Counted from the stretch's first letter, positions 1-64,000 are shown. The stretch is DNA of 64,000 nucleotides from Candidatus Sysuimicrobiota bacterium (GCA_040289515.1 PSLI01000005.1:1-64000); one strand, 5' to 3'. Numbers and translations are program-made. Notes: generated by a model from the letters alone, not told the origin.

Positions 1-364
1 CCCCTCCGGTGGCAATTGCCGCGATGCCTGCGAGCCACAAGGCAACCGCGTCGATCTCAGATTCGACGACGACGATGCAACCAGGGGCCCTCGCCCGCAT
101 TTGGTCGAGGCGATCAGCCCCATACGGCAGTATCGTCCCTCGGTCGTGGGCGCGCCACACCCACCTCGCCCCCGGGCCGTCTTTCTCCAGGCGCCGCCGG
201 ATATGCAAAGCCGGGGCGCCGTTGCCGGTGGGCCAGGGGATGGCCACACCATCTGGCCCGCTCTGCCATCCGAGCCGGGCTAGGACCCCTGACCCCATGC
301 CGCGGGCCCTTGCAAGTGCTTCCAGAGTGAGGGGGGGAGATGATATACTATCTTTGGCTCGCAC
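1..364 (-). CDS. Toprim-domain primase/replication protein of the integrated element, N-terminal part (runs off window start)
   Basis: Not in ORF track. Manual translation from GTG at 364 (RBS AGAGAGG) is open to the window edge and ends ...CIVVVESEIDAVALWLAGIAAIATGG, resembling the Toprim VEGExD...G motif. Confidence 0.7.
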   Translation of the reverse strand, partial: MRAKDSISSPPLTLEALARARGMGSGVLARLGWQSGPDGVAIPWPTGNGAPALHIRRRLEKDGPGARWVWRAHDRGTILPYGADRLDQMRARAPGCIVVVESEIDAVALWLAGIAAIATGG

Positions 365-479
365 GGTTTACCTCTCTAGCTCGCCCGGCTGGCCCCCGGG
401 CGGGTTTTTGTTTGTCTGGCGCAACAACTAAGCGCCCCTCTTGACAACTGGGACTAACGTGATACACTGACGACGGCAC
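348..479 (-). CDS. Small hypothetical ORF (43 aa) between excisionase and primase
   Basis: GTG at 479 preceded by AAGGAGG; MPSSVYHVSPSCQEGRLVVAPDKQKPARGPAGRAREVNRASQR*. Confidence 0.35.
   Translation of the reverse strand: MPSSVYHVSPSCQEGRLVVAPDKQKPARGPAGRAREVNRASQR
355..413 (+). ncRNA. Candidate antisense RNA covering the primase RBS/start
   Basis: TGA-TATACT at 341-349, then CCTCTCT (complement of RBS), GC hairpin 382-402 and T-tract 405-413. Confidence 0.45.
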
Positions 480-530
480 GTCCAGTGCCTCCTTGTCTTG
501 CCGCCCGGCCTGCGCCGCCGGGCGGTCGTC
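474..530 (+). ncRNA. Candidate antisense RNA covering RBS of the 43-aa ORF
   Basis: TTGACA 441-446 and TGA-TACACT 460-468, then CCTCCTT (anti-SD) and 9-bp hairpin 501-525. Confidence 0.4.
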
Positions 531-746
531 TCATTCACGTTCCCGCCGGCCACCGGTCACCACATGCCGGGCTAACCACAGCTCCAGCGCACGCCGGGGA
601 ATGCGCCGGGCGTTTCCGATCTTGACGTAGGCCAATTCACCGCGGGCCATCGCCTCGTACAGGAACGACCGACCCACCCCGGCAAAACGCATGGCCTCCG
701 GAATCGTCATGGCCCCATCCCTCACCAGCTCCAACTCACGGTCCAT
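531..746 (-). CDS. Excisionase-type helix-turn-helix protein (HTH_17/Xis)
   Basis: 71 aa, MTIPEAMRFAGVGRSFLYEAMARGELAYVKIGNARRIPRRAL; next to integrase. Confidence 0.85.
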   Translation of the reverse strand: MDRELELVRDGAMTIPEAMRFAGVGRSFLYEAMARGELAYVKIGNARRIPRRALELWLARHVVTGGRRERE

Positions 747-875
747 GGCTTAAGGCACCCCCATATCGTTGCGGACCCTTGCGCGTCCATCTAAGTCCGT
801 GATAGCGTAAAACCGCCGGCAACGGTATACGGTAGACGGCAACTTACGGCGATATTCGGCAACAAGGGGGGGATC

Positions 876-1529
876 ATGGCAAAACGAAGGCGGTTTCGGC
901 GCATTGCCCCTGAGATTTACGAGGAGATTCGCAGCATGGTCCAGGGGGGCTGCGTCACCAACGCGGCAGAACTCACCCGTTACCTGGAGACAAAATTCAC
1001 TAACCCTCCAAGCGAACGAACCGTTCGGGACGTGGTGCGGGAACTGCTTCCACCCGACCCGTCGGGGCCTTGGCAGCCTGGGCCGGACGATGACCCCGAA
1101 GAGGCGGCCCGGGTACTGGAGGCGTGGGCGGCGGCGGTGGCCCGGAGCAAGGGGCAGCCTAAGTGGCGGATGCCAAGCCGGGGGCGGGCGCGCTGGATTG
1201 CGTGGATTCGGGCGGGCTGGCCGGACCTGGACCCCGTGGTGGCGGTGGTGCTCGCGACCGACTACTGGGCCAGGAGAGCGAGCGGGAAAGACACGGCGGA
1301 CCTCGATGCCTACCTCGCTTTCACCCCCTGGCGGTCCACCGACCACTACAAGCGGTGGCAGGACGCATTGGAGGAGGGTCTGGCCGCTAAACCGCCGCTT
1401 TTCTACTTCACAGGGGCATCGGTCGCTGCCCTTCGGTGGGGGATGGAGCAGGCACGGGAAATGGAAAAGGCACGCGAAGGGGGGACAACAACGAATGCCA
1501 GGCAAGGGGCGCAAGAGACAGGGACGTAG
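876..1529 (+). CDS. Hypothetical protein, possible element repressor (N-terminal HTH-like segment)
   Basis: 217-aa ORF with G-rich RBS, divergent from xis, overlapping integrase start; PPSERTVRDVVREL resembles a wHTH recognition helix. Confidence 0.55.
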   Translation: MAKRRRFRRIAPEIYEEIRSMVQGGCVTNAAELTRYLETKFTNPPSERTVRDVVRELLPPDPSGPWQPGPDDDPEEAARVLEAWAAAVARSKGQPKWRMPSRGRARWIAWIRAGWPDLDPVVAVVLATDYWARRASGKDTADLDAYLAFTPWRSTDHYKRWQDALEEGLAAKPPLFYFTGASVAALRWGMEQAREMEKAREGGTTTNARQGAQETGT

Positions 1530-2637
1530 CCGGAAGGGCACGGGCACCATCTACGAGTACCGCCCCGGGCGGTTCCGGGGCATGCTCGACCTCGGCGTCG
1601 GCGCGGATGGCAAGCGCATCCGTGTCAGCACCACGGGGGGCAGTGTCGAAGAAGTGCAGCAGAAGCTCGACGCGATGAAGCAGGACGTGCTTCGGGGCCT
1701 GCCGATAAACTCCGAGAAACTCACGGTGGGCGAATATCTCGCCCGCTGGCTTGAAGATGCGGCACGGCCCGCCGTCAGGCCGAGCACGCACGTCCGTTAC
1801 GCGGCCATCATCCGCATCCACGTGGCGCCACGGATCGGCGCAATCCCTCTCGCGAAGCTCTCGCCTGTCCACGTGCAGGGCCTGTATGCTGACCTGGAGC
1901 GGGCCGGGGTCTCGCCACGCATGCGCCAGTTCACCCATGCCGTCCTCCACCGGGCACTGAACCAAGCCGTGAAGTGGCGCCTGGTTTCCCACAACGCGTG
2001 CGACGCGGTGGACCGCCCCCGGGTGCCGCGCAAGGAAGTGCGCACCCTTGACGCCGAACAAGCTCGGCGCCTCCTGGAAGCGGCCAGGGGGGACAGGTTG
2101 GAAGCCCTCTGCGTCCTCGCCTTGACCACGGGGATGCGCCAGGGCGAACTCCTGGGCCTGCAATGGGAAGACGTGGACTTGAAGGCGGGCACGGTGTCCG
2201 TCCGCCGCACCCTGTTGGAATTGAACGGCAAGCTGGCCCCCGGCGAAACCAAGTCGGGCAGACCCCGACGGGTGGACCTGCCCGACATAGCCGTGGAAGC
2301 GTTGCGGGAGCACCGCAAGCGCATGCTGGCGGAGGGTCACCCTGGCCCCTGGGTGTTCTGCGACACCAGGGGCGGCCCGATCCGCAGGAACAACATCATT
2401 CGCCGCTGGTTCAAGCCGCTGGTCAGGCGGGCCGGCCTCCCAGACATCCGCTTCCATGATCTCCGGCACACGGCGGCCACGCTCCTGCTCAGGTTGGGCG
2501 TCCATCCCAAGGTCGTGCAGGAGCGGTTGGGCCACTCCCAGATCGGCGTTACGCTCGATACCTACAGCCACGTGTTGCCCTCCATGCAGAAGGAGGCGGC
2601 CCGGAAGCTGGACGCTATCTTCCGCCCGGCGCGATAG
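1495..2637 (+). CDS. Tyrosine recombinase / site-specific integrase
   Basis: TGMRQGELLGL, RFHDLRHTAAT, LGHSQIGVTLDTYSH catalytic motifs; N-terminal GTGTIY arm-binding segment; start placed at ATG 1495. Confidence 0.95.
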   Translation: MPGKGRKRQGRSRKGTGTIYEYRPGRFRGMLDLGVGADGKRIRVSTTGGSVEEVQQKLDAMKQDVLRGLPINSEKLTVGEYLARWLEDAARPAVRPSTHVRYAAIIRIHVAPRIGAIPLAKLSPVHVQGLYADLERAGVSPRMRQFTHAVLHRALNQAVKWRLVSHNACDAVDRPRVPRKEVRTLDAEQARRLLEAARGDRLEALCVLALTTGMRQGELLGLQWEDVDLKAGTVSVRRTLLELNGKLAPGETKSGRPRRVDLPDIAVEALREHRKRMLAEGHPGPWVFCDTRGGPIRRNNIIRRWFKPLVRRAGLPDIRFHDLRHTAATLLLRLGVHPKVVQERLGHSQIGVTLDTYSHVLPSMQKEAARKLDAIFRPAR

Positions 2638-2725
2638 GCACACTTTAGGCACACCTTCTGGCCCACCGCCCCCGAACACAGAATCGACCCTGAGGCAGAA
2701 ACCATCGTGCTGCGGGCATTTCAGC

Positions 2726-2800
2726 TGGAGCCGGCGGGGGGATTCGAACCCCCGACACGCGGATTACAAATCCGCCGCTCTGCCGCTGAGCTACGCCGGC
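2726..2800 (-). tRNA. tRNA-Thr(UGU)
   Basis: Reverse complement GCCGGCGTAGCTCAGCGGCAGAGCGGCGGATTTGTAATCCGCGTGTCGGGGGTTCGAATCCCCCCGCCGGCTCCA; cloverleaf, TGT anticodon, encoded CCA. Confidence 0.97.
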
Positions 2801-2961
2801 CCCGGCTGCAGCGTACCACACAGGACGTGTGAAGGACAGAAACGCGGGCGGTACCGCCAGCAGGTCCCAAAGGACGGACCGCACGAGCCCGTTCGCCGTC
2901 GCGCAGACCACCAGGGCCACGGCCCGTGCCGAGCCCCCGCCCGACAGCGCCCCGGCCATCC

Positions 2962-3351
2962 TCACCACCCCAGGCTCAGGGGCCAGGGCTCCGGGATAGC
3001 CAAAAACATGAGGGCGCTGCCCGCCAGGGCCAAGTTCTTGGTGAAGTTCACCATCTCGCCCATCTTCTGCATGGGGTCTTGCACGGTCCAGAAGTTGTGC
3101 ATCCAGAAGGCCACCACCACCAGGAACACCACCACGGCCGCCACGCCCAGGCGCACGTACGCGCCCAACAGGATGGACAGCCCTCCCACCAGCAGCAACA
3201 GGCCGCCGAGCACCACCATCACGGTGGGGGCGGGGACCCCCTTGCTGGCCGCGTAGTCGCTCAGCATCTGTGTTCGGATGAAGTGGTTGACCGCGTTGAA
3301 CAGGTAGTACACGCCCACCACGATCCGGCCGATCAAAAACAGGGTCTCCAT
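2962..3351 (-). CDS. DoxX family membrane protein
   Basis: LIGRI...NH, four hydrophobic helices, HNFW and FTKNLALAG. Confidence 0.9.
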   Translation of the reverse strand: METLFLIGRIVVGVYYLFNAVNHFIRTQMLSDYAASKGVPAPTVMVVLGGLLLLVGGLSILLGAYVRLGVAAVVVFLVVVAFWMHNFWTVQDPMQKMGEMVNFTKNLALAGSALMFLAIPEPWPLSLGW

Positions 3352-3409
3352 GGTCCTTCCTTTCCTCCTTGTAATGATGGAAATAAAGCCGACGCGGCGA
3401 GCTCCTCCG

Positions 3410-3685
3410 TCAGCCCTGCTCCCACCTCCCCCAGCGGCCCAGGACGCGACGCAGCAGGGCGCGGTTCAGCCGGAAGTAGTGGTACGGGCCCTCCTTGCGG
3501 ACCCGGATCAGGCCGCACCCCTGCAGCACCCGGAAGTGGTGGGAGAGAGCGGGAGCGCTCAGGCGGAAGTGCTTGGACAGCTCCCGGCAGGCGATCTCCT
3601 CCCGACCCGCCAGCAGCTGCACGATGCGGTACCGGGTGAGATCCCCCAGAGCTCGAAACACGCGCACCGCTCGTCGGTCGTCCAT
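3410..3685 (-). CDS. ArsR/SmtB family transcriptional regulator
   Basis: FRALGDLTRYRIV...LSAPALSHHFRVL...GLIRVRKEG. Confidence 0.9.
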   Translation of the reverse strand: MDDRRAVRVFRALGDLTRYRIVQLLAGREEIACRELSKHFRLSAPALSHHFRVLQGCGLIRVRKEGPYHYFRLNRALLRRVLGRWGRWEQG

Positions 3686-3787
3686 GGCCTGACTTCGAAA
3701 GTCGCTTAAATCCTAACGCGCTCCACAGGGGGGATCAAGGCTGCCCGCGCAGGCGCCACAGGTCCGGATGCGCGCTCCACCCCGCCG

Positions 3788-5110
3788 TCACCGGGCGGGC
3801 CCCACCACCGCCACCACGGGGTGCTCCAGGTACCGCCGGCCGACCCGGTGCACGTCCGAAGCGGTGACCTTGGCTACGCGTTCTGCAACCTCCGTGTCGA
3901 AGCGGTAGCCCACCCCCAGCAGTTCGTACCACGCGGGGTAGAAGGCCCGGCGCCGTAGGTCCTCGTGGTCCAGAAGGTGGAGGCCCACCACGCGGCTGCG
4001 TGCCCGGGCCACCTCCTCGTCGGGGACGGGGCGGGATCGCAACGCTTCCACCTCCCGCAGCATAGCCGCCATGGCCCGGTCCACGTTCGCGGGGTCAACA
4101 CCCGCACTGAGGGTGAGCGCCCCAGGCCCTCGTTGTGTGGGGAACGCGGCGCCCACGGCGTACGCGAGGCCCTCCCGCTCCCGCAGGGACTGGAACAGCC
4201 GAGAAGCCATGCCGCCTCCCAGAAGGGTGGCCGCCACGCGCAGCGCGGGCCAGTCCGGGTGGCCCACCCCCACTCCCAGGTAACCCAGGGCGATCCACGC
4301 GGCCGCCGTCTGCTGCACTTCCCTCAGCTCCCGCTGCGCCCGCGGCTGCTCCGCCAGCACCCGCTCCACCCGCTCTAGCAGGTGCAGGCGCCTGGGTACG
4401 GGTGTAGAAGGCAGGGCGGCGAACAGCCTCTGGATCTTGGCTACGGCCACCGCGGCGGGCACCTCTCCGGCCACCGAGACCACCACGTTGGGTGCCGTGT
4501 ACACGGCGGCGTGGTAGCGCACCAAGTCCTCCCGGCGAAGGTGCGCCAGGCTTTCGGGGGTGCCCAGCACCGGGTTGCGGTACGGGTGATGCGGGTACAG
4601 GGCTTGGCTCACCAGTTCTGCCGCCCGCGCCTGCGGCTGGTCGCGCTGCTGGCGCAGCCGCACCAGGTTCACGCGCCGCTGGGCCTCCACATCCTCCGGC
4701 GCGAAACGGGGCTGCGTCAGGACCTCTACGAGAAGCTCCAGGGCAGGGTCCAAGCCTTCCTGCGGCACCAACAGCGTCCACTCGGTGTGGTCCAGGCCCG
4801 TGAGGGCCCGCAGCTCGGCACCCAGGACGTCCATGGCCTCCGCCAGCTGGTGGCCATCCCGGCGCAACGTGCCTTTTAGCATTACCTCCCGGGCGAGGAC
4901 GGAGATCCCCGCCTGAGACCGTTCCTCCACCCTCGGGCCGGCACCCACCAGCACCGACACCGCCACCAGACCCTGGGCGGGCAGCTCCTGGGCCAGAACG
5001 CGCAGGCCGCTGGGAAGCCGCCAGAACACGGGCTGTGCCGGCTGCGGGCGCGCGGGCAAGGAAATGCCCAGCACCGCACACAGCGCCAGCGCCACCGCCA
5101 CGGCCCTCAC
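3788..5110 (-). CDS. M16 family peptidase-like subunit lacking HxxEH (likely non-catalytic partner)
   Basis: M16 motifs (LGGGMASRLFQSLREREGLAY); zinc motif replaced; signal peptide. Confidence 0.85.
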   Translation of the reverse strand: MRAVAVALALCAVLGISLPARPQPAQPVFWRLPSGLRVLAQELPAQGLVAVSVLVGAGPRVEERSQAGISVLAREVMLKGTLRRDGHQLAEAMDVLGAELRALTGLDHTEWTLLVPQEGLDPALELLVEVLTQPRFAPEDVEAQRRVNLVRLRQQRDQPQARAAELVSQALYPHHPYRNPVLGTPESLAHLRREDLVRYHAAVYTAPNVVVSVAGEVPAAVAVAKIQRLFAALPSTPVPRRLHLLERVERVLAEQPRAQRELREVQQTAAAWIALGYLGVGVGHPDWPALRVAATLLGGGMASRLFQSLREREGLAYAVGAAFPTQRGPGALTLSAGVDPANVDRAMAAMLREVEALRSRPVPDEEVARARSRVVGLHLLDHEDLRRRAFYPAWYELLGVGYRFDTEVAERVAKVTASDVHRVGRRYLEHPVVAVVGPAR

Positions 5111-6417
5111 GGTGCCCTCCGGGGCCGGAGAGCCACCACCGCGTACCGGTCCGGGTGCAGGTAGCGGCGTGCCACCTCCAGGACGTCCTCCCGGGTGATC
5201 GCACGCACGTTCTCCAGGTACGTGCGGTGGTAGTCCAGATCCGCCACGGTGGCGGCGAACCCCAGACTGGCCGCAAGCCCCCGGCTGGTGTGCTGCTCCA
5301 CCCGCACCTCGGCCTCAAGAAGCGTCTTGGCGCGCTCCACCTCCTCCTCGGACAACCCCTCGCTGCGGAGCCGGCGCACTTCCCCGAGGATGGCACCCTC
5401 GGCGCGGGTTTCGTCGGGGTCCCCTGTGGAGGCCACCACGTAGATGAGGGATGGGTCCTTCGCGGTGGGGAAACCCACGGACAAGGTCTGCACCACCCGC
5501 TGTCGGTCCCGGAGCTCCCGCAGCCACCGGCCCGCGCGGCCGCGTCCGAGGGCGTACACCAGCACGTCCACCGCATAGTGGTCCGGGTTCCGCACGTCCG
5601 GTCCCAACCAGCCCAGGGCGAGGGTGGTAACCTGTACGTCCCGCACCTCCACGGCACGCCGCACCCGATCCATGGGGGGTTCGCGGGGCGGGGCTGGCTG
5701 ACGCACCACCTCACGTCGCCACCTGCCCAACAGCGCGCGCACCTGTTCCACAACGCGACGCGGCCGCACCCCTCCCGCCGCCACCACGGTGACGTTGGCG
5801 GGCCCGTAGTGGCTGCGGTAAAAACCCACTAGCTGCTCCCGGGACAGGCGACGGACGCTTTCCGGGGAGCCTCCCACGGGCCGACGGTACGGGTGCACCG
5901 TAAAGGCGGTCTCAAACAGGCGGAACACCGCGAAGCGCGCCGGCGTGTCGTGGATTAGGCTGAGCTCCTGCAGGATCACCGCCCGCTCCCGCTCCACCTC
6001 CCGAGGATCGAAGACGGGGTCCGTGAGGGCATCCGCCTGGATCTCCAGGGCTTGGCCCACCGCCGCGGCCGGCACCACCACGTAGTAGTGGGTAGCGTCG
6101 AAGCCGGTAGAGGCGTTCGTCCACCCTCCCAAGGTCTCCACCTCCCGGGCCAGCTGCCCCACGGGACGCCGCTGGGTGCCCTTGAACAGCATGTGCTCCA
6201 CGAAGTGCGCAGCCCCCGACACCTCGTCCGTCTCATCCCGGGATCCGGCCCGCACCCACACGTCCACGGTGGCGGCAGGGGAGCCGGGTTGCTCAGCCAC
6301 GACCACCCGCAGCCCGTTGGGTAGGACCTCCTGCAGCAGGGTCGGCTCGATGCCGGACCTGGGTGGCGCCGCCGCGACCACCAGAGCCAGCACCAGCAGC
6401 ACCCACGCCCGCCGCAT
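5107..6417 (-). CDS. M16 family zinc peptidase (catalytic subunit)
   Basis: GAAHFVEHMLFKGT; signal peptide MRRAWVLLVLALVVAAA. Confidence 0.9.
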   Translation of the reverse strand: MRRAWVLLVLALVVAAAPPRSGIEPTLLQEVLPNGLRVVVAEQPGSPAATVDVWVRAGSRDETDEVSGAAHFVEHMLFKGTQRRPVGQLAREVETLGGWTNASTGFDATHYYVVVPAAAVGQALEIQADALTDPVFDPREVERERAVILQELSLIHDTPARFAVFRLFETAFTVHPYRRPVGGSPESVRRLSREQLVGFYRSHYGPANVTVVAAGGVRPRRVVEQVRALLGRWRREVVRQPAPPREPPMDRVRRAVEVRDVQVTTLALGWLGPDVRNPDHYAVDVLVYALGRGRAGRWLRELRDRQRVVQTLSVGFPTAKDPSLIYVVASTGDPDETRAEGAILGEVRRLRSEGLSEEEVERAKTLLEAEVRVEQHTSRGLAASLGFAATVADLDYHRTYLENVRAITREDVLEVARRYLHPDRYAVVALRPRRAP

Positions 6418-6836
6418 CACGTCTGCTCCACCGGTTCCCAGTAGCACACCGCCTCGCCCTGCGCCACCACCTCCCCACGGTGGTTGGTGCAGCCTACCCA
6501 CAGGGTCACCACGGGCTTGTCTTGACGCACAGCCACCACCTCGGCCCATGCGGTCAGCGTGTCCCCCACATAGGTGGGCTTGCGGAAATCCAGACGGCAG
6601 GACAGCAGAATGGCCCCCGGGCCCGGCAGTCGCATGCCCAGAACCGCGGACACGAACCCACCCAGCAGCATCCCATGGGCCACGCGCTGGCCGAACCGGG
6701 TGCGGGCGGCGTACACGGCGTCCAAGTGGAGGGGGTTGAAGTCGCCCGACAGTCCCGCGAACCCCACCACGTCCGCCTCGGTCACGGTCCGGCGCAGTTC
6801 CGCCCGCTGGCCCACGGTAAAGGGCACGGTCCTCAT
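6417..6836 (-). CDS. MaoC family (R)-hydratase/dehydratase
   Basis: FAGLSGDFNPLHLD...RVAHGML; RBS GGAGG before ATG 6836. Confidence 0.9.
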   Translation of the reverse strand: MRTVPFTVGQRAELRRTVTEADVVGFAGLSGDFNPLHLDAVYAARTRFGQRVAHGMLLGGFVSAVLGMRLPGPGAILLSCRLDFRKPTYVGDTLTAWAEVVAVRQDKPVVTLWVGCTNHRGEVVAQGEAVCYWEPVEQT

Positions 6837-6904
6837 GTACCACACCTCCCCTCTCGGCATCCCTCCCCTGGTATAATCTCTTTGACGCACCACCGGAGGC
6901 CGCC

Positions 6905-7882
6905 TTGCAGGACCAGTACGGCCGTCAAATCCGCGACCTGCGGATCTCCCTCACCGACCGGTGTAACCTCCGGTGTGTGTACTGTATGCCCGCGCAGGGC
7001 ATCTCCTTCCGGCCGCCCGAGCAGCTGCTGCAGGACCACGAAATCCTGCTGCTGACCCGGATCGCTGCGGAGCTGGGGGTCACGAAGGTCCGCCTCACAG
7101 GCGGGGAGCCCACCGTCCGCCCAGGCCTGGTGGACCTGGTACGGGGCATTGCGGCCATTCCCGGGATCCAGGATGTGGCTTTGACGACCAACGGCGTCCG
7201 GCTGCGGGAGCTGGCGGCTCCCCTCGCCGCGGCGGGGCTGCGCCGGGTGAACGTGAGCCTGGACACCCTGGATCCGGAGCAGTTCCGGCGCATCACCCGG
7301 GGCGGGCGGCTGCGGGACGTGCTGGAAGGGATCGAGGCCGCGGAGCGGGCGGGGCTTCGACCCGTCAAGCTCAACACGGTGGTAGTGCGGGGCTTCAACG
7401 AGGAGGCGGTCGTGCCCCTGGCGGCGCTGACCCTGGAGCAGCCCTGGGAAGTGCGGTTTATCGAGGTGATGCCCTTCGGGGAGGTGGCCGACTTCGCGGA
7501 GGGCAGCGTGGTGCGCAGTGAGGAGACCCTGCAGCGCCTTCAGGAGGCATTCGGCCCCCTGGAACCCCTGGACCTTTCGGGGGAGGAGCCGGCACGCACC
7601 TACCGGATCCAGGGCGCTGTGGGCACCGTGGGGCTCATCAGCCCCATCAGCGAGCCCTTCTGCGCCAAGTGCGGCCGCCTGCGCCTGACCGCGGACGGCA
7701 AGCTGCGCCTGTGCCTGCTGCGGGATGAGGAGGAGGATCTGCTGACCCCCTTGCGGGCGGGTGCCTCGTACGAGGAGCTGCGGGAGATCTTTCGGGCTGC
7801 GGCCTACCGGCGGCCCTTCGGCCACGCCCTGGCAGAGCGGTTGATCCCCCGTCAGCGGGTGATGATCCAAATCGGCGGCTGA
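6905..7882 (+). CDS. moaA: GTP 3',8-cyclase MoaA
   Basis: LRISLTDRCNLRCVYC radical SAM motif, second cluster CAKC...C, C-terminal IGG. Confidence 0.95.
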   Translation: MQDQYGRQIRDLRISLTDRCNLRCVYCMPAQGISFRPPEQLLQDHEILLLTRIAAELGVTKVRLTGGEPTVRPGLVDLVRGIAAIPGIQDVALTTNGVRLRELAAPLAAAGLRRVNVSLDTLDPEQFRRITRGGRLRDVLEGIEAAERAGLRPVKLNTVVVRGFNEEAVVPLAALTLEQPWEVRFIEVMPFGEVADFAEGSVVRSEETLQRLQEAFGPLEPLDLSGEEPARTYRIQGAVGTVGLISPISEPFCAKCGRLRLTADGKLRLCLLRDEEEDLLTPLRAGASYEELREIFRAAAYRRPFGHALAERLIPRQRVMIQIGG

Positions 7883-7888
7883 CCTCCC

Positions 7889-8032
7889 TCAGGCGTCCTC
7901 GGGGTCCACCCACGACTCCTCCTGCGGCTCGAACCGGGCGTGGCACCGGGGGCAGGTCACCAGCTCCCCGGGTTCCACGGGCGACAACCGCAGGACCTCA
8001 GCAGTACAGTGGGGACACAGGATGCGGACCAC
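7889..8032 (-). CDS. 47-aa zinc-ribbon protein, LysW-like
   Basis: Not in ORF track; MVRILCPHCTAEVLRLSPVEPGELVTCPRCHARFEPQEESWVDPEDA*, two CxxC, starts 8 nt after sigH stop. Confidence 0.7.
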   Translation of the reverse strand: MVRILCPHCTAEVLRLSPVEPGELVTCPRCHARFEPQEESWVDPEDA

Positions 8033-8040
8033 GCGCCCGG

Positions 8041-8676
8041 CTAGTCGTCCCGCTCAAGGTTCTTCTCCAGCTTCCGCTTGACCCGCTGCAATGCGTTGTC
8101 GATGGACTTCACGTGCCGCTGGAGCTCGTTGGCCATCTCCTGGTAGGACTTCCCGTCCAGGTACAGGTTCAGCACCCGGTGCTCCAGCTCGCTGAGGTTC
8201 TGACGGATCCGCTGGCGCATGCGGGCGGAGGACTCCCGGTTGATCACCAGCTCCTCCGGATCGGCCACCCGCAGCCCTCCGATGACATCCAGGAGGGTCC
8301 GGTCGGAGTCGTCGTCGTAGAGGGGCTTGTTCAGGGAGACGTAAGAGTTCAGGGGGATGTGCTTCTGCCGGGTCGCCGTCTTGATGGCGGTGATGATCTG
8401 CCGGGTGATGCACAGCTCCGCGAAGGCCCGGAAGGAGCTGAGCTTGTCCCGCCGGAAGTCCCGGATGGCCTTGTACAGACCGATCATGCCCTCCTGGATG
8501 ATGTCCTCCCGGTCCGCGCCGATGAGGAAGTAGGCCTTGGCTTTGACGCGGACGAAGTTGCGGTACTTGTGGATGAGGAACTCGGAGGCCCCGTCGTCCC
8601 CGGCTTTGGCAGCCTCGACCAGATCCTCGTCCAGCATCTCGGAGTACGGAGTCGCTTCCTTGCGCGCCACCGCCAC
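8041..8676 (-). CDS. sigH: RNA polymerase sigma factor SigH
   Basis: YFLIGADREDIIQEGMIGLYKAIRDF, ATRQKHIPLNSYVSL, KSIDNALQRVKRKL; follows rlmB. Confidence 0.95.
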   Translation of the reverse strand: MAVARKEATPYSEMLDEDLVEAAKAGDDGASEFLIHKYRNFVRVKAKAYFLIGADREDIIQEGMIGLYKAIRDFRRDKLSSFRAFAELCITRQIITAIKTATRQKHIPLNSYVSLNKPLYDDDSDRTLLDVIGGLRVADPEELVINRESSARMRQRIRQNLSELEHRVLNLYLDGKSYQEMANELQRHVKSIDNALQRVKRKLEKNLERDD

Positions 8677-8736
8677 GGGTCTCGCCTCCGCGCCGGTTCA
8701 GGCTTGTCCGACTGCCATTGCCCGCAAACTAAGGCG

Positions 8737-8765
8737 ATTATAGAGACGGTCTATCCGCCGGTCAA
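8737..8765 (-). promoter_or_regulatory. Sigma70-type promoter for sigH
   Basis: TTGACC-17 nt-TATAAT. Confidence 0.75.
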
Positions 8766-8884
8766 GGACACGGGGGCGGAATTGCGCGCACCGACAGCTG
8801 TCCGGACCGGGTCGGGGTCACCCGCGAGTCCCTCCCACGCCACCACCGTGGCGGCCGCTGCCCCGGCAGCCCACCCGAGCCTCC

Positions 8885-9658
8885 TCACCGGCCGCGCGCC
8901 TCCCGGCCCCGGGCCCGCAAGCGGCGCAGCACCTCGTACAAAAGGATGGCGGCCGCCACCGAGACGTTCAGGGACTCCACCTTGCCCCGCATGGGGATGC
9001 GGACCGCGGCGTCGCACCGCTCCCGCACCAGCCGCCGCACCCCGTGTTCCTCTCCTCCCACTACCAGGGCGATGGGCGGTGCAAGATCCGCCTCGTCGTA
9101 GTCCACGGTGGCCCGTGGGTCCGCGGCCACGGTGCGGAAGCCCGCCTCGCGGCAGAGTTCCACCGCGCGCGCTAGGTTCGTCACCCTCGCCACCGGCAGG
9201 TGCATCACCGCGCCCGCGGATGCCTTCGCCACCGCGGGAGATAGCCCCGCGGAACGCCGCGTGGGGACGATGGCTCCCGCCGCGCCCGCGGCCTCCGCGG
9301 TCCGGAGGATGGCGCCCAGGTTCCGCGGGTCCTCGACACCGTCTATCAGGATGAGGATGGGGTCCTGAGAGGACCGGGCGCGCTCCAGCAGTTCTGTGAG
9401 GTCCAGCAGGGGCCGGACCGCAAGCCAGGCCATCACGCCCTGGTGGGCACCCGTGACGGAAAGCTCGTTCAGGGACCGAGGCGCCACGAACTGCACGGGG
9501 ATGCCCCGGTGGCGGGCCTCCTGCACGATCTCCAGCAACACCCCCCGCAGCCGGGAGGTCTTCGCCACCAGAATCTTGCGCACCGGCCTTCCCGCCCGTA
9601 GCGCCTCCCGGACCGGGTGTCGACCCTCCACGAGCTCCGGGGGGCCCGCTTCAGACAC
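8885..9658 (-). CDS. rlmB: 23S rRNA (G2251-2'-O)-methyltransferase RlmB
   Basis: DPRNLGAILRTA, IPMRGKVESLNVSVAA SPOUT motifs. Confidence 0.93.
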   Translation of the reverse strand: MSEAGPPELVEGRHPVREALRAGRPVRKILVAKTSRLRGVLLEIVQEARHRGIPVQFVAPRSLNELSVTGAHQGVMAWLAVRPLLDLTELLERARSSQDPILILIDGVEDPRNLGAILRTAEAAGAAGAIVPTRRSAGLSPAVAKASAGAVMHLPVARVTNLARAVELCREAGFRTVAADPRATVDYDEADLAPPIALVVGGEEHGVRRLVRERCDAAVRIPMRGKVESLNVSVAAAILLYEVLRRLRARGREARGR

Positions 9659-9661
9659 GGA

Positions 9662-11188
9662 TCAGGTCCCCTCCCGGATTCGCCAGCGGCTGCCGCCCAG
9701 GTAATCCTCCACGGACACCCCCAGCTCCGCCAGCCGCCGGCGGATGCGGTCTGCGGTGGCGAAATCCCGGCGTTCCCGGGCCCGCTGCCGGACCTCCAGC
9801 ACGCGATCCAGGATCGCCTCCGGCGCGCCCTCCCCCTCCACCTCCTGCAACGCCTCCTCCTCCCGCAGCAGCCGCCGAAGGGCCGCCACCAGGGAAGCCG
9901 GCAGAGGTTCGACAAGCCGCAGCCCCAGCACCCCCGCCAGCTCCCGCAGGGTGTCACGGGCCTCCGCCACCGCCTCCACCGCATCCTCTGGGTCCCCCGC
10001 CTCCGGCTGCCGTTTGGCCAGGGCATCGGTGAGCCGGTTCACCTCCGTGGCCAAGGCGTGCAGGTGCGCGATGGCGGTGGGGGTGTCGAAGTCGTCGTCC
10101 AGGGCCGACCGGAAGCTTTCCCGCAGCCGCGCCACCTCCTCCCGCAGCCGCTGCGCCGCCAGGGAGCTGCGCGCGGAGGGCCGGGTACGCCGCAGGAGGG
10201 TTTCGGCGGCCTCCACGGCGGCCCGCAGGTGTGCCGCTCCCCGTTCGGCGGCCCCCACCGCCTCCTCGCGCCAGGTCATGGGCGTGCGGTAGTGGGAGCT
10301 CAGCAAAAACAGCCGGATGGCGTCCGCCCGGTACCGGGCCAGGGCGTCCTGGATCCACACCACGTTTCCCAGGGAGCGGGTCATGCGCTCCTCCTGACCC
10401 TCCATGCGCAGGTGGGCGTTGTGCAGCCAGTACTTCACGAAGGGTTTGCCGGTATAGCACTCGCTCTGGGCGATCTCGTTCTCGTGGTGGGGGAAGATGA
10501 CGTCCTCCCCACCCCCGTGGATGTCCAGCTGCTCGCCCAGGTGGCTCATGGCCATGGCGGAGCACTCGATGTGCCAGCCGGGTCGGCCCGGGCCCCACGG
10601 GCTGGGCCAGGAGGGCTCCCCGGGCTTGGCGGCCTTCCAGAGGGCGAAGTCCATGGGGTGCTCCTTGCGGGGATCCACCTCTACCCGGGCTCCCGCCTGC
10701 AGCTCCTCCAGGGAGCGGCCCGACAGCTTGCCGTAGTGGGGGTCGGAGGTCACCCGGAAGTACACGTCCCCGTCCACCACGTACGCGTGCCCCTTTTCAA
10801 GGAGGCCCTCCACCAGACGCAGGATGTCCGGGATGGCGCCTGTGGCCCGCGGGTAGCGGTGGGCCCGCAGGACGTTCAGGGCGTCCATCTCCCGCAGGAA
10901 GCGGTCTGCATACTCGCGCGCGATGGAGTCCAGGCTGCGCCCTTCGCGCTGCGCCCGCGCGATGATCTTGTCCTCGATGTCGGTGAAGTTCTGGACGTGC
11001 CGCACCCGGTAGCCCGACCACTCCAGGTGGCGGCGAACCACGTCGAAGACGAGGTAACTGCGTGCGTGGCCCACGTGGGCGGGGCCGTGCAGGTTGACCC
11101 CGCACACGTACATCCTCACCTCCGGGGGGTTCCACGGTTCGAAGCGCTCCTTGCGCCGCGTCAGAGTGTTGGTTACGTACAGGGCCAC
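9662..11188 (-). CDS. cysS: Cysteine--tRNA ligase
   Basis: HVGHAR, DFALWK, GRPGWHIECSAM, FPHHENEIAQ. Confidence 0.95.
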   Translation of the reverse strand: MALYVTNTLTRRKERFEPWNPPEVRMYVCGVNLHGPAHVGHARSYLVFDVVRRHLEWSGYRVRHVQNFTDIEDKIIARAQREGRSLDSIAREYADRFLREMDALNVLRAHRYPRATGAIPDILRLVEGLLEKGHAYVVDGDVYFRVTSDPHYGKLSGRSLEELQAGARVEVDPRKEHPMDFALWKAAKPGEPSWPSPWGPGRPGWHIECSAMAMSHLGEQLDIHGGGEDVIFPHHENEIAQSECYTGKPFVKYWLHNAHLRMEGQEERMTRSLGNVVWIQDALARYRADAIRLFLLSSHYRTPMTWREEAVGAAERGAAHLRAAVEAAETLLRRTRPSARSSLAAQRLREEVARLRESFRSALDDDFDTPTAIAHLHALATEVNRLTDALAKRQPEAGDPEDAVEAVAEARDTLRELAGVLGLRLVEPLPASLVAALRRLLREEEALQEVEGEGAPEAILDRVLEVRQRARERRDFATADRIRRRLAELGVSVEDYLGGSRWRIREGT

Positions 11189-11207
11189 CGGTCGACTCCT
11201 GGTCCTC

Positions 11208-11687
11208 CTAGGACTCGACGGGTTCTAGCACGGCCACCGCCAGGGCCGCGATGCCCTCCCCGCGTCCCAGCGCGCCCAGCCCCTCGGGGGTGGTGGCCTT
11301 AAGCCCCACGGCGTCCGCCTCCACCTCCAGGCGCGCAGCCAGCACCTCCCGCATCCGCGGCAGGAACTCCGCCAGACGCGGTTCCTGAGCCACCACTACG
11401 CCGTCCACCTGCGCGATGCGGAAGCCCCGTTCGCGTACCCGGCGGACCACCTGGTCCAGCAGGCTCAAGCTGTCCGCCCCCTCGAACCGAGGGTCGTTGG
11501 CCGGAAACAGCATCCCGATGTCCGGCAAGCCGCAGGCACCCAGTAGAGCGTCCATCACCGCGTGGGTCAGGGCGTCCGCGTCGCTGTGCCCCCCCAGGCC
11601 ACGGTGGTGGGGTAATGCCACCCCGCCCAGCACCAGGCGGCGCCCGGGCGCAAACGGGTGCACGTCGTACCCAATCCCGACCCTCAC
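11208..11687 (-). CDS. ispF: 2-C-methyl-D-erythritol 2,4-cyclodiphosphate synthase
   Basis: RVGIGYDVH, GHSDADALTHA, KATTPEGLG. Confidence 0.95.
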   Translation of the reverse strand: MRVGIGYDVHPFAPGRRLVLGGVALPHHRGLGGHSDADALTHAVMDALLGACGLPDIGMLFPANDPRFEGADSLSLLDQVVRRVRERGFRIAQVDGVVVAQEPRLAEFLPRMREVLAARLEVEADAVGLKATTPEGLGALGRGEGIAALAVAVLEPVES

Positions 11688-12388
11688 CCTTCCCGCCACT
11701 GCAGCAGGGCCTCCGCGATCGCCAGATCCTCCGGGGTGGTGATCTTCAGGTTCTCCGGGCTGCCCGGGACGACCACCACGGGGTGCCCCATGCGTTCCAC
11801 CAGGGTGGCGTCGTCGGTGCCGTAGAAGCCCTCCTGTCGAGCTCGTTCGTGGGCGGCCACCAGCACCTCGTACCGGAACCCCTGGGGCGTCTGCACCGCC
11901 CGGAGCTCGTCCCGGTTCAAGGTCTCCACCACGTGGTCGTCCTCCACCCGCTTCACGGTGTCCCGCAGGCTCACCGCGGGCACCGCGGCTCCGTGCTCCC
12001 GGGTTGCTTCCACCACCCGCTCGATAAGGTCCGCCGTGACCAGGGGCCGCGCCCCGTCGTGGACCAGCACCACCTCGCACGGCCCCACCGCCTGCAGCCC
12101 CAAAGCTACCGACTGCTGACGTTTCAGCCCGCCCGCCACCACCGCGGACACCTTCCGGAGGCCGTACTGGGCCACGAGCTCCCGCACCCGCTCAATGGAT
12201 GCCTCCGTGGCCACCACCACGATGTCATCCACCCGCGGGCTGTGGTGAAAGGGGAGGATGGACCGCACGATGACAGGCACCTGGTACAGGGACAGCAGCA
12301 CCTTGGGCGTACCCTGCCCCATGCGCGCGCTGCGCCCGGCTGCCGCGATTACCGCGGCCACCCGGGTGCGGCTGGACCTTCCCCTCAC
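11684..12388 (-). CDS. ispD: 2-C-methyl-D-erythritol 4-phosphate cytidylyltransferase
   Basis: AAAGRSARMG...K, VHDGARP, VQTPQGF, NLKITTPED. Confidence 0.95.
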   Translation of the reverse strand: MRGRSSRTRVAAVIAAAGRSARMGQGTPKVLLSLYQVPVIVRSILPFHHSPRVDDIVVVATEASIERVRELVAQYGLRKVSAVVAGGLKRQQSVALGLQAVGPCEVVLVHDGARPLVTADLIERVVEATREHGAAVPAVSLRDTVKRVEDDHVVETLNRDELRAVQTPQGFRYEVLVAAHERARQEGFYGTDDATLVERMGHPVVVVPGSPENLKITTPEDLAIAEALLQWREG

Positions 12389-13467
12389 CGCGGGGACACC
12401 GCCCCATCCGAGCCACGCCCCCACGCGGCCTCCTGCTTGGGCCTGGCGAACACCATGCGGCCCGCGGAGGTCTGCAGGACGCTGGTCACCACCGCTTCCA
12501 CGGTGGTGCCCACCAGGGGCTTGCCTCCCTCCACCACCACCATGGTGCCGTCCTCCAGGTAACCAACCCCCTGGCCTGGCTCCTTGCCCTCCCGCAGCAA
12601 GTGCACGCTCACCTCCTCGCCCGGCAGCACCACGGGACGCAAAGCCGCGGCCAGGTCGTTCAGGTTGAGCACCCGCACCCCCTGCAGCTGGGCCACCCGG
12701 TTGAGGTTGAAGTCTGTGGTCACCACGCTGGCCCTTACAGCCCGCGCCAACCGCACCACCCGTTCGTCCACCTCGCCTTGCCCGTCGTCCTCCACGATGT
12801 GCACCGCCTGGGAATCCTTCTGCAACCGGTGCAGGACGTCCAGCCCCCGGCGGCCCCGGGCGCGGCGCAGGGGGTCGGAGGAGTCCGCGATGACCTGCAG
12901 CTCCCGCAGCACGCACCGCGGCACCAGGAACGGACCTTCCAGGAACCCTGCTTGCACCACGTCCGCCACCCGGCCGTCGATGATGGCGCTGGTGTCCAGA
13001 ACCTTGGCGGGGCCCCGGGGCCGCCTGCGCTCCAGCAGGCCCGCCATCTCCTCCCGCCGCTGCAAGGCAAACTGTAGTCCCAGGTAGCCGAACACCACCA
13101 GGGCTGCCAGTCGCAGGTAGCCGCCGATCACGGGGATCCCCGAAAGCAGGTAGCCTACCGCGGTGGCCACCACCAGGCCTGCCACCAACCCCGCCGCACC
13201 GATCTCCACGTCCCGCCAGGGCAGGCGTCCCATCCGGGCCAGGACCCGGGCCATCATCCGCACGAACAGCTGCCACGCGGCCGGCGCCAGCATGGCCCCC
13301 AGGCCAGCACCCACCAGCGCACCTGCCAGTTCTGCACCCACCCGGGTCCATCCCCCCAGGGACACCAGGGGAGCCAGTGCCACCACCACCTGGACACCTA
13401 GGGCTGCGCCCAGCACCGCCCCGGCCCAGGCCGCCACCCGCCGCGCGGTCCGACCCTCTGAGACCAT
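12385..13467 (-). CDS. PIN/TRAM domain membrane protein (YacL-like)
   Basis: TM helices, KVLDTSAIIDGR, GRRGLDVL, QGVGYLEDGTMVVVE. Confidence 0.92.
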   Translation of the reverse strand: MVSEGRTARRVAAWAGAVLGAALGVQVVVALAPLVSLGGWTRVGAELAGALVGAGLGAMLAPAAWQLFVRMMARVLARMGRLPWRDVEIGAAGLVAGLVVATAVGYLLSGIPVIGGYLRLAALVVFGYLGLQFALQRREEMAGLLERRRPRGPAKVLDTSAIIDGRVADVVQAGFLEGPFLVPRCVLRELQVIADSSDPLRRARGRRGLDVLHRLQKDSQAVHIVEDDGQGEVDERVVRLARAVRASVVTTDFNLNRVAQLQGVRVLNLNDLAAALRPVVLPGEEVSVHLLREGKEPGQGVGYLEDGTMVVVEGGKPLVGTTVEAVVTSVLQTSAGRMVFARPKQEAAWGRGSDGAVSPR

Positions 13468-13512
13468 TTCGAGCCCAGTATAAGCTGGACCGCGCACCGT
13501 GTCCGCGCGGGA

Positions 13513-14850
13513 TCACCGCCAGGGTGCGAGCTCCAGCGCCTCTCCCACGGTGCCCACCGGCACCAGCTCGAGTCCGAATCCCTCCGTCTCCTTCCCGCCC
13601 CGCGGGATCAGCGCCCGCTGGAATCCCAGCTTGCTGGCTTCGCCCAAACGCCGAGCCAGCTGGGGGACCGGACGTACCTCCCCCGCTAGACCGAGCTCCC
13701 CGCAGAACACCGTGCGATCGTCCAGGGCCACGCTGCGGTACGAGGAAACCAGGGCCAGGCAGATCCCCAGGTCCGCCGCCGGCTCTTCCACCCGCACCCC
13801 GCCCGCGGCGTTGGCGTACACGTCGGCCTGCGAAAAGGAAAACCCCGCGTGCTTCTCCAGCACCGCCAGCAGAAGCAGCAGCCGGTTGGAGTCCACCCCT
13901 GAAGCGGCGCGCCGTGGCGTTCCGAAGGGGGTAGGGCTTACGAGAGCCTGGACCTCCACCAGCAACGGCCGGCTCCCTTCCACCGTGCACACCACCGCGG
14001 CCCCCGCCGCACCCCGTGGACGCTCGCTCAGGAACACCAGGGAGGGGTTCGGGACCTCGACCAGGCCGGAGGGGCCCATCTCGAACACCCCGATCTCGTT
14101 GGTGGACCCGAAGCGGTTCTTGGTGGCTCGCAGGATGCGGTACGCCTGGTGGCGCTCGCCCTCAAAGTACAGGACCGTGTCCACCAAGTGCTCCAGTACC
14201 CTGGGCCCCGCCAGCATTCCCTCTTTGGTCACGTGGCCCACCAGAAGCACCGCCGGACCTTCCGACTTGGCCAGCTGCAGCAGCGTTGCCGCGCACTCCC
14301 GCACCTGGCCCACACTGCCCGGGGCGCTGGGTACGTCTGGCCGGTACACCGTCTGGATGCTGTCCACCACCACCAGGGCGGGCCGCAGCTGGCGCACGGA
14401 CGCCAGCACCGCGTCCAGGTCCGTCTCCGCCACCACCCACACGCCTCGCGACAGGGCGCCAAGCCGCTCGGCCCGCATGCGGGTCTGCTGCGCGGACTCC
14501 TCGCCCGCCACGTACAGCACCGGTCGCCCCGACTTGGCCAGGCGGAAGGCCGCCTGCAGGGCCAGGGTGCTCTTCCCGATCCCCGGGTCTCCGCCCACCA
14601 GCACCAGGGAGCCCGGCACGAACCCCCCGCCCAGCACCCGGTCCAGCTCTCCGATGCCCGTGGGCCACCGCTCCTCCGGTAGCGGGGACACTTCCACCAG
14701 GGGTGTGGGCCTGGCCGGCTTCGGATCCCGGACGCGGTGCGGGAGTTCGGCTTCCTCCACGAAACTGTTCCACTCCCCGCAGTTGGGGCACCGCCCCAGC
14801 CACCGCGCTGAGCGGTAGCCGCAAGCCTGGCAGGTGAACTGCACCTTCAC
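13513..14850 (-). CDS. radA: DNA repair protein RadA/Sms
   Basis: N-terminal C4 zinc finger, GDPGIGKST, KNRFG. Confidence 0.97.
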   Translation of the reverse strand: MKVQFTCQACGYRSARWLGRCPNCGEWNSFVEEAELPHRVRDPKPARPTPLVEVSPLPEERWPTGIGELDRVLGGGFVPGSLVLVGGDPGIGKSTLALQAAFRLAKSGRPVLYVAGEESAQQTRMRAERLGALSRGVWVVAETDLDAVLASVRQLRPALVVVDSIQTVYRPDVPSAPGSVGQVRECAATLLQLAKSEGPAVLLVGHVTKEGMLAGPRVLEHLVDTVLYFEGERHQAYRILRATKNRFGSTNEIGVFEMGPSGLVEVPNPSLVFLSERPRGAAGAAVVCTVEGSRPLLVEVQALVSPTPFGTPRRAASGVDSNRLLLLLAVLEKHAGFSFSQADVYANAAGGVRVEEPAADLGICLALVSSYRSVALDDRTVFCGELGLAGEVRPVPQLARRLGEASKLGFQRALIPRGGKETEGFGLELVPVGTVGEALELAPWR

Positions 14851-14854
14851 CGGC

Positions 14855-15172
14855 TCATTCCCCTGATCTCCAAAGCCCCGGGAGGTGCGCGATGCGCGCC
14901 CACCCCGCGCCCCGCGCCACCGGTTCGGTGCGCAGCTGGTCGAAGTAGCGGTCCACCACGGCCTCCCGCTCCATGGCTAGGGGCGGGGAGCAGGAGTCTT
15001 CCTCTACCCATACCGCCTCCCCGGTGGCCGGGTCCAGGCGGGCCCCTAGCAGCGCCGTTGTCAGCGCCCGCCCGAAAGGTTGCAGGCCGAGGAACTCTCC
15101 ACCTGCAAGCCGCCTGTGCAGTTCGCCCAAAAGATCCCGGCGGGGCTTTGCTCGCACCAGGTAGTACGCCAC
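14855..15172 (-). CDS. Hypothetical protein (105 aa)
   Basis: RBS GGAGGAGG before GTG; protein-like sequence with WVEEDSCSPPLAMERE. Confidence 0.7.
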   Translation of the reverse strand: MAYYLVRAKPRRDLLGELHRRLAGGEFLGLQPFGRALTTALLGARLDPATGEAVWVEEDSCSPPLAMEREAVVDRYFDQLRTEPVARGAGWARIAHLPGLWRSGE

Positions 15173-15296
15173 GCCCGCACCTCCTCCCGCCTGTGATCCG
15201 GACGGCGCAGCCGCTCCGGGGCAGCTGCCCTGCAGGAGACCTCCACGAATCCGCGAAGGACCCTGTGTAGAGCATACCCAGCTTGTCGCTTTCGGT

Positions 15297-16217
15297 GTGC
15301 TGCCGGAGGGAGTCGTGGGGGAGCTGGTGGAGCTTGCGGCCGGATGCGGGTACCTGCCCGGAGCGGTCAACATGGGCGTGGTGTGGGAAGGTGGCCGAGC
15401 GGTGGGGGTGGACACAGGCGGCGACCGGGACGCGGGGCGCCGCCTCTTGCGCGCCGTGCGGGCCCGGTCGTGGGAGTTGATGGCGGTGGTGAACACCCAT
15501 TCCCACGCGGACCACTACGGTGGCAACCACTACCTGGTCCGGCAGCTGCCCGCGCTGCGGGTGTGGGCACCGGAGGTCGAGGAGGCGGTGCTGCGCAACC
15601 CCTACCTGGAACCCTTCTTCCTGTTCGGGGCCCGCCCTCCCGAGGCCCTGCAGAACAAGTGGCTGATGGCCGAACCTTCACCGGTGCACCACGTGTACAC
15701 GCCCGAGCAAGGCGAGCTGCAGGTGAGCGGGCTGCTGCTGCGCGTGCACCCCGCCCACGGTCACGCGGTGCGGCAAGCCGCGCTGGGGTTCGGCCCCGTG
15801 TGCTACGCGGCGGACGCCTTTTTCGGACCTGAGGTTCTGGACAAGTACGAGATCCCCTTCTGCCACGATGTGGCAGGCCAGCTGGCGACCCTGGATCGCC
15901 TGGCGGGCTGGCCCTACGAGTGGTTCGTCCCCGGCCACGGGAGCCCCATCCACCGCGAGCAGCTAGAGGTGGTTCTGGAGCGGAACCGTCGCGCGGTGCG
16001 GGAGGCGACCGAACGCGTTCGCGCCGCTGTGGCAACGGGTGCCACCGCGGACGAAGTGGTGCACCGGGTGGCCGGTGGCCTGCGCAACCCGCCCGCCAAC
16101 CCTTCCACATACTTCCTGCTCCGCAGCACGGTCCTGGCACACCTCGCGTATCTGCTGGAGCGCGGAGAGGTGGACTGGACGGTCTCAGGCGGCGTACTGC
16201 GGTGGGAGATCCGCTGA
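15297..16217 (+). CDS. MBL-fold metallo-hydrolase
   Basis: THSHADHYGG, HGH, VPGHG. Confidence 0.9.
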   Translation: MLPEGVVGELVELAAGCGYLPGAVNMGVVWEGGRAVGVDTGGDRDAGRRLLRAVRARSWELMAVVNTHSHADHYGGNHYLVRQLPALRVWAPEVEEAVLRNPYLEPFFLFGARPPEALQNKWLMAEPSPVHHVYTPEQGELQVSGLLLRVHPAHGHAVRQAALGFGPVCYAADAFFGPEVLDKYEIPFCHDVAGQLATLDRLAGWPYEWFVPGHGSPIHREQLEVVLERNRRAVREATERVRAAVATGATADEVVHRVAGGLRNPPANPSTYFLLRSTVLAHLAYLLERGEVDWTVSGGVLRWEIR

Positions 16218-16398
16218 GGCATGGACGCCGCTGGGTAAACGGCCGTCCCGTGGCAAGTCGAACCGGTTCCGGGGCAGGTCCGCGGAAGACAAGCTTGAGG
16301 TACCGAGTCAGTTCCCGGCCGGGCCCCTTGACCCATCCGACCCACTTGGGGCAAGGTAGACGAGACCGCGGGTTCGGACGAACCTACCGGAGGGGGCC

Positions 16399-16854
16399 AT
16401 GGGGACTGTTCCCGCTGCAGCGGCCAAAGCGGATCTGGGCAAGCGGCTCGTGGCCGGGCTGATCGACGGGTTGCTGGCTGCGGGGGTGAGTTTCCTCCCC
16501 GTGGTGGGAGGCATCGCGGCTGTACTGTACATGCTGCTGCGGGACGGCCTGGAGGTGGAGTTCATGGACCGCCGCTCCATCGGCAAGAAGCTGCTCAAGC
16601 TGCGGCCGGTCCGTCTGGACGGCCAACCCATGGACCTCACCGCCTCCGCCAGGCGCAACCTCTCCCTGTGCGTGGGGTATGTGGGGACCATCCTCACGGT
16701 GATCCCCCTGTTGGGATGGGGCCTGGCAATGTTGCTGGGCCTAGCCGGGCTAGCCCTGGTTGTGGTGGAGCTGGTGCTGGTGCTGGCGGACCCGGAGGGA
16801 CGCCGGATGGGGGACAGGTGGGCCGGCACCAGAGTGGTAGAGGCTTCGGACTGA
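16399..16854 (+). CDS. RDD family membrane protein
   Basis: KRLVAGLID, SIGKKLLKL, RRMGDRWAGTRVV. Confidence 0.9.
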   Translation: MGTVPAAAAKADLGKRLVAGLIDGLLAAGVSFLPVVGGIAAVLYMLLRDGLEVEFMDRRSIGKKLLKLRPVRLDGQPMDLTASARRNLSLCVGYVGTILTVIPLLGWGLAMLLGLAGLALVVVELVLVLADPEGRRMGDRWAGTRVVEASD

Positions 16855-17021
16855 GGCCCTCTGCGCAAGCTCCTCGGACCGCAGAAATGCGATCCCGCCC
16901 GGAATCGACATACTCTTTCTGCCCGCTACAGGCCCCGGGTGTCCAGGGAGGTCTCACCCGAGTCTTAGGAGGTGGCCCTGCGGCGCTGGCGGCGCCTGCG
17001 CGGCCGGCGGTCTATAAGGGT

Positions 17022-17365
17022 TTAGCTGCGGATGCGGTCCCTGTGGTCCCGCACCAGGGAGTCCGCCACCTCCAAGATCCCCCGCACCCGCGGGTCCCCA
17101 CACCGGAGTACGCGTAACGCCCCTGCCGGCGCACCTGTACATACCCGCGCCACCGCAGGCAAGCCAGGTGGCTGCTGACCCGACCCTGCGGGGCCCCCAA
17201 TTGGGCCACCAGCTCCGACACGGTCCGCTCGCCTTCGAGCAGCAGCCGCAGGATCCGCAGCCGCGTGGGGTCTTCCAGGGCCCGGAAGAACTTCGCCGTC
17301 AGCACCTCATCCGAGAGGTTCGGCAGCACAAATGGTGGGGTTATGAGCTCCCGTACATCCTTCAC
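17022..17365 (-). pseudogene. ArsR family regulator, frameshifted near 17096-17099
   Basis: KFFRALEDPTRLRIL...VSSHLACLRW; expected C-terminus DPRVRGILEVADSLVRDH lies in another frame. Confidence 0.7.
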
Positions 17366-17475
17366 CCTCCGGTGCATCCGGAACCGCGCATCCGTTCTTC
17401 CTGACCGTCCCACCGCGTCCAGGGGGCGATCAACGATCCCGCCGCGGGGTTCCCGGGTGGAGCGGACCGGTGCGT

Positions 17476-17504
17476 TTGACACACGGAGGGATCCGTGGTA
17501 GGGT
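17476..17504 (+). promoter_or_regulatory. Promoter for cold-shock gene
   Basis: TTGACA-17 nt-TAGGGT. Confidence 0.6.
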
Positions 17505-17559
17505 CAGCGGGAGCCCGTAAGGAGCTCAAATCCACGGCAAGGCCGGAAGGAGCAAGGGA

Positions 17560-17760
17560 ATGGCAGAAGGCACGGTCAAGTGGTTCAACGCGGAGAAGGG
17601 CTACGGCTTCATCTCCGTAGACGGCGGAAAGGACGTCTTCGTCCACTACACCGCCATCAACATGGACGGCTACCGTACCCTCCAGGAGGGACAGCGGGTG
17701 CAGTTCGACGTCGTGGAGGGTCGCAAGGGGCCTCAGGCGGCCAACGTCACACCGCTGTGA
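17560..17760 (+). CDS. Cold-shock protein (Csp family)
   Basis: [28 protein letters not shown]. Confidence 0.97.
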
Positions 17761-17783
17761 ACACAGGCCCTCGAGCGGACTCT

Positions 17784-17817
17784 GGAGGGCCCCGCGCTGC
17801 GGGGCCCTCCGCGTTTC
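17784..17817 (+). terminator. Hairpin terminator after csp
   Basis: 12-bp perfect stem GGAGGGCCCCGC/GCGGGGCCCTCC, then GCGTTT. Confidence 0.7.
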
Positions 17818-18246
17818 CTGCCCTGCGAGCCCGAAGGGCCCGGCCAGACCTACCGCCACCAGGGGGGATACCACCAAACGAGCACCGCCGCCGTCAGCAA
17901 CCCCGGGGAGGCCGCCACCGGCCCACTCGGGCAGTCCGTAGTTGCCCGCGTTGTACAGGAACACGGGAAGGCGGCCCGCCGCGCATCTCGCAGGCCCAGC
18001 ACCGCGCTGGCCACCAGGCCCAAAAGGAGCCTCACAGCCATCTGGGCCAGGCATGCGGCCAGCAAACGTGGCGCGTCTGCCGCCCAGGGGTACGCAAAAG
18101 GGACTGAAACACCAGCGCGGGGCCAACGGATACATGGACACGGGGGCGAGACCTCCACGGGGCGATACCGTCCCAGCAGGTAGCTGGTTCGCACCAAGCA
18201 CCAAAAGGAAGACGGAACCAACGATGTCGGGCAGCGCGGCGCCCAA
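17815..18246 (-). pseudogene. Degraded AEC (auxin efflux carrier) family transporter remnant
   Basis: Hydrophobic pieces in two frames, including FLYNAGNYGLP and RLVVSPLVAVGL; far shorter than a full AEC protein. Confidence 0.55.
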
Positions 18247-18253
18247 GGCCTCC

Positions 18254-18727
18254 TTACCGCCGTGGGGTACGGGCCGCCGCCGCCTTCCGCTTGGGGCGCG
18301 GCCGCGGGGTGGGCGAGGGTGCCTTAGGCAGCCGCTCCTCTTCCCAGGTCACGATGCTGTGGAAGTACACGCGGTCTCCCTCGTCCAAACCCCGAGTGAC
18401 TTCCGTGATGTGCACGTTCTTGGCCCCGAACTCCGCCAGGGCGTACTCCACCGCCGCCTCGGGCTTCGCGTCCTCTCCGCAGGTGTAGATGTCCAGGGCC
18501 ACGTAGCCCGTCTCGGGCCAGGTGTGTACGGACAGGTGGGACTCGGAGATGACCACGACCCCGCTCACGCCCACCGGCGAGAAGCGGTGGAAGGAGATGG
18601 CCCAGATCTGAACGCCGGCCACCTCCGCGGCCCGGGTCATGATCTGCTCCACCCGCTCCACCTTGCTGATGACCTCCGGGTCGCACCCGGAGGCCTCCAC
18701 GATGTAGTGGTGTCCCACCGTGTCCAT
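18254..18727 (-). CDS. speD: S-adenosylmethionine decarboxylase proenzyme
   Basis: GVSGVVVISESHLSVHTWPE, DIYTCG. Confidence 0.9.
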   Translation of the reverse strand: MDTVGHHYIVEASGCDPEVISKVERVEQIMTRAAEVAGVQIWAISFHRFSPVGVSGVVVISESHLSVHTWPETGYVALDIYTCGEDAKPEAAVEYALAEFGAKNVHITEVTRGLDEGDRVYFHSIVTWEEERLPKAPSPTPRPRPKRKAAAARTPRR

Positions 18728-18903
18728 GGGTACCCTCCTCGTACGCTCTCCGCCGCGGTCTCAACCCCCAAACACACACGTCCCCGGGCGCCGCGTCCGC
18801 CGCGCCCAGGGACGGTTCGTGGGATCCGCACCCATCCTAGGGACAACGCCGCCCGGGGTCAAGGGTGGCGACGAGCGCTGCAGGCCCGGAATCGTCTCCT
18901 TGC

Positions 18904-19353
18904 CTACAACTCGCCCCGAGCCCGCAGGAGCCGGTGCAGCACCGCCATGCAGGCGTCCATGACCACCCGCAGGCCGGCCTGCCGGGCGCGCCAGGCGGCC
19001 TGTTCGTGCCGCACCCCCGCCTGCATCCACACGGCCCGCGCCCCCACCGCCACCGCCTCCTCTACCAACCCGGGCACGCACTCCAGCCGCCGGAAGATCT
19101 GCACCAGGTCCACCGGCCCGGGCACGTCCCGCAGGCGCGGGTAGCTGCGCAGCCCCAGGACCTCCTGCACCCGCGGGTTCACGGGCACGATCTCGTAGCC
19201 CTGCTCCCGCAGGTACCGCACCACCTGGTAGCTGGGGCGGTGCGGTTTGTCCGACAGCCCCACCACCGCGATCCGGCGCGCGCTCCGCAGGATCGTTCGG
19301 GCCTCCTCCAGCTGCGGTTCAAGACCTCCGACGCCGTGCGGTTCGCTGCTCAC
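18904..19353 (-). CDS. CoA-binding protein
   Basis: IAVVGLSDKPHRPSY, PVNP, VWMQAG. Confidence 0.9.
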   Translation of the reverse strand: MSSEPHGVGGLEPQLEEARTILRSARRIAVVGLSDKPHRPSYQVVRYLREQGYEIVPVNPRVQEVLGLRSYPRLRDVPGPVDLVQIFRRLECVPGLVEEAVAVGARAVWMQAGVRHEQAAWRARQAGLRVVMDACMAVLHRLLRARGEL

Positions 19354-19820
19354 CGCGTTTCACCTCCCGGGACTTCGGCGGCCGAACGCGCCGCGCACTC
19401 CCGCAGCAGCTCCTCCAGCACCTGCTGCGCGCGAGCTACGTCTTCTTCCTGGACCAGGAGGTGGTCGCGGTGGAAGGTCGACACCACGCAGACCGGGATC
19501 CCCGCCTGCGCCAGCCGGTCCGTCACCACCCGGAGGTACCCCGCCTCCGGGAGGTCCAGCTCCGCGTCCAGGGTGATCATGCGGTAGCCGCGCTGCACCG
19601 CCCGCGTCCGCAGACCCTTGCCCACCTGATCCCATTCCACCTCCCGGCAGACCAGGGAAACCTCCTGCGGTGCGAAGGTGAGGCAGAAGGGCGAGTGGAA
19701 CCGGTCCGCCCGGCGCTGCAGGCGGCCGCGCTCCCATGGGGGAAGGTTCACCAGCACCAAAGGGTCCGAGTGGATCACCACCCGCGTGCGCGCCAGGAGA
19801 CGTGCTACCCGGAGGTCCAT
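19350..19820 (-). CDS. ACT-domain protein
   Basis: GYLRVVTDRLAQAGIPVCVVSTFHRDHLLV. Confidence 0.8.
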   Translation of the reverse strand: MDLRVARLLARTRVVIHSDPLVLVNLPPWERGRLQRRADRFHSPFCLTFAPQEVSLVCREVEWDQVGKGLRTRAVQRGYRMITLDAELDLPEAGYLRVVTDRLAQAGIPVCVVSTFHRDHLLVQEEDVARAQQVLEELLRECAARSAAEVPGGETR

Positions 19821-20986
19821 CACGCCAGCGCCCGGTCCAGGTCCTCCAGCAGGTCCTCCGCGTCCTCGATCCCCACCGCCACCCGGATCAGGCCCTCCCC
19901 GATCCCGGCCCGTAGCCGCTGGTCCCGAGGCACGTGCACGTGGGTGGTGCTGGCCGCGTGCGTCACCAGGGAGTGCACCCCACCCAGGCTCACGGCCAGC
20001 TTCATCCACCGCAGGCTCTCCACCACCCGGCGGCCCGCGTCCAGGCCGCCGCGCACCTCGAAGCTCAAAACCCCGCCAAAGCCCCGCATCTGCCGGCGCG
20101 CCACCTCGTGCCCGGGGTGATCTGGCAAACCAGGGTAGTACACCCGCTCCACCTTCGGGTGCCGGCGCAGGAACTCTGCCAGGGCTAGGGCGGTGGCGTT
20201 CTGCCGCTCCACCCGCAGCCCCACGGTCTGCACACCCGTGAGCAGCAGCCACGCGGAGAACGGATCCGCGCAGCCGCCGAACACCCGCAGCTGCTCCCTC
20301 CACGCGGGCAGGAAACGCGCAGAGCCGGCCACCGCACCCAGCACCAGGTGGTGGTGGCCGCCCAGGTACTTGGTGGCGCTGTGCACCACCACGTCCACCC
20401 CGAACGTTAAAGGCCGCGTGTTGTAGGGGGTTGCGAAGGTGTTGTCCGCTATGCACACCGCCCCCGCGGCACGGCTCAGCTCCGCCACCGCGCGAAGGTC
20501 GGTGATGGCCAGTACCGGGTTCGCCGGGGTCTCTACGTACACCAGGCGGGTGTTGGGACGCAGGGCCCGGGCGTAGTGCTCGACGTCAGTGGGATCCACA
20601 AACGTGGTTTTGACCCCAAGGCGCGGCAGCACGCTGGAGAACAGCTCGAGGGTTCCCGAATACGCGCAACCCGGACAGACGACGTGGTCTCCCGCCCTCA
20701 CCACGGACAGCACCGCCAGGCTCACCGCGGCCATGCCCGACGCGGTGAGCACGCAGGCCTCCGCGCCCTCCAGGGCCGCCAGCCGCTGCTCGGCCCGCCG
20801 CACAGTGGGGTTACCCCACCGGGTGTAAAACGCCTCCGAGTGCGAGGCGGCCCGCCGGGCACCCTCCTCCACGGTGGGGAAGGCAAACGTGGAGGTCTGG
20901 TAGATGGGCGGCGAGACCGCGCCATGCGGGTCCGCAACATCCCCCGCGTGAGCGGCCAGGGTGTTGAAGCCCGGCTCGCGCTCCAT
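19820..20986 (-). CDS. PLP-dependent trans-sulfuration enzyme (methionine gamma-lyase/cystathionine gamma-synthase family)
   Basis: PPIYQTSTF, YTRWGNPT, ETPANP, DNTFATP, HSATKYLGGH, AVSLGG. Confidence 0.92.
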   Translation of the reverse strand: MEREPGFNTLAAHAGDVADPHGAVSPPIYQTSTFAFPTVEEGARRAASHSEAFYTRWGNPTVRRAEQRLAALEGAEACVLTASGMAAVSLAVLSVVRAGDHVVCPGCAYSGTLELFSSVLPRLGVKTTFVDPTDVEHYARALRPNTRLVYVETPANPVLAITDLRAVAELSRAAGAVCIADNTFATPYNTRPLTFGVDVVVHSATKYLGGHHHLVLGAVAGSARFLPAWREQLRVFGGCADPFSAWLLLTGVQTVGLRVERQNATALALAEFLRRHPKVERVYYPGLPDHPGHEVARRQMRGFGGVLSFEVRGGLDAGRRVVESLRWMKLAVSLGGVHSLVTHAASTTHVHVPRDQRLRAGIGEGLIRVAVGIEDAEDLLEDLDRALA

Positions 20987-21159
20987 ACAGCCTCCCTCCC
21001 TCCTCCGCGTTCGGCGCTCACCCCGTCCCTGGAAAACCGACCGCAATTTGTGCCAGCACAACTCCGCGCCGGGCACGCGGTGTCCGTGACCCTGACCGGC
21101 CCCAGGGAAAGACGGCGCGCCAACAGGATACCGCGCCGTGGGTCGAGTACAGTACCACC

Positions 21160-21999
21160 GTGCGGTTCGGGGCACACGTCTCCATCCGGGGGTACGTCTA
21201 CCAGGCCGCCGACCGGGCGGCGCGCCTGGGGTGCGAGTGCTTGCAGATTTTCGTCGGCAGCCCGCGCACCTGGCGGGAGGTCCGCTACCCGGCCGAGGAT
21301 CTTGCGGAGCTACGGCGGCGCTGCCGCGCTTACGGGCTGCGGCCCCTGGTGGCCCACGCGGCGTACCTGGTGAACCTGGCCGCCGGGGACGAGGTCTTCA
21401 AGCGGTCGGTGCGGCACCTGGCCCACGCCCTGCGGACGGTGGAGCAGGCCGGAGGGCTCGGCGTGGTCACCCACCTGGGCAGCCGCGGTGACACACCCCT
21501 GCCCCGCGCGGTAGAACGCGTGGCGCTGGGCGTAAGCCAGGCCCTGGCCGACTCCCAGCGGGCAATGGTCCTGCTGGAGGGCAGCGCGGGCCGCACCCTA
21601 GGAACCTTCGAGGAGCTCAGCATGGTCCTGGACGCTCTCCACGGACACCCGCGGGTGGGCGTGTGCCTGGACACCGCGCACCTGTTCGCCGCAGGCTGGG
21701 ACCTGCGCACCCCCGAAGGGGTGGACGCTACCCTGCAAGCGTTCCACGAGCGGGTGGGTCTGGGACGGCTGCAGCTGGTCCACCTCAACGACTCCCAAGC
21801 GCAACTGGGAAGCGGCCTGGACCGCCACGAGAACATCGGCCGGGGCTTCATCGGGCTTGCGGGGTTCCGGGCCTGGGTCCACCATCCCAGGCTGCGCCAC
21901 CTCAGCGGGGTTATCGAGACTCCCGGGTTTGACCGGACGGGACCGGACCGGGCGAACCTGCAGCGCCTCAAGCGGCTGCGGGACGGGGGATCTCGGTGA
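21160..21999 (+). CDS. nfo: Endonuclease IV
   Basis: GAHVSI, HAAYLVNLA, CLDTAHLFAAG, HLNDS...DRHENIG, ETP. Confidence 0.93.
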   Translation: MRFGAHVSIRGYVYQAADRAARLGCECLQIFVGSPRTWREVRYPAEDLAELRRRCRAYGLRPLVAHAAYLVNLAAGDEVFKRSVRHLAHALRTVEQAGGLGVVTHLGSRGDTPLPRAVERVALGVSQALADSQRAMVLLEGSAGRTLGTFEELSMVLDALHGHPRVGVCLDTAHLFAAGWDLRTPEGVDATLQAFHERVGLGRLQLVHLNDSQAQLGSGLDRHENIGRGFIGLAGFRAWVHHPRLRHLSGVIETPGFDRTGPDRANLQRLKRLRDGGSR

Positions 22000-22229
22000 G
22001 CCCCATCCGCTGCGCGTACCACCCCGACCAGGATGCCCTGCAGTACTGCAACCGCTGCGGCAGGCCCGTGTGCAACGACTGCGTGGTGCGCGCCGCAGCC
22101 GGGAACCTGTGCCGAACGTGCGCGGAGGGGCGGGCGCGGCCTCGTCCATCTCGGCCGGTTCAGCTGTGGTTATGGCTGGGCGCAGGCGCGGTCTTGCTCC
22201 TGCTCTTCGCCCCGCGGTGGTTCCGGTAG
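21996..22229 (+). CDS. B-box-type zinc finger protein with C-terminal TM helix
   Basis: CAYHP...CNRCGRPVCNDC...LCRTC. Confidence 0.75.
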   Translation: MSPIRCAYHPDQDALQYCNRCGRPVCNDCVVRAAAGNLCRTCAEGRARPRPSRPVQLWLWLGAGAVLLLLFAPRWFR

Positions 22230-22278
22230 CGAGCACCCCAGGGCGACGCCGCGTCCGTTCCCGGCATCCCGGGTGGCC

Positions 22279-23283
22279 CTACGCGCGCGTGGAAGCGGGG
22301 TCCTCGTGAAACCGCAAAAACGCGGCTTCCAGGGCCAGGCGGGGCGTCACGTTCCGGCGGACAGCCAACCGGGCCTGCTCAAGGGCCTGCAGGCGGCGCC
22401 GCAGGGCTCCACCATCCAGGGTGTGCGCGAGTTCCGCGATCTGCTCCTTGCGGTCCGCGTTCACCAGCAGCGCCGGATCCTGCGTCTCCCGCCAGACCAG
22501 CAGGTCCCGGTACCACAGGGCGGCCACCTCCAGTCGATCCGGAAGGCGCGCGCGGTCCTGGGCGAGGAACTCGCAAGCTTCCAGGGCTGCCAGCAGGCCC
22601 TCCTTCTCCGCCCGCACAAGGCGATCCACCACCGCATCCCGCTCCTCCAGGGCCGCGGGGTCTTTGGACCACCCGGCCGCGCGGGCCGCCCGACCCGCAG
22701 ACAGGGCTGCCAGCACCCGGGCGCGGGCAGGCTCCACCCCCAACTGCACCCGCAGGGCATGCTCGATCTGGCTGATGGGTACCAAGTTGAACCGGACCAT
22801 CTGGCACCGGGATACCACGGTGGGCAGCAGGGCGTGGGCGGACTCCACGATCAGCACGAACACCACGCGCTCCGGGGGTTCCTCCAGGACCTTCAGCAGG
22901 CTGTTCTGCGCCTCCGCCAGCATGCTGTCCGCGGGGCAGAACACGAACACCTTCCACCGGCCCTCGTGGGGACCGTAGGCCGCCTCCCGGCGCACCTCCC
23001 GCACCTGGTCGATGCCGATAGCGGTCTTGCCCTCCAGGGGTCGCACCCACCGTACGTCCGGGTGCACACCGCCGGAGACCTTGCGGCACGGCTCGCAGAC
23101 CGCGCAGCTGTCCTCGTGGTAGCGCTCGCACTGAAGGGCCTGCGCGAAGGCTGCGGCGGTCTCCGACCGGCCCGTGCCCGCGGGCCCCGCGAACAGGTAT
23201 GCGTGGTGCACCCGTCCGCTGCGGAGCGCCGATCGGAGCAGCCCGATGGCATGGTGCTGGTCCAGGACGTCCGCGAAGCGCAC
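22279..23283 (-). CDS. holB: DNA polymerase III subunit delta'
   Basis: HAYLFAGPAGTG, zinc Cys cluster, HPD, NSLLKVLEEPP, PTVVSRC. Confidence 0.93.
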   Translation of the reverse strand: MRFADVLDQHHAIGLLRSALRSGRVHHAYLFAGPAGTGRSETAAAFAQALQCERYHEDSCAVCEPCRKVSGGVHPDVRWVRPLEGKTAIGIDQVREVRREAAYGPHEGRWKVFVFCPADSMLAEAQNSLLKVLEEPPERVVFVLIVESAHALLPTVVSRCQMVRFNLVPISQIEHALRVQLGVEPARARVLAALSAGRAARAAGWSKDPAALEERDAVVDRLVRAEKEGLLAALEACEFLAQDRARLPDRLEVAALWYRDLLVWRETQDPALLVNADRKEQIAELAHTLDGGALRRRLQALEQARLAVRRNVTPRLALEAAFLRFHEDPASTRA

Positions 23284-23286
23284 GGC

Positions 23287-23616
23287 CTACACCCGCTCCA
23301 TCCGATCCACGCTCAGCACGAACACCACACCCCCGCCCACCTGCACCCTCACCGGATACGCGGCGTAGGCGTCCACGGGCTCGACCACGGGCGGGAGGGG
23401 GCTTACCAGCTGCTCCCGGACCCGGCAGGTGCGCCGCACCACCTCTAGCACCCGCTCCACGTCCGCGTCCTCCACCCCGATGAGAACCGTGGCGTTCCCG
23501 CTGCGCAGAAACCCCCCCGTGGACGCCAGCAGGGTGGCTGAGAAGCCCGACTCCGTGAGGGTGTCCATCAGCCGTCCGGAGTCCTTCTCCTGCACGATGG
23601 CCAGCACCAGCTTCAT
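23287..23616 (-). CDS. darA: Cyclic-di-AMP receptor, PII-like (DarA/PstA/YaaQ)
   Basis: MKLVLAIVQEKD, STGGFLRSGNAT, VGGGVVFV; between tmk and holB. Confidence 0.9.
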   Translation of the reverse strand: MKLVLAIVQEKDSGRLMDTLTESGFSATLLASTGGFLRSGNATVLIGVEDADVERVLEVVRRTCRVREQLVSPLPPVVEPVDAYAAYPVRVQVGGGVVFVLSVDRMERV

Positions 23617-24248
23617 CCGCCCGCCGCCTTCCTCTCCACCAAAGGCCAGACCTCCTCCCAGATGCGTTCCTCCACCCGGTCCGGCTCCTGGTCCGCCGGG
23701 ATTACACGGATGCGCGGGTCTTCGCGGCTCAGCTGCAGATACCCTTCCCGCACGCGCCGGTGGAACGCCAGGTCCTCCTGCTCCATGCGGTCCTGGGCGC
23801 CCGCTTGCCTGTCCCGCGCCAGGCCCTCCTCCACCGGCAGGTCCAGCACCACGACCAGGTCGGGTAGCAGTCCCCCTGTGGCCAGTTCATTGGCCCGCCA
23901 CACCGCCTGCACACCCAGCCCCCGGCCATATCCCTGGTAGGCTACGGAGGCGTACACGCAGCGGTCGGAGACCACCACCTGCCCCCGCTGCAGGGCCGAC
24001 TGCACGACCTCCCGCAAAAGCTGGGCCCGCGCCGCTGCGAATAGCAGTGCTTCGGCTTCCGGGGCCATGTTTCCATAGGTGGGGTCTGCCAGCAGAAGCC
24101 GCACCTGCTCGCCTAGGGGTGTTGTGCCCGGCTCCCGCACCTCTACCACCTCCAGCCCCCGCGCCCGGAGCCGTGCCGCCAGACGCCGCGCCTGAGTCGT
24201 CTTGCCCGAGCCGTCTGGGCCCTCCAGGGCGATGTACAGGCCGCCCAC
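23613..24248 (-). CDS. tmk: Thymidylate kinase
   Basis: EGPDGSGKTTQ, REPG, SDR, AYQGYGRG. Confidence 0.95.
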   Translation of the reverse strand: MGGLYIALEGPDGSGKTTQARRLAARLRARGLEVVEVREPGTTPLGEQVRLLLADPTYGNMAPEAEALLFAAARAQLLREVVQSALQRGQVVVSDRCVYASVAYQGYGRGLGVQAVWRANELATGGLLPDLVVVLDLPVEEGLARDRQAGAQDRMEQEDLAFHRRVREGYLQLSREDPRIRVIPADQEPDRVEERIWEEVWPLVERKAAGG

Positions 24249-24263
24249 GGGAATTCGCGCCCG

Positions 24264-25865
<1,602 letters not shown>

Positions 25866-25882
25866 TGTTCGTCCCCTCCTTT

Positions 25883-25974
25883 AAAAAAACGACGAGAGAG
25901 CACCCTGCCCTCCCGTCGGTCGCTGTGGGCAACCTCTTTGTCCGGACCGCCACGTCGGTCGCACCCCTATTGTA
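25883..25974 (-). promoter_or_regulatory. Promoter plus structured leader with intrinsic terminator (candidate attenuator)
   Basis: TACAAT 25969-25974; two hairpins; 13-bp terminator stem 25890-25918 plus T7 directly before AAGGAGG. Confidence 0.65.
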
Positions 25975-25994
25975 CCCGCCCCACCCCATCCCGC

Positions 25995-27182
25995 CTAGGC
26001 CACCGCCTGGAGGACGAAGCACTTCAGGTAGCGGGTCTCCGGCATGCTGCCCAGGGCCGGATGGTCCCGCGCCTGGGAGCGCTGCTCCACGAGCCGCAGA
26101 CGCCGCCCCGCGTCCCTCGCCGCGTCCAGTACCACGCCCCACAGGGTCGCCTCGTCCACGTGGTACGAGCACGAGCAGGTGATCAAAAACCCCCCCGGCC
26201 GCAACAGCTTCAGTGCCCAGAGGTTGATGTCGCGGTACCCGGACAGGGCCCGACGGACCGCCTCCTTGCGCCGCGCGAAGGCGGGCGGATCCAGGACCAC
26301 CCAGTCGAAGGTGCGTCCCTCCCGGGCCAAAGACCGGAGCTCGTCGAAGGCGTTGGCCACCCGGTACTGACAGCGGTCCGCGACCCCGTTGAGGCGCGCG
26401 TTCTCCTGGGCCAGATGTACCGCCTCCTCGCTCACCTCGATCCCCAGCACGGACCGGGCGCCCGCCAGGGCCGCATGGATCCCGAACCCTCCCGTGTAAC
26501 AAAACACCTCCAAGGCTTCCCCGTCCCGGGCCAGGCCAGCTGCGCTGATCCGGTTCTCCCGCTGGTCGCAGAACCACCCCGTCTTCTGGCCTCCCTGCAC
26601 GTCCACCACAAACCGGGCGGGGTCCTCCTGCACCACCTGCTTCAGCTCCGCCTCGCCCCGGAGGAAGCCCTGGTGTCGTGGCAGACCCTCCAGTTCCCGG
26701 GTGTGGGGGTCGTTCCGGAGGTACACGGCGCGGCAGCCCGTCAGGGAGAGAAGGAGGTCCGCGAATAGGTCCTTGCGCACGTCCATGCCGACGGTCAGGG
26801 TCTGCATGACGAGCAGGTCGTTGTACCGGTCCACCACCAGGCCCGGCAGCAGGTCCCCCTCCCCATACACCAACCGGTACGCGGTGGTTCCCGACACCAC
26901 CCGCTCCCGCAGTTGCAGCGCCTCCCGCAGCCGACGCTCGAAGAAGGCCTCGTCCACGGGCTCCTCGCGACAGGTGAGCAGGCGGACCCGGATGGCAGAA
27001 ACTGGGCTGTAGGTCCCGCGCCCCAGGAACTCTTGCCGCCACGACCGAACGTCCACCAGCTCGCCGGGGGCGGGCTCTCCCCGCACCTCCTCGATCTCCC
27101 CCTCGTATACCCACAGGTGGCCATCGCGCAGCCGCCGTTCCCGGCCGCGCCGCAGCGCCACCGTGGGGGCGCGGGCGGCCAT
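25995..27182 (-). CDS. RlmI-like class I SAM-dependent rRNA methyltransferase
   Basis: PUA domain, GQKTGWFCDQRENR, FCYTGGF, LDPPAF, TCSCS. Confidence 0.9.
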   Translation of the reverse strand: MAARAPTVALRRGRERRLRDGHLWVYEGEIEEVRGEPAPGELVDVRSWRQEFLGRGTYSPVSAIRVRLLTCREEPVDEAFFERRLREALQLRERVVSGTTAYRLVYGEGDLLPGLVVDRYNDLLVMQTLTVGMDVRKDLFADLLLSLTGCRAVYLRNDPHTRELEGLPRHQGFLRGEAELKQVVQEDPARFVVDVQGGQKTGWFCDQRENRISAAGLARDGEALEVFCYTGGFGIHAALAGARSVLGIEVSEEAVHLAQENARLNGVADRCQYRVANAFDELRSLAREGRTFDWVVLDPPAFARRKEAVRRALSGYRDINLWALKLLRPGGFLITCSCSYHVDEATLWGVVLDAARDAGRRLRLVEQRSQARDHPALGSMPETRYLKCFVLQAVA

Positions 27183-27187
27183 GCCGG

Positions 27188-28429
27188 TCAGAACAGGCTC
27201 ATCTGGGCCGTCTCCGGCTCACCCGTGGGTGTCGGTGCGGGGCTGTCCTCGAACAGGTGGATGCGCCCGAACTCTCCATCGTAGCCCGGCTCGATGTGCA
27301 CCCGCCCAGCTCGCATGCGACGGATCCCCTCCACCACCTTCGGGTGCGTGGCCCGCTCCAGCTCCTCCAGGGGAGCCTCCTCCAGCACCCGGAGCTCGTC
27401 CCCGAAGTGGGCCACCAGCTTGAGGTACTCGTCCCGCACGCGCCCGGTGCCCACGCCCTGCCCCAACGCCTCCGCCAGGATCTCCTCCAACGGGATCAGG
27501 TTGCGGTACCCGGGCCGCCCTGTGGGCCGCACCCCCTCCTCGCGGTCCGCCAGCGACTCCACCCGGTGCAGGACCCCCACGGTGACGGGCCGACCGCAGC
27601 GGGGGCAGCGGCCTCCGTACTGGCGGGTGATACGCGGCGGCCACCGGACCCCGCACCCCCGGTGACCGTCGTAGTGGTACTTGCCCTCCTCCGGAAAGAA
27701 CTCGATGGTGTAGTCTACCCGACCGGTGCGCAGGGTCTCCACGATGGCGGGATATGACCGCTCACAGTCCAGCACCGTGGCCTCCCGCCCCAACTTTGTG
27801 GGGGAGTGGGCGTCGCTGAAGGACACCAGGGTCACCCCGTCCAGGAAGCTGCAGCGCCAGTTCATGGGCGGGTCGCTGCTGAGCCCCGTCTCGAGGGCGC
27901 GCACGTGGGGCAGCTGGTCGCCGAAGCAGCTTTCGAGGTCGTCGAACCCCGACTGGGAGCCCAATACGGAGAACCACGGGGTCCACGCGTGCGCGGGGAT
28001 CACCAGGCAGCCCGGGGACAGCTCCATCACGTACTCCACCAGCTTGGCGCAGGAGATGGTCAAAGTAGGCCGGCCGTCCGCGAAAAGGTTGCCGAAGCGC
28101 CCCAGAACCGCAGCGATCCGGTCGCACACCTCGAAGGAGGGGCTCAGGAGGATGCTGTGCACCTTGCGCAGCCGGCCGTCTTGCGGGTACACGTTGCTGA
28201 CCTCCGCGGTGAGCAGGAAGCGGGTCTCCCCATACCGGTACAGCCCGGGCTCCGCGGGTTCCAGCTTGGCCTGCAGCTCCCGGCGCCACACGGGGTGCGT
28301 GAAGTCCCCCGTGCCCACCACGTGGATGCCCTTCCGCCGTGCCCACAGGGCCAGGTTTTCCACGTCCATGTCGCGGCTGGTGGCCCGGCTGTACTTGGAG
28401 TGGACGTGCAGGTCGCACACCAGTCTCAT
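27188..28429 (-). CDS. Endonuclease Q family (PHP domain) protein
   Basis: DLHVHSKYSRATS, GTGDFTHP, PAHAWTPWF, ETGLSSD, SDAHS, PEEGKYH, PGYDGEFG. Confidence 0.9.
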   Translation of the reverse strand: MRLVCDLHVHSKYSRATSRDMDVENLALWARRKGIHVVGTGDFTHPVWRRELQAKLEPAEPGLYRYGETRFLLTAEVSNVYPQDGRLRKVHSILLSPSFEVCDRIAAVLGRFGNLFADGRPTLTISCAKLVEYVMELSPGCLVIPAHAWTPWFSVLGSQSGFDDLESCFGDQLPHVRALETGLSSDPPMNWRCSFLDGVTLVSFSDAHSPTKLGREATVLDCERSYPAIVETLRTGRVDYTIEFFPEEGKYHYDGHRGCGVRWPPRITRQYGGRCPRCGRPVTVGVLHRVESLADREEGVRPTGRPGYRNLIPLEEILAEALGQGVGTGRVRDEYLKLVAHFGDELRVLEEAPLEELERATHPKVVEGIRRMRAGRVHIEPGYDGEFGRIHLFEDSPAPTPTGEPETAQMSLF

Positions 28430-29286
28430 GGGCGACCTCCCCGCGCGGGTCCCACGAGCCACTCCCGGACCCGTGCGTAGGTCACCGGGAGCACGGAACT
28501 CAGGCCGTAGCCGGGGAACCGGTTGCGCAGGTCGGCGGCCACCTCCGCCTCTCCCTTCCCGGTAGCCAGGCCCTGGCGGATCGCCTCCTCCACCGCGTCG
28601 TGGTACGCAGCCTGCGCCGCCAGCAGCTCGGGCCCCCCCGGCAGCCCGTGTCCGGGCACGAACACCTCCGCATCCAGCGACCGCAGGGCCTCCAGGCCGC
28701 GACGGGCTCCCGCGAGATCCGCGTCCTGGTAGTTAAAGTGGTATCCGTTGAACACCAAATCCCCGCACACCGCCACGCCCCAGTCCGGCAAATACACGAA
28801 GGCGTCCCCGGGCGTGTGGGCGTGACCGGGGTGCCACACCTCCACTTCCACGCCCAGGTGCACCCCGATCCCCTCGTCAAAGGTGAGGGTCGGCAGCACC
28901 AGCACCACCTCCTCGAGCAGCTCCGCGAGCTCGGGCTGAGCCCGGCGGGCGGCCAGCTGGCCTGGATGCTCCGTGGCCATGCGTTCCCGGCACGCCCGGT
29001 GCGACACCACGAGCGCCCCTTGCCGGACAAAGTGCACCGCGCCCCACGTGTGGTCTGCGTGGTGGTGGGTCAGGATCACCAGCCGCACCGGCCGGTCCGT
29101 CCGCTCCCGCAGCGCTGCCTCCACCCGCCGCGCGTGGGCGGGCGACAGGGACGCGTCCACCAGCACCACCCCTGCGTCCGCCACCACCGCCACGCAGTTG
29201 GCACCGTACGCGGCCGCGGGTCCATCGCCCTCGAAGCCGAACACCCACACGCTGTCTTGGACCTGGATCTCCCTTAGCTGGCTCAT
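28426..29286 (-). CDS. MBL-fold metallo-hydrolase (cyclase-like)
   Basis: THHHADHTWG, AHTPGD, GDL, VPGHG. Confidence 0.88.
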   Translation of the reverse strand: MSQLREIQVQDSVWVFGFEGDGPAAAYGANCVAVVADAGVVLVDASLSPAHARRVEAALRERTDRPVRLVILTHHHADHTWGAVHFVRQGALVVSHRACRERMATEHPGQLAARRAQPELAELLEEVVLVLPTLTFDEGIGVHLGVEVEVWHPGHAHTPGDAFVYLPDWGVAVCGDLVFNGYHFNYQDADLAGARRGLEALRSLDAEVFVPGHGLPGGPELLAAQAAYHDAVEEAIRQGLATGKGEAEVAADLRNRFPGYGLSSVLPVTYARVREWLVGPARGGRP

Positions 29287-29391
29287 ACGCCTTCTATTCG
29301 AGGTGCCGGCCGCGGCTCCCCCCTGCCGGAAGGCCGCGGCGGGCTGCTTGTGGGAGAAATATGCGGGCCCGGCCGCACGTTGTCCCCGAGC

Positions 29392-29805
29392 ATGGAGCAA
29401 CAGGAGCCGCTGGACGCGTACTCTCAGGCCGTGGTGCGTGCGGTGGAGGTCGTCGGGCCGGCGGTGGTCAGGGTGGGGCTCCGGCGGACCCCCGACCCGT
29501 GGCGGCCCCGCGGGATGCCCGAGATGCGTGGGGCCGGCAGCGGGGTGATCATCACCCCCGACAGCCTGGAGGCCGACCGCGCGGCCCGTGTGGTGCACGT
29601 GGAACCGGCCTCCGCGGCGGACCGTGCTGGGCTGCGCCCAGGAGACCTGGTGGTGCGGGCCTCGGACCGGGTGGTGCGGGGGCCCAAGGACCTGCAGCTG
29701 GCTGTGGCCCAGCACCCGCCGGGACAGCCCCTGGAGGTGTAGCTGCTGCGCCACCGCCGCCTGCTGCGGGTGGAGGCGATCCCCACGGAGCTCGGGGATC
29801 GGCGG
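29392..29805 (+). pseudogene. HtrA/DegP-like protease remnant (protease domain deleted, stop within PDZ)
   Basis: LDAYSQAVV...GAGSGVIITPD joins directly to PDZ (VEPASAADRAGLRPGD); TAG at 29740-29742 before LLRHRRLLRV. Confidence 0.75.
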
Positions 29806-29880
29806 GTACAATCGAGCTGGACCGATGCCGCGGGGCGGTGCTCACGCGAGGGCCTGCGCCGCGGCACGGAGGCTCCTTCG

Positions 29881-30351
29881 ATGCGGGCGGTGGTGCTGCT
29901 GGTAGCAACGTTGGTCTGGGCGACCGCTGCGGCCGCGCCCGCGAAGCGCGGCACGGTGGTCCTGGTGGACGGGGGCCGGCGGGTCAGCCTGGAGGTGGAA
30001 GTGGCGGACACCCCCACCACCCAGGCCCGTGGGCTCATGTACCGCACGTGGCTGCCAGAGTACGCCGGTATGCTGTTTGTGTTCGACGCACCCCAGCGCC
30101 TGGCGTTTTGGATGAAGAACACCCGGATTCCCCTGTCCATCGCCTTCATCGACAGTGCGTGGCGCATCGTGGACATTCAGGATATGGACCCGCCCGCGCC
30201 GGGCGGTGAGCTCCCCATCTATGTGTCGCGCCGGGAAGCGCAGTATGCCCTGGAGGTCAACCAGGGATTCTTCGCCCGCCACGGGATCGGCATCGGCGCC
30301 CGGGTGGTGTACCGGCCGTGCACCGCCCGGATGCTCCTGGCCGCACAGTGA
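29881..30351 (+). CDS. DUF192 family protein
   Basis: EVADT...RGLMYR, GMLFVF, FWMKNTRIPLSIAFID, LEVNQG. Confidence 0.9.
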   Translation: MRAVVLLVATLVWATAAAAPAKRGTVVLVDGGRRVSLEVEVADTPTTQARGLMYRTWLPEYAGMLFVFDAPQRLAFWMKNTRIPLSIAFIDSAWRIVDIQDMDPPAPGGELPIYVSRREAQYALEVNQGFFARHGIGIGARVVYRPCTARMLLAAQ

Positions 30352-30812
30352 CCGCCCGGTCCGGGGCGTTCCTGCTTTTCTGCGCTGCGTCGGTGGCCTA
30401 CTCCCCAACTGCCCGCACGTCCCTGTGCCTGCCCTCGGACGGCCGGTTTGAACTCCGCTACCTGCACTCCGTGGAGCGTACCCCGGTGGTGGAGCGGTAC
30501 CGGGTGGCGGCCGACGGGACCCTGTGGCTGGAGGGCATGCGTTTCCGCTCCTCCGGCTGGGGATTCCCATCGGAGGGCTTCCGCCGGCACGGCGCGTGGT
30601 TCGAGACCACCCACCCGCCCCGGCGCCTAGACGGGCTGGTCCTCCGGGTCAGCCGCCTGAGCCGGCAGGAGCTGCGCGCAGGCGTGCGGGTGCTGGCGCT
30701 GTACCCGCTCGCCCGGGAGGGGGCGGCGCTGCGGGTGGACCCGTTTACCCGGGGCCGTTGCCCCCGCGGCCTGATCCTGCGCTCGGTGGCGCGGGGCCGT
30801 TCGGTCCGCTAG
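30348..30812 (+). CDS. DUF1850 family protein
   Basis: FELRYLHSVERTPVVERY...SSGWGFP. Confidence 0.75.
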   Translation: MTARSGAFLLFCAASVAYSPTARTSLCLPSDGRFELRYLHSVERTPVVERYRVAADGTLWLEGMRFRSSGWGFPSEGFRRHGAWFETTHPPRRLDGLVLRVSRLSRQELRAGVRVLALYPLAREGAALRVDPFTRGRCPRGLILRSVARGRSVR

Positions 30813-30877
30813 CATAGTTAGTTGGCTTCCGGGAGCCGGAGCCCGCGGATGAGTTTGCACACCGGAGGAGGATCCGC

Positions 30878-33208
30878 ATGTCGGAGGCAAAGATCGTCCT
30901 GCCACCGTTTGGCACCGCGGAGCTGGTGGCTTTGTGGCTGGTCCTGGGCTCCGCGGTGCTGGCCCTGGCGTACGGGTGGGCGCTGCGCCGGCGCGTGCTG
31001 AGCCGGGATCCTGGACCCGAGGCCATGGTAGCCGTGGCCAGGGCCATCCAGGAGGGCGCCCACGTGTACCTGTCACGCCAGGCCCGCACCATGGCGTGGT
31101 TCGTGCTCCTGCTAGCCGTGGCCCTGTACGCCCTGTACGCGCCCCTGTACCGGGACCGGCCTTCCCTGGCACTGGGCGTGGCGGTGGCGTTCCTGATGGG
31201 CTGCCTGGCCTCCTACGGCGCGGGCTACGTGGGGATGACCTCCGCGGTTCACGGAAACGTGCGGGTGGCCAGCGCCGCACGCCGCTCGTTTAAGGAAGCG
31301 CTGGAATTGGCCTTCCAGGCGGGGACCATCTCCGGCATGTTCACCGTAGGGCTGGGGCTGCTGGGAGCGGTGGTCATCTTCCTGTTGTTCCGGGAGCACG
31401 CCATGCGGGTCCTGGTGGGCTTCGGGTTCGGCGGCTCTTTGGTGGCGGCCTTCATGCGGGTCGGCGGCGGGATCTACACCAAGGCCGCGGACGTGGGTGC
31501 GGACCTGGTGGGGAAGCTGGAAGCTGGGATCCCGGAGGACGACCCACGGAACGCGGCGGTGATCGCGGACAACGTAGGCGACAACGTGGGGGACTGCGCG
31601 GGGATGGCGGCGGACGTCTTCGAGTCCTACGAGGTCACCCTGGTAGCAGCCATCCTCCTGGGCGCCGCCACCCTCCTGGAGCCCACCTTCCGCGCCCGCT
31701 TCCCCACCGAGGCGGCCGCGCAGGCTTTCGCCCTCAAGCTGGTGGTCTTCCCCTTCCTGGTTCGCGCGGTGGGCGTGTTCGCCTCGGTGGTGGGGACCTG
31801 GGTGGTGCGGGGTTCCCACGAGGCTGTCGGCGACCCCATGAAGCCCATCAGCCGGGGCTTCTGGACCGCTGCGGGTCTGGCAACGGTGGGGTTCGGGCTG
31901 CTGAGTGCCTTCTACCTGGGCGACGGGCGCTACTTCCTGGCCACCTTCACCGGCATCCTGCTGGCGGTGGTCATCGAGCGGATCACGGACTACTACACCC
32001 ACACGGACCGCGCGCCCGTGACGGAGATCGCGTACTCCAGCAAGACGGGCGCGGCCACCTTGCTCCTCACGGGGATGGGGCTCGGAATGGAGTCCAGCGT
32101 GGGGTCCGTAGCGGCCATCGGCGCCACCATTCTGACCAGCTTTGCCATTTTCGGCGGTGACCCGGCCCTGTCCGCGTACGGCATCGCCCTGGCAGGGCTC
32201 GGGCTGCTCACCACCACGGGTTTCATCCTGGCGGAGGATACCTACGGGCCCATCGTGGACAACGCCAACGGGATCTTCGAGATGTCCGGGGTGGAGCGGG
32301 GCGACAGCCTCGCGGGCCGGGTGGTGGCGCGCCTGGACCAGGTGGGCAACACCACCAAGGCCCTCACAAAGGGGTTCGCCATCGGCACCGCGGTGGTGGC
32401 AGCCACCGCCCTGTTCCGGTCCTACCTGACGGAGGCGCAGCTGTTCGCGGATCCCCGGGAGCTGTCCCAGGCTGTCGCTTCCGGCAGCTCCGCGCTCCTC
32501 CAGGCCCTGGAACGGGTTGGCATCCAGGTGAATCTGCCTTCGGTGTTCGTGGGCCTGCTCCTTGGGGGCGCGGTACCATTTCTGGTGTCCGCCTTCCTCA
32601 TCCGGGCCGTGGGACGGTCGGCCTTCCACGTGGTGGAGGAAGTGCGCCGCCAGTTCCGGGAGATCCCCGGCCTGCTGGAGGGGCGGGCCCGCCCGGAGTA
32701 CTCCCGCTGCGTGGACATCGTGACAGCGGCGGCGCAACGGGAGCTGATTCCCTCGGCCCTGGTGGCCCTGGCGGCACCCGTGCTGGTGGGGTTCTCCCTG
32801 GGGGCGGCGGCGCTGGGAGGGTACCTGGCCGGGGCGATTCTCACCGCCCAGCTGCTGGCGGTGTTCATGGCCAACACCGGCGGCGCGTGGGACAACGCCA
32901 AGAAGAAGATCGAGGACGGTTACCTGGGTGGCAAGGGTACCGAGGCGCACCGGGCCGGAGTGGTGGGGGACACCGTGGGCGACCCCCTCAAGGACACCGC
33001 GGGACCCGCACTGAACCCCATCATCAAGGTCATGAATCTGGTGGCCCTGCTCATCGCGCCCGTGCTGGTGCGGCCGCTGCCTGTCCTGGTGGGGGTCGCC
33101 GTGGGTGCGGGAGCCCTCGGTGCCATCGCGCTGGCGGTGTGGATGAGCAAGCGCGGCACACGGGTGGAAGCCCCGCAGGCCCAGCGGGCCCCTGCGGCCT
33201 CCGGCTAG
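30878..33208 (+). CDS. hppA: Membrane-bound pyrophosphatase, probably K+-independent H+-PPase
   Basis: GGGIYTKAADVGADLVGK, EDDPRN, DNVGDNVGD; GNTTKA has Lys at the K+-dependence position. Confidence 0.93.
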   Translation: MSEAKIVLPPFGTAELVALWLVLGSAVLALAYGWALRRRVLSRDPGPEAMVAVARAIQEGAHVYLSRQARTMAWFVLLLAVALYALYAPLYRDRPSLALGVAVAFLMGCLASYGAGYVGMTSAVHGNVRVASAARRSFKEALELAFQAGTISGMFTVGLGLLGAVVIFLLFREHAMRVLVGFGFGGSLVAAFMRVGGGIYTKAADVGADLVGKLEAGIPEDDPRNAAVIADNVGDNVGDCAGMAADVFESYEVTLVAAILLGAATLLEPTFRARFPTEAAAQAFALKLVVFPFLVRAVGVFASVVGTWVVRGSHEAVGDPMKPISRGFWTAAGLATVGFGLLSAFYLGDGRYFLATFTGILLAVVIERITDYYTHTDRAPVTEIAYSSKTGAATLLLTGMGLGMESSVGSVAAIGATILTSFAIFGGDPALSAYGIALAGLGLLTTTGFILAEDTYGPIVDNANGIFEMSGVERGDSLAGRVVARLDQVGNTTKALTKGFAIGTAVVAATALFRSYLTEAQLFADPRELSQAVASGSSALLQALERVGIQVNLPSVFVGLLLGGAVPFLVSAFLIRAVGRSAFHVVEEVRRQFREIPGLLEGRARPEYSRCVDIVTAAAQRELIPSALVALAAPVLVGFSLGAAALGGYLAGAILTAQLLAVFMANTGGAWDNAKKKIEDGYLGGKGTEAHRAGVVGDTVGDPLKDTAGPALNPIIKVMNLVALLIAPVLVRPLPVLVGVAVGAGALGAIALAVWMSKRGTRVEAPQAQRAPAASG

Positions 33209-33270
33209 CTTCATGTGCTCCGTGGCGGAGGTGGAGAACACCTGCTAGGCTGTTAGTTGTGCGGAGCGCC

Positions 33271-33897
33271 GTGCACGTCCCGCGCCAGGGAAGTCTACGC
33301 GGATGGCCGTGGACGCTTGCCGCTGCAGCTTTGTGCGTGGCGGCCCTGGCGGCTTCTGGCCGGGCACAGCTGCTGGCCACGGGGCGATTCGCGGTGGTCC
33401 CGGAGGACTCCCGCATCGAGCTGTTCGTTCGGGACAACGTGGGCGGGTTCCGGGTCCGGGCGCGCGAGTTCGAGGGCACTGCGGTGGTGCGCCAGACGGG
33501 CGAGCGCAGCTTCGTGGCGGACCTGGAGCTGGTGGTGTCCAGCCGGTCGGTGACCACACACCTGGCTCTGCGGGATAGCCAGATGCACCGGGAGCAGCTC
33601 CTCACCGAGCAGTTCCCTACCATCACCTTCCAGGGCGTAGTCACCACGGACTCCGCGCGGGTGGTGGGCACGTTCCCCGCCACGGTCCACGGCCGCCTCA
33701 CCCTGCGGGGCGTCACGCGCCAGGTATCCGCCCCTGTGCAGGTGACACCCCTGCCGGACGGCTTCCGGGGTCGGACCGAGTTCGACCTGCGCATGTCCGA
33801 CTACGGCATGCCCGTTCCCCGCTTCCTGTTCTTCGTGGCCGAAGACGTGGCCCGGGCCACGGTGGAGCTCCGGCTGCGCGCCACCGGCCGGCCGTAG
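33271..33897 (+). CDS. YceI family protein
   Basis: Signal peptide, RDSQM...FPTITF, GRLTLRGVTR, MSDYGM; start approximate. Confidence 0.8.
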   Translation: MHVPRQGSLRGWPWTLAAAALCVAALAASGRAQLLATGRFAVVPEDSRIELFVRDNVGGFRVRAREFEGTAVVRQTGERSFVADLELVVSSRSVTTHLALRDSQMHREQLLTEQFPTITFQGVVTTDSARVVGTFPATVHGRLTLRGVTRQVSAPVQVTPLPDGFRGRTEFDLRMSDYGMPVPRFLFFVAEDVARATVELRLRATGRP

Positions 33898-33963
33898 CCC
33901 CCATACGGTCCGGTCCGCGGCGCGATACAGTGGATTCGAAAAACCCGCCAGGAGGCCGACACC

Positions 33964-35073
33964 GTGCAGTACCGGCGCCTGGGCGCGCGGGAAGCCCAGG
34001 ACACGCCTTTGGGTCGTGTCCTGCAGGAGAGGACCCGGGAGGGCGAGCTGTACCGCCCCCTGGAGGGGGGAAAGGTAGAGTGCTTCGCCTGCGGTCACCG
34101 GTGCGTGGTGTTCGAGGGCCTGCCCAGGGTGTGCCGGGTGCGGTTCAACCGCGGCGGGAAGCTGTACGTGCCGTGGGGCTACGTGGGCGCCCTGCAGCTG
34201 GATCCCATTGAGAAAAAGCCCTTCTTCCACGCGTACCCGGGGGCGCGCACCCTCAGCTTCGGGATGCTTGGCTGCGACCTCCAGTGCCCGTACTGCCAAA
34301 ACTGGCAGATCAGCCAGACGCTACGGGACCCGGTGGCCACACGCCTGGCGGACTACACCCCCATTACCCCCGAGGAGTTCGTGCAGCTGGCGCTGCGTTC
34401 CGGTGCCCGAGTGCTCACCAGCACCTACAACGAACCTCTCATCACCAGTGAGTGGGCGGTGGCGCTGTTCCGGGAGGGACGGCGTTACGGGCTCGTGGGC
34501 AGCTACGTCTCCAACGGCAACGCCACGCCCGAGGTCCTCGACTACCTCCGCCCGTACGTGGACCTGTACAAGGTGGACCTCAAGTCCATGCGGGAGGACC
34601 GTTACCGCGTGTTGGGCGGTCCGCTGCGGACGGTCCTGGACACCATCCGGCGGGCGTGGGAGCAGGGGTTCTGGGTGGAGGTGGTGACCCTGGTGGTGCC
34701 GGGTTTCAACGACGACCCCGCGGAGCTGCAGGAGGCAGCCGCATTCCTGGCCAGCGTGTCGCCCTTCCTCCCGTGGCACGTGACCGCCTTCCACCCCGAT
34801 TACCGCATGACCGAAACCCCCACAACACCCCCGCACACCCTCCTCCGGGCCGCGCGGATCGGGCAGGAGGCGGGCCTGCGGTACGTGTACGTGGGCAACC
34901 TCCCCGGTCAGGTGGGCCGGTATGAAAACACGTACTGTCACGGGTGCGGTGCGCTCCTGGTGGAGCGCCGGGGGTTCCAGGTGCTTCAGGACCGCCTCAC
35001 CCCCACGGGGGGCATCTGCCCGGACTGCGGGGTCCGCATCCCGGGCGTCTGGGGCGCTCCGGCCACCACCTAG
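33964..35073 (+). CDS. amrS: AmmeMemoRadiSam system radical SAM enzyme
   Basis: DPIEKKPFFH, GCDLQCPYCQNWQISQ, TYNEP, WHVTAFHPDYRM. Confidence 0.88.
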   Translation: MQYRRLGAREAQDTPLGRVLQERTREGELYRPLEGGKVECFACGHRCVVFEGLPRVCRVRFNRGGKLYVPWGYVGALQLDPIEKKPFFHAYPGARTLSFGMLGCDLQCPYCQNWQISQTLRDPVATRLADYTPITPEEFVQLALRSGARVLTSTYNEPLITSEWAVALFREGRRYGLVGSYVSNGNATPEVLDYLRPYVDLYKVDLKSMREDRYRVLGGPLRTVLDTIRRAWEQGFWVEVVTLVVPGFNDDPAELQEAAAFLASVSPFLPWHVTAFHPDYRMTETPTTPPHTLLRAARIGQEAGLRYVYVGNLPGQVGRYENTYCHGCGALLVERRGFQVLQDRLTPTGGICPDCGVRIPGVWGAPATT

Positions 35074-35639
35074 GGCTGGGCTACGTACAGGATGCGGGTA
35101 CCCTCTACCCGTGCGAAGGGAGTCAGGCGATGCGGTTCGCAGCCGCGGTCCGTGATGTGACGGACCTGCCAGCCGCGCACCACGAAGGCGTCTGCCAGCA
35201 GCTGTCGGTGGCAGCGCCACGGGCTGGCCTCCGCACACAGGAGGCTCACCCGCGCCCCGGAGGCCAGGGCTTCCAGCTGTTCCAGAGCACGCTGGAACTC
35301 CGCCGTCAGCATGAAGTCTGCGTAGGCCCGGAACGCTCCCACGCGCCAACCGGTGTTGGGAGACTCCGGGGACGGCCTGCGGAACCCACCCAGTTCTTCC
35401 CGCCACAGGTACCGAATGCCCTCCTCCTCCAGGGCCTCCCGCAGCGCCCGCTTCTGGAAGTGGGGGAAGCGCCGCGACGTGGGCCACCGCCGCACGTCTA
35501 CCACGGCCCCGATGTCGTGGGCCCGCAGCAGCCCCAGGAACTCCGCGAGCCCCCGGGTCGAATGACCCACGGTGTGCAGCGTCCGCGGACCTGCACAGCC
35601 CGGCTTTCCGTTCCGCGTCAGTGCCTCCCGGCCACCCAC
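35070..35639 (-). CDS. DUF488 family protein
   Basis: TVGHSTR, DVRRWPTSRRFP, LGGFR, CAEASPWRCHR; start uncertain. Confidence 0.88.
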   Translation of the reverse strand: MGGREALTRNGKPGCAGPRTLHTVGHSTRGLAEFLGLLRAHDIGAVVDVRRWPTSRRFPHFQKRALREALEEEGIRYLWREELGGFRRPSPESPNTGWRVGAFRAYADFMLTAEFQRALEQLEALASGARVSLLCAEASPWRCHRQLLADAFVVRGWQVRHITDRGCEPHRLTPFARVEGTRILYVAQP

Positions 35640-36415
35640 GACGCTCCCGCGAACAGGAGGATGCTAACCAGGACCACCGCACCGCTGGGAGCCACGTCCA
35701 GGTAGAAGCTGGCCACAAGCCCGCTCAAAACCGCCGCGGCCGCGAACGCCACCGCCAGTCCCAAGGTCGCCCGGAAGCTGCGCGCCAGCCGCATGGCGGT
35801 CAAAGCAGGGATCACCAAAAGGGCGCTGGTGAGCAACACGCCCACCACCCGCATGCCCACCACCACCGTGACGGCCACCAGCACCGTCAGCAGCACGTTT
35901 AGCGCCTCCACGGGCACGCCCTGTACACGGGCCGCCTCCTCATCGAAGGTCAGGGCGAACAGGTCCTTGTAAAAGATCGCTAAGCTGCTGCCTACCACCA
36001 CAGCCAAGACAGCCATCCACACCAGGTCCTGCGGGCCCACCGCGGTCACCGCCCCGAACAAGTACCCCAAAAGGCCCGCGTTCACCCCCCGCGCCAGACT
36101 CAGCAGAACCAACGCCACCGCCAGCCCGCCGCTCAAAAACAGCGCCAGGGCCGCTTCCCCGAACAGTTGGCCGGACGCCCGAAGCCGCTCCACCCCCAGG
36201 GCGCCGATCAGGGCCAGCACCAGAGCACCCAAGGCCGGGGATACCCCCAGCAGGACCGCCGCGCCCACTCCTGCCAGGGCCACGTGGGCCAGGGTGTCCG
36301 CCATGGGGCTCATGCGGCGCAGCACCACAAACACGCCCACCGCCGGGGCCGTCAGAGCCAGCAGCAGCCCCGCGCCCACCGCCCGCAGCATGAACCCGTA
36401 CTGCAGCAGCTCCAC
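35618..36415 (-). CDS. Zn/Mn ABC transporter permease (ZnuB-like)
   Basis: DTLAHVALAG, YLFG, VGVLLTSALLVIP. Confidence 0.9.
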   Translation of the reverse strand: MELLQYGFMLRAVGAGLLLALTAPAVGVFVVLRRMSPMADTLAHVALAGVGAAVLLGVSPALGALVLALIGALGVERLRASGQLFGEAALALFLSGGLAVALVLLSLARGVNAGLLGYLFGAVTAVGPQDLVWMAVLAVVVGSSLAIFYKDLFALTFDEEAARVQGVPVEALNVLLTVLVAVTVVVGMRVVGVLLTSALLVIPALTAMRLARSFRATLGLAVAFAAAAVLSGLVASFYLDVAPSGAVVLVSILLFAGASWVAGRH

Positions 36416-36422
36416 GGCCCCC

Positions 36423-37172
36423 TCAGTGGCGGTGAGCGACCACAAGGCTGCGCGTGCCGTACAGCCGCTCCAGCGTCCCGGCCCGCAGTGCCTCCTCCGG
36501 AGGTCCGTGGAAGAACAGGGTGCGGTTCAGGCACGCCAGCTGCGACACCTCACGCGCCACGGCGGCCACGTCGTGGGAAACGAGCACCACCGTGGTGCCC
36601 CGCTCGCGGTGCAAGTGCCGGAGCAGTTCGTAGAACCGCTCCTCGCCCTCCGGGTCCACGCCCACCGTGGGCTCGTCCAGCAGCAACAACTCCGGCTCGT
36701 TGGCGAGCGCGCGCGCCACGAACACCCGCTGCTGCTGGCCAACGGACAGCTGTCCCACTAGGCGGTCCCGCACTTCCCACAGGCCCGCCGCCTGCAGGGC
36801 TGCCTCCGCGGCCGCGCGGTCCTGGGGGCCGAACCGCCGGCCCACCCCCCCGCGCCCGGCGCGCCCGCTCAGCACCACCTCCAGGATCGTGGCGGGGAAT
36901 CGGGTCTCGAAGGCCACCGCCCTCTGGGGCACGTAGCCCACCCGGTGCCAGTCCCGGAAGCGCCGCAGATCCTGCCCGAACAGCCGCACGTGCCCGCAGC
37001 TGAGACGCACCAGGCCCAACAACGCCCGCAGCAAGGTGGTCTTGCCCGCTCCGTTGGGGCCGATAACCCCCACGAACTCACCCCTGCGGATCCGCAGGTC
37101 CACACGGTCCAGCACCCGCTCCCCGTGGAAGTCCACGCACACGTGCTCCAGCTCCACCACGACGGCGTCCAC
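36423..37172 (-). CDS. Zn/Mn ABC transporter ATP-binding protein (ZnuC-like)
   Basis: GPNGAGKTT, GYVPQ, LSVGQQQR, LLDEPTVGVD, C-terminal HRH. Confidence 0.92.
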   Translation of the reverse strand: MDAVVVELEHVCVDFHGERVLDRVDLRIRRGEFVGVIGPNGAGKTTLLRALLGLVRLSCGHVRLFGQDLRRFRDWHRVGYVPQRAVAFETRFPATILEVVLSGRAGRGGVGRRFGPQDRAAAEAALQAAGLWEVRDRLVGQLSVGQQQRVFVARALANEPELLLLDEPTVGVDPEGEERFYELLRHLHRERGTTVVLVSHDVAAVAREVSQLACLNRTLFFHGPPEEALRAGTLERLYGTRSLVVAHRH

Positions 37173-37226
37173 GGCCTCCTCCCTACCCCACCGCGGCCCC
37201 ATTCTACTGCCCCGCTGCGGGCTGTC

Positions 37227-37628
37227 TTATAGGGTGATCACCTGGTCGGGCGGTTCCGCTTGCAGGGCTGCAAACAGGTCGGGGAAGCACCCCACGTATA
37301 CTCCGTCCACCACGTCCACGGGCTCGCAGGCCGCGGGGGTCTGCCGTCCCGTGCCGTCCGGGTTACACCACCTCGGTTGCCCGCGCGCTAGCCCCCGTTC
37401 CAGTGCGCATGCGTCGCACGCCATCACCAGAATCCTCTGGTCCCGCGCGACCCGGGCGAGCCGCTCTCCCAGCGGATCACCCCGCCGCAGCGCGAAGACG
37501 TTGTCGTCGAAGAAGAACATGGCCACCACGCGGGCTCCGTGAACCCCAGCCTCTAGCTGTGGCAGGATCATCTGACCCAGCTTGTAGCTGGCCGCGCGCG
37601 GCGTCGCAAACACGTAAGCGACCCTCAC
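37227..37628 (-). CDS. DsrE-related (SaoD-like) protein
   Basis: YKLGQMILPQLE, FFFDDN, CDACALERG, GCFPDL; RBS GAGGAGG. Confidence 0.7.
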   Translation of the reverse strand: MRVAYVFATPRAASYKLGQMILPQLEAGVHGARVVAMFFFDDNVFALRRGDPLGERLARVARDQRILVMACDACALERGLARGQPRWCNPDGTGRQTPAACEPVDVVDGVYVGCFPDLFAALQAEPPDQVITL

Positions 37629-37639
37629 CGCACACCTCC

Positions 37640-38566
37640 TCACCGACAGCCCAGCCCGTCCACCAGCTGCCGCAGGTTTTCCTCCATGACGGAGAAGTAG
37701 TCCCTCCCCCGCTGCAGGTCCGCCTCCGAAAGGCCCTCCAGGGGATCCAGCACCAACACCCGAGCTCCCACGTCCTGGGCCAGTCCCTCCATGATCGGCC
37801 TGCCACCCAAGGTTTCCGCGTACACCGCCTGCACCCGTTCCCGCCGCCCCAGCTCCACCAGCTCCCGCAGACGTCGGGGCGAGGGCTCCGCTTCGGGGGC
37901 CAAACCCGCCACCGACTCCCAGTGCAGGCCGTACCGGCGGGTCAGATATCCGAAAGCCGCGTGGGAGGTGATGATCACCCGGCTGCGGCAGCGGCGCAGG
38001 GCCTGCGCGTACCGGCCATGCAGCTCCTGCAGGCGCCTGATGAGCCGCCGGCTCCGTTCCAAATATTCCCTCGCGCCTGGCGGATCCGCCCGCACCAGCC
38101 CCTGCGTCACGTTCCGGACCATCCCCTGAGCCAGCACAGGATCCAGCCACACGTGCGGGTCCAGCGTTCCCGCCTGCTTCTCCTTGTGTCCATCCCCCTC
38201 CGGGTGCTGGCGCTCTGCCTGCGAGCGCAACAAGGGAAGCCCCTCCGTCGCCTCCACCCTCACCGCGTCCGCGGGTAGCTCCGCCGCCACAAGCCGCGCG
38301 ACCCACGGCTCAAGTCCGGCTCCGTTGTATACGAACACCCGTGCACGACCCAGAAGCGCCACGTCGGCGGGCCTCGGTTCGAAGTCGTGCGGAGACACGC
38401 CGTACGGAACCAGCTGTCGGACTTCCACCCGCGGTCCGCCCACCTGGCGTGCAAACTCGTACAGGGGGTAAAAGGAGGCCACCACGGCGATCCTGGCCTG
38501 TGACCCTTGCAACCCGCACCCGGCGAGGAATATGGCGAGGACCACCACCGCGCTTCTCACCCTCAC
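37640..38566 (-). CDS. Zn ABC transporter substrate-binding lipoprotein (ZnuA/AdcA-like)
   Basis: LAGC lipobox, SFYPL, PHDFEP, DPHVWLDP, HAAFGY. Confidence 0.92.
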   Translation of the reverse strand: MRVRSAVVVLAIFLAGCGLQGSQARIAVVASFYPLYEFARQVGGPRVEVRQLVPYGVSPHDFEPRPADVALLGRARVFVYNGAGLEPWVARLVAAELPADAVRVEATEGLPLLRSQAERQHPEGDGHKEKQAGTLDPHVWLDPVLAQGMVRNVTQGLVRADPPGAREYLERSRRLIRRLQELHGRYAQALRRCRSRVIITSHAAFGYLTRRYGLHWESVAGLAPEAEPSPRRLRELVELGRRERVQAVYAETLGGRPIMEGLAQDVGARVLVLDPLEGLSEADLQRGRDYFSVMEENLRQLVDGLGCR

Positions 38567-38985
38567 CTCCCCCGACAGTTGTGGCAGTAGCCCAGGATCT
38601 CCAGCCTGTGGCCGGTCACGAGGAACCCTCCAGCCAGCGTGGCACCCTTTCGGATCGGTACGGGGCAGCGGTCCCAACGCACCAGAGCCCCGCACCCCAA
38701 GCAGACGAGGTGGTGGTGATGCGGCCGGTCCAGCTCGTAGCGCGCCACCCCGCCCTGCTCCCACCGCTGTACCCACCCTTCCCGCGCGAGCAAGCCCAGG
38801 GTGCGGTAGACGGTGACCAACCCTAACTTGGGATGAAGCTGCCGCGCGAGCTGGTAGACGGAGCGCGTATCCGCGGCGCACCCCGCCCGCCAGAGGGCCT
38901 CAAGCACCGCCCGGCGTGCGGCGGTGACCCGCCGCCCCCGCACCTTCCAGGCCTCCAGGAGCGACTTATCGATACTCATTTTCAT
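38563..38985 (-). CDS. Fur family regulator, probably Zur
   Basis: GLVTVYRTL, HHHHLVCLGCG, GYCHNC; heads a znuA/C/B-like operon. Confidence 0.88.
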   Translation of the reverse strand: MKMSIDKSLLEAWKVRGRRVTAARRAVLEALWRAGCAADTRSVYQLARQLHPKLGLVTVYRTLGLLAREGWVQRWEQGGVARYELDRPHHHHLVCLGCGALVRWDRCPVPIRKGATLAGGFLVTGHRLEILGYCHNCRGR

Positions 38986-39020
38986 TTAGAGAGGCTAGCC
39001 TTTCCCGCCGGTGCCGTCAA
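38967..39020 (-). promoter_or_regulatory. Promoter and Fur/Zur-box-like site overlapping the start codon
   Basis: TTGACG-17 nt-TAGCCT, then AAATGAAAATGAGTATCGATA. Confidence 0.6.
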
Positions 39021-39039
39021 GGGCCGCAGGCCGTGCCAT

Positions 39040-39091
39040 GGCTCTGTCCCCTAGGCCCTGTCCCCGGGCTCTGTCCCCAGATCCTGTGCCC
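39040..39091. repeat. Tandem GGCYCTGTCCCC units (3 plus 1 degenerate)
   Basis: Direct reading; units at 39040, 39054, 39067 and a degenerate one near 39080. Confidence 0.9.
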
Positions 39092-39350
39092 GCTCCCAGT
39101 TCCGGCTCGCCCTTCTCCGCCGCACCACTGCCGGTTCAGCCGGGCGATTCTGCGGACTGCTCTCTAGGGAAGGACCGGGCTTGGCACTCTCGCGCCCCTC
39201 GACAAAACGTCCGGGTGCCGCAACCCGCGGTCAAACCATCACGGCACCCCGGGCGCTTGGGCTTCGCTGACTCCCACTCCACCTGGCAGGTGAACTCCCT
39301 ACGTGGCCTTTGTCGGCGGGCAACCCGCGCTCGCCGGTTCGCTACAGCAG

Positions 39351-39950
39351 TTACGTAGGGGCTCGCGGTGTGCCGCGTGATGGTTCCCCACGCTGGCCAA
39401 CCTGCAGGGGTCGGGGCTGGCCTGAGTTCCGTGGAATCCAAGTCAAATCGTCGGACCGAGGGAAGTCTATCAGCTCGCGCAGGCGCGCGGCTGCGGTTAC
39501 ACCATCGGGGCGCCCCGCGTACGCCCCGAAGCTGCTCCATCGGTACTCCTCCGCGTAGTCGACCAAGCCTGCGCGGACCGGGTTGTCGTGAAGGTAGCGA
39601 ACCAGCGCCCACAGGTACCGATCCACGGCGCAGGGCCAGCAACGAAAGCGGCCCTCGAAGACGTGTCCGCTCCGCTGGTAACGCTGGTTGTGCCACTGCG
39701 CGAAACGACCATGCAGGTCGCGCATAAAGCCCGAGAGCACACCATCCGCCGCCCGGAGCAGCAGGTGAACGTGGTTCGGCATCAGCACGTACGCTAGGAT
39801 GTCGATGCCGTGACGTTCCGACATCCGGCGCATAAGTTTCAGATACTCCTCGAAAGCGTCCCGAGTGAGAAAGAGCCGCTCTCGACGGTTCCCCCGGCTC
39901 ACCACGTGGTACACGCCCGCAGATAGATGGCCCCTGGCCCGACGCGCCAC
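39351..39950 (-). mobile_element. HUH/Y1 transposase, RAYT-like (IS200 TnpA superfamily)
   Basis: YHVVSRGN, AYVLMPNHVHLL (HUH), GHVFEGRF, RYLHDNPVRAG (catalytic Tyr), WSS. Confidence 0.9.
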
Positions 39951-40008
39951 GCGTCCCCCCTGCACGTCCCACGTTATTGAACGCCGCATCGGCCGGGTTT
40001 GGAGCCTT

Positions 40009-40070
40009 GGGCCCTGTCCCCTAGGACAGTCCCCCAAGGCCCTGTCCCCAGGGGACAGGGCCTTGGGGGA
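40009..40070. repeat. GGCCCTGTCCCC units and perfect 20-bp inverted repeat
   Basis: TCCCCCAAGGCCCTGTCCCC-A-GGGGACAGGGCCTTGGGGGA at 40030-40070, plus upstream direct copies. Confidence 0.92.
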
Positions 40071-40151
40071 GCCGGCAGCCCCGGCCAGGCCCTCCCACCG
40101 GGCTGTCGGGAGCCTCCCGCAGGATTCGAAAGCGTACAATGCGGGTTGGAG

Positions 40152-41795
40152 ATGACCCGCCAGCAGCTGGAGAACCTTCTGCGGCGTAAGTCGGCGGAGA
40201 TCGCCGCCCTGCGGGAGATCAGCCGCACCATCAGCCAAGCCCATGACCTGGACACCACCCTGACCACCATCACCCGCAAGACCGCGGAGGTCATGGGCAT
40301 GGACTCCTGCTCCGTGTACCTTCTGGACCCCCAGGGGGAGTACCTGGTGCTGCGGGCCACCACGGGCCTGGCACCGGAGGCGGTGGGGCGGGCTCGCCTG
40401 CGGCTCGGGGAGGGGCTGACAGGGTGGGCCGCGCTGCACGAGCAGCCTGCCTGGAGCAGCGACGCGCCCAGCGACCCCCGGTTCGTGCTGCTCCCCGAGA
40501 CCGAGGAGCTGCGCTTCCAGTCCCTGCTGGCCGTCCCCCTGACGGTGGGCGGCCGGGTGCTGGGGGCCATGAACGTGCAAACCCGCACCACCCACGAGTT
40601 CACCGAGGACGAGGTGGAGCTGGTCAGCATGATCGCGGACCTCGCCGGGGGGGCCATCGAGAAGGCCACCCTGCACGACCACATGCGGCGCCAGATCCGC
40701 GAGCTTTCTACCCTCGCGGAGCTCAGCCAGACCCTGGCCTCGCCCCTGTACCTGGAGCAGGTGCTGCAGGTCATCGTGCAGATGGCCGCCCGCATGCTGG
40801 AGGCCCGGCTGTGCTCCCTGCTGCTGGTGGATGAGACCGCGGGGCTCCTGCGGCCCGCGGCGGCCCACCCGGCAGGCGAGGCGTACACGGAACGGGCTCC
40901 CATCCCCCTGGGGGCCGGGATCGCGGGCCGGGTGGCCCAGACGGGTGAGAGGGAGGTGGTACCGGATCTGCTGGCCGAGCCCCGTTTTTCGGACCCCGAG
41001 TTCGCTTCCCGGGAGGAGCTTCGGTCCATGGTGTCGGTGCCCCTGCGGGTCCGAGACCGAATCATCGGCGTGCTGAACTGCTACCGTGGCCAACCCGCGG
41101 CTTTCAGCCCCGCGGACGTGAACCTCCTGACCACCCTCGCCACGCAGACGGCCCTGGCCATCGAGAACGCCAACCTGGTCATGCGGTCCGCGGTGGTGCG
41201 GGAAATGCACCACCGGGTCAAGAACAACCTCCAGACCATCGCCATGCTGCTGCGTCTGCAGCTGGCGGACGGCCGCGAGCCTTCCGGCCGCGAGGTCCTC
41301 ACGGAGACCATCAACCGCGTCCTGGGTATCGCCGCGGTGCACGAGATCCTGTCCCTGGAAGGGTTCCGCACCGTGAACCTGCGGGAGGTGCTGGATCGGC
41401 TCACCCACGCGGTGGTGGCCAACATGCGACGGCCCGATCTAGACCTCGAGGTGTCGGTGCAGGGCGACGACGTGTACTTCCCCTCCCAGCCCGCCACCTC
41501 CGCGGCCCTGGTAGCCACAGAGCTGGTCCAGAACGCTCTGGAGCACGCCTTCCGGGGCCGCACCCGCGGACGGCTGTGGGTGCGCCTGGTGGACACTGCC
41601 AGTCACGTGGTGCTGGAGGTGGAGGACGACGGTACCGGACTGCCGGAGGGGTTCGACCCGGAGACCTGTTCCGACCTGGGCCTGCGCATCGCCCGGACCC
41701 TGGTCCGGGAGGACCTGAAGGGAGAGCTTTTGGCCTGCGGGGGCCTGGGCGCCCGGTTCGTGGTTCGCATCCCCAAGGAGGTTTTGGGCGCGTGA
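40152..41795 (+). CDS. GAF-GAF sensor histidine kinase (HisKA_2, PdtaS/EutW-like)
   Basis: Two GAF repeats, EMHHRVKNNLQ, ELVQNALEHAF, DDGTG, LGL; no TM segments seen. Confidence 0.92.
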   Translation: MTRQQLENLLRRKSAEIAALREISRTISQAHDLDTTLTTITRKTAEVMGMDSCSVYLLDPQGEYLVLRATTGLAPEAVGRARLRLGEGLTGWAALHEQPAWSSDAPSDPRFVLLPETEELRFQSLLAVPLTVGGRVLGAMNVQTRTTHEFTEDEVELVSMIADLAGGAIEKATLHDHMRRQIRELSTLAELSQTLASPLYLEQVLQVIVQMAARMLEARLCSLLLVDETAGLLRPAAAHPAGEAYTERAPIPLGAGIAGRVAQTGEREVVPDLLAEPRFSDPEFASREELRSMVSVPLRVRDRIIGVLNCYRGQPAAFSPADVNLLTTLATQTALAIENANLVMRSAVVREMHHRVKNNLQTIAMLLRLQLADGREPSGREVLTETINRVLGIAAVHEILSLEGFRTVNLREVLDRLTHAVVANMRRPDLDLEVSVQGDDVYFPSQPATSAALVATELVQNALEHAFRGRTRGRLWVRLVDTASHVVLEVEDDGTGLPEGFDPETCSDLGLRIARTLVREDLKGELLACGGLGARFVVRIPKEVLGA

Positions 41796-42361
41796 AGCGC
41801 ATCGTGGTGGCGGATGACGAAGCCCTGATCCGCATGGGGTTGCGGGCCATGCTGGAGGACCGCGGCTACCGGGTGGTGGGCGAAGCCTCCGACGGCCGGC
41901 GGGCCGTGGAGCTGGTGGTGCGTCTGCGGCCGGACCTGGTGTTCCTGGACGCGAAGATGCCGGGGATGGACGGGCTTGCGGCGGCTGCTCGTATCCAGCA
42001 GGTGTGCCCGACCCCCGTGGTACTGCTCACCGCGTACAGCGAGCGGGAACTGATCAAGCAGGCCCAGCAGGTGGGCGTGCTGGCCTACCTGGTGAAGCCT
42101 ATCAAGGAGGAGGACCTCGTTCCCACCATCGAGGTGGCCCTGGCCCGCTTCGCGGACCTCCAGCGCAAGGCCCAGCGCATCGAGGAGCTGGAAGAACAGC
42201 TGCACACCCGCAAGCTGGTGGAGCGGGCCAAGGGGTTGCTGATGCAGCGGGAGGGCCTGTCGGAGGAGGAAGCGTTCCGCCGGATCCAGGGGGAGGCCCG
42301 CCGCACCCGCCGCACCATGCGGGAGGTGGCCCTGCAGATCCTCAGCGAGCAGCCCTCGTAG
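41792..42361 (+). CDS. ANTAR-domain response regulator (PdtaR/EutV-like)
   Basis: ADDE, LDAKMP, TAYS, KP receiver; RKLVERAKGLLM...EEEAFRRIQ ANTAR. Confidence 0.93.
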   Translation: MKRIVVADDEALIRMGLRAMLEDRGYRVVGEASDGRRAVELVVRLRPDLVFLDAKMPGMDGLAAAARIQQVCPTPVVLLTAYSERELIKQAQQVGVLAYLVKPIKEEDLVPTIEVALARFADLQRKAQRIEELEEQLHTRKLVERAKGLLMQREGLSEEEAFRRIQGEARRTRRTMREVALQILSEQPS

Positions 42362-42841
42362 CTACGGTTCCTGGGGGCTTGCCAGGTCCCGCAACAGGGT
42401 CGCCATCTCCACCGCAGCCAGGGCGGCGTCGCGCCCGCGGTTGCCCGCCTTCCCGCCAGCCCGTTCCGCCGCCTGCTGGGGCTCATCCGCGGTAATGACC
42501 CCGTACAGTACCGGGACGCCGCTCTCCAAGGCCGCCCGGGCGATGCCCGCCGCGCTCTGGCCTGCCACGTACTCGAAGTGGGGTGTGTCGCCCCGCACCA
42601 CCGCTCCCAGGCACACCACCGCCTGGTACCGCCCCGAACGGGCCAGCTGCAGCGCGACCAGGGGCAACTCAAACGCCCCCGGGACCCACGCCACGTCCGC
42701 CTCCTCCACCCCGCACCGCCGCAGGCCGTCCAGGGCACCGTCCACCAGCAAGCGGGTGGTGGCCTCGTTGAACCGGCTGGCCACCACCGCCACCTTCAGC
42801 CCGCGGCCAACTAGGGAACCCTCAAACGTTCGGACCCGCAT
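42362..42841 (-). CDS. ribH: 6,7-dimethyl-8-ribityllumazine synthase
   Basis: SRFNE, VPGAFELP, RGDTPHFEYV, GGKAGNRG. Confidence 0.95.
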   Translation of the reverse strand: MRVRTFEGSLVGRGLKVAVVASRFNEATTRLLVDGALDGLRRCGVEEADVAWVPGAFELPLVALQLARSGRYQAVVCLGAVVRGDTPHFEYVAGQSAAGIARAALESGVPVLYGVITADEPQQAAERAGGKAGNRGRDAALAAVEMATLLRDLASPQEP

Positions 42842-44056
42842 CGTCACCTCCCAGCTCCCCAAGGAGATGCCCCAACCGGTCCCGCTTGGTCCGCAGGTAC
42901 GCCACGTTCTCCGGACTCACCCCTACCATCAGAGGAATACGCTCGGTCACCGCCACCCCGGCCTGCTGCAAGGCCCGCACCTTCGCGGGGTTGTTGGTAA
43001 GCAGCCGCGCCCGCTCCACTCCCAGGGCCCGCAACATCTGCGCACCCACCGCGTGGTCCCGGGCATCCGGGGGAAACCCAGGGCCAGGTTGGCTTCCACC
43101 GTGTCGTAGCCCGCGTCCTGGAGGGCGTACGCCCGCACCTTGTTGGCCAGCCCGATGCCCCGCCCCTCCTGCCGTAGGTAGACCACCACCCCGCAGCCCT
43201 CCTGCGCCACCCGCCGCATGGCCTCCTCCAGCTGCGCCGCGCAGTCGCACCGCCGCGACCCGAACGCCTCGCCCGTGAGGCACTGGGAGTGCATCCGCAC
43301 CAGCACGGGATCCGGGCCCGCCACCTCCCCCAGCACCAGGGCCAGGTGCACGCGGTCGGTGAACCGGTGCCGGAAGGCCACCAGGCGCCAGGTGACCCCG
43401 CGGGCGGGTAGGTACGTCTCCTCTACCACCTCCACCACCGTCTCGCGCTCCAGCCGCCAGCGCACCAGGTCCGCCACCCGCAGCATCCCCACGCGCAGCC
43501 TGCGGCACAGAGCTGCCAGCTCGGGCAGCCGCGCCATGTGGCCGTCGGGGGCCAGCACCTCGCAGATGGCCGCCACCGGCGGTAGCCCCGCCCGCTGTAC
43601 CAGCTCCACCGCGGCTTCCGTGTGCCCGGGCCGCTCCAGGACACCACCCTCTCGGGCCACGAGGGGGAACACGTGTCCAGGGCGGTCCAGGTCCTCCGGC
43701 CGGGTGGCAGGATCCGCCAGGGCCCGCAGGGTCGCAGCCCGGTCGAAGGCGGAAATGCCGCTACCGGCCCCCTTTCGGGCGCTCACGGACACGGTGAAGG
43801 CCGTGCCGAAGCGGCTGGTGTTGCGAGCGGTCATGAAGGGCAGCTCTAGTTCCCGGGCCCGCTGCGCGGTGAGGGGTGCACACAGCAGCCCCCCACCCTC
43901 GCGGATCATGAGGTTCACCGCCTGCGGGGTAGCGTGGCACGCGGCCAGCACAAAGTCACCCTCGTTCTCGCGCTGCTCGTCGTCCAGCACCACCACCAGC
44001 TCCCCCCGCGCCAACCGACGCACCGCTTCCTCCACGGAGATCCAGGGAACGTTCAC
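42822..44056 (-). CDS. ribBA: Bifunctional DHBP synthase/GTP cyclohydrolase II, frameshifted at 43069-43073
   Basis: [21 protein letters not shown]...[12 protein letters not shown]-terminus (LLTNNPAK...[11 protein letters not shown]) lies in another frame. Confidence 0.88.
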
Positions 44057-44637
44057 CGCCGCAGCCCCCCTGCCAGCCGCTCCACGTACTTGGCCAGCAC
44101 GTCCACCTCCAGGTTCACCGGGTCGCCCACACCCCGCTGCCCCAGGGTCGTGGCCTGGAGTGTCTTCGGGATCAGACACACGAGGAAGCTGCCGGACTTC
44201 ACGCCCGCCACCGCGAGGCTCACCCCGTCCACCGACACCGATCCCCGCTCCACCAGGTACCGCATCACCTTCGGAGGTGCCGCCACCTCCATCCACCGCG
44301 CCTGCCGCTCCGGTCGCACCGCCCTCACGCAGCCAACGGCGTCCACGTGTCCCTGCACCAGGTGGCCACCCAGGGGCTGCCCGAGCCTCAGCGGCCGCTC
44401 CAGGTTCACAAAGTCCCCGGGCTTCCGGACGCCGAGGGTGGTGCGCTGGAGGGTCGCAGGGCCCAGGTCGGCCTCAAAATACGCCCGGCCCACCCACACC
44501 GCGGTCAGGCACACCCCGTCCACAGCCACGCTGTGGCCCTCCTGCAGGCCGCGGACCACCCGCCGGGCCTGCACGCGCAGGCGGCCGCCTCGCAGCCAAG
44601 CCACCCGGCCCACCTCCTCCACGATCCCGGTGAACAT
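44053..44637 (-). CDS. ribE: Riboflavin synthase alpha chain
   Basis: [30 protein letters not shown]. Confidence 0.95.
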
Positions 44638-45620
44638 CAGCCGTCCCCGCGCAGACGGCCGCGCACCTCCGCCACGAAGGCCACCACGCGGTCCACCAGG
44701 CCAGTACAGAAAAGCGAGGCGTGCAGCTCGGCACCCCCCTCCGCCAGCACGCTCAGCACCCCGCGCTCGGCCAGCCGGCGCAGCACGTCCTGAAGGGAAA
44801 CCCGCTCGCCTTGGGCCTCACACACCCACACCTCCGCGCCCGCGCGCTGCAGCTGGTCCTTCCGCTCCGGGGCCGCATGGGGGGTCGTGGCCACCACGAC
44901 CTTCGAGGACCCCTGCCGCAGCATCCGGGCGTTAGGCGGAAGATGCAACTGGCTATCGACCACCACCCGCAGGGGGTCCCGGCCACCCGGGATCCGGCAC
45001 GTGAGGGCGGGGTCGTCCCGTAGGGCGGTACCGCAGCCTACCAGGACAGCATCGTGCTGGTCCCGCAGACGGTGCGCGAACTCCCGGGCTGATGTGCCTG
45101 TAATCCACCGCGCCTGTCCCGCGCGGGTGGCCATACGGCCGTCCGCGGACATGGCCCACTTGGCGGTCACCCACGGCAGACCTGTCGACCGGTGCTTCAC
45201 GTAGGCGGCGTTGAGCTGCCGTCCTTCCTCCTCCAGGACGCCCAGCGTTACCTCCACCCCGGCCTCCCGGAGGCGGCGGATTCCGCGGCCGCCCACCCTG
45301 GGGTCTGGGTCCCCCATGGCCACCACCACCCGTTGGATCCCCGCAGCAAGGATGGCCTCGGTACACGGGGGTGTGCGGCTGTGGTGGTTGCAGGGCTCCA
45401 GATTCACGTACAGGGTGGCGCCTTGGGCCTGCGGACCTGCGCGCTCCAGGGCCATGGCTTCCGCGTGCGGGTAACCCGCGGCCTGGTGGTAACCCCACCC
45501 GGCCTCCGTGCCGTCCCGCACCACCACCGCGCCCACCATGGGGTTGGGGCTGGTGCGCCCCTGGCCCATGGAGGCAAGTTGCAGGGCCCGTCGCATCCAG
45601 AAGGCGTCCTGCAAACGCAT
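44637..45620 (-). CDS. ribD: Bifunctional deaminase/reductase RibD (C-terminus looks shortened)
   Basis: PNPMVGAV, HAE, LEPCNH...PPC, EGG. Confidence 0.92.
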   Translation of the reverse strand: MRLQDAFWMRRALQLASMGQGRTSPNPMVGAVVVRDGTEAGWGYHQAAGYPHAEAMALERAGPQAQGATLYVNLEPCNHHSRTPPCTEAILAAGIQRVVVAMGDPDPRVGGRGIRRLREAGVEVTLGVLEEEGRQLNAAYVKHRSTGLPWVTAKWAMSADGRMATRAGQARWITGTSAREFAHRLRDQHDAVLVGCGTALRDDPALTCRIPGGRDPLRVVVDSQLHLPPNARMLRQGSSKVVVATTPHAAPERKDQLQRAGAEVWVCEAQGERVSLQDVLRRLAERGVLSVLAEGGAELHASLFCTGLVDRVVAFVAEVRGRLRGDG

Positions 45621-45735
45621 GCGCCCGGAGGTAGAACCTCCGGGCGCCGCTTAACGCAAGGCCGCTGGCGGATCCCGAACCCGTGGTCCGGGCCGTCGGT
45701 GACAAGGGCGCCTGCACTACCGGAAGCGCCCCGGC

Positions 45736-45911
45736 GACCTTCTCCCATCCGGACTGTACCGTCGGCCCCGGACTGGGCTCCTCTAAGCCTCCACCGGAGT
45801 CCACCGCGCCGCAGACCGTACGCGGGTCGCGGGCTCGCACCGGCCCTGCCGGTGCCCACCGCCGGTCGGGAATCGGGGACCGTACAGCCCCCTCACCCTG
45901 CCCCGAAGGTC
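45736..45911 (-). ncRNA. FMN riboswitch (RFN element)
   Basis: CTTCGGGGCAGGGTGA...TTCCCGACCGGCGGT...AGCCCGCGA...CCGGGGCCGACGGTACAGTCCGGATGGGAGAAG upstream of ribD; TATAAT at 45925-45930. Confidence 0.95.
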
Positions 45912-46021
45912 CTACCGCGGCCTCATTATACTAGTTCGCACGTTTCAAGGCGCAACGTTCGAAAATGCCGACCCTTTCCCCTGGCCACGCTTCGCCGTGA
46001 AAACTTTTGGCCGCGGACCGG

Positions 46022-46050
46022 TTGACAGCCGCAGCCTACATTGCTATCTA
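46022..46050 (+). promoter_or_regulatory. Promoter for gltB leader
   Basis: TTGACA-17 nt-(TG.)TATCTA. Confidence 0.65.
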
Positions 46051-46072
46051 ACAAACAAACGAAATCGCTCGT

Positions 46073-46192
46073 GAGGGAGTGCGCCTAGGGTTCCGCGGCC
46101 TGCACCCACCAGGCCGGTCTGGGCCAAGCGGCGCAGGCGGGAGATCTGGCCCGCTACACCGTCGGGACAAAAGCCCGAGGGGGAGGTTCCTC
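46073..46192 (+). ncRNA. ykkC-family riboswitch, subtype-2-like (ppGpp/PRPP class)
   Basis: CCTAGGGTTCCG...GTCTGGGCCAAGCGG...ACACCGTCGGGACAAAAGCCCG core; 5' GAGGGA pairs with 3' TTCCTC (P0). Confidence 0.85.
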
Positions 46193-46226
46193 AGGCAGAG
46201 GCCCCCTCGGGCTTCGGGTTATTTTT
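46171..46226 (+). terminator. Riboswitch expression-platform terminator
   Basis: AAGCCCGAGGGGG/CCCCCTCGGGCTT 13-bp stem overlapping the aptamer 3' end, then TTATTTTT. Confidence 0.75.
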
Positions 46227-46255
46227 CCGAAATTTACTAGGAGGGAGCCGGGACC

Positions 46256-49200
46256 GTGACGTCTTTGGCGGCGTTTCCGGAGCGCGACGCGTGCGGGGTG
46301 GGGTTCGTAGCGCGGCTGGACGGAGTCCCCTCCCACGCGGTGCTCCAGGCCGCACTGCGCGCTCTGCGCAACCTGGCCCACCGGGGAGCCCAGGCGGCGG
46401 ACGGCCGCACGGGGGACGGAGCGGGCATCCTCACCGAGATTCCGCACGGGCTGTTTGCCCGCGTTCTGCGGGAAATGGGCTACCGTGGCGACGAGGGGCC
46501 CCTGGTCGTGGGAATGTTCTTCTTCCCCACCGCGGAGGACCGCTACCGGGCCTGCCGGGAGGCGTGTGACGCGGAGTTCGCCCGCGCAGGCCTGCGGCTG
46601 CTGGGATGGCGGACGCCCCCGGTGCAGCCTAAGGCCCTGGGCGAATACGCCCTGCGCACCCTGCCCCGCATCCAGCAAGCCCTGCTGACCCCGCTGGTGG
46701 AGTGGGAGCCCGAGGCGCTGGAACGGCACCTGTACCTGGTTCGGCGCCGCATCGAGAAGCGCACAGCATCCCTGGGACTGTACATCCCTTCCCTATCCTG
46801 CCGGACGGTGGTGTACAAAGCCCTGGTCTCCGCCCCGCAGCTGGAGCGCTTCTACCTGGACCTTCAGGATCAGGACTTCGCGGTGCGGGCTGCAGTGTTC
46901 CACCAGCGCTACAGCACCAACACCCACCCCTCCTGGCAGCTGGCGCAGCCCTTCCGCTTGGTGGCCCACAACGGTGAGATCAACACGCTGCTGGGGAACG
47001 TGAACTGGATGCGGGCCCGGGAGGGCGACCTGCGCAGCAGCGTGTGGGAGGACCGGCTGCAGGAGCTGCTCCCCGTGATCCAGGACGGGGGCAGCGACAG
47101 CGCCATGCTGGACAATGTGCTGGAGCTGGTGCGCCGCAGCGGCCGTGACCTTCCCCACGCGGTGCGGATGTTGGTGCCCGAGGCGTGGGAGGGCGCCTGG
47201 AACCTGGACGCGGCCGTGCGGGCCTTCTATCGCTACCACGCGTGCCTTGCCGAACCGTGGGACGGGCCGGCGGCGTTGGCCTTCTTCGATGGCCGCACGG
47301 TGGGGATGGCCCTGGACCGCAACGGCCTGCGTCCAGCCCGGTATACCGTCACCCACGAAGGCCTGGTGGTGGCCGGCTCCGAGGTGGGCGTCCTGCCCAT
47401 CCCGCCCGGACGGGTCCTGGAGAAGGGCCGGCTGGGTCCGGGAGAGATGGTGGTGGTGGACCTGGAGGAGCGGCGTTTCCTGCACCACCCCGAGATCCTC
47501 CAGCGTCTGTCCCGGCGCCGTCCGTACGTCAAGTGGGTGGAGCGCCTGGTGCGGGTGGAGCCTAAGCCGAAGTCCTGTTCCCCGGAGGAGCGGGTGGACC
47601 TGCTGCACCTGGCGTTCGGCTACACGAAGGAGGACCTGCAGCGGGTGCTACAAGCCATGGCGGCGGAGGGCAAGGACCCCGTGGGCTCCATGGGCGACGA
47701 CACCCCTCCCTCGGCCCTGTCCAGCCAGCCACGGCTGCTGTACCAGTTCTTCCGCCAGCGGTTCGCTCAGGTCACCAACCCGCCCATCGATCCCTTGCGG
47801 GAGCGGGTGGTGATGTCCCTGGAGGTGCGGCTGGGGGCTCGCCGTTCCTTCCTGGAGGAAGGGCCGGAGCACGCGGATCTGGTGGAGCTAGCCAGCCCCG
47901 TGCTGCCGGACCTGGACTGGCTGGAGGAGGTTCCCCTGCAGCCCAAGCTTCTGGACGCTACCTTCGAAGCGGAACGGGGCGCGCACGGGCTAGAGGAGGC
48001 TTTGGACCACCTGTGCCGCCAGGCCGAGGAAGCGGTGCGCGCGGGCTGCACCGCCCTGGTTCTCAGCGACCGCCGGGTGAACCGCGAGCGGGCGCCCATC
48101 CCGGCCCTGCTGGCCACCGCGGCGGTGCACCACCACCTGATCCGCCGAGGCCTGCGCCTGCGGACCGCGTTGCTGGTGGAAACCGGAGAGGCCCGGGAGG
48201 TGCATCACGTGGCCTGCCTGGTGGGCTACGGTGCCGAGGGGGTCTACCCTTACCTAGCGCTCGCCACCGCCCAACGCCTGTCCAGTCAGGGTGCCGGCAA
48301 CCTCAAGAAGGCTCTTGAAGCCGGGCTGCTCAAGGTCATGGCCAAGATGGGCATCGCCCCCCTGCAGGCTTACTGCGGGGCGCAGATCTTCGAGACCATC
48401 GGGCTCGAGCAGAGCCTGGTGGATCGCTACTTTCCGGGCACCCCCAACCACGTGCCGGGCGTTGGGCTGGCGGCCCTGGCGCGGGACGTGCTGGAGCGGC
48501 ACGCCGCCTACCGCCGGGCCCTGGCGGGCGAACCCGCCACGGTGCCGGACCTCGGGTTTTACCGGTACCGGCACGGGGGCGAGCAGCACGGGTTCGAGCC
48601 GGACGTGGTAAAAGCTATCCACCGGGTGAGCTTGAACGGTCCCGCAGCGTACCCTGATCTTGCGGAGCTGGTGAGCGCCCGGCCTCCGCAGGCCCTGCGG
48701 GACCTGCTGGAGATCCAGCCCGCGGGGCCTCCGGTTCCCCTGGAGGAGGTGGAGCCCGCGGAGCGCATCCTCCGCCGGTTCGTCATCTCCGCCATGTCCC
48801 ACGGGGCTCTGTCCCGGGAGGCCCACGAGACGCTGGCCATCGCCGCCAACCGCCTGGGCATGCGCTGCAACAGTGGGGAGGGCGGCGAGGACCCTGCCCG
48901 CCGCCAGGTGCGGCCCAACGGCGACTGGCCCAACACCACCATCAAGCAGGTGGCCTCCGGCCGGTTCGGCGTCACCGCGGGCTACCTGCGCTCTGCGGTG
49001 GAGCTGGAGATCAAGATGGCGCAGGGCAGCAAGCCGGGGGAGGGTGGTCAGCTGCTGGGGCACAAGGTGACCGAAGAGATCGCGCGGCTGCGCAAGACCC
49101 AGCCGGGTACCGCCCTCATCTCGCCCCCGCCCCACCACGACATCTACAGCATCGAGGACCTGGCGCAGCTCATCTACGATCTCAAGCAGGTGCACCCCAC

Positions 49201-50659
49201 CGCGCACGTGGCGGTGAAGCTGGTGGCCACCACCGGGGTTGGCACCATCGCCTCCGGCGTGGCCAAGGGTTTCGCGGACGTGGTGCAGATCAGCGGTCAC
49301 GAGGGCGGCACCGGTGCTTCCCCCCTGGACTCCATCAAGAACGCAGGGCTGCCCTGGGAGGTGGGGTTGAGCGAGGTCCGCCGAGCGTTGAGCGCCAACG
49401 GCCTGCGGGGTCGGGTGCGGATCCGGGTGGACGGCGGGTTCAAGGTGGGCCGGGACGTGGTGCTGGCAGCCCTACTGGGGGCGGACGAGTTTGGGTTTGG
49501 CACCGCGGCCCTGGTGGCCCTGGGCTGCGTCATGGCCCGGCAGTGCCACAACAACACCTGCCCCGTGGGCATCGCCACCCAGCGGGAGGACCTGCGCAGC
49601 AAGTTCCCGGGTACGCCCGAGCGGGTGGAGGCGTACTTCCGGGCCCTGGCGGAGGACGTGCGGCGACAGCTGGCCCAGATGGGTGCGCGCTCCCTGGAGG
49701 AGATCATCGGGCGCGTGGACCTCCTCCGGGTTCGGGACGACGTGCGCCTGAACCGCGCCGAGCAGCTGGACCTGTCCGAGCTTTTACAGCCCGCACACGG
49801 CCAGACCCGAGGCAGCTTTGCGGCCCCCCTGCCCGTGGAGGGTCCGTTGAACCGGCTGCTGGTGGAGCAGTACCGGCAGACCATCGAGCACGGCGTGCCC
49901 GCGGAGGGACACCACCCCATCACGAACCGGGACCGCACCGTGGGCGCCACCCTGGCGGGCGAGATCGCGCAGCGGTGGGGTGACGCGGGCCTGCCGGAGG
50001 GCACCCTCCGCCTCACCTTCGAGGGGGAAGCCGGCCAGAGCTTCGGGGCCTTCTGCATGCCGGGCATGCAGCTGCGCCTGGTGGGCGAGGCCAACGACTA
50101 CGCGGGCAAGGGGATGTCGGGGGGTGAGATCGTCCTGGTGCCGCCGCCTCCGTTGCACCGGGACAGCTGGCGGCACGTCATCGTGGGCAACACGGTGCTG
50201 TACGGAGCCACCGGCGGGGTGTTCTTCGCCGCCGGCCGGGCTGGGGAGCGGTTCGCAGTGCGCAACAGCGGCGCGGTGGCGGTGGTGGAGGGCGCGGGAG
50301 ACCACTGCTGCGAGTACATGACCGGCGGTGTGGTGGTGGTCCTGGGTCCCGTGGGCCGCAACGTCGGTGCGGGCATGACGGGCGGGCGCGCCTACGTGCT
50401 GGACGAGGCGGGCGTGCTGGATCGCCAGATCAACGCCGACTCTGTACAGACCGCGCCCCTGTCCGAGCCGGAGGCGGAAGAGCTGCGGGCGCTTTTGGTG
50501 GGCTACCACGAGGCCACGGGAAGCCACCGGGCCCAGCTGCTCCTGCGGCGGTGGCCGCGCGTGGTGCACCAGTTCCGGGCGGTGCGGCCGCGCTCCGCGG
50601 CGGAAGTCCCCGTGCAGGTGCCCGCCCGAAGCACCGGTGCAGCCCGCCGGGCCCGTTGA
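46256..50659 (+). CDS. gltB: Glutamate synthase large subunit
   Basis: ERDACGVGF, HNGEINT, MSHGALS, IKQVASGRFGVT, EIKMAQGSKPGEGGQL, 3Fe-4S Cys motif, GXGXG domain. Confidence 0.97.
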   Translation: MTSLAAFPERDACGVGFVARLDGVPSHAVLQAALRALRNLAHRGAQAADGRTGDGAGILTEIPHGLFARVLREMGYRGDEGPLVVGMFFFPTAEDRYRACREACDAEFARAGLRLLGWRTPPVQPKALGEYALRTLPRIQQALLTPLVEWEPEALERHLYLVRRRIEKRTASLGLYIPSLSCRTVVYKALVSAPQLERFYLDLQDQDFAVRAAVFHQRYSTNTHPSWQLAQPFRLVAHNGEINTLLGNVNWMRAREGDLRSSVWEDRLQELLPVIQDGGSDSAMLDNVLELVRRSGRDLPHAVRMLVPEAWEGAWNLDAAVRAFYRYHACLAEPWDGPAALAFFDGRTVGMALDRNGLRPARYTVTHEGLVVAGSEVGVLPIPPGRVLEKGRLGPGEMVVVDLEERRFLHHPEILQRLSRRRPYVKWVERLVRVEPKPKSCSPEERVDLLHLAFGYTKEDLQRVLQAMAAEGKDPVGSMGDDTPPSALSSQPRLLYQFFRQRFAQVTNPPIDPLRERVVMSLEVRLGARRSFLEEGPEHADLVELASPVLPDLDWLEEVPLQPKLLDATFEAERGAHGLEEALDHLCRQAEEAVRAGCTALVLSDRRVNRERAPIPALLATAAVHHHLIRRGLRLRTALLVETGEAREVHHVACLVGYGAEGVYPYLALATAQRLSSQGAGNLKKALEAGLLKVMAKMGIAPLQAYCGAQIFETIGLEQSLVDRYFPGTPNHVPGVGLAALARDVLERHAAYRRALAGEPATVPDLGFYRYRHGGEQHGFEPDVVKAIHRVSLNGPAAYPDLAELVSARPPQALRDLLEIQPAGPPVPLEEVEPAERILRRFVISAMSHGALSREAHETLAIAANRLGMRCNSGEGGEDPARRQVRPNGDWPNTTIKQVASGRFGVTAGYLRSAVELEIKMAQGSKPGEGGQLLGHKVTEEIARLRKTQPGTALISPPPHHDIYSIEDLAQLIYDLKQVHPTAHVAVKLVATTGVGTIASGVAKGFADVVQISGHEGGTGASPLDSIKNAGLPWEVGLSEVRRALSANGLRGRVRIRVDGGFKVGRDVVLAALLGADEFGFGTAALVALGCVMARQCHNNTCPVGIATQREDLRSKFPGTPERVEAYFRALAEDVRRQLAQMGARSLEEIIGRVDLLRVRDDVRLNRAEQLDLSELLQPAHGQTRGSFAAPLPVEGPLNRLLVEQYRQTIEHGVPAEGHHPITNRDRTVGATLAGEIAQRWGDAGLPEGTLRLTFEGEAGQSFGAFCMPGMQLRLVGEANDYAGKGMSGGEIVLVPPPPLHRDSWRHVIVGNTVLYGATGGVFFAAGRAGERFAVRNSGAVAVVEGAGDHCCEYMTGGVVVVLGPVGRNVGAGMTGGRAYVLDEAGVLDRQINADSVQTAPLSEPEAEELRALLVGYHEATGSHRAQLLLRRWPRVVHQFRAVRPRSAAEVPVQVPARSTGAARRAR

Positions 50660-50785
50660 CACGGGCCCGCGGGCGGGTTACCCTCAGCTCGAAACCTGAA
50701 GCCGCGCCAGGACGCCGGCCCGACAGCCGGCGTCTCCTTTTTCGGAGGCCAAGACGCCCCGACCGGCCGGGCGCTGCTCTTTTTT
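50656..50785 (+). promoter_or_regulatory. Promoter and leader with two hexaloop hairpins each overlapping a terminator (candidate ANTAR targets)
   Basis: TTGACA-17-TACCCT; loops CAGGAC (50708-50713) and CAAGAC (50750-50755); terminators 50711-50742 and 50755-50785. Confidence 0.75.
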
Positions 50786-50807
50786 CAAACAGGCAAGGGG
50801 GTCCAGC

Positions 50808-51395
50808 GTGAGCAAGCGGATCGTGATCGCCGAGGACGAGGCGGTGGTCCGCATGGGGGTGCGGGCCATCCTGGAGGCGGCGGGCTACCGGGTGGCAGGA
50901 GAGGCGGCCAACGGCGAGGAGTGCCTGGAGCTGGTGCGCTCCTGCGACCCCGACCTCGTGATCCTGGACGTGCGCATGTCCCCGCCGGACGGCATCGAGG
51001 TGGCCCGTCGGCTGCGGGAGACGTCCCCACGGCCGGTGGTGTTCCTCACCGCCTTCAGCGACCGGCAGCTGCTGGAGGCCGCCGCGGAAGCCGGAGCCTA
51101 CGGATACGTGGTAAAGCCCGTGGTGGGCGCAGAGCTGCTGGCGGCCGTGGAGCTGGCCTGGGCCCGCTGGCGCGACCTGCAGGAGGCCCGGGAGGCCCTG
51201 CAGACCCGCAAGCTGGTGGAGCGGGCCAAGGGCGTGCTGATGCGGCGGCTGGGGCTCGGGGAGGAGGAAGCGTACCGCCTGCTGCAGCGCCGCAGCCGTA
51301 ACCTGCGGCGCCCCATGCGGGAGGTGGCGCAGGCGGTCCTGGTGCAGGAGGAGATCGTCTCGCAGTCCTCCAAGCCAAAGCCGAAACCCCGTTGA
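50808..51395 (+). CDS. ANTAR-domain response regulator (second paralog)
   Basis: AEDE, LDVRM, TAFS, KP receiver; RKLVERAKGVLM...EEEAYRLLQ ANTAR. Confidence 0.93.
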   Translation: MSKRIVIAEDEAVVRMGVRAILEAAGYRVAGEAANGEECLELVRSCDPDLVILDVRMSPPDGIEVARRLRETSPRPVVFLTAFSDRQLLEAAAEAGAYGYVVKPVVGAELLAAVELAWARWRDLQEAREALQTRKLVERAKGVLMRRLGLGEEEAYRLLQRRSRNLRRPMREVAQAVLVQEEIVSQSSKPKPKPR

Positions 51396-51523
51396 CAACC
51401 GCCCGCGGGGTTGGTATAAGAACGGTAGGCTGGGCCGGGACGCCCGTGGGTGCGGACGTCCCGGCCCTTTGTGTTTCGCAGACACTTCGGGCCAGGACGC
51501 CCTCCCGGGCGTCCTGTGCTTTT
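51392..51523 (+). promoter_or_regulatory. amtB promoter and leader with two hexaloop hairpin/terminator units (candidate ANTAR targets)
   Basis: TTGACA-17-TATAAG; GGGC-CGGGAC-GCCC 51432-51445 and GGGC-CAGGAC-GCCC 51489-51502; terminators 51432-51476 and 51493-51523. Confidence 0.8.
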
Positions 51524-51536
51524 CCGGGAGGGAGCG

Positions 51537-52900
51537 ATGCGTAGACTCGGCATCCTGGTTGGTGCTTTTGCCCTGCTGGCCTGCGCCCCCGCCGCCTGGG
51601 CCGCAGACCCCGCGGGGCCGCTACCCTGAAGGCCAGCCCGTCCGCACCGGTGAACTTCACCTGGACCTTGGTGGCGGCTTTCCTGGTGTTCTTCATGCAG
51701 GCGGGGTTCGCCCTCTTGGGCGCGGGTCTTATTCGCTCCAAGAACACCGTCAACTACCTCACCAAGAGCTACATGGACTTCAGCATCGCGGCCCTCAGCT
51801 ACTGGGCCTTCGGCTTCGCCCTCATGTTCGGCGGCAGCAAGCTGGCTAGCGGCCTGGAGTACGGGAACGCCTGGGTGGGGCTTTCGGGCTTCTTCCTGAG
51901 CGGCGCGGCCTACGACGTTACCACGACCCTGTATTGGTTCTTCCAGATGGTGTTCGCGGCCACCGCGGCCACCATCGTGGCGGGCGCCGTGGCGGAGCGC
52001 ACCAAGATCCAGGCATACCTGGCGTACAGCTTCATCGTGAGCGCCCTCATCTACCCGATCTACGGGCACTGGGTGTGGGGCGGGGGCTGGCTGGCCAACC
52101 TCCCCTTCGGGGCGGGGGCGAAGGACTTCGCGGGTTCCGGCGTGGTGCACACGGTGGGCGGTCTGCTGGGCCTGATGGGTGCCGCCATGGTGGGGCCCCG
52201 AATCGGCAAGTTCAACCCCGACGGAACCCCCAACCCCATCCCCGGCCACAACATGGTGTACGTGGTCACGGGCACCTTCATCCTGTTCTTCGGGTGGTTC
52301 GGCTTCAACCCGGGTAGCACCCTGGCCGCCACGGACCTGCGCATCTCCATCATCGCGGTGAACACCTTCCTGGCCGGTGCGGCGGGCGGCGTGGTGGCTT
52401 TGTACGCCACCCTGGCCCGCACGGGCAAGGCCGACATCGCCATGGCCTGCAACGGCGCCCTGGCGGGCCTGGTGGGCATCACGGCCCCCTGCGCCTACGT
52501 GGCCCCGTGGGCCGCGGTGGTGATCGGCGGCGTGGCGGCCCTGGTCATGATGTGGAGCCTCGGGTTTGTGGAGCGGGTGCTGAAGGTGGACGACCCCGTG
52601 GGCGCGGTATCCGTGCACGCCGCGGGTGGCCTGTGGGGGCTGCTGGCGGTGGGGATCTTCGCGGACGGTACTTACCAGAACGTCCGCGGCCTCATCGTGG
52701 GCGAGGTGGGCCAGCTGATCGCACAGCTGATCAGCATGGGTGCGGTGACCGTGTGGACCCTCGCCACCGGGTACCTGATGTTCGCCCTGCTCCGGGCCAC
52801 CATCGGGCTGCGGGCCTCCCGGGAGGAGGAGTTGCAGGGCCTGGACATCCCCGAGCACGGAGTGCCCGCCTACGTCCTGGAGCCCGCGCCCGGGCTGTAG
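51537..52900 (+). CDS. amtB: Ammonium transporter, frameshift after the signal peptide (51614-51617)
   Basis: FMQAGFA, GAVAER, DFAGSGVVH, GWFGFN, DDPVGAVSVH; ATG 51537 with RBS encodes a signal peptide out of frame with the body (51650-52900). Confidence 0.92.
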
Positions 52901-52949
52901 GAGGAGAGGTTTGCACGGCCACACTTTCCGGAAAGGAGGTCGGAGGTCC

Positions 52950-53057
52950 ATGGAAGCTTGGCTCGCACTGGGATCCTTCGTGCTGCTGTTCTGCGCGTGG
53001 GTGGTGCTGCCCAGCCGGCTTTTGCGGCGCGCGCGGCGGGCCGAGGAGGAGGTTTGA
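52950..53057 (+). CDS. 35-aa single-pass membrane peptide
   Basis: Not in ORF track; RBS AAAGGAGGTCGGAGG; MEAWLALGSFVLLFCAWVVLPSRLLRRARRAEEEV*. Confidence 0.7.
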   Translation: MEAWLALGSFVLLFCAWVVLPSRLLRRARRAEEEV

Positions 53058-53157
53058 CAGCCGGCCCGGGGTTGTGCTATAAGAGCTGCGAACCCAATCG
53101 GGAATCCTGCGGGCCGCGACGCCCCTGCGCCATCGGCGCCGGGGCGTCTTTGCGTTT
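53054..53157 (+). promoter_or_regulatory. glnA promoter and leader with hexaloop hairpin/terminator (candidate ANTAR target)
   Basis: TTGACA-18-(TG.)TATAAG; GGGC-CGCGAC-GCCC 53111-53124; terminator 53118-53157. Confidence 0.75.
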
Positions 53158-53193
53158 CGGGGAAAGACTTCTGAGGAGCGGAGGTGCAGACAG

Positions 53194-54633
53194 ATGGTTC
53201 CAAGGACGCCCAGCGACGTGCTGGCCCTGATCAAGGAGAAGGAGATCCAGATGGTGGACCTGCGGTTCACCGACCTGCCGGGGACCTGGCAGCACACCTC
53301 CGTCCCCGCCTCCCAGGTAGACCTGTCCACCTTCACCAAGGGCATCGGGTTCGACGGCAGCAGCATCCGGGGCTTCCAGGCCATCCAGGAGAGCGACATG
53401 CTGCTGGTGCCAGACCCCAGCACCGCCTTCGTGGATCCCTTCCTGGAGATCCCCACTCTGGTCATGATCTGCGACGTGGTGGACCCGGAGACCCGGGCCC
53501 CCTACTCCCGTGACCCCCGGTACGTGGCCCGCAAGGCGGAGGCGTACCTGAAGGAAACGGGGATCGCGGACCTGAGCTTCTGGGGCCCGGAGATCGAGTT
53601 CTTCATCTTCGACCACGTCACCTACGAGGTGGCGCCCCACCGGATGGGCTACTCCATCGACAGCCGGGAGGGCATCTGGAACAGCGGCAACGGGGAAGGG
53701 AAGAATCTGGGCTACAAGATCCGGCCCAAGGAGGGGTACTTCCCCACCCCGCCCACCGACACCTTCCAGGACATCCGCAGCGAGGCGGCCCTCCTCCTGG
53801 AACGGATCGGCATCCCCGTGGAGATGCACCACCACGAGGTGGCCACCGCCGGCCAGGCGGAGGTGGACATGGAGCGGGACAGCCTGGTGCGCATGGCGGA
53901 CAAGGTCATGGTGTACAAGTACGTGATGCGGAACGTGGCCCGGCGCCACGGTTGCACCGTGACCTTTATGCCCAAACCCCTCTTCGGCGACAACGGGAAC
54001 GGCATGCACACCCACCAGAGCCTGTGGAAGGACGGCCGCAACCTGTTTTACGCGGAGGGCGGCTACGCGGAGCTCAGCCCTCTCGCCCTCCACTACGTGG
54101 CCGGTCTGCTCACCCACGTGGACAGCTTGCTGGGCTTCACCAGCCCCACCACCAACTCCTACAAGCGGCTGGTTCCCCACTACGAGGCGCCCGTGAACGT
54201 GGCCTTCAGCAAGCGCAACCGCAGCGCCTGCGTGCGCATCCCCATGTACTATTCCGGTCCGGAATCTGCGGCCAGCAAGCGGGTCGAGTTCCGGCCTCCG
54301 GATCCCAGCTGCAACCCGTACCTGGCCTTCGCGGCTATGCTCATGGCAGGGCTGGACGGCGTTCGCCGGAAGCTGGACGCTTCCCCCTTCGGGTCCCTGG
54401 ACGTGAACACCTATGAGTTGCCGCCGGAGGAGGCAGCCCGGGTGAAGAGCGTGCCCGGCTCCCTGGGGGCGGTGCTGGACGCCCTGGAGGCGGACCACGA
54501 GTACCTGCTGGAGGGCGACGTGTTCACCCGGGACCTGATCGACACCTGGGTGGCGTACAAGCGGGAACGCGAGCTCCACGAGGTGAACATCCGGCCCCAC
54601 CCGTACGAGTTCTACCTGTACTTCGACGTCTGA
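53194..54633 (+). CDS. glnA: Glutamine synthetase type I
   Basis: FDGSSIRGF, HHEVATAGQ, FMPKPLFGDNGNGMH, NRSACVRIP; adenylylation-site Tyr in NTYELPPEE. Confidence 0.97.
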   Translation: MVPRTPSDVLALIKEKEIQMVDLRFTDLPGTWQHTSVPASQVDLSTFTKGIGFDGSSIRGFQAIQESDMLLVPDPSTAFVDPFLEIPTLVMICDVVDPETRAPYSRDPRYVARKAEAYLKETGIADLSFWGPEIEFFIFDHVTYEVAPHRMGYSIDSREGIWNSGNGEGKNLGYKIRPKEGYFPTPPTDTFQDIRSEAALLLERIGIPVEMHHHEVATAGQAEVDMERDSLVRMADKVMVYKYVMRNVARRHGCTVTFMPKPLFGDNGNGMHTHQSLWKDGRNLFYAEGGYAELSPLALHYVAGLLTHVDSLLGFTSPTTNSYKRLVPHYEAPVNVAFSKRNRSACVRIPMYYSGPESAASKRVEFRPPDPSCNPYLAFAAMLMAGLDGVRRKLDASPFGSLDVNTYELPPEEAARVKSVPGSLGAVLDALEADHEYLLEGDVFTRDLIDTWVAYKRERELHEVNIRPHPYEFYLYFDV

Positions 54634-54641
54634 CGGCGCTT

Positions 54642-54672
54642 CTGGGGTCCGGGAGCACCTCCCGGGCCCCAG
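54642..54672. terminator. Hairpin between convergent glnA and EVE genes
   Basis: CTGGGGTCCGGGAG/CTCCCGGGCCCCAG stem. Confidence 0.65.
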
Positions 54673-54675
54673 CGT

Positions 54676-55083
54676 TCACAGCCCCGCCATCTGCAGCAGC
54701 ACCCGCCAGCTGGCCTCGTCCACGGGCACCACCGACAGCCGCGGCTGACGGACCAGGGCCAAGCCCCGCAGGCGAGCTTCCGCCTTGATCTGCGCCAGGG
54801 TCACGGGCCGGGGCAGTGCACGCACGGCCCGCACGTCTACCACCACCCGGCGGCCCGCCGGATCGCGGGGGTCGGGGTAGGCTTCCCGCACTACCTCCAC
54901 GATGCCCACCGCCTGCCGCTCCCGCCCCGTGTGGTAAAACAGGGCCAGGTCCCCGCGCCGCATGGCCCGCAGGTTCCGAACCGCCTGGGGGTTGGTCACC
55001 CCGTCCCACACATCCACCCCAGCACGCACCTGGTCGTCCCAGGACCACTCCTCCGGCTCAGTCTTCAAAATCCAGTACGCCAC
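54676..55083 (-). CDS. EVE domain protein
   Basis: YWILKTEP, WDGVTN, FYHTG, RQPRLSV. Confidence 0.9.
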   Translation of the reverse strand: MAYWILKTEPEEWSWDDQVRAGVDVWDGVTNPQAVRNLRAMRRGDLALFYHTGRERQAVGIVEVVREAYPDPRDPAGRRVVVDVRAVRALPRPVTLAQIKAEARLRGLALVRQPRLSVVPVDEASWRVLLQMAGL

Positions 55084-55164
55084 CGCTCCCTCCGGTGCGA
55101 GGCCTGCGGCCTTCATGCTAACATGGCGGCGGTTCTCCGCACGAAGCCACGGGGAGACGTAGGT

Positions 55165-58464
<3,300 letters not shown>

Positions 58465-58480
58465 CCGAGGGAGGCGAAGG

Positions 58481-59422
58481 ATGGACCGACGTGGGTGGCT
58501 GGTGGCGGCCGTCGCGCTGGGGGTGATCCTGGCGGCAGGTACGGTGGTGGCGGTGCGCTGGACGCGGCGGGGTCCTGCATTGGCGGCCACGGTGAACGGC
58601 GAGCCCATCTACGCCGCGGAGGTGGACCGCTACGTGCGGGAGATCGGTGCCCGGTTCGGGGTGGACTTCTCCAAGGGGGAGGCAGCCCGCCAGCGTGCCC
58701 AGGTCGCCCGCAGCGTACTGGACCAGCTCATCGACCGCACCCTCATCCTCCAGGAGGCTCGCCGGACCGGCCATCTCGCCTCGGAGGCTGAGGTGGACGC
58801 CCGGCTGGCGCAGATCGCTAAGAGCTTTCCCACCACGGAGGAGTTCGAGCGCACATTAAAGCAGCAGGGCGTCTCCCAAGCGGAGCTGCGGGAGCGGGTC
58901 CGGTTCGAGCTCACCGTGCGACGCCTTCTGGGCCGGATGCCCACCCCGGACGTGACGGAGCAGGAGGCCCGGGCGTACTTTGAATCGCACCGCAAGGCCT
59001 TCGACGAGCCGGAGCGGGTTCGGGCTCGCCACATCCTGGTGCAGACGGAATCCCAGGCCCGCCTGGTGCTGGCCCGCCTGCGGGCCGGGGAGCCCTTCGA
59101 CCGGCTGGCCCGGGAGCTGAGCCAGGACCCAGCTAGCCGCGACCAGGGCGGCGAGCTGGGCCTGGTGGCACCAGGCCAGACGGTTCCCGAGTTCGAGCGC
59201 GCTGCCTTTGCCCTCAAAGCCGGGCAGCTCAGCGAGCCGGTGCGGAGCCGTTTTGGCTATCACGTGATCCAGGTCACGCAGCGTCTGCCCGCCAAGGAGG
59301 CTACGTGGGAGGGGGTCCGCCAGCAGGTGCTGCAGCTGGTGCGGGAGAACAAGCGCCGGGAGGCTTTTGAAGCCTGGCTGAAGGGCGTGCGGGCGCGCGC
59401 CAGGATCGTGGCGTACCTGTGA
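58481..59422 (+). CDS. PrsA/SurA-like peptidyl-prolyl isomerase
   Basis: N-terminal TM, ARHILV, GGELG, EFERAAF, FGYHVI. Confidence 0.9.
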   Translation: MDRRGWLVAAVALGVILAAGTVVAVRWTRRGPALAATVNGEPIYAAEVDRYVREIGARFGVDFSKGEAARQRAQVARSVLDQLIDRTLILQEARRTGHLASEAEVDARLAQIAKSFPTTEEFERTLKQQGVSQAELRERVRFELTVRRLLGRMPTPDVTEQEARAYFESHRKAFDEPERVRARHILVQTESQARLVLARLRAGEPFDRLARELSQDPASRDQGGELGLVAPGQTVPEFERAAFALKAGQLSEPVRSRFGYHVIQVTQRLPAKEATWEGVRQQVLQLVRENKRREAFEAWLKGVRARARIVAYL

Positions 59423-60198
59423 GCCGGCCCACCTTCGAGGACCTGGTGCGGGTGATGGCGACCCTCCGGGGTCCCGGGGGCTGCCCCTGGGACCGGGAAC
59501 AGACGCACACCTCCCTGCGAGCCTATCTCCTGGAGGAGGCGTACGAGGTCCTCGAGGCCATCGACGCCGGCGACCCGCAGCGCCTCCGGGAGGAACTGGG
59601 GGACCTGCTGCTGCAGGTGGTCTTCCACGCCCAGATCGCCTCCGAGCGCGGAGCGTTCACCATCTGGGACGTGGTGGCGGGCATCCACGACAAGCTGGTG
59701 CGTCGCCACCCCCACGTGTTCGGCGGATTACAGGGGATCCAGACCGCCCAGCAGGTGAAGGAGCGGTGGGACGCTCTGAAGCGCGCGGAGCGCCCAGACG
59801 CTGGGTCCGCCCTGGACGGGGTCCCCCCCTCCCTGCCGGCCCTGGCCCGCGCCCAGAAGCTGTACCAGCGGGCCTCGCAGGCGGGCTTCGAGTGGCCCAA
59901 CGCGCGCAGCGCCCTGGACAAGGTGCACGAGGAGCTGGCCGAGCTGGACGCGGCGGTGAACATGCGGGACGCCGCCGCCATCCACGAGGAGGTCGGGGAC
60001 GTCCTCCTGACGGTGGCAAAGGTGAGCGTCTTCGTGGGCGTGGACGCCGAGCAGGCGCTCCGGGACGCCTGCGGGAAGTTCATCCGCCGCTTCCAGTCCC
60101 TGGAACGGCTGGCGGCAGAGCGGGGCCAGCGTATCGAACAGCTGTCCCTGCCGGAGCTGGAGGACCTGTGGCGGGAGGCCAAACACGCCGCGGGCTAG
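59419..60198 (+). CDS. mazG: Nucleoside triphosphate pyrophosphohydrolase MazG
   Basis: GGCPWDREQT, EEAYE, EELGDLLLQ, RRHPHVF. Confidence 0.95.
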   Translation: MSRPTFEDLVRVMATLRGPGGCPWDREQTHTSLRAYLLEEAYEVLEAIDAGDPQRLREELGDLLLQVVFHAQIASERGAFTIWDVVAGIHDKLVRRHPHVFGGLQGIQTAQQVKERWDALKRAERPDAGSALDGVPPSLPALARAQKLYQRASQAGFEWPNARSALDKVHEELAELDAAVNMRDAAAIHEEVGDVLLTVAKVSVFVGVDAEQALRDACGKFIRRFQSLERLAAERGQRIEQLSLPELEDLWREAKHAAG

Positions 60199-60205
60199 GC
60201 TCCCT

Positions 60206-62453
<2,248 letters not shown>

Positions 62454-62555
62454 AGGCTCTCCTGTGGGGATGTCTCTGCAGCAGGAGACCGCGGTCCCCT
62501 CCGCGAAGGCCTGCAACGGCACAGGGGTGCCCTGAGGTGCCCACGGAGCGCATAC

Positions 62556-62885
62556 GTGGCGACCGACGCAGCGACGTTGCTCCGCCCACGGCGGGTGGCC
62601 TGGCTTCTGGGGCTGGCGGGCGCGGGATTGCTGGCCTTCTCCTCCGCGCAGGCGGTGCTGCGTCTGTACCACCTGACCGGCCAGCTGGCGCAGCTGGAGC
62701 ACCGGCGCGACGCTCTGCTGCGGGAGAACCGTCGTCTGCGGGAGGAGCTCCGCCGGCTAAAGGATCCTGCCTATGTGGAACGCCTTGCGCGGGAGCAGCT
62801 GGGCCTGGTGCGCCCCGGGGAGATCGCCGTGGTGCTGATCCCCGAGCCCACCCCTTCCCCGCGCCCCAGCCCGCGTGCCCGCTAG
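62556..62885 (+). CDS. Septum formation initiator (DivIC/FtsB family)
   Basis: TM plus coiled coil plus YVERLAREQLGLVRPGE. Confidence 0.88.
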   Translation: MATDAATLLRPRRVAWLLGLAGAGLLAFSSAQAVLRLYHLTGQLAQLEHRRDALLRENRRLREELRRLKDPAYVERLAREQLGLVRPGEIAVVLIPEPTPSPRPSPRAR

Positions 62886-62986
62886 CTCGGTTCCAGGACT
62901 GGGCACTTGCGGCCGGGGCGACCCTCTGGGAACAGCAAGGCCCGGCACGGACTACGTCCGTGCCGGGCCCGCTGGACACCCTCCGG

Positions 62987-63490
62987 TCACCGCGCCGCTC
63001 CGGCCAGCATCCTCTCGCCGGGTCCGGCCACCTCCACGGTTACCTTCCGCGGCAGGGCGCTCTCCACCACGGGGATCCGGATCTCCAGGACGCCGTGCTC
63101 GTACCGCGCGGACACCTGGTCCGTCTTCAGGTGCTGCGGCAGGGTGAGAGTCCGCTCGAACCGCCCGTAGGCCACCTCACTGAACAGGTAGTCGTCCCGG
63201 GGCACGTCCAGCCCCAGCTTGCGCTCGCCGCGGATGGTGAGCACATTGTCCGTCACGGTCACGTCCACGCTGTTCGGATCCACCCCGGGCAGGAAGCACC
63301 GCAGCACCAGAGCGCCCCCGTGGTAGAAGGCCTCCATGGGAGGCACCCACTCCGCAGTCCGGGCCCTCACGCCCAGGGCCGCCTCCGTGGTGCCCAGCAC
63401 CCGGTCAAAGAGGTTACTGATCTCCCGCTGGATGGCGCGGATCTCCTCGAAGGGGTCCCACCGATTCCACCGGCTCAGCACCTTCACCAC
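62987..63490 (-). CDS. Hsp20/alpha-crystallin small heat shock protein
   Basis: WDPFEE, LPGVD, LTIRGER, YGRFERTLTLP, ARYEHGVLEI. Confidence 0.93.
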   Translation of the reverse strand: MVKVLSRWNRWDPFEEIRAIQREISNLFDRVLGTTEAALGVRARTAEWVPPMEAFYHGGALVLRCFLPGVDPNSVDVTVTDNVLTIRGERKLGLDVPRDDYLFSEVAYGRFERTLTLPQHLKTDQVSARYEHGVLEIRIPVVESALPRKVTVEVAGPGERMLAGAAR

Positions 63491-63535
63491 CTCCTCTCCC
63501 GAGTGTCAAGGGGAGCGTTTCACACTCCCATAGGT

Positions 63536-64000
63536 CTACATAGCAGAAGCCGAGGGGTTTGTCAAGCCTCCGCTTTGACATACATTCGCCGCACAGGAAC
63601 CCCCGTTGCTGCCGCCCGGGGTCACCAGGTCCACCGGTCCTCCCCGGCTGGAGTACCACGCCCCGTTGCCGTCCGGCCCGGTGGTGCCTACTGCCACCAC
63701 CTCGTCCAGGTTCGCAGGGCACGCCACCGTGCAGGTTCCACCCGGGCCCCTGTTGCCCGCGGCGGCCACCGCCAGCACCCCGCGCGCTACCACCTCCTGG
63801 ACCGCCGAGCCCAGGCCATCCGGACGAGGAACGGGATCCTCGGTGCCCAGGCTCAGGTTGACCACCCTTGCCCCGCGCTCTGCGGCCCACCGCAGTGCCT
63901 CCTCCACGTCCAGCAGACTGCCCGTGCCCTGCTCGTCCAGCAGCACCCGCCCCGACCAGTAAGGCCTACCCGCAGAGCCCCACGTCACGCCCGCCATGCC
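63536..64000 (-). pseudogene. S8 (subtilase) peptidase fragment, ends before the catalytic Ser motif
   Basis: VVNLSLG, VAAAGN, PA...VVAVG, YSSRG, DLVTPG present; no GTSMA before the stop; 5' part is outside the window. Confidence 0.6.
63537..63565 (-). promoter_or_regulatory. Promoter for hsp20
   Basis: TTGACA-17 nt-(TG.)TATGTA. Confidence 0.6.

Follow-up and report, generated by a model that had tools for sequence, protein, structure and literature searches.

Three consecutive leaders in an uncultured hot-spring bacterium, those of a REC-ANTAR response regulator gene, of amtB and of glnA, hold five short hexaloop hairpins with competing terminators. These elements are quite probably protein-dependent attenuators that work by ANTAR-dependent antitermination. 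Such is the best reading of the sequence because the elements are conserved, lie in leaders of nitrogen genes, co-occur with ANTAR genes and acquire a canonical second hairpin in one family of the candidate phylum, whose same-genus MAGs are labelled Ca. Sysuimicrobiota/CSP1-3.

The window, i.e. the whole stretch of DNA that was analysed, covers 64 kb of a 2.0-Mb genome (Table 1). The gene 5' of the locus is gltB, with no terminator identified in the sequence between it and the first attenuator. The genes are tightly packed: the TGA stop codons of gltB, of the regulator gene and of a conserved small ORF lie within the -35 boxes of promoters 1, 2 and 3, respectively. The amtB gene is split over two frames, with a signal-peptide ORF at 51537-51629 and the Ammonium_transp ORF at 51650-52900. 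Relative to the orthologs, which have one continuous frame, there is a 1-nt gap near 51618-51622. The small ORF between amtB and glnA is predicted to form one hydrophobic helix and is kept in same-genus and family relatives; no Pfam family matched it. The original prediction noted the absence of glnK from the window, and a genome-wide search in fact found no P-II gene at all.

Table 1. Features of the nitrogen locus and of the second regulator locus (positions counted from the first nucleotide of the window; loops in square brackets).
Feature	Position	Strand	Details	Basis
Kinase and second REC-ANTAR, candidate alternative or additional regulator pair	39999..42361	+	kinase 39999-41795, 2xGAF-HisKA_2-HATPase_c; REC-ANTAR ~41795-42361, clade B, PdtaR-like	Pfam, ANTAR match, tree
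gltB, glutamate synthase large subunit	46256..50659	+		Pfam GATase_2, Glu_syn_central, Glu_synthase, GXGXG; ORF
Promoter 1	50656..50684	+	TTGACA 50656-50661, 17 nt spacer, TACCCT 50679-50684	predicted, read from sequence
Attenuator 1	50701..50745	+	pattern at 50706; loop CAGGAC 50708-50713, closing pairs G50706-C50715 and C50707-G50714; terminator stem 50710-50735; U-rich tail 50736-50745	folds, terminator scan; R1 33.0 bits, R2 24.5 bits
Attenuator 2	50747..50785	+	pattern at 50748; GGC[CAAGAC]GCC 50747-50758, loop from 50750; local 5-bp stem 50755-50759/50769-50773; T6 tract 50780-50785	folds; R2 26.0 bits
REC-ANTAR response regulator, 195 aa	50808..51395	+	GTG start	
Promoter 2	51392..51420	+	TTGACA 51392-51397, 17 nt spacer, TGgTATAAG (extended -10), TATAAG 51415-51420	predicted, read from sequence
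Attenuator 3	51431..51478	+	pattern at 51434; TGGGC[CGGGAC]GCCCG 51431-51446, loop from 51436; terminator 51432-51467; tail TTTGTGTTTCG 51468-51478	folds; R2 35.8 bits
Attenuator 4	51489..51526	+	pattern at 51491; GGGC[CAGGAC]GCCC 51489-51502, loop from 51493; terminator 51493-51516; tail TGCTTTTCCG 51517-51526	folds, terminator scan; R2 42.3 bits
amtB	51537..52900	+	two ORFs	Pfam Ammonium_transp 414.5 bits; translation
Conserved small ORF, 35 aa	52950..53057	+		translation
Promoter 3	53054..53083	+	TTGACA 53054-53059, 18 nt spacer, TGcTATAAG, TATAAG 53078-53083	predicted, read from sequence
Attenuator 5	53111..53159	+	pattern at 53113; GGGC[CGCGAC]GCCC 53111-53124, loop from 53115; terminator 53118-53148, outer GACGCCCC/GGGGCGTC, inner GCGCC/GGCGC; tail TTTGCGTTTCG 53149-53159	folds; R2 42.9 bits
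glnA, glutamine synthetase type I	53194..54633	+		Pfam Gln-synt_N, Gln-synt_C

Predicted promoters with the TTGACA box expected 5' of the hairpins lie in all three leaders. A strict consensus scan listed none of them because it demanded a T at the last -10 position. The pattern TTGACA-17-TAnnCT of promoter 1 is kept in same-genus orthologs, as is promoter 2, and promoter 3 shares with the latter a TGn before its -10 box. The glnA promoter is recognisable as TTGAC(A/G)...TG(G/C)TATAA(G/A) in all seven aligned glnA leaders of family f1.

The pattern GCCNNGACGCC recovers on the + strand all five GC[CNNGAC]GC hairpins of the original prediction, and the 42- and 57-nt spacings claimed for the two pairs were measured again. 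All loops have six nucleotides, with C at position 1 (C1) and G at position 4 (G4). In each hairpin the 3' half of the loop and the 3' arm are reused in the stem of a terminator, with a U tract after it; C1 and a terminator for every hairpin hold throughout, as had been claimed. GC-closed stems of 3-5 bp were found at sites 2-5, while the description needs a small correction at site 1, which has only two contiguous closing pairs and gains four more (six in total) with C50705 bulged. The hexaloop hairpins fold at -0.2 to -7.4 kcal/mol and each is overlapped by its terminator. Sites 1, 3, 4 and 5 have segment MFEs of -21.8 to -34.2 kcal/mol, GC-rich stems of 8-11 bp and tails with at least 5 T in 10 nt. 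The disparity amounts to -7.4 versus -34.2 kcal/mol at attenuator 3, whose terminator swallows the 5' arm and loop of the hairpin, and to -6.8 versus -34.1 kcal/mol at attenuator 5. Attenuator 2 is the weakest of the five and a poor local terminator: its segment MFE is just -13.2 kcal/mol, the hexaloop hairpin itself stays in the MFE structure, and the weak local stem is 6 nt away from the T6 tract. Folding the leader in full gives an MFE structure in which a long-range helix between ~50700-50708 and 50770-50778 abuts that tract.

By count, the bare 11-mer does not stand out from chance, with five occurrences in the window against 3.84 +/- 2.02 expected (36 of 100 shuffles gave at least five) and 56 occurrences genome-wide. 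It is their context that sets the five sites apart. The covariance model R2, built from 46 sites all taken from relatives, ranks them as the best + strand matches in the 64 kb (42.9 to 24.5 bits), and the best other + strand match scores 14.6 bits. Site 1 was searched separately with R2 because matches overlapping a better one are removed. On the - strand, the R2 match at 21.2 bits is site 3 read in reverse complement, and another, at 17.8 bits, falls within amtB. Model R1 returned no further site in the 2.0-Mb genome, its next match (18.3 bits) having a different loop on inspection. The motif is thus restricted, in this genome, to the regulator, amtB and glnA leaders.

The ANTAR-target RNAs described by Ramesh et al. 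(2012, PMC3369931) consist of tandem hairpins, P1 and P2, separated by a short linker, each with a hexaloop that carries A1 and G4 and caps a stem of 3 bp or more; the hairpin nearer to the intrinsic terminator overlaps it. The five elements resemble the targets of EutV (eut, Enterococcus faecalis), NasR (nasF) and AmiR (amiE), as described, in the hexaloop, G4, the conserved closing pairs, the terminator sharing the 3' half, a nearby REC-ANTAR gene and the link to nitrogen metabolism genes. The differences are C1 in place of A1, a single hairpin at each terminator where the published targets have two, and a separate terminator for the first hairpin of each tandem pair as well. We found no second hexaloop hairpin just 5' of any of the five window sites. 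Sites 1 and 3 begin no more than ~10-20 nt from the predicted transcript start, and the sole G4 hexaloop upstream of sites 2 and 4 is the preceding attenuator's own hairpin. Similarly, RNAalifold predicted P2 alone for the seven f1 glnA leaders.

Conservation extends well beyond the genus. Orthologs of the ANTAR gene, of amtB and of glnA keep the motif in their leaders, and ANTAR-glnA synteny is maintained across families. Phylum-wide, 71 of the 94 species genomes have the motif, namely 71 of the 81 that have an ANTAR gene (the other ten having no hit at E <= 0.01) and none of the 13 that lack one. Those 13 represent only three lineages (8 + 4 + 1), so that the number of independent events behind the co-occurrence is small. 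Downstream genes in relatives are glnA, amtB, amtB-glnB, amtB-orf-flotillin-GS, gltB and ANTAR regulator genes. The two attenuators in the regulator gene's own leader are conserved in five of six same-genus genomes, the sixth having one. In family f4, seven of nine glnA leaders have a second hairpin, GGTAC[YNNGNN]GTACC, 2 nt upstream; its loop begins with T or C, and G4 is present though not selected for. L017 has CGAC[CACGAC]GTCG 4 nt upstream, and L123 too has two tandem hairpins. The arrangement in f4 and L017 is the canonical dual-hexaloop layout.

The genome encodes three ANTAR genes according to domain searches. The regulator at the locus, which belongs to clade A of the phylum's ANTAR regulators, exceeds the Pfam cut-offs with both of its domains, Response_reg (96.2 bits against 30.2) and ANTAR (77.2 bits against 27.3), and has no adjoining kinase gene. 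Its best PDB match is PdtaR of Mycobacterium tuberculosis (1s8n, E 2.1e-40), followed by EutV (6wsh/6ww6, E 7.4e-35). The phospho-acceptor Asp is kept, 'DLVILDVRM' aligning with 'DLVLMDIQM' of EutV; Walshe et al. (2022, PMC8934654) give Asp54 as the residue that is modified. Also kept are the residues of EutV that contact G4 (Arg142, Lys149 and the stacking Tyr164; the aligned chain is offset by 2 from the published numbering). In contrast, Met172 of EutV, which EutV reportedly cannot do without when binding RNA, is replaced by Arg in both clades of the phylum. Across 17 ANTAR segments, drawn from this phylum and from others, that position is R in nine, M in seven and Q in one. The second regulator follows a GAF-HisKA_2 kinase whose domain composition is PdtaS-like; the ~9 kb spacing between the two regulator loci is kept in the genus. 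As family f5 has clade-B regulators only and yet contains the motif, the locus's own regulator need not be the binder.

A factor other than an ANTAR protein, be it another RNA-binding protein, a small RNA or a metabolite, could instead read GGCCNNGACGCC and choose between hairpin and terminator. An ANTAR protein would have to bind a loop devoid of the A1 of published targets, and to do so with Arg in place of the Met 'plug' of EutV; furthermore, ten of the genomes that encode ANTAR proteins have no motif, and no Rfam family covers the leaders. Nevertheless, we deem this explanation unlikely. The motif is absent from every ANTAR-less genome, ANTAR regulator genes are its commonest neighbours and targets, and a G4 hexaloop on a terminator together with the dual-hairpin form of f4 is an ANTAR signature. 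In addition, a 14-nt hairpin is presumably too small for a ligand pocket.

The alignment of 51 sites bears on whether the small hairpin matters at all. The terminator helix is 96.4% paired, with three pairs showing compensatory change and an observed score matched by none of 500 shuffles. The inner three pairs of the hairpin are nearly invariant, as are positions 1, 4, 5 and 6 of the loop. The collecting pattern demanded G4 and the GC closing pairs, so that the G4 count is not independent; the only free observations are C1, found in 51 of 51 sites with T permitted, A5 (G permitted) and C6 (T permitted). The hairpin stem is without covariation because its pairs are invariant, which limits the backing for the hairpin itself to sequence conservation and analogy. 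Ordinary constitutive terminators that end the gltB, regulator and amtB transcripts, with a common 5' arm due to descent or sequence preference, would account for covariation in the terminator helix instead of the hairpin, and for upstream genes that have no other terminators and stop within -35 boxes. This is very improbable, since all five elements lie between conserved promoters and start codons, where unconditional termination would silence glnA and amtB, and since the GGCCN 5' of the terminator arm, which is paired in the small hairpin only, is as conserved as the arm, unlike the terminator loops and inner stems that are free to vary. The confinement of the element to nitrogen-gene leaders throughout the phylum also argues against it. 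A post-transcriptional role in processing, stability or, as in mycobacteria, translation, with incidental terminators, is suggested by the closest solved homologue, Rv1626/PdtaR, of a family described as acting on translation (bioRxiv 10.1101/660928), but it is the least probable of all, as 35-110 nt separate the hairpins from the ribosome-binding sites downstream, with no overlap, and every hairpin is fused to a U-tract terminator.

For ANTAR-dependent antitermination, the near-invariance of the loop and top pairs fits sequence-specific protein recognition, by analogy with EutV, for which recognition of the loop and top pairs is reported (PMC3369931). According to Walshe et al. (2022, PMC8934654), the ANTAR dimer touches a single hexaloop, in which G4 stacks on Tyr164 and A1 is not contacted specifically; this hexaloop is the minimal motif, and single-hexaloop sites are predicted. 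C1 or a single hairpin is thus compatible with the known structure; what differs here is that single hairpins sit directly on terminators and that Met172 is replaced. In Geobacter sulfurreducens, GnfK/GnfR offers a close parallel: a single conserved CAGGCAANGGCGCC overlaps terminator-like hairpins in nitrogen-gene leaders, including those of glnK and amtB, and kinase-dependent binding was demonstrated (Ueki and Lovley 2010, PMC2995071). GnfR too is a REC-ANTAR response regulator, and its single sites both lie 5' of the terminator-like hairpins and overlap them. Its site, which we (not the authors) read as the hairpin GC[AANGGC]GC, has A1/G4, and its promoters are RpoN-dependent, whereas those described here look sigma-70-like and glnA and the regulator gene are also targets. 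In Desulfotomaculum acetoxidans and D. reducens, the ANTAR nitrogen regulons that have been predicted comprise at least 13 attenuators in six units preceding P-II, ammonium transporter and glutamine/glutamate synthase genes (PMC3369931). They were derived from an A1/G4 dual-hairpin model, and lineage and loop consensus differ here. With so many attenuators in few units, however, serial attenuators in a nitrogen regulon are not new. As for PdtaS/PdtaR, control in mycobacteria is described as acting on translation, through targets with dual stem-loops. The ANTAR variant originally proposed withstood all the computational tests named with it, but its novelty was overstated: multiple attenuators, single sites and single hexaloops have been published. 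What is new is C1, seen at every one of the 51 aligned sites, the single hairpin at each terminator, and the lineage.

By default, the nascent RNA would fold into the strong intrinsic terminator, and RNA polymerase would halt before the regulator gene, amtB or glnA. Under inducing conditions, presumably nitrogen limitation, a phosphorylated REC-ANTAR regulator would capture the short GGGC[CNNGAC]GCCC hairpin as soon as it leaves the polymerase. Binding, the inducing signal, the kinase and the acting paralog are the parts of this scheme that we infer, the candidate binders being the regulator of the locus, its PdtaR-like paralog, or both. As G4-A5-C6 and the 3' arm GCC(C) constitute the terminator 5' arm, a hairpin kept closed would block the terminator and allow read-through. 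Because the regulator gene lies behind two attenuators, activation should raise its own level in a positive feedback. The amtB gene would need two successive read-throughs, and glnA one. Given the positions of the upstream stop codons and the lack of other terminators, closed attenuators would also end the upstream transcripts, and open ones would join gltB, the regulator gene, amtB, the small ORF and glnA into longer transcripts.

It is tempting, if speculative, to go one step further and propose that the phylum possesses a distinct ANTAR code, with an invariant C1 hexaloop, C-N-N-G-A-C, on a GC/GC top read by Arg-for-Met domains, in which a single hairpin suffices. The lone hairpin would then have to beat a terminator completed only ~20-30 nt later. 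Should this tentative idea hold, it would represent the first natural case in which ANTAR antitermination proceeds co-transcriptionally with no P1 hairpin for recruitment, and tandem attenuators combined with autoregulation might supply the speed or the concentration that P1 normally provides.

The leaders of the REC-ANTAR regulator gene, amtB and glnA contain five attenuators in which a small hexaloop hairpin is interlocked with a terminator. The pattern GCCNNGACGCC has five matches in the window, all within these three leaders, and a pattern search places their loops exactly where the original prediction had put them, with the predicted spacing of 42 and 57 nt within the two pairs. Folds and a terminator scan bear out that the 3' arm of each hairpin is common to the 5' arm of a terminator: loop bases 4-6 and the 3' arm form a GC-rich stem, followed by a U-rich tail. 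The hairpins have fold energies of -0.2 to -7.4 kcal/mol, and the minimum free energies (MFE) of the attenuator segments range from -13.2 to -34.2 kcal/mol. That every hairpin gates its own terminator is supported for sites 1, 3, 4 and 5, whose MFE structure is the terminator fold, but less clearly for site 2, the weakest, where the hairpin is retained in the MFE, the local stem has 5 bp and a T6 tract lies another 6 nt on. The leaders match no Rfam family, even at E up to 10. As also predicted, TTGACA opens all three leaders, and TACCCT or TGnTATAAG can be read from the sequence 17-18 nt on. The TGA stop codons of gltB (50657-50659), the regulator gene (51393-51395) and a small ORF (53055-53057) sit within the -35 box (TTGACA) of the promoter that follows, an arrangement kept in same-genus relatives.

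Features of the nitrogen locus and its surroundings in the window
Feature	Position	Strand	Remarks
PdtaS/PdtaR-like pair	39999-42361	+	kinase (two GAF, HisKA_2, HATPase_c), then clade-B REC-ANTAR regulator
ribD	44637-45620	-	Pfam dCMP_cyt_deam_1 and RibD_C
FMN riboswitch	45733-45914	-	56.3 bits; upstream of ribD
ykkC/Guanidine-I-like riboswitch aptamer	46074-46184	+	57.7 bits, E 2.8e-8, full model length; directly upstream of gltB
gltB, 3' end of gene	46256-50659	+	leader of 148 nt follows
Site 1	50706	+	loop CAGGAC; regulator leader
Site 2	50748	+	loop CAAGAC; regulator leader
REC-ANTAR response regulator gene	50808-51395	+	195 aa; leader of 141 nt follows
Site 3	51434	+	loop CGGGAC; amtB leader
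Site 4	51491	+	loop CAGGAC; amtB leader
amtB	51537/51650-52900	+	
Small ORF	52950-53057	+	35 aa; leader of 136 nt follows
Site 5	53113	+	loop CGCGAC; glnA leader
glnA	53194-54633	+	

The count of the motif alone is not beyond chance; its context is. The bare 11-mer occurs 5 times in the window against 3.84 +/- 2.02 expected from shuffles, neither it nor the 10-mer is commoner there than in shuffles, and the 56 copies of the 11-mer across the 2.0 Mb genome lie mostly within long open frames. We therefore dropped the bare count as evidence. Loose genome scans for a hairpin plus terminator (1852 and 248 matches) were too permissive and were replaced by covariance models. A direct repeat outside the window came from the loose hairpin scan: in contig C75 (18419-18525), a 40-nt stretch (CTGCGGTCGAGCCTGGACG...TTGGTTTT) is found twice, 66 nt apart.

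A first model, R1, was built from the five window sites and 46 sites of relatives (alignment A1), combining sequence and terminator helix. Among the best 150 of about 4965 first-look candidates in the window's genome, only the five sites score (44.4, 42.6, 36.7, 33.0 and 20.2 bits), the next match reaching 18.3 bits (E 1.1) with a different loop. Three candidates besides the five sites were inspected and not kept, namely C5:41955 (loop CGCGAT), which sits between the end of one gene and an aspartate-racemase-like gene and is unlisted by R1, C8:63292, within an open frame, and C34:7558 (loop CGTAGA). To avoid circularity, a second model, R2, was rebuilt from the 46 foreign sites alone (alignment A2), and the window was searched with filters off. 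Its top four matches are sites 5, 4, 3 and 2 (42.9, 42.3, 35.8 and 26.0 bits), and site 1, when searched without site 2, which overlaps it, scores 24.5 bits, against 14.6 bits for the best unrelated match on the + strand. The idea of checking the hairpins with a covariance model thus worked out in their favour.

The motif is conserved in orthologous leaders. Motif and terminator precede the regulator gene in all six same-genus genomes, as two copies in five (one copy being degenerate in locus L010) and as one in G001, and two copies lie between the regulator gene and amtB in 5/6. Across the group, the element was found upstream of glnA at 20 of the 30 loci examined; at the other ten, glnA is operon-internal or the element is further upstream. 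In the alignment of 51 sites, 96.4% of the terminator helix is paired, with three pairs changed on both sides and a score that 0/500 shuffles reach. In the small hairpin, the three inner pairs are invariant, and the five bases that precede the terminator arm on its 5' side, paired only in that hairpin, are as conserved as the arm itself, while terminator loops and inner stems vary freely. The pattern used to collect the sites required G4 and the GC pairs but left room for T as well at positions 1 and 6 and for G at position 5. Position 1 is C in all 51, including the five window sites for which this had been claimed; A at position 5 and C at position 6 are each found in 49. We conclude that the five sites are genuine examples of a kind of terminator switch that is conserved across the phylum.

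Dependence of these switches on ANTAR proteins appears quite likely. The group comprises 94 species genomes (class and phylum yield an identical set), of which 71 have R1 matches at E<=0.01, with 1-6 sites each. The motif is present in 71 of the 81 genomes with an ANTAR gene and absent from all 13 without one, although these 13 (eight of genus g7, four of g29, plus G044) represent three lineages, so that the association hangs on few independent losses. Among 76 loci around REC/ANTAR homologues of other phyla, a small and biased sample, none of the R1 matches was convincing, the best having 24.1 bits, E 0.011 and no U tract.

The regulator encoded at the locus has Response_reg and ANTAR domains (Pfam), and its closest solved homologues are Rv1626 (1s8n, E 2.1e-40) and EutV (6wsh/6ww6, E 7.4e-35). 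In an alignment set against the residues described in Walshe 2022 (PMC8934654), the Arg, Lys, G4-stacking Tyr and phospho-acceptor Asp of EutV are retained, and the position of the Met172 'plug' is occupied by Arg. The latter was rejected as a phylum-specific trait, since Chloroflexota regulators also have Arg. The window's genome encodes three ANTAR regulators. A tree of 31 regulators of the group has two starred clades: clade A, with the signature 'EEEAYRLL', contains the regulator of this locus, and clade B ('EEEAFRRI') includes the window's second regulator. The PdtaS/PdtaR-like pair lies ~9 kb upstream of the nitrogen locus, a spacing kept in four same-genus genomes. In family f5, each genome has a single ANTAR gene, which the motif adjoins, and the five regulators sampled in the tree belong to clade B. 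As the motif occurs in these sampled genomes alongside clade B alone, sequence does not single out the binding clade. In family f4, a clade-B REC-ANTAR region starts an open frame of about 590-605 aa (605 aa in L022:286-2103(-); likewise L025, L026, L029 and L032), with no Pfam family in the last 400 residues; either the two parts are genuinely fused or, in DNA so rich in GC, the frame may be open by chance.

How far do these switches depart from known ones? According to Ramesh 2012 (PMC3369931), an ANTAR target consists of two hexaloop hairpins with A1 and G4, the second of which (P2) overlaps the terminator; ANTAR regulons before P-II, ammonium transporter, glutamine and glutamate synthase genes were already reported there, and for D. 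acetoxidans the count given is at least 13 attenuators, spread over six units. Ueki and Lovley 2010 (PMC2995071) showed that the ANTAR regulator GnfR binds, in a kinase-dependent manner, one conserved sequence that overlaps terminators in the nifH, glnK and amtB leaders. In Walshe 2022, contacts are to one hexaloop only, with none to A1, and the minimal motif is redefined as a single hexaloop; an actinobacterial survey gives A1 and G4 conservation as 'more than 50%' only. The window sites share G4 with the canonical target of Ramesh 2012 but have C1 and a single hairpin instead of A1 and two. Taken together, these papers provide precedents for the mechanism and its link to nitrogen as well as for attenuators in series and single sites. 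Of the variant serial double-attenuator originally put forward, what stands as distinctive is therefore the fixed C1 and the single hairpins placed directly on short terminators, for neither of which did we find a description in the literature searched; the papers in it on ANTAR targets all describe A1/G4 loops. We found no publication on how genes are regulated in Ca. Sysuimicrobiota (CSP1-3), the literature searched on the phylum having no mention of ANTAR, glnA, glutamine synthetase or antitermination. The mechanism itself is well described, and the element is a variant of it rather than something new.

As for the upstream hairpin of the canonical target (P1), the upstream hexaloop search and the leader alignment revealed no such pre-loading hairpin at sites 1, 3 and 5. 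A dual-hairpin form is present in 7/9 glnA leaders of family f4 and also in loci L017 and L123. Its loops begin with T or C, and its presence ties the variant to the canonical architecture. This comparison suggests that the single-hairpin form may be a reduction of the dual form. A generic search found some G4 hexaloop hairpin upstream of 35/51 sites, against 23.3 +/- 3.6 (maximum 37) in shuffles, a statistic that is too noisy in DNA of 70% GC, so that only inspected P1 cases count. A box AAnnGAAT(C/A), here AACCCAATCG (53088-53099), occurs ~10 nt past the predicted glnA transcript start and in all seven family-f1 glnA leaders (alignment A3), in which no hairpin formed by the box is conserved. 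Possibly it is what remains of a P1 loop like those of family f4 (TGAGCC, TAAGAC and similar).

It is tempting to propose that the sigma-70-type promoters would be constitutively active, with termination as the default at each attenuator. An activated ANTAR dimer would clamp GGGC[CNNGAC]GCCC and thereby keep G4-A5-C6-GCC(C) from the terminator. Sites 1, 3 and 5 start about 10-30 nt past the predicted transcript starts; given this short distance and no P1 pre-loading, capture would have to occur within roughly 20-30 nt, before the terminator 3' arm exists. As the leader of the regulator gene itself has two attenuators, autoregulation would lift regulator concentration after the signal, for which nitrogen limitation is the candidate. 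In tandem leaders, the first hairpin could act for the second as P1 does in the EutV successive-binding model. The reported lack of glnK in the window extends to the whole genome (96.7% complete), where no P-II gene (GlnB/GlnK) was detected, the Pfam P-II control being positive in 13/14 reference genomes; one clear sigma-54 activator is encoded, away from this locus.

The genes behind the element, surveyed in 19 fetched loci of relatives, have nitrogen assimilation as their common theme. They include glnA, a PLP decarboxylase, gltB in G024 (L111), genes for third-type ANTAR regulators in G037, G034, G025, G014 and G019, and, in families f5 and f2, amtB-glnB behind tandem attenuators. In the same genus, the element precedes amtB followed by genes for a 400-aa protein, a flotillin-like protein and a second GS, a locus not found in the window's genome. 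In family f4, it precedes a GNAT acetyltransferase gene (L109:200-715(+), L116:272-781(+); GNAT Pfam families confirmed), whose product we take to resemble in sequence the phosphinothricin/methionine-sulfoximine acetyltransferases, enzymes that protect glutamine synthetase from inhibitors. A conserved protein of 46-59 aa that begins M..(H/R)(R/K)D(D)P(M/L).LW(V/I)G.W.PE is encoded directly behind the attenuator in f5 and f2 (L112:5736-5894(-), L115:5758-5898(-), L108:5791-5970(-), L120:242-391(+)). It matches no Pfam family, and one idea is that it may be a small nitrogen-regulated protein, a putative GS-regulating factor.

Two genes of the locus deserve comment. The amtB gene is broken at 51537-51650: an ORF with a signal peptide (MRRLGILVGAFALLACAPAAWAADPAGPLP) stops at 51629, and the transporter ORF, which starts at 51650, is in another frame. 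As same-genus orthologs have one continuous frame, a 1-nt gap is implied near 51618-51622; the cause may be an error in the assembly, a genuine frameshift or a start at the internal GTG. The second amtB of the relative G001 (L105) has a similar frame break. The small hydrophobic ORF between amtB and glnA, MEAWLALGSFVLLFCAWVVLPSRLLRRARRAEEEV, is conserved and matches no family in a Pfam scan; its N-terminus also starts the 400-aa protein that follows the second amtB of relatives (L104, L105 and L110).

Upstream of the locus, the ykkC/Guanidine-I-like match is below the Rfam gathering score of 63 and is followed by a terminator-like hairpin (46198-46215; stem and T-rich tail). Variants of ykkC subtype 2, such as the ppGpp class, have been reported upstream of glutamate synthase genes, and this aptamer may be a subtype 2 variant rather than a guanidine sensor. 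If so, gltB would be under a riboswitch in the window's genome and under an ANTAR-type attenuator in the relative G024. Two long GC-rich insertions bring the FMN riboswitch below its gathering score of 66.2, and its position upstream of ribD makes it almost certainly genuine. A 277-aa ORF overlapping it (45192-46025, +) matches no Pfam family and is unlikely to be a gene.

The C1 variant offers natural material for dissecting the ANTAR mechanism, namely the role of loop position 1, the sufficiency of one hexaloop during transcription and the role of the Met/Arg position in the ANTAR helix, and a covariance model of it would find targets missed by A1/G4 models. For these uncultured thermophiles, it provides a phylum-wide, testable model for how ammonium uptake and assimilation may be turned on, in the window's genome without P-II.
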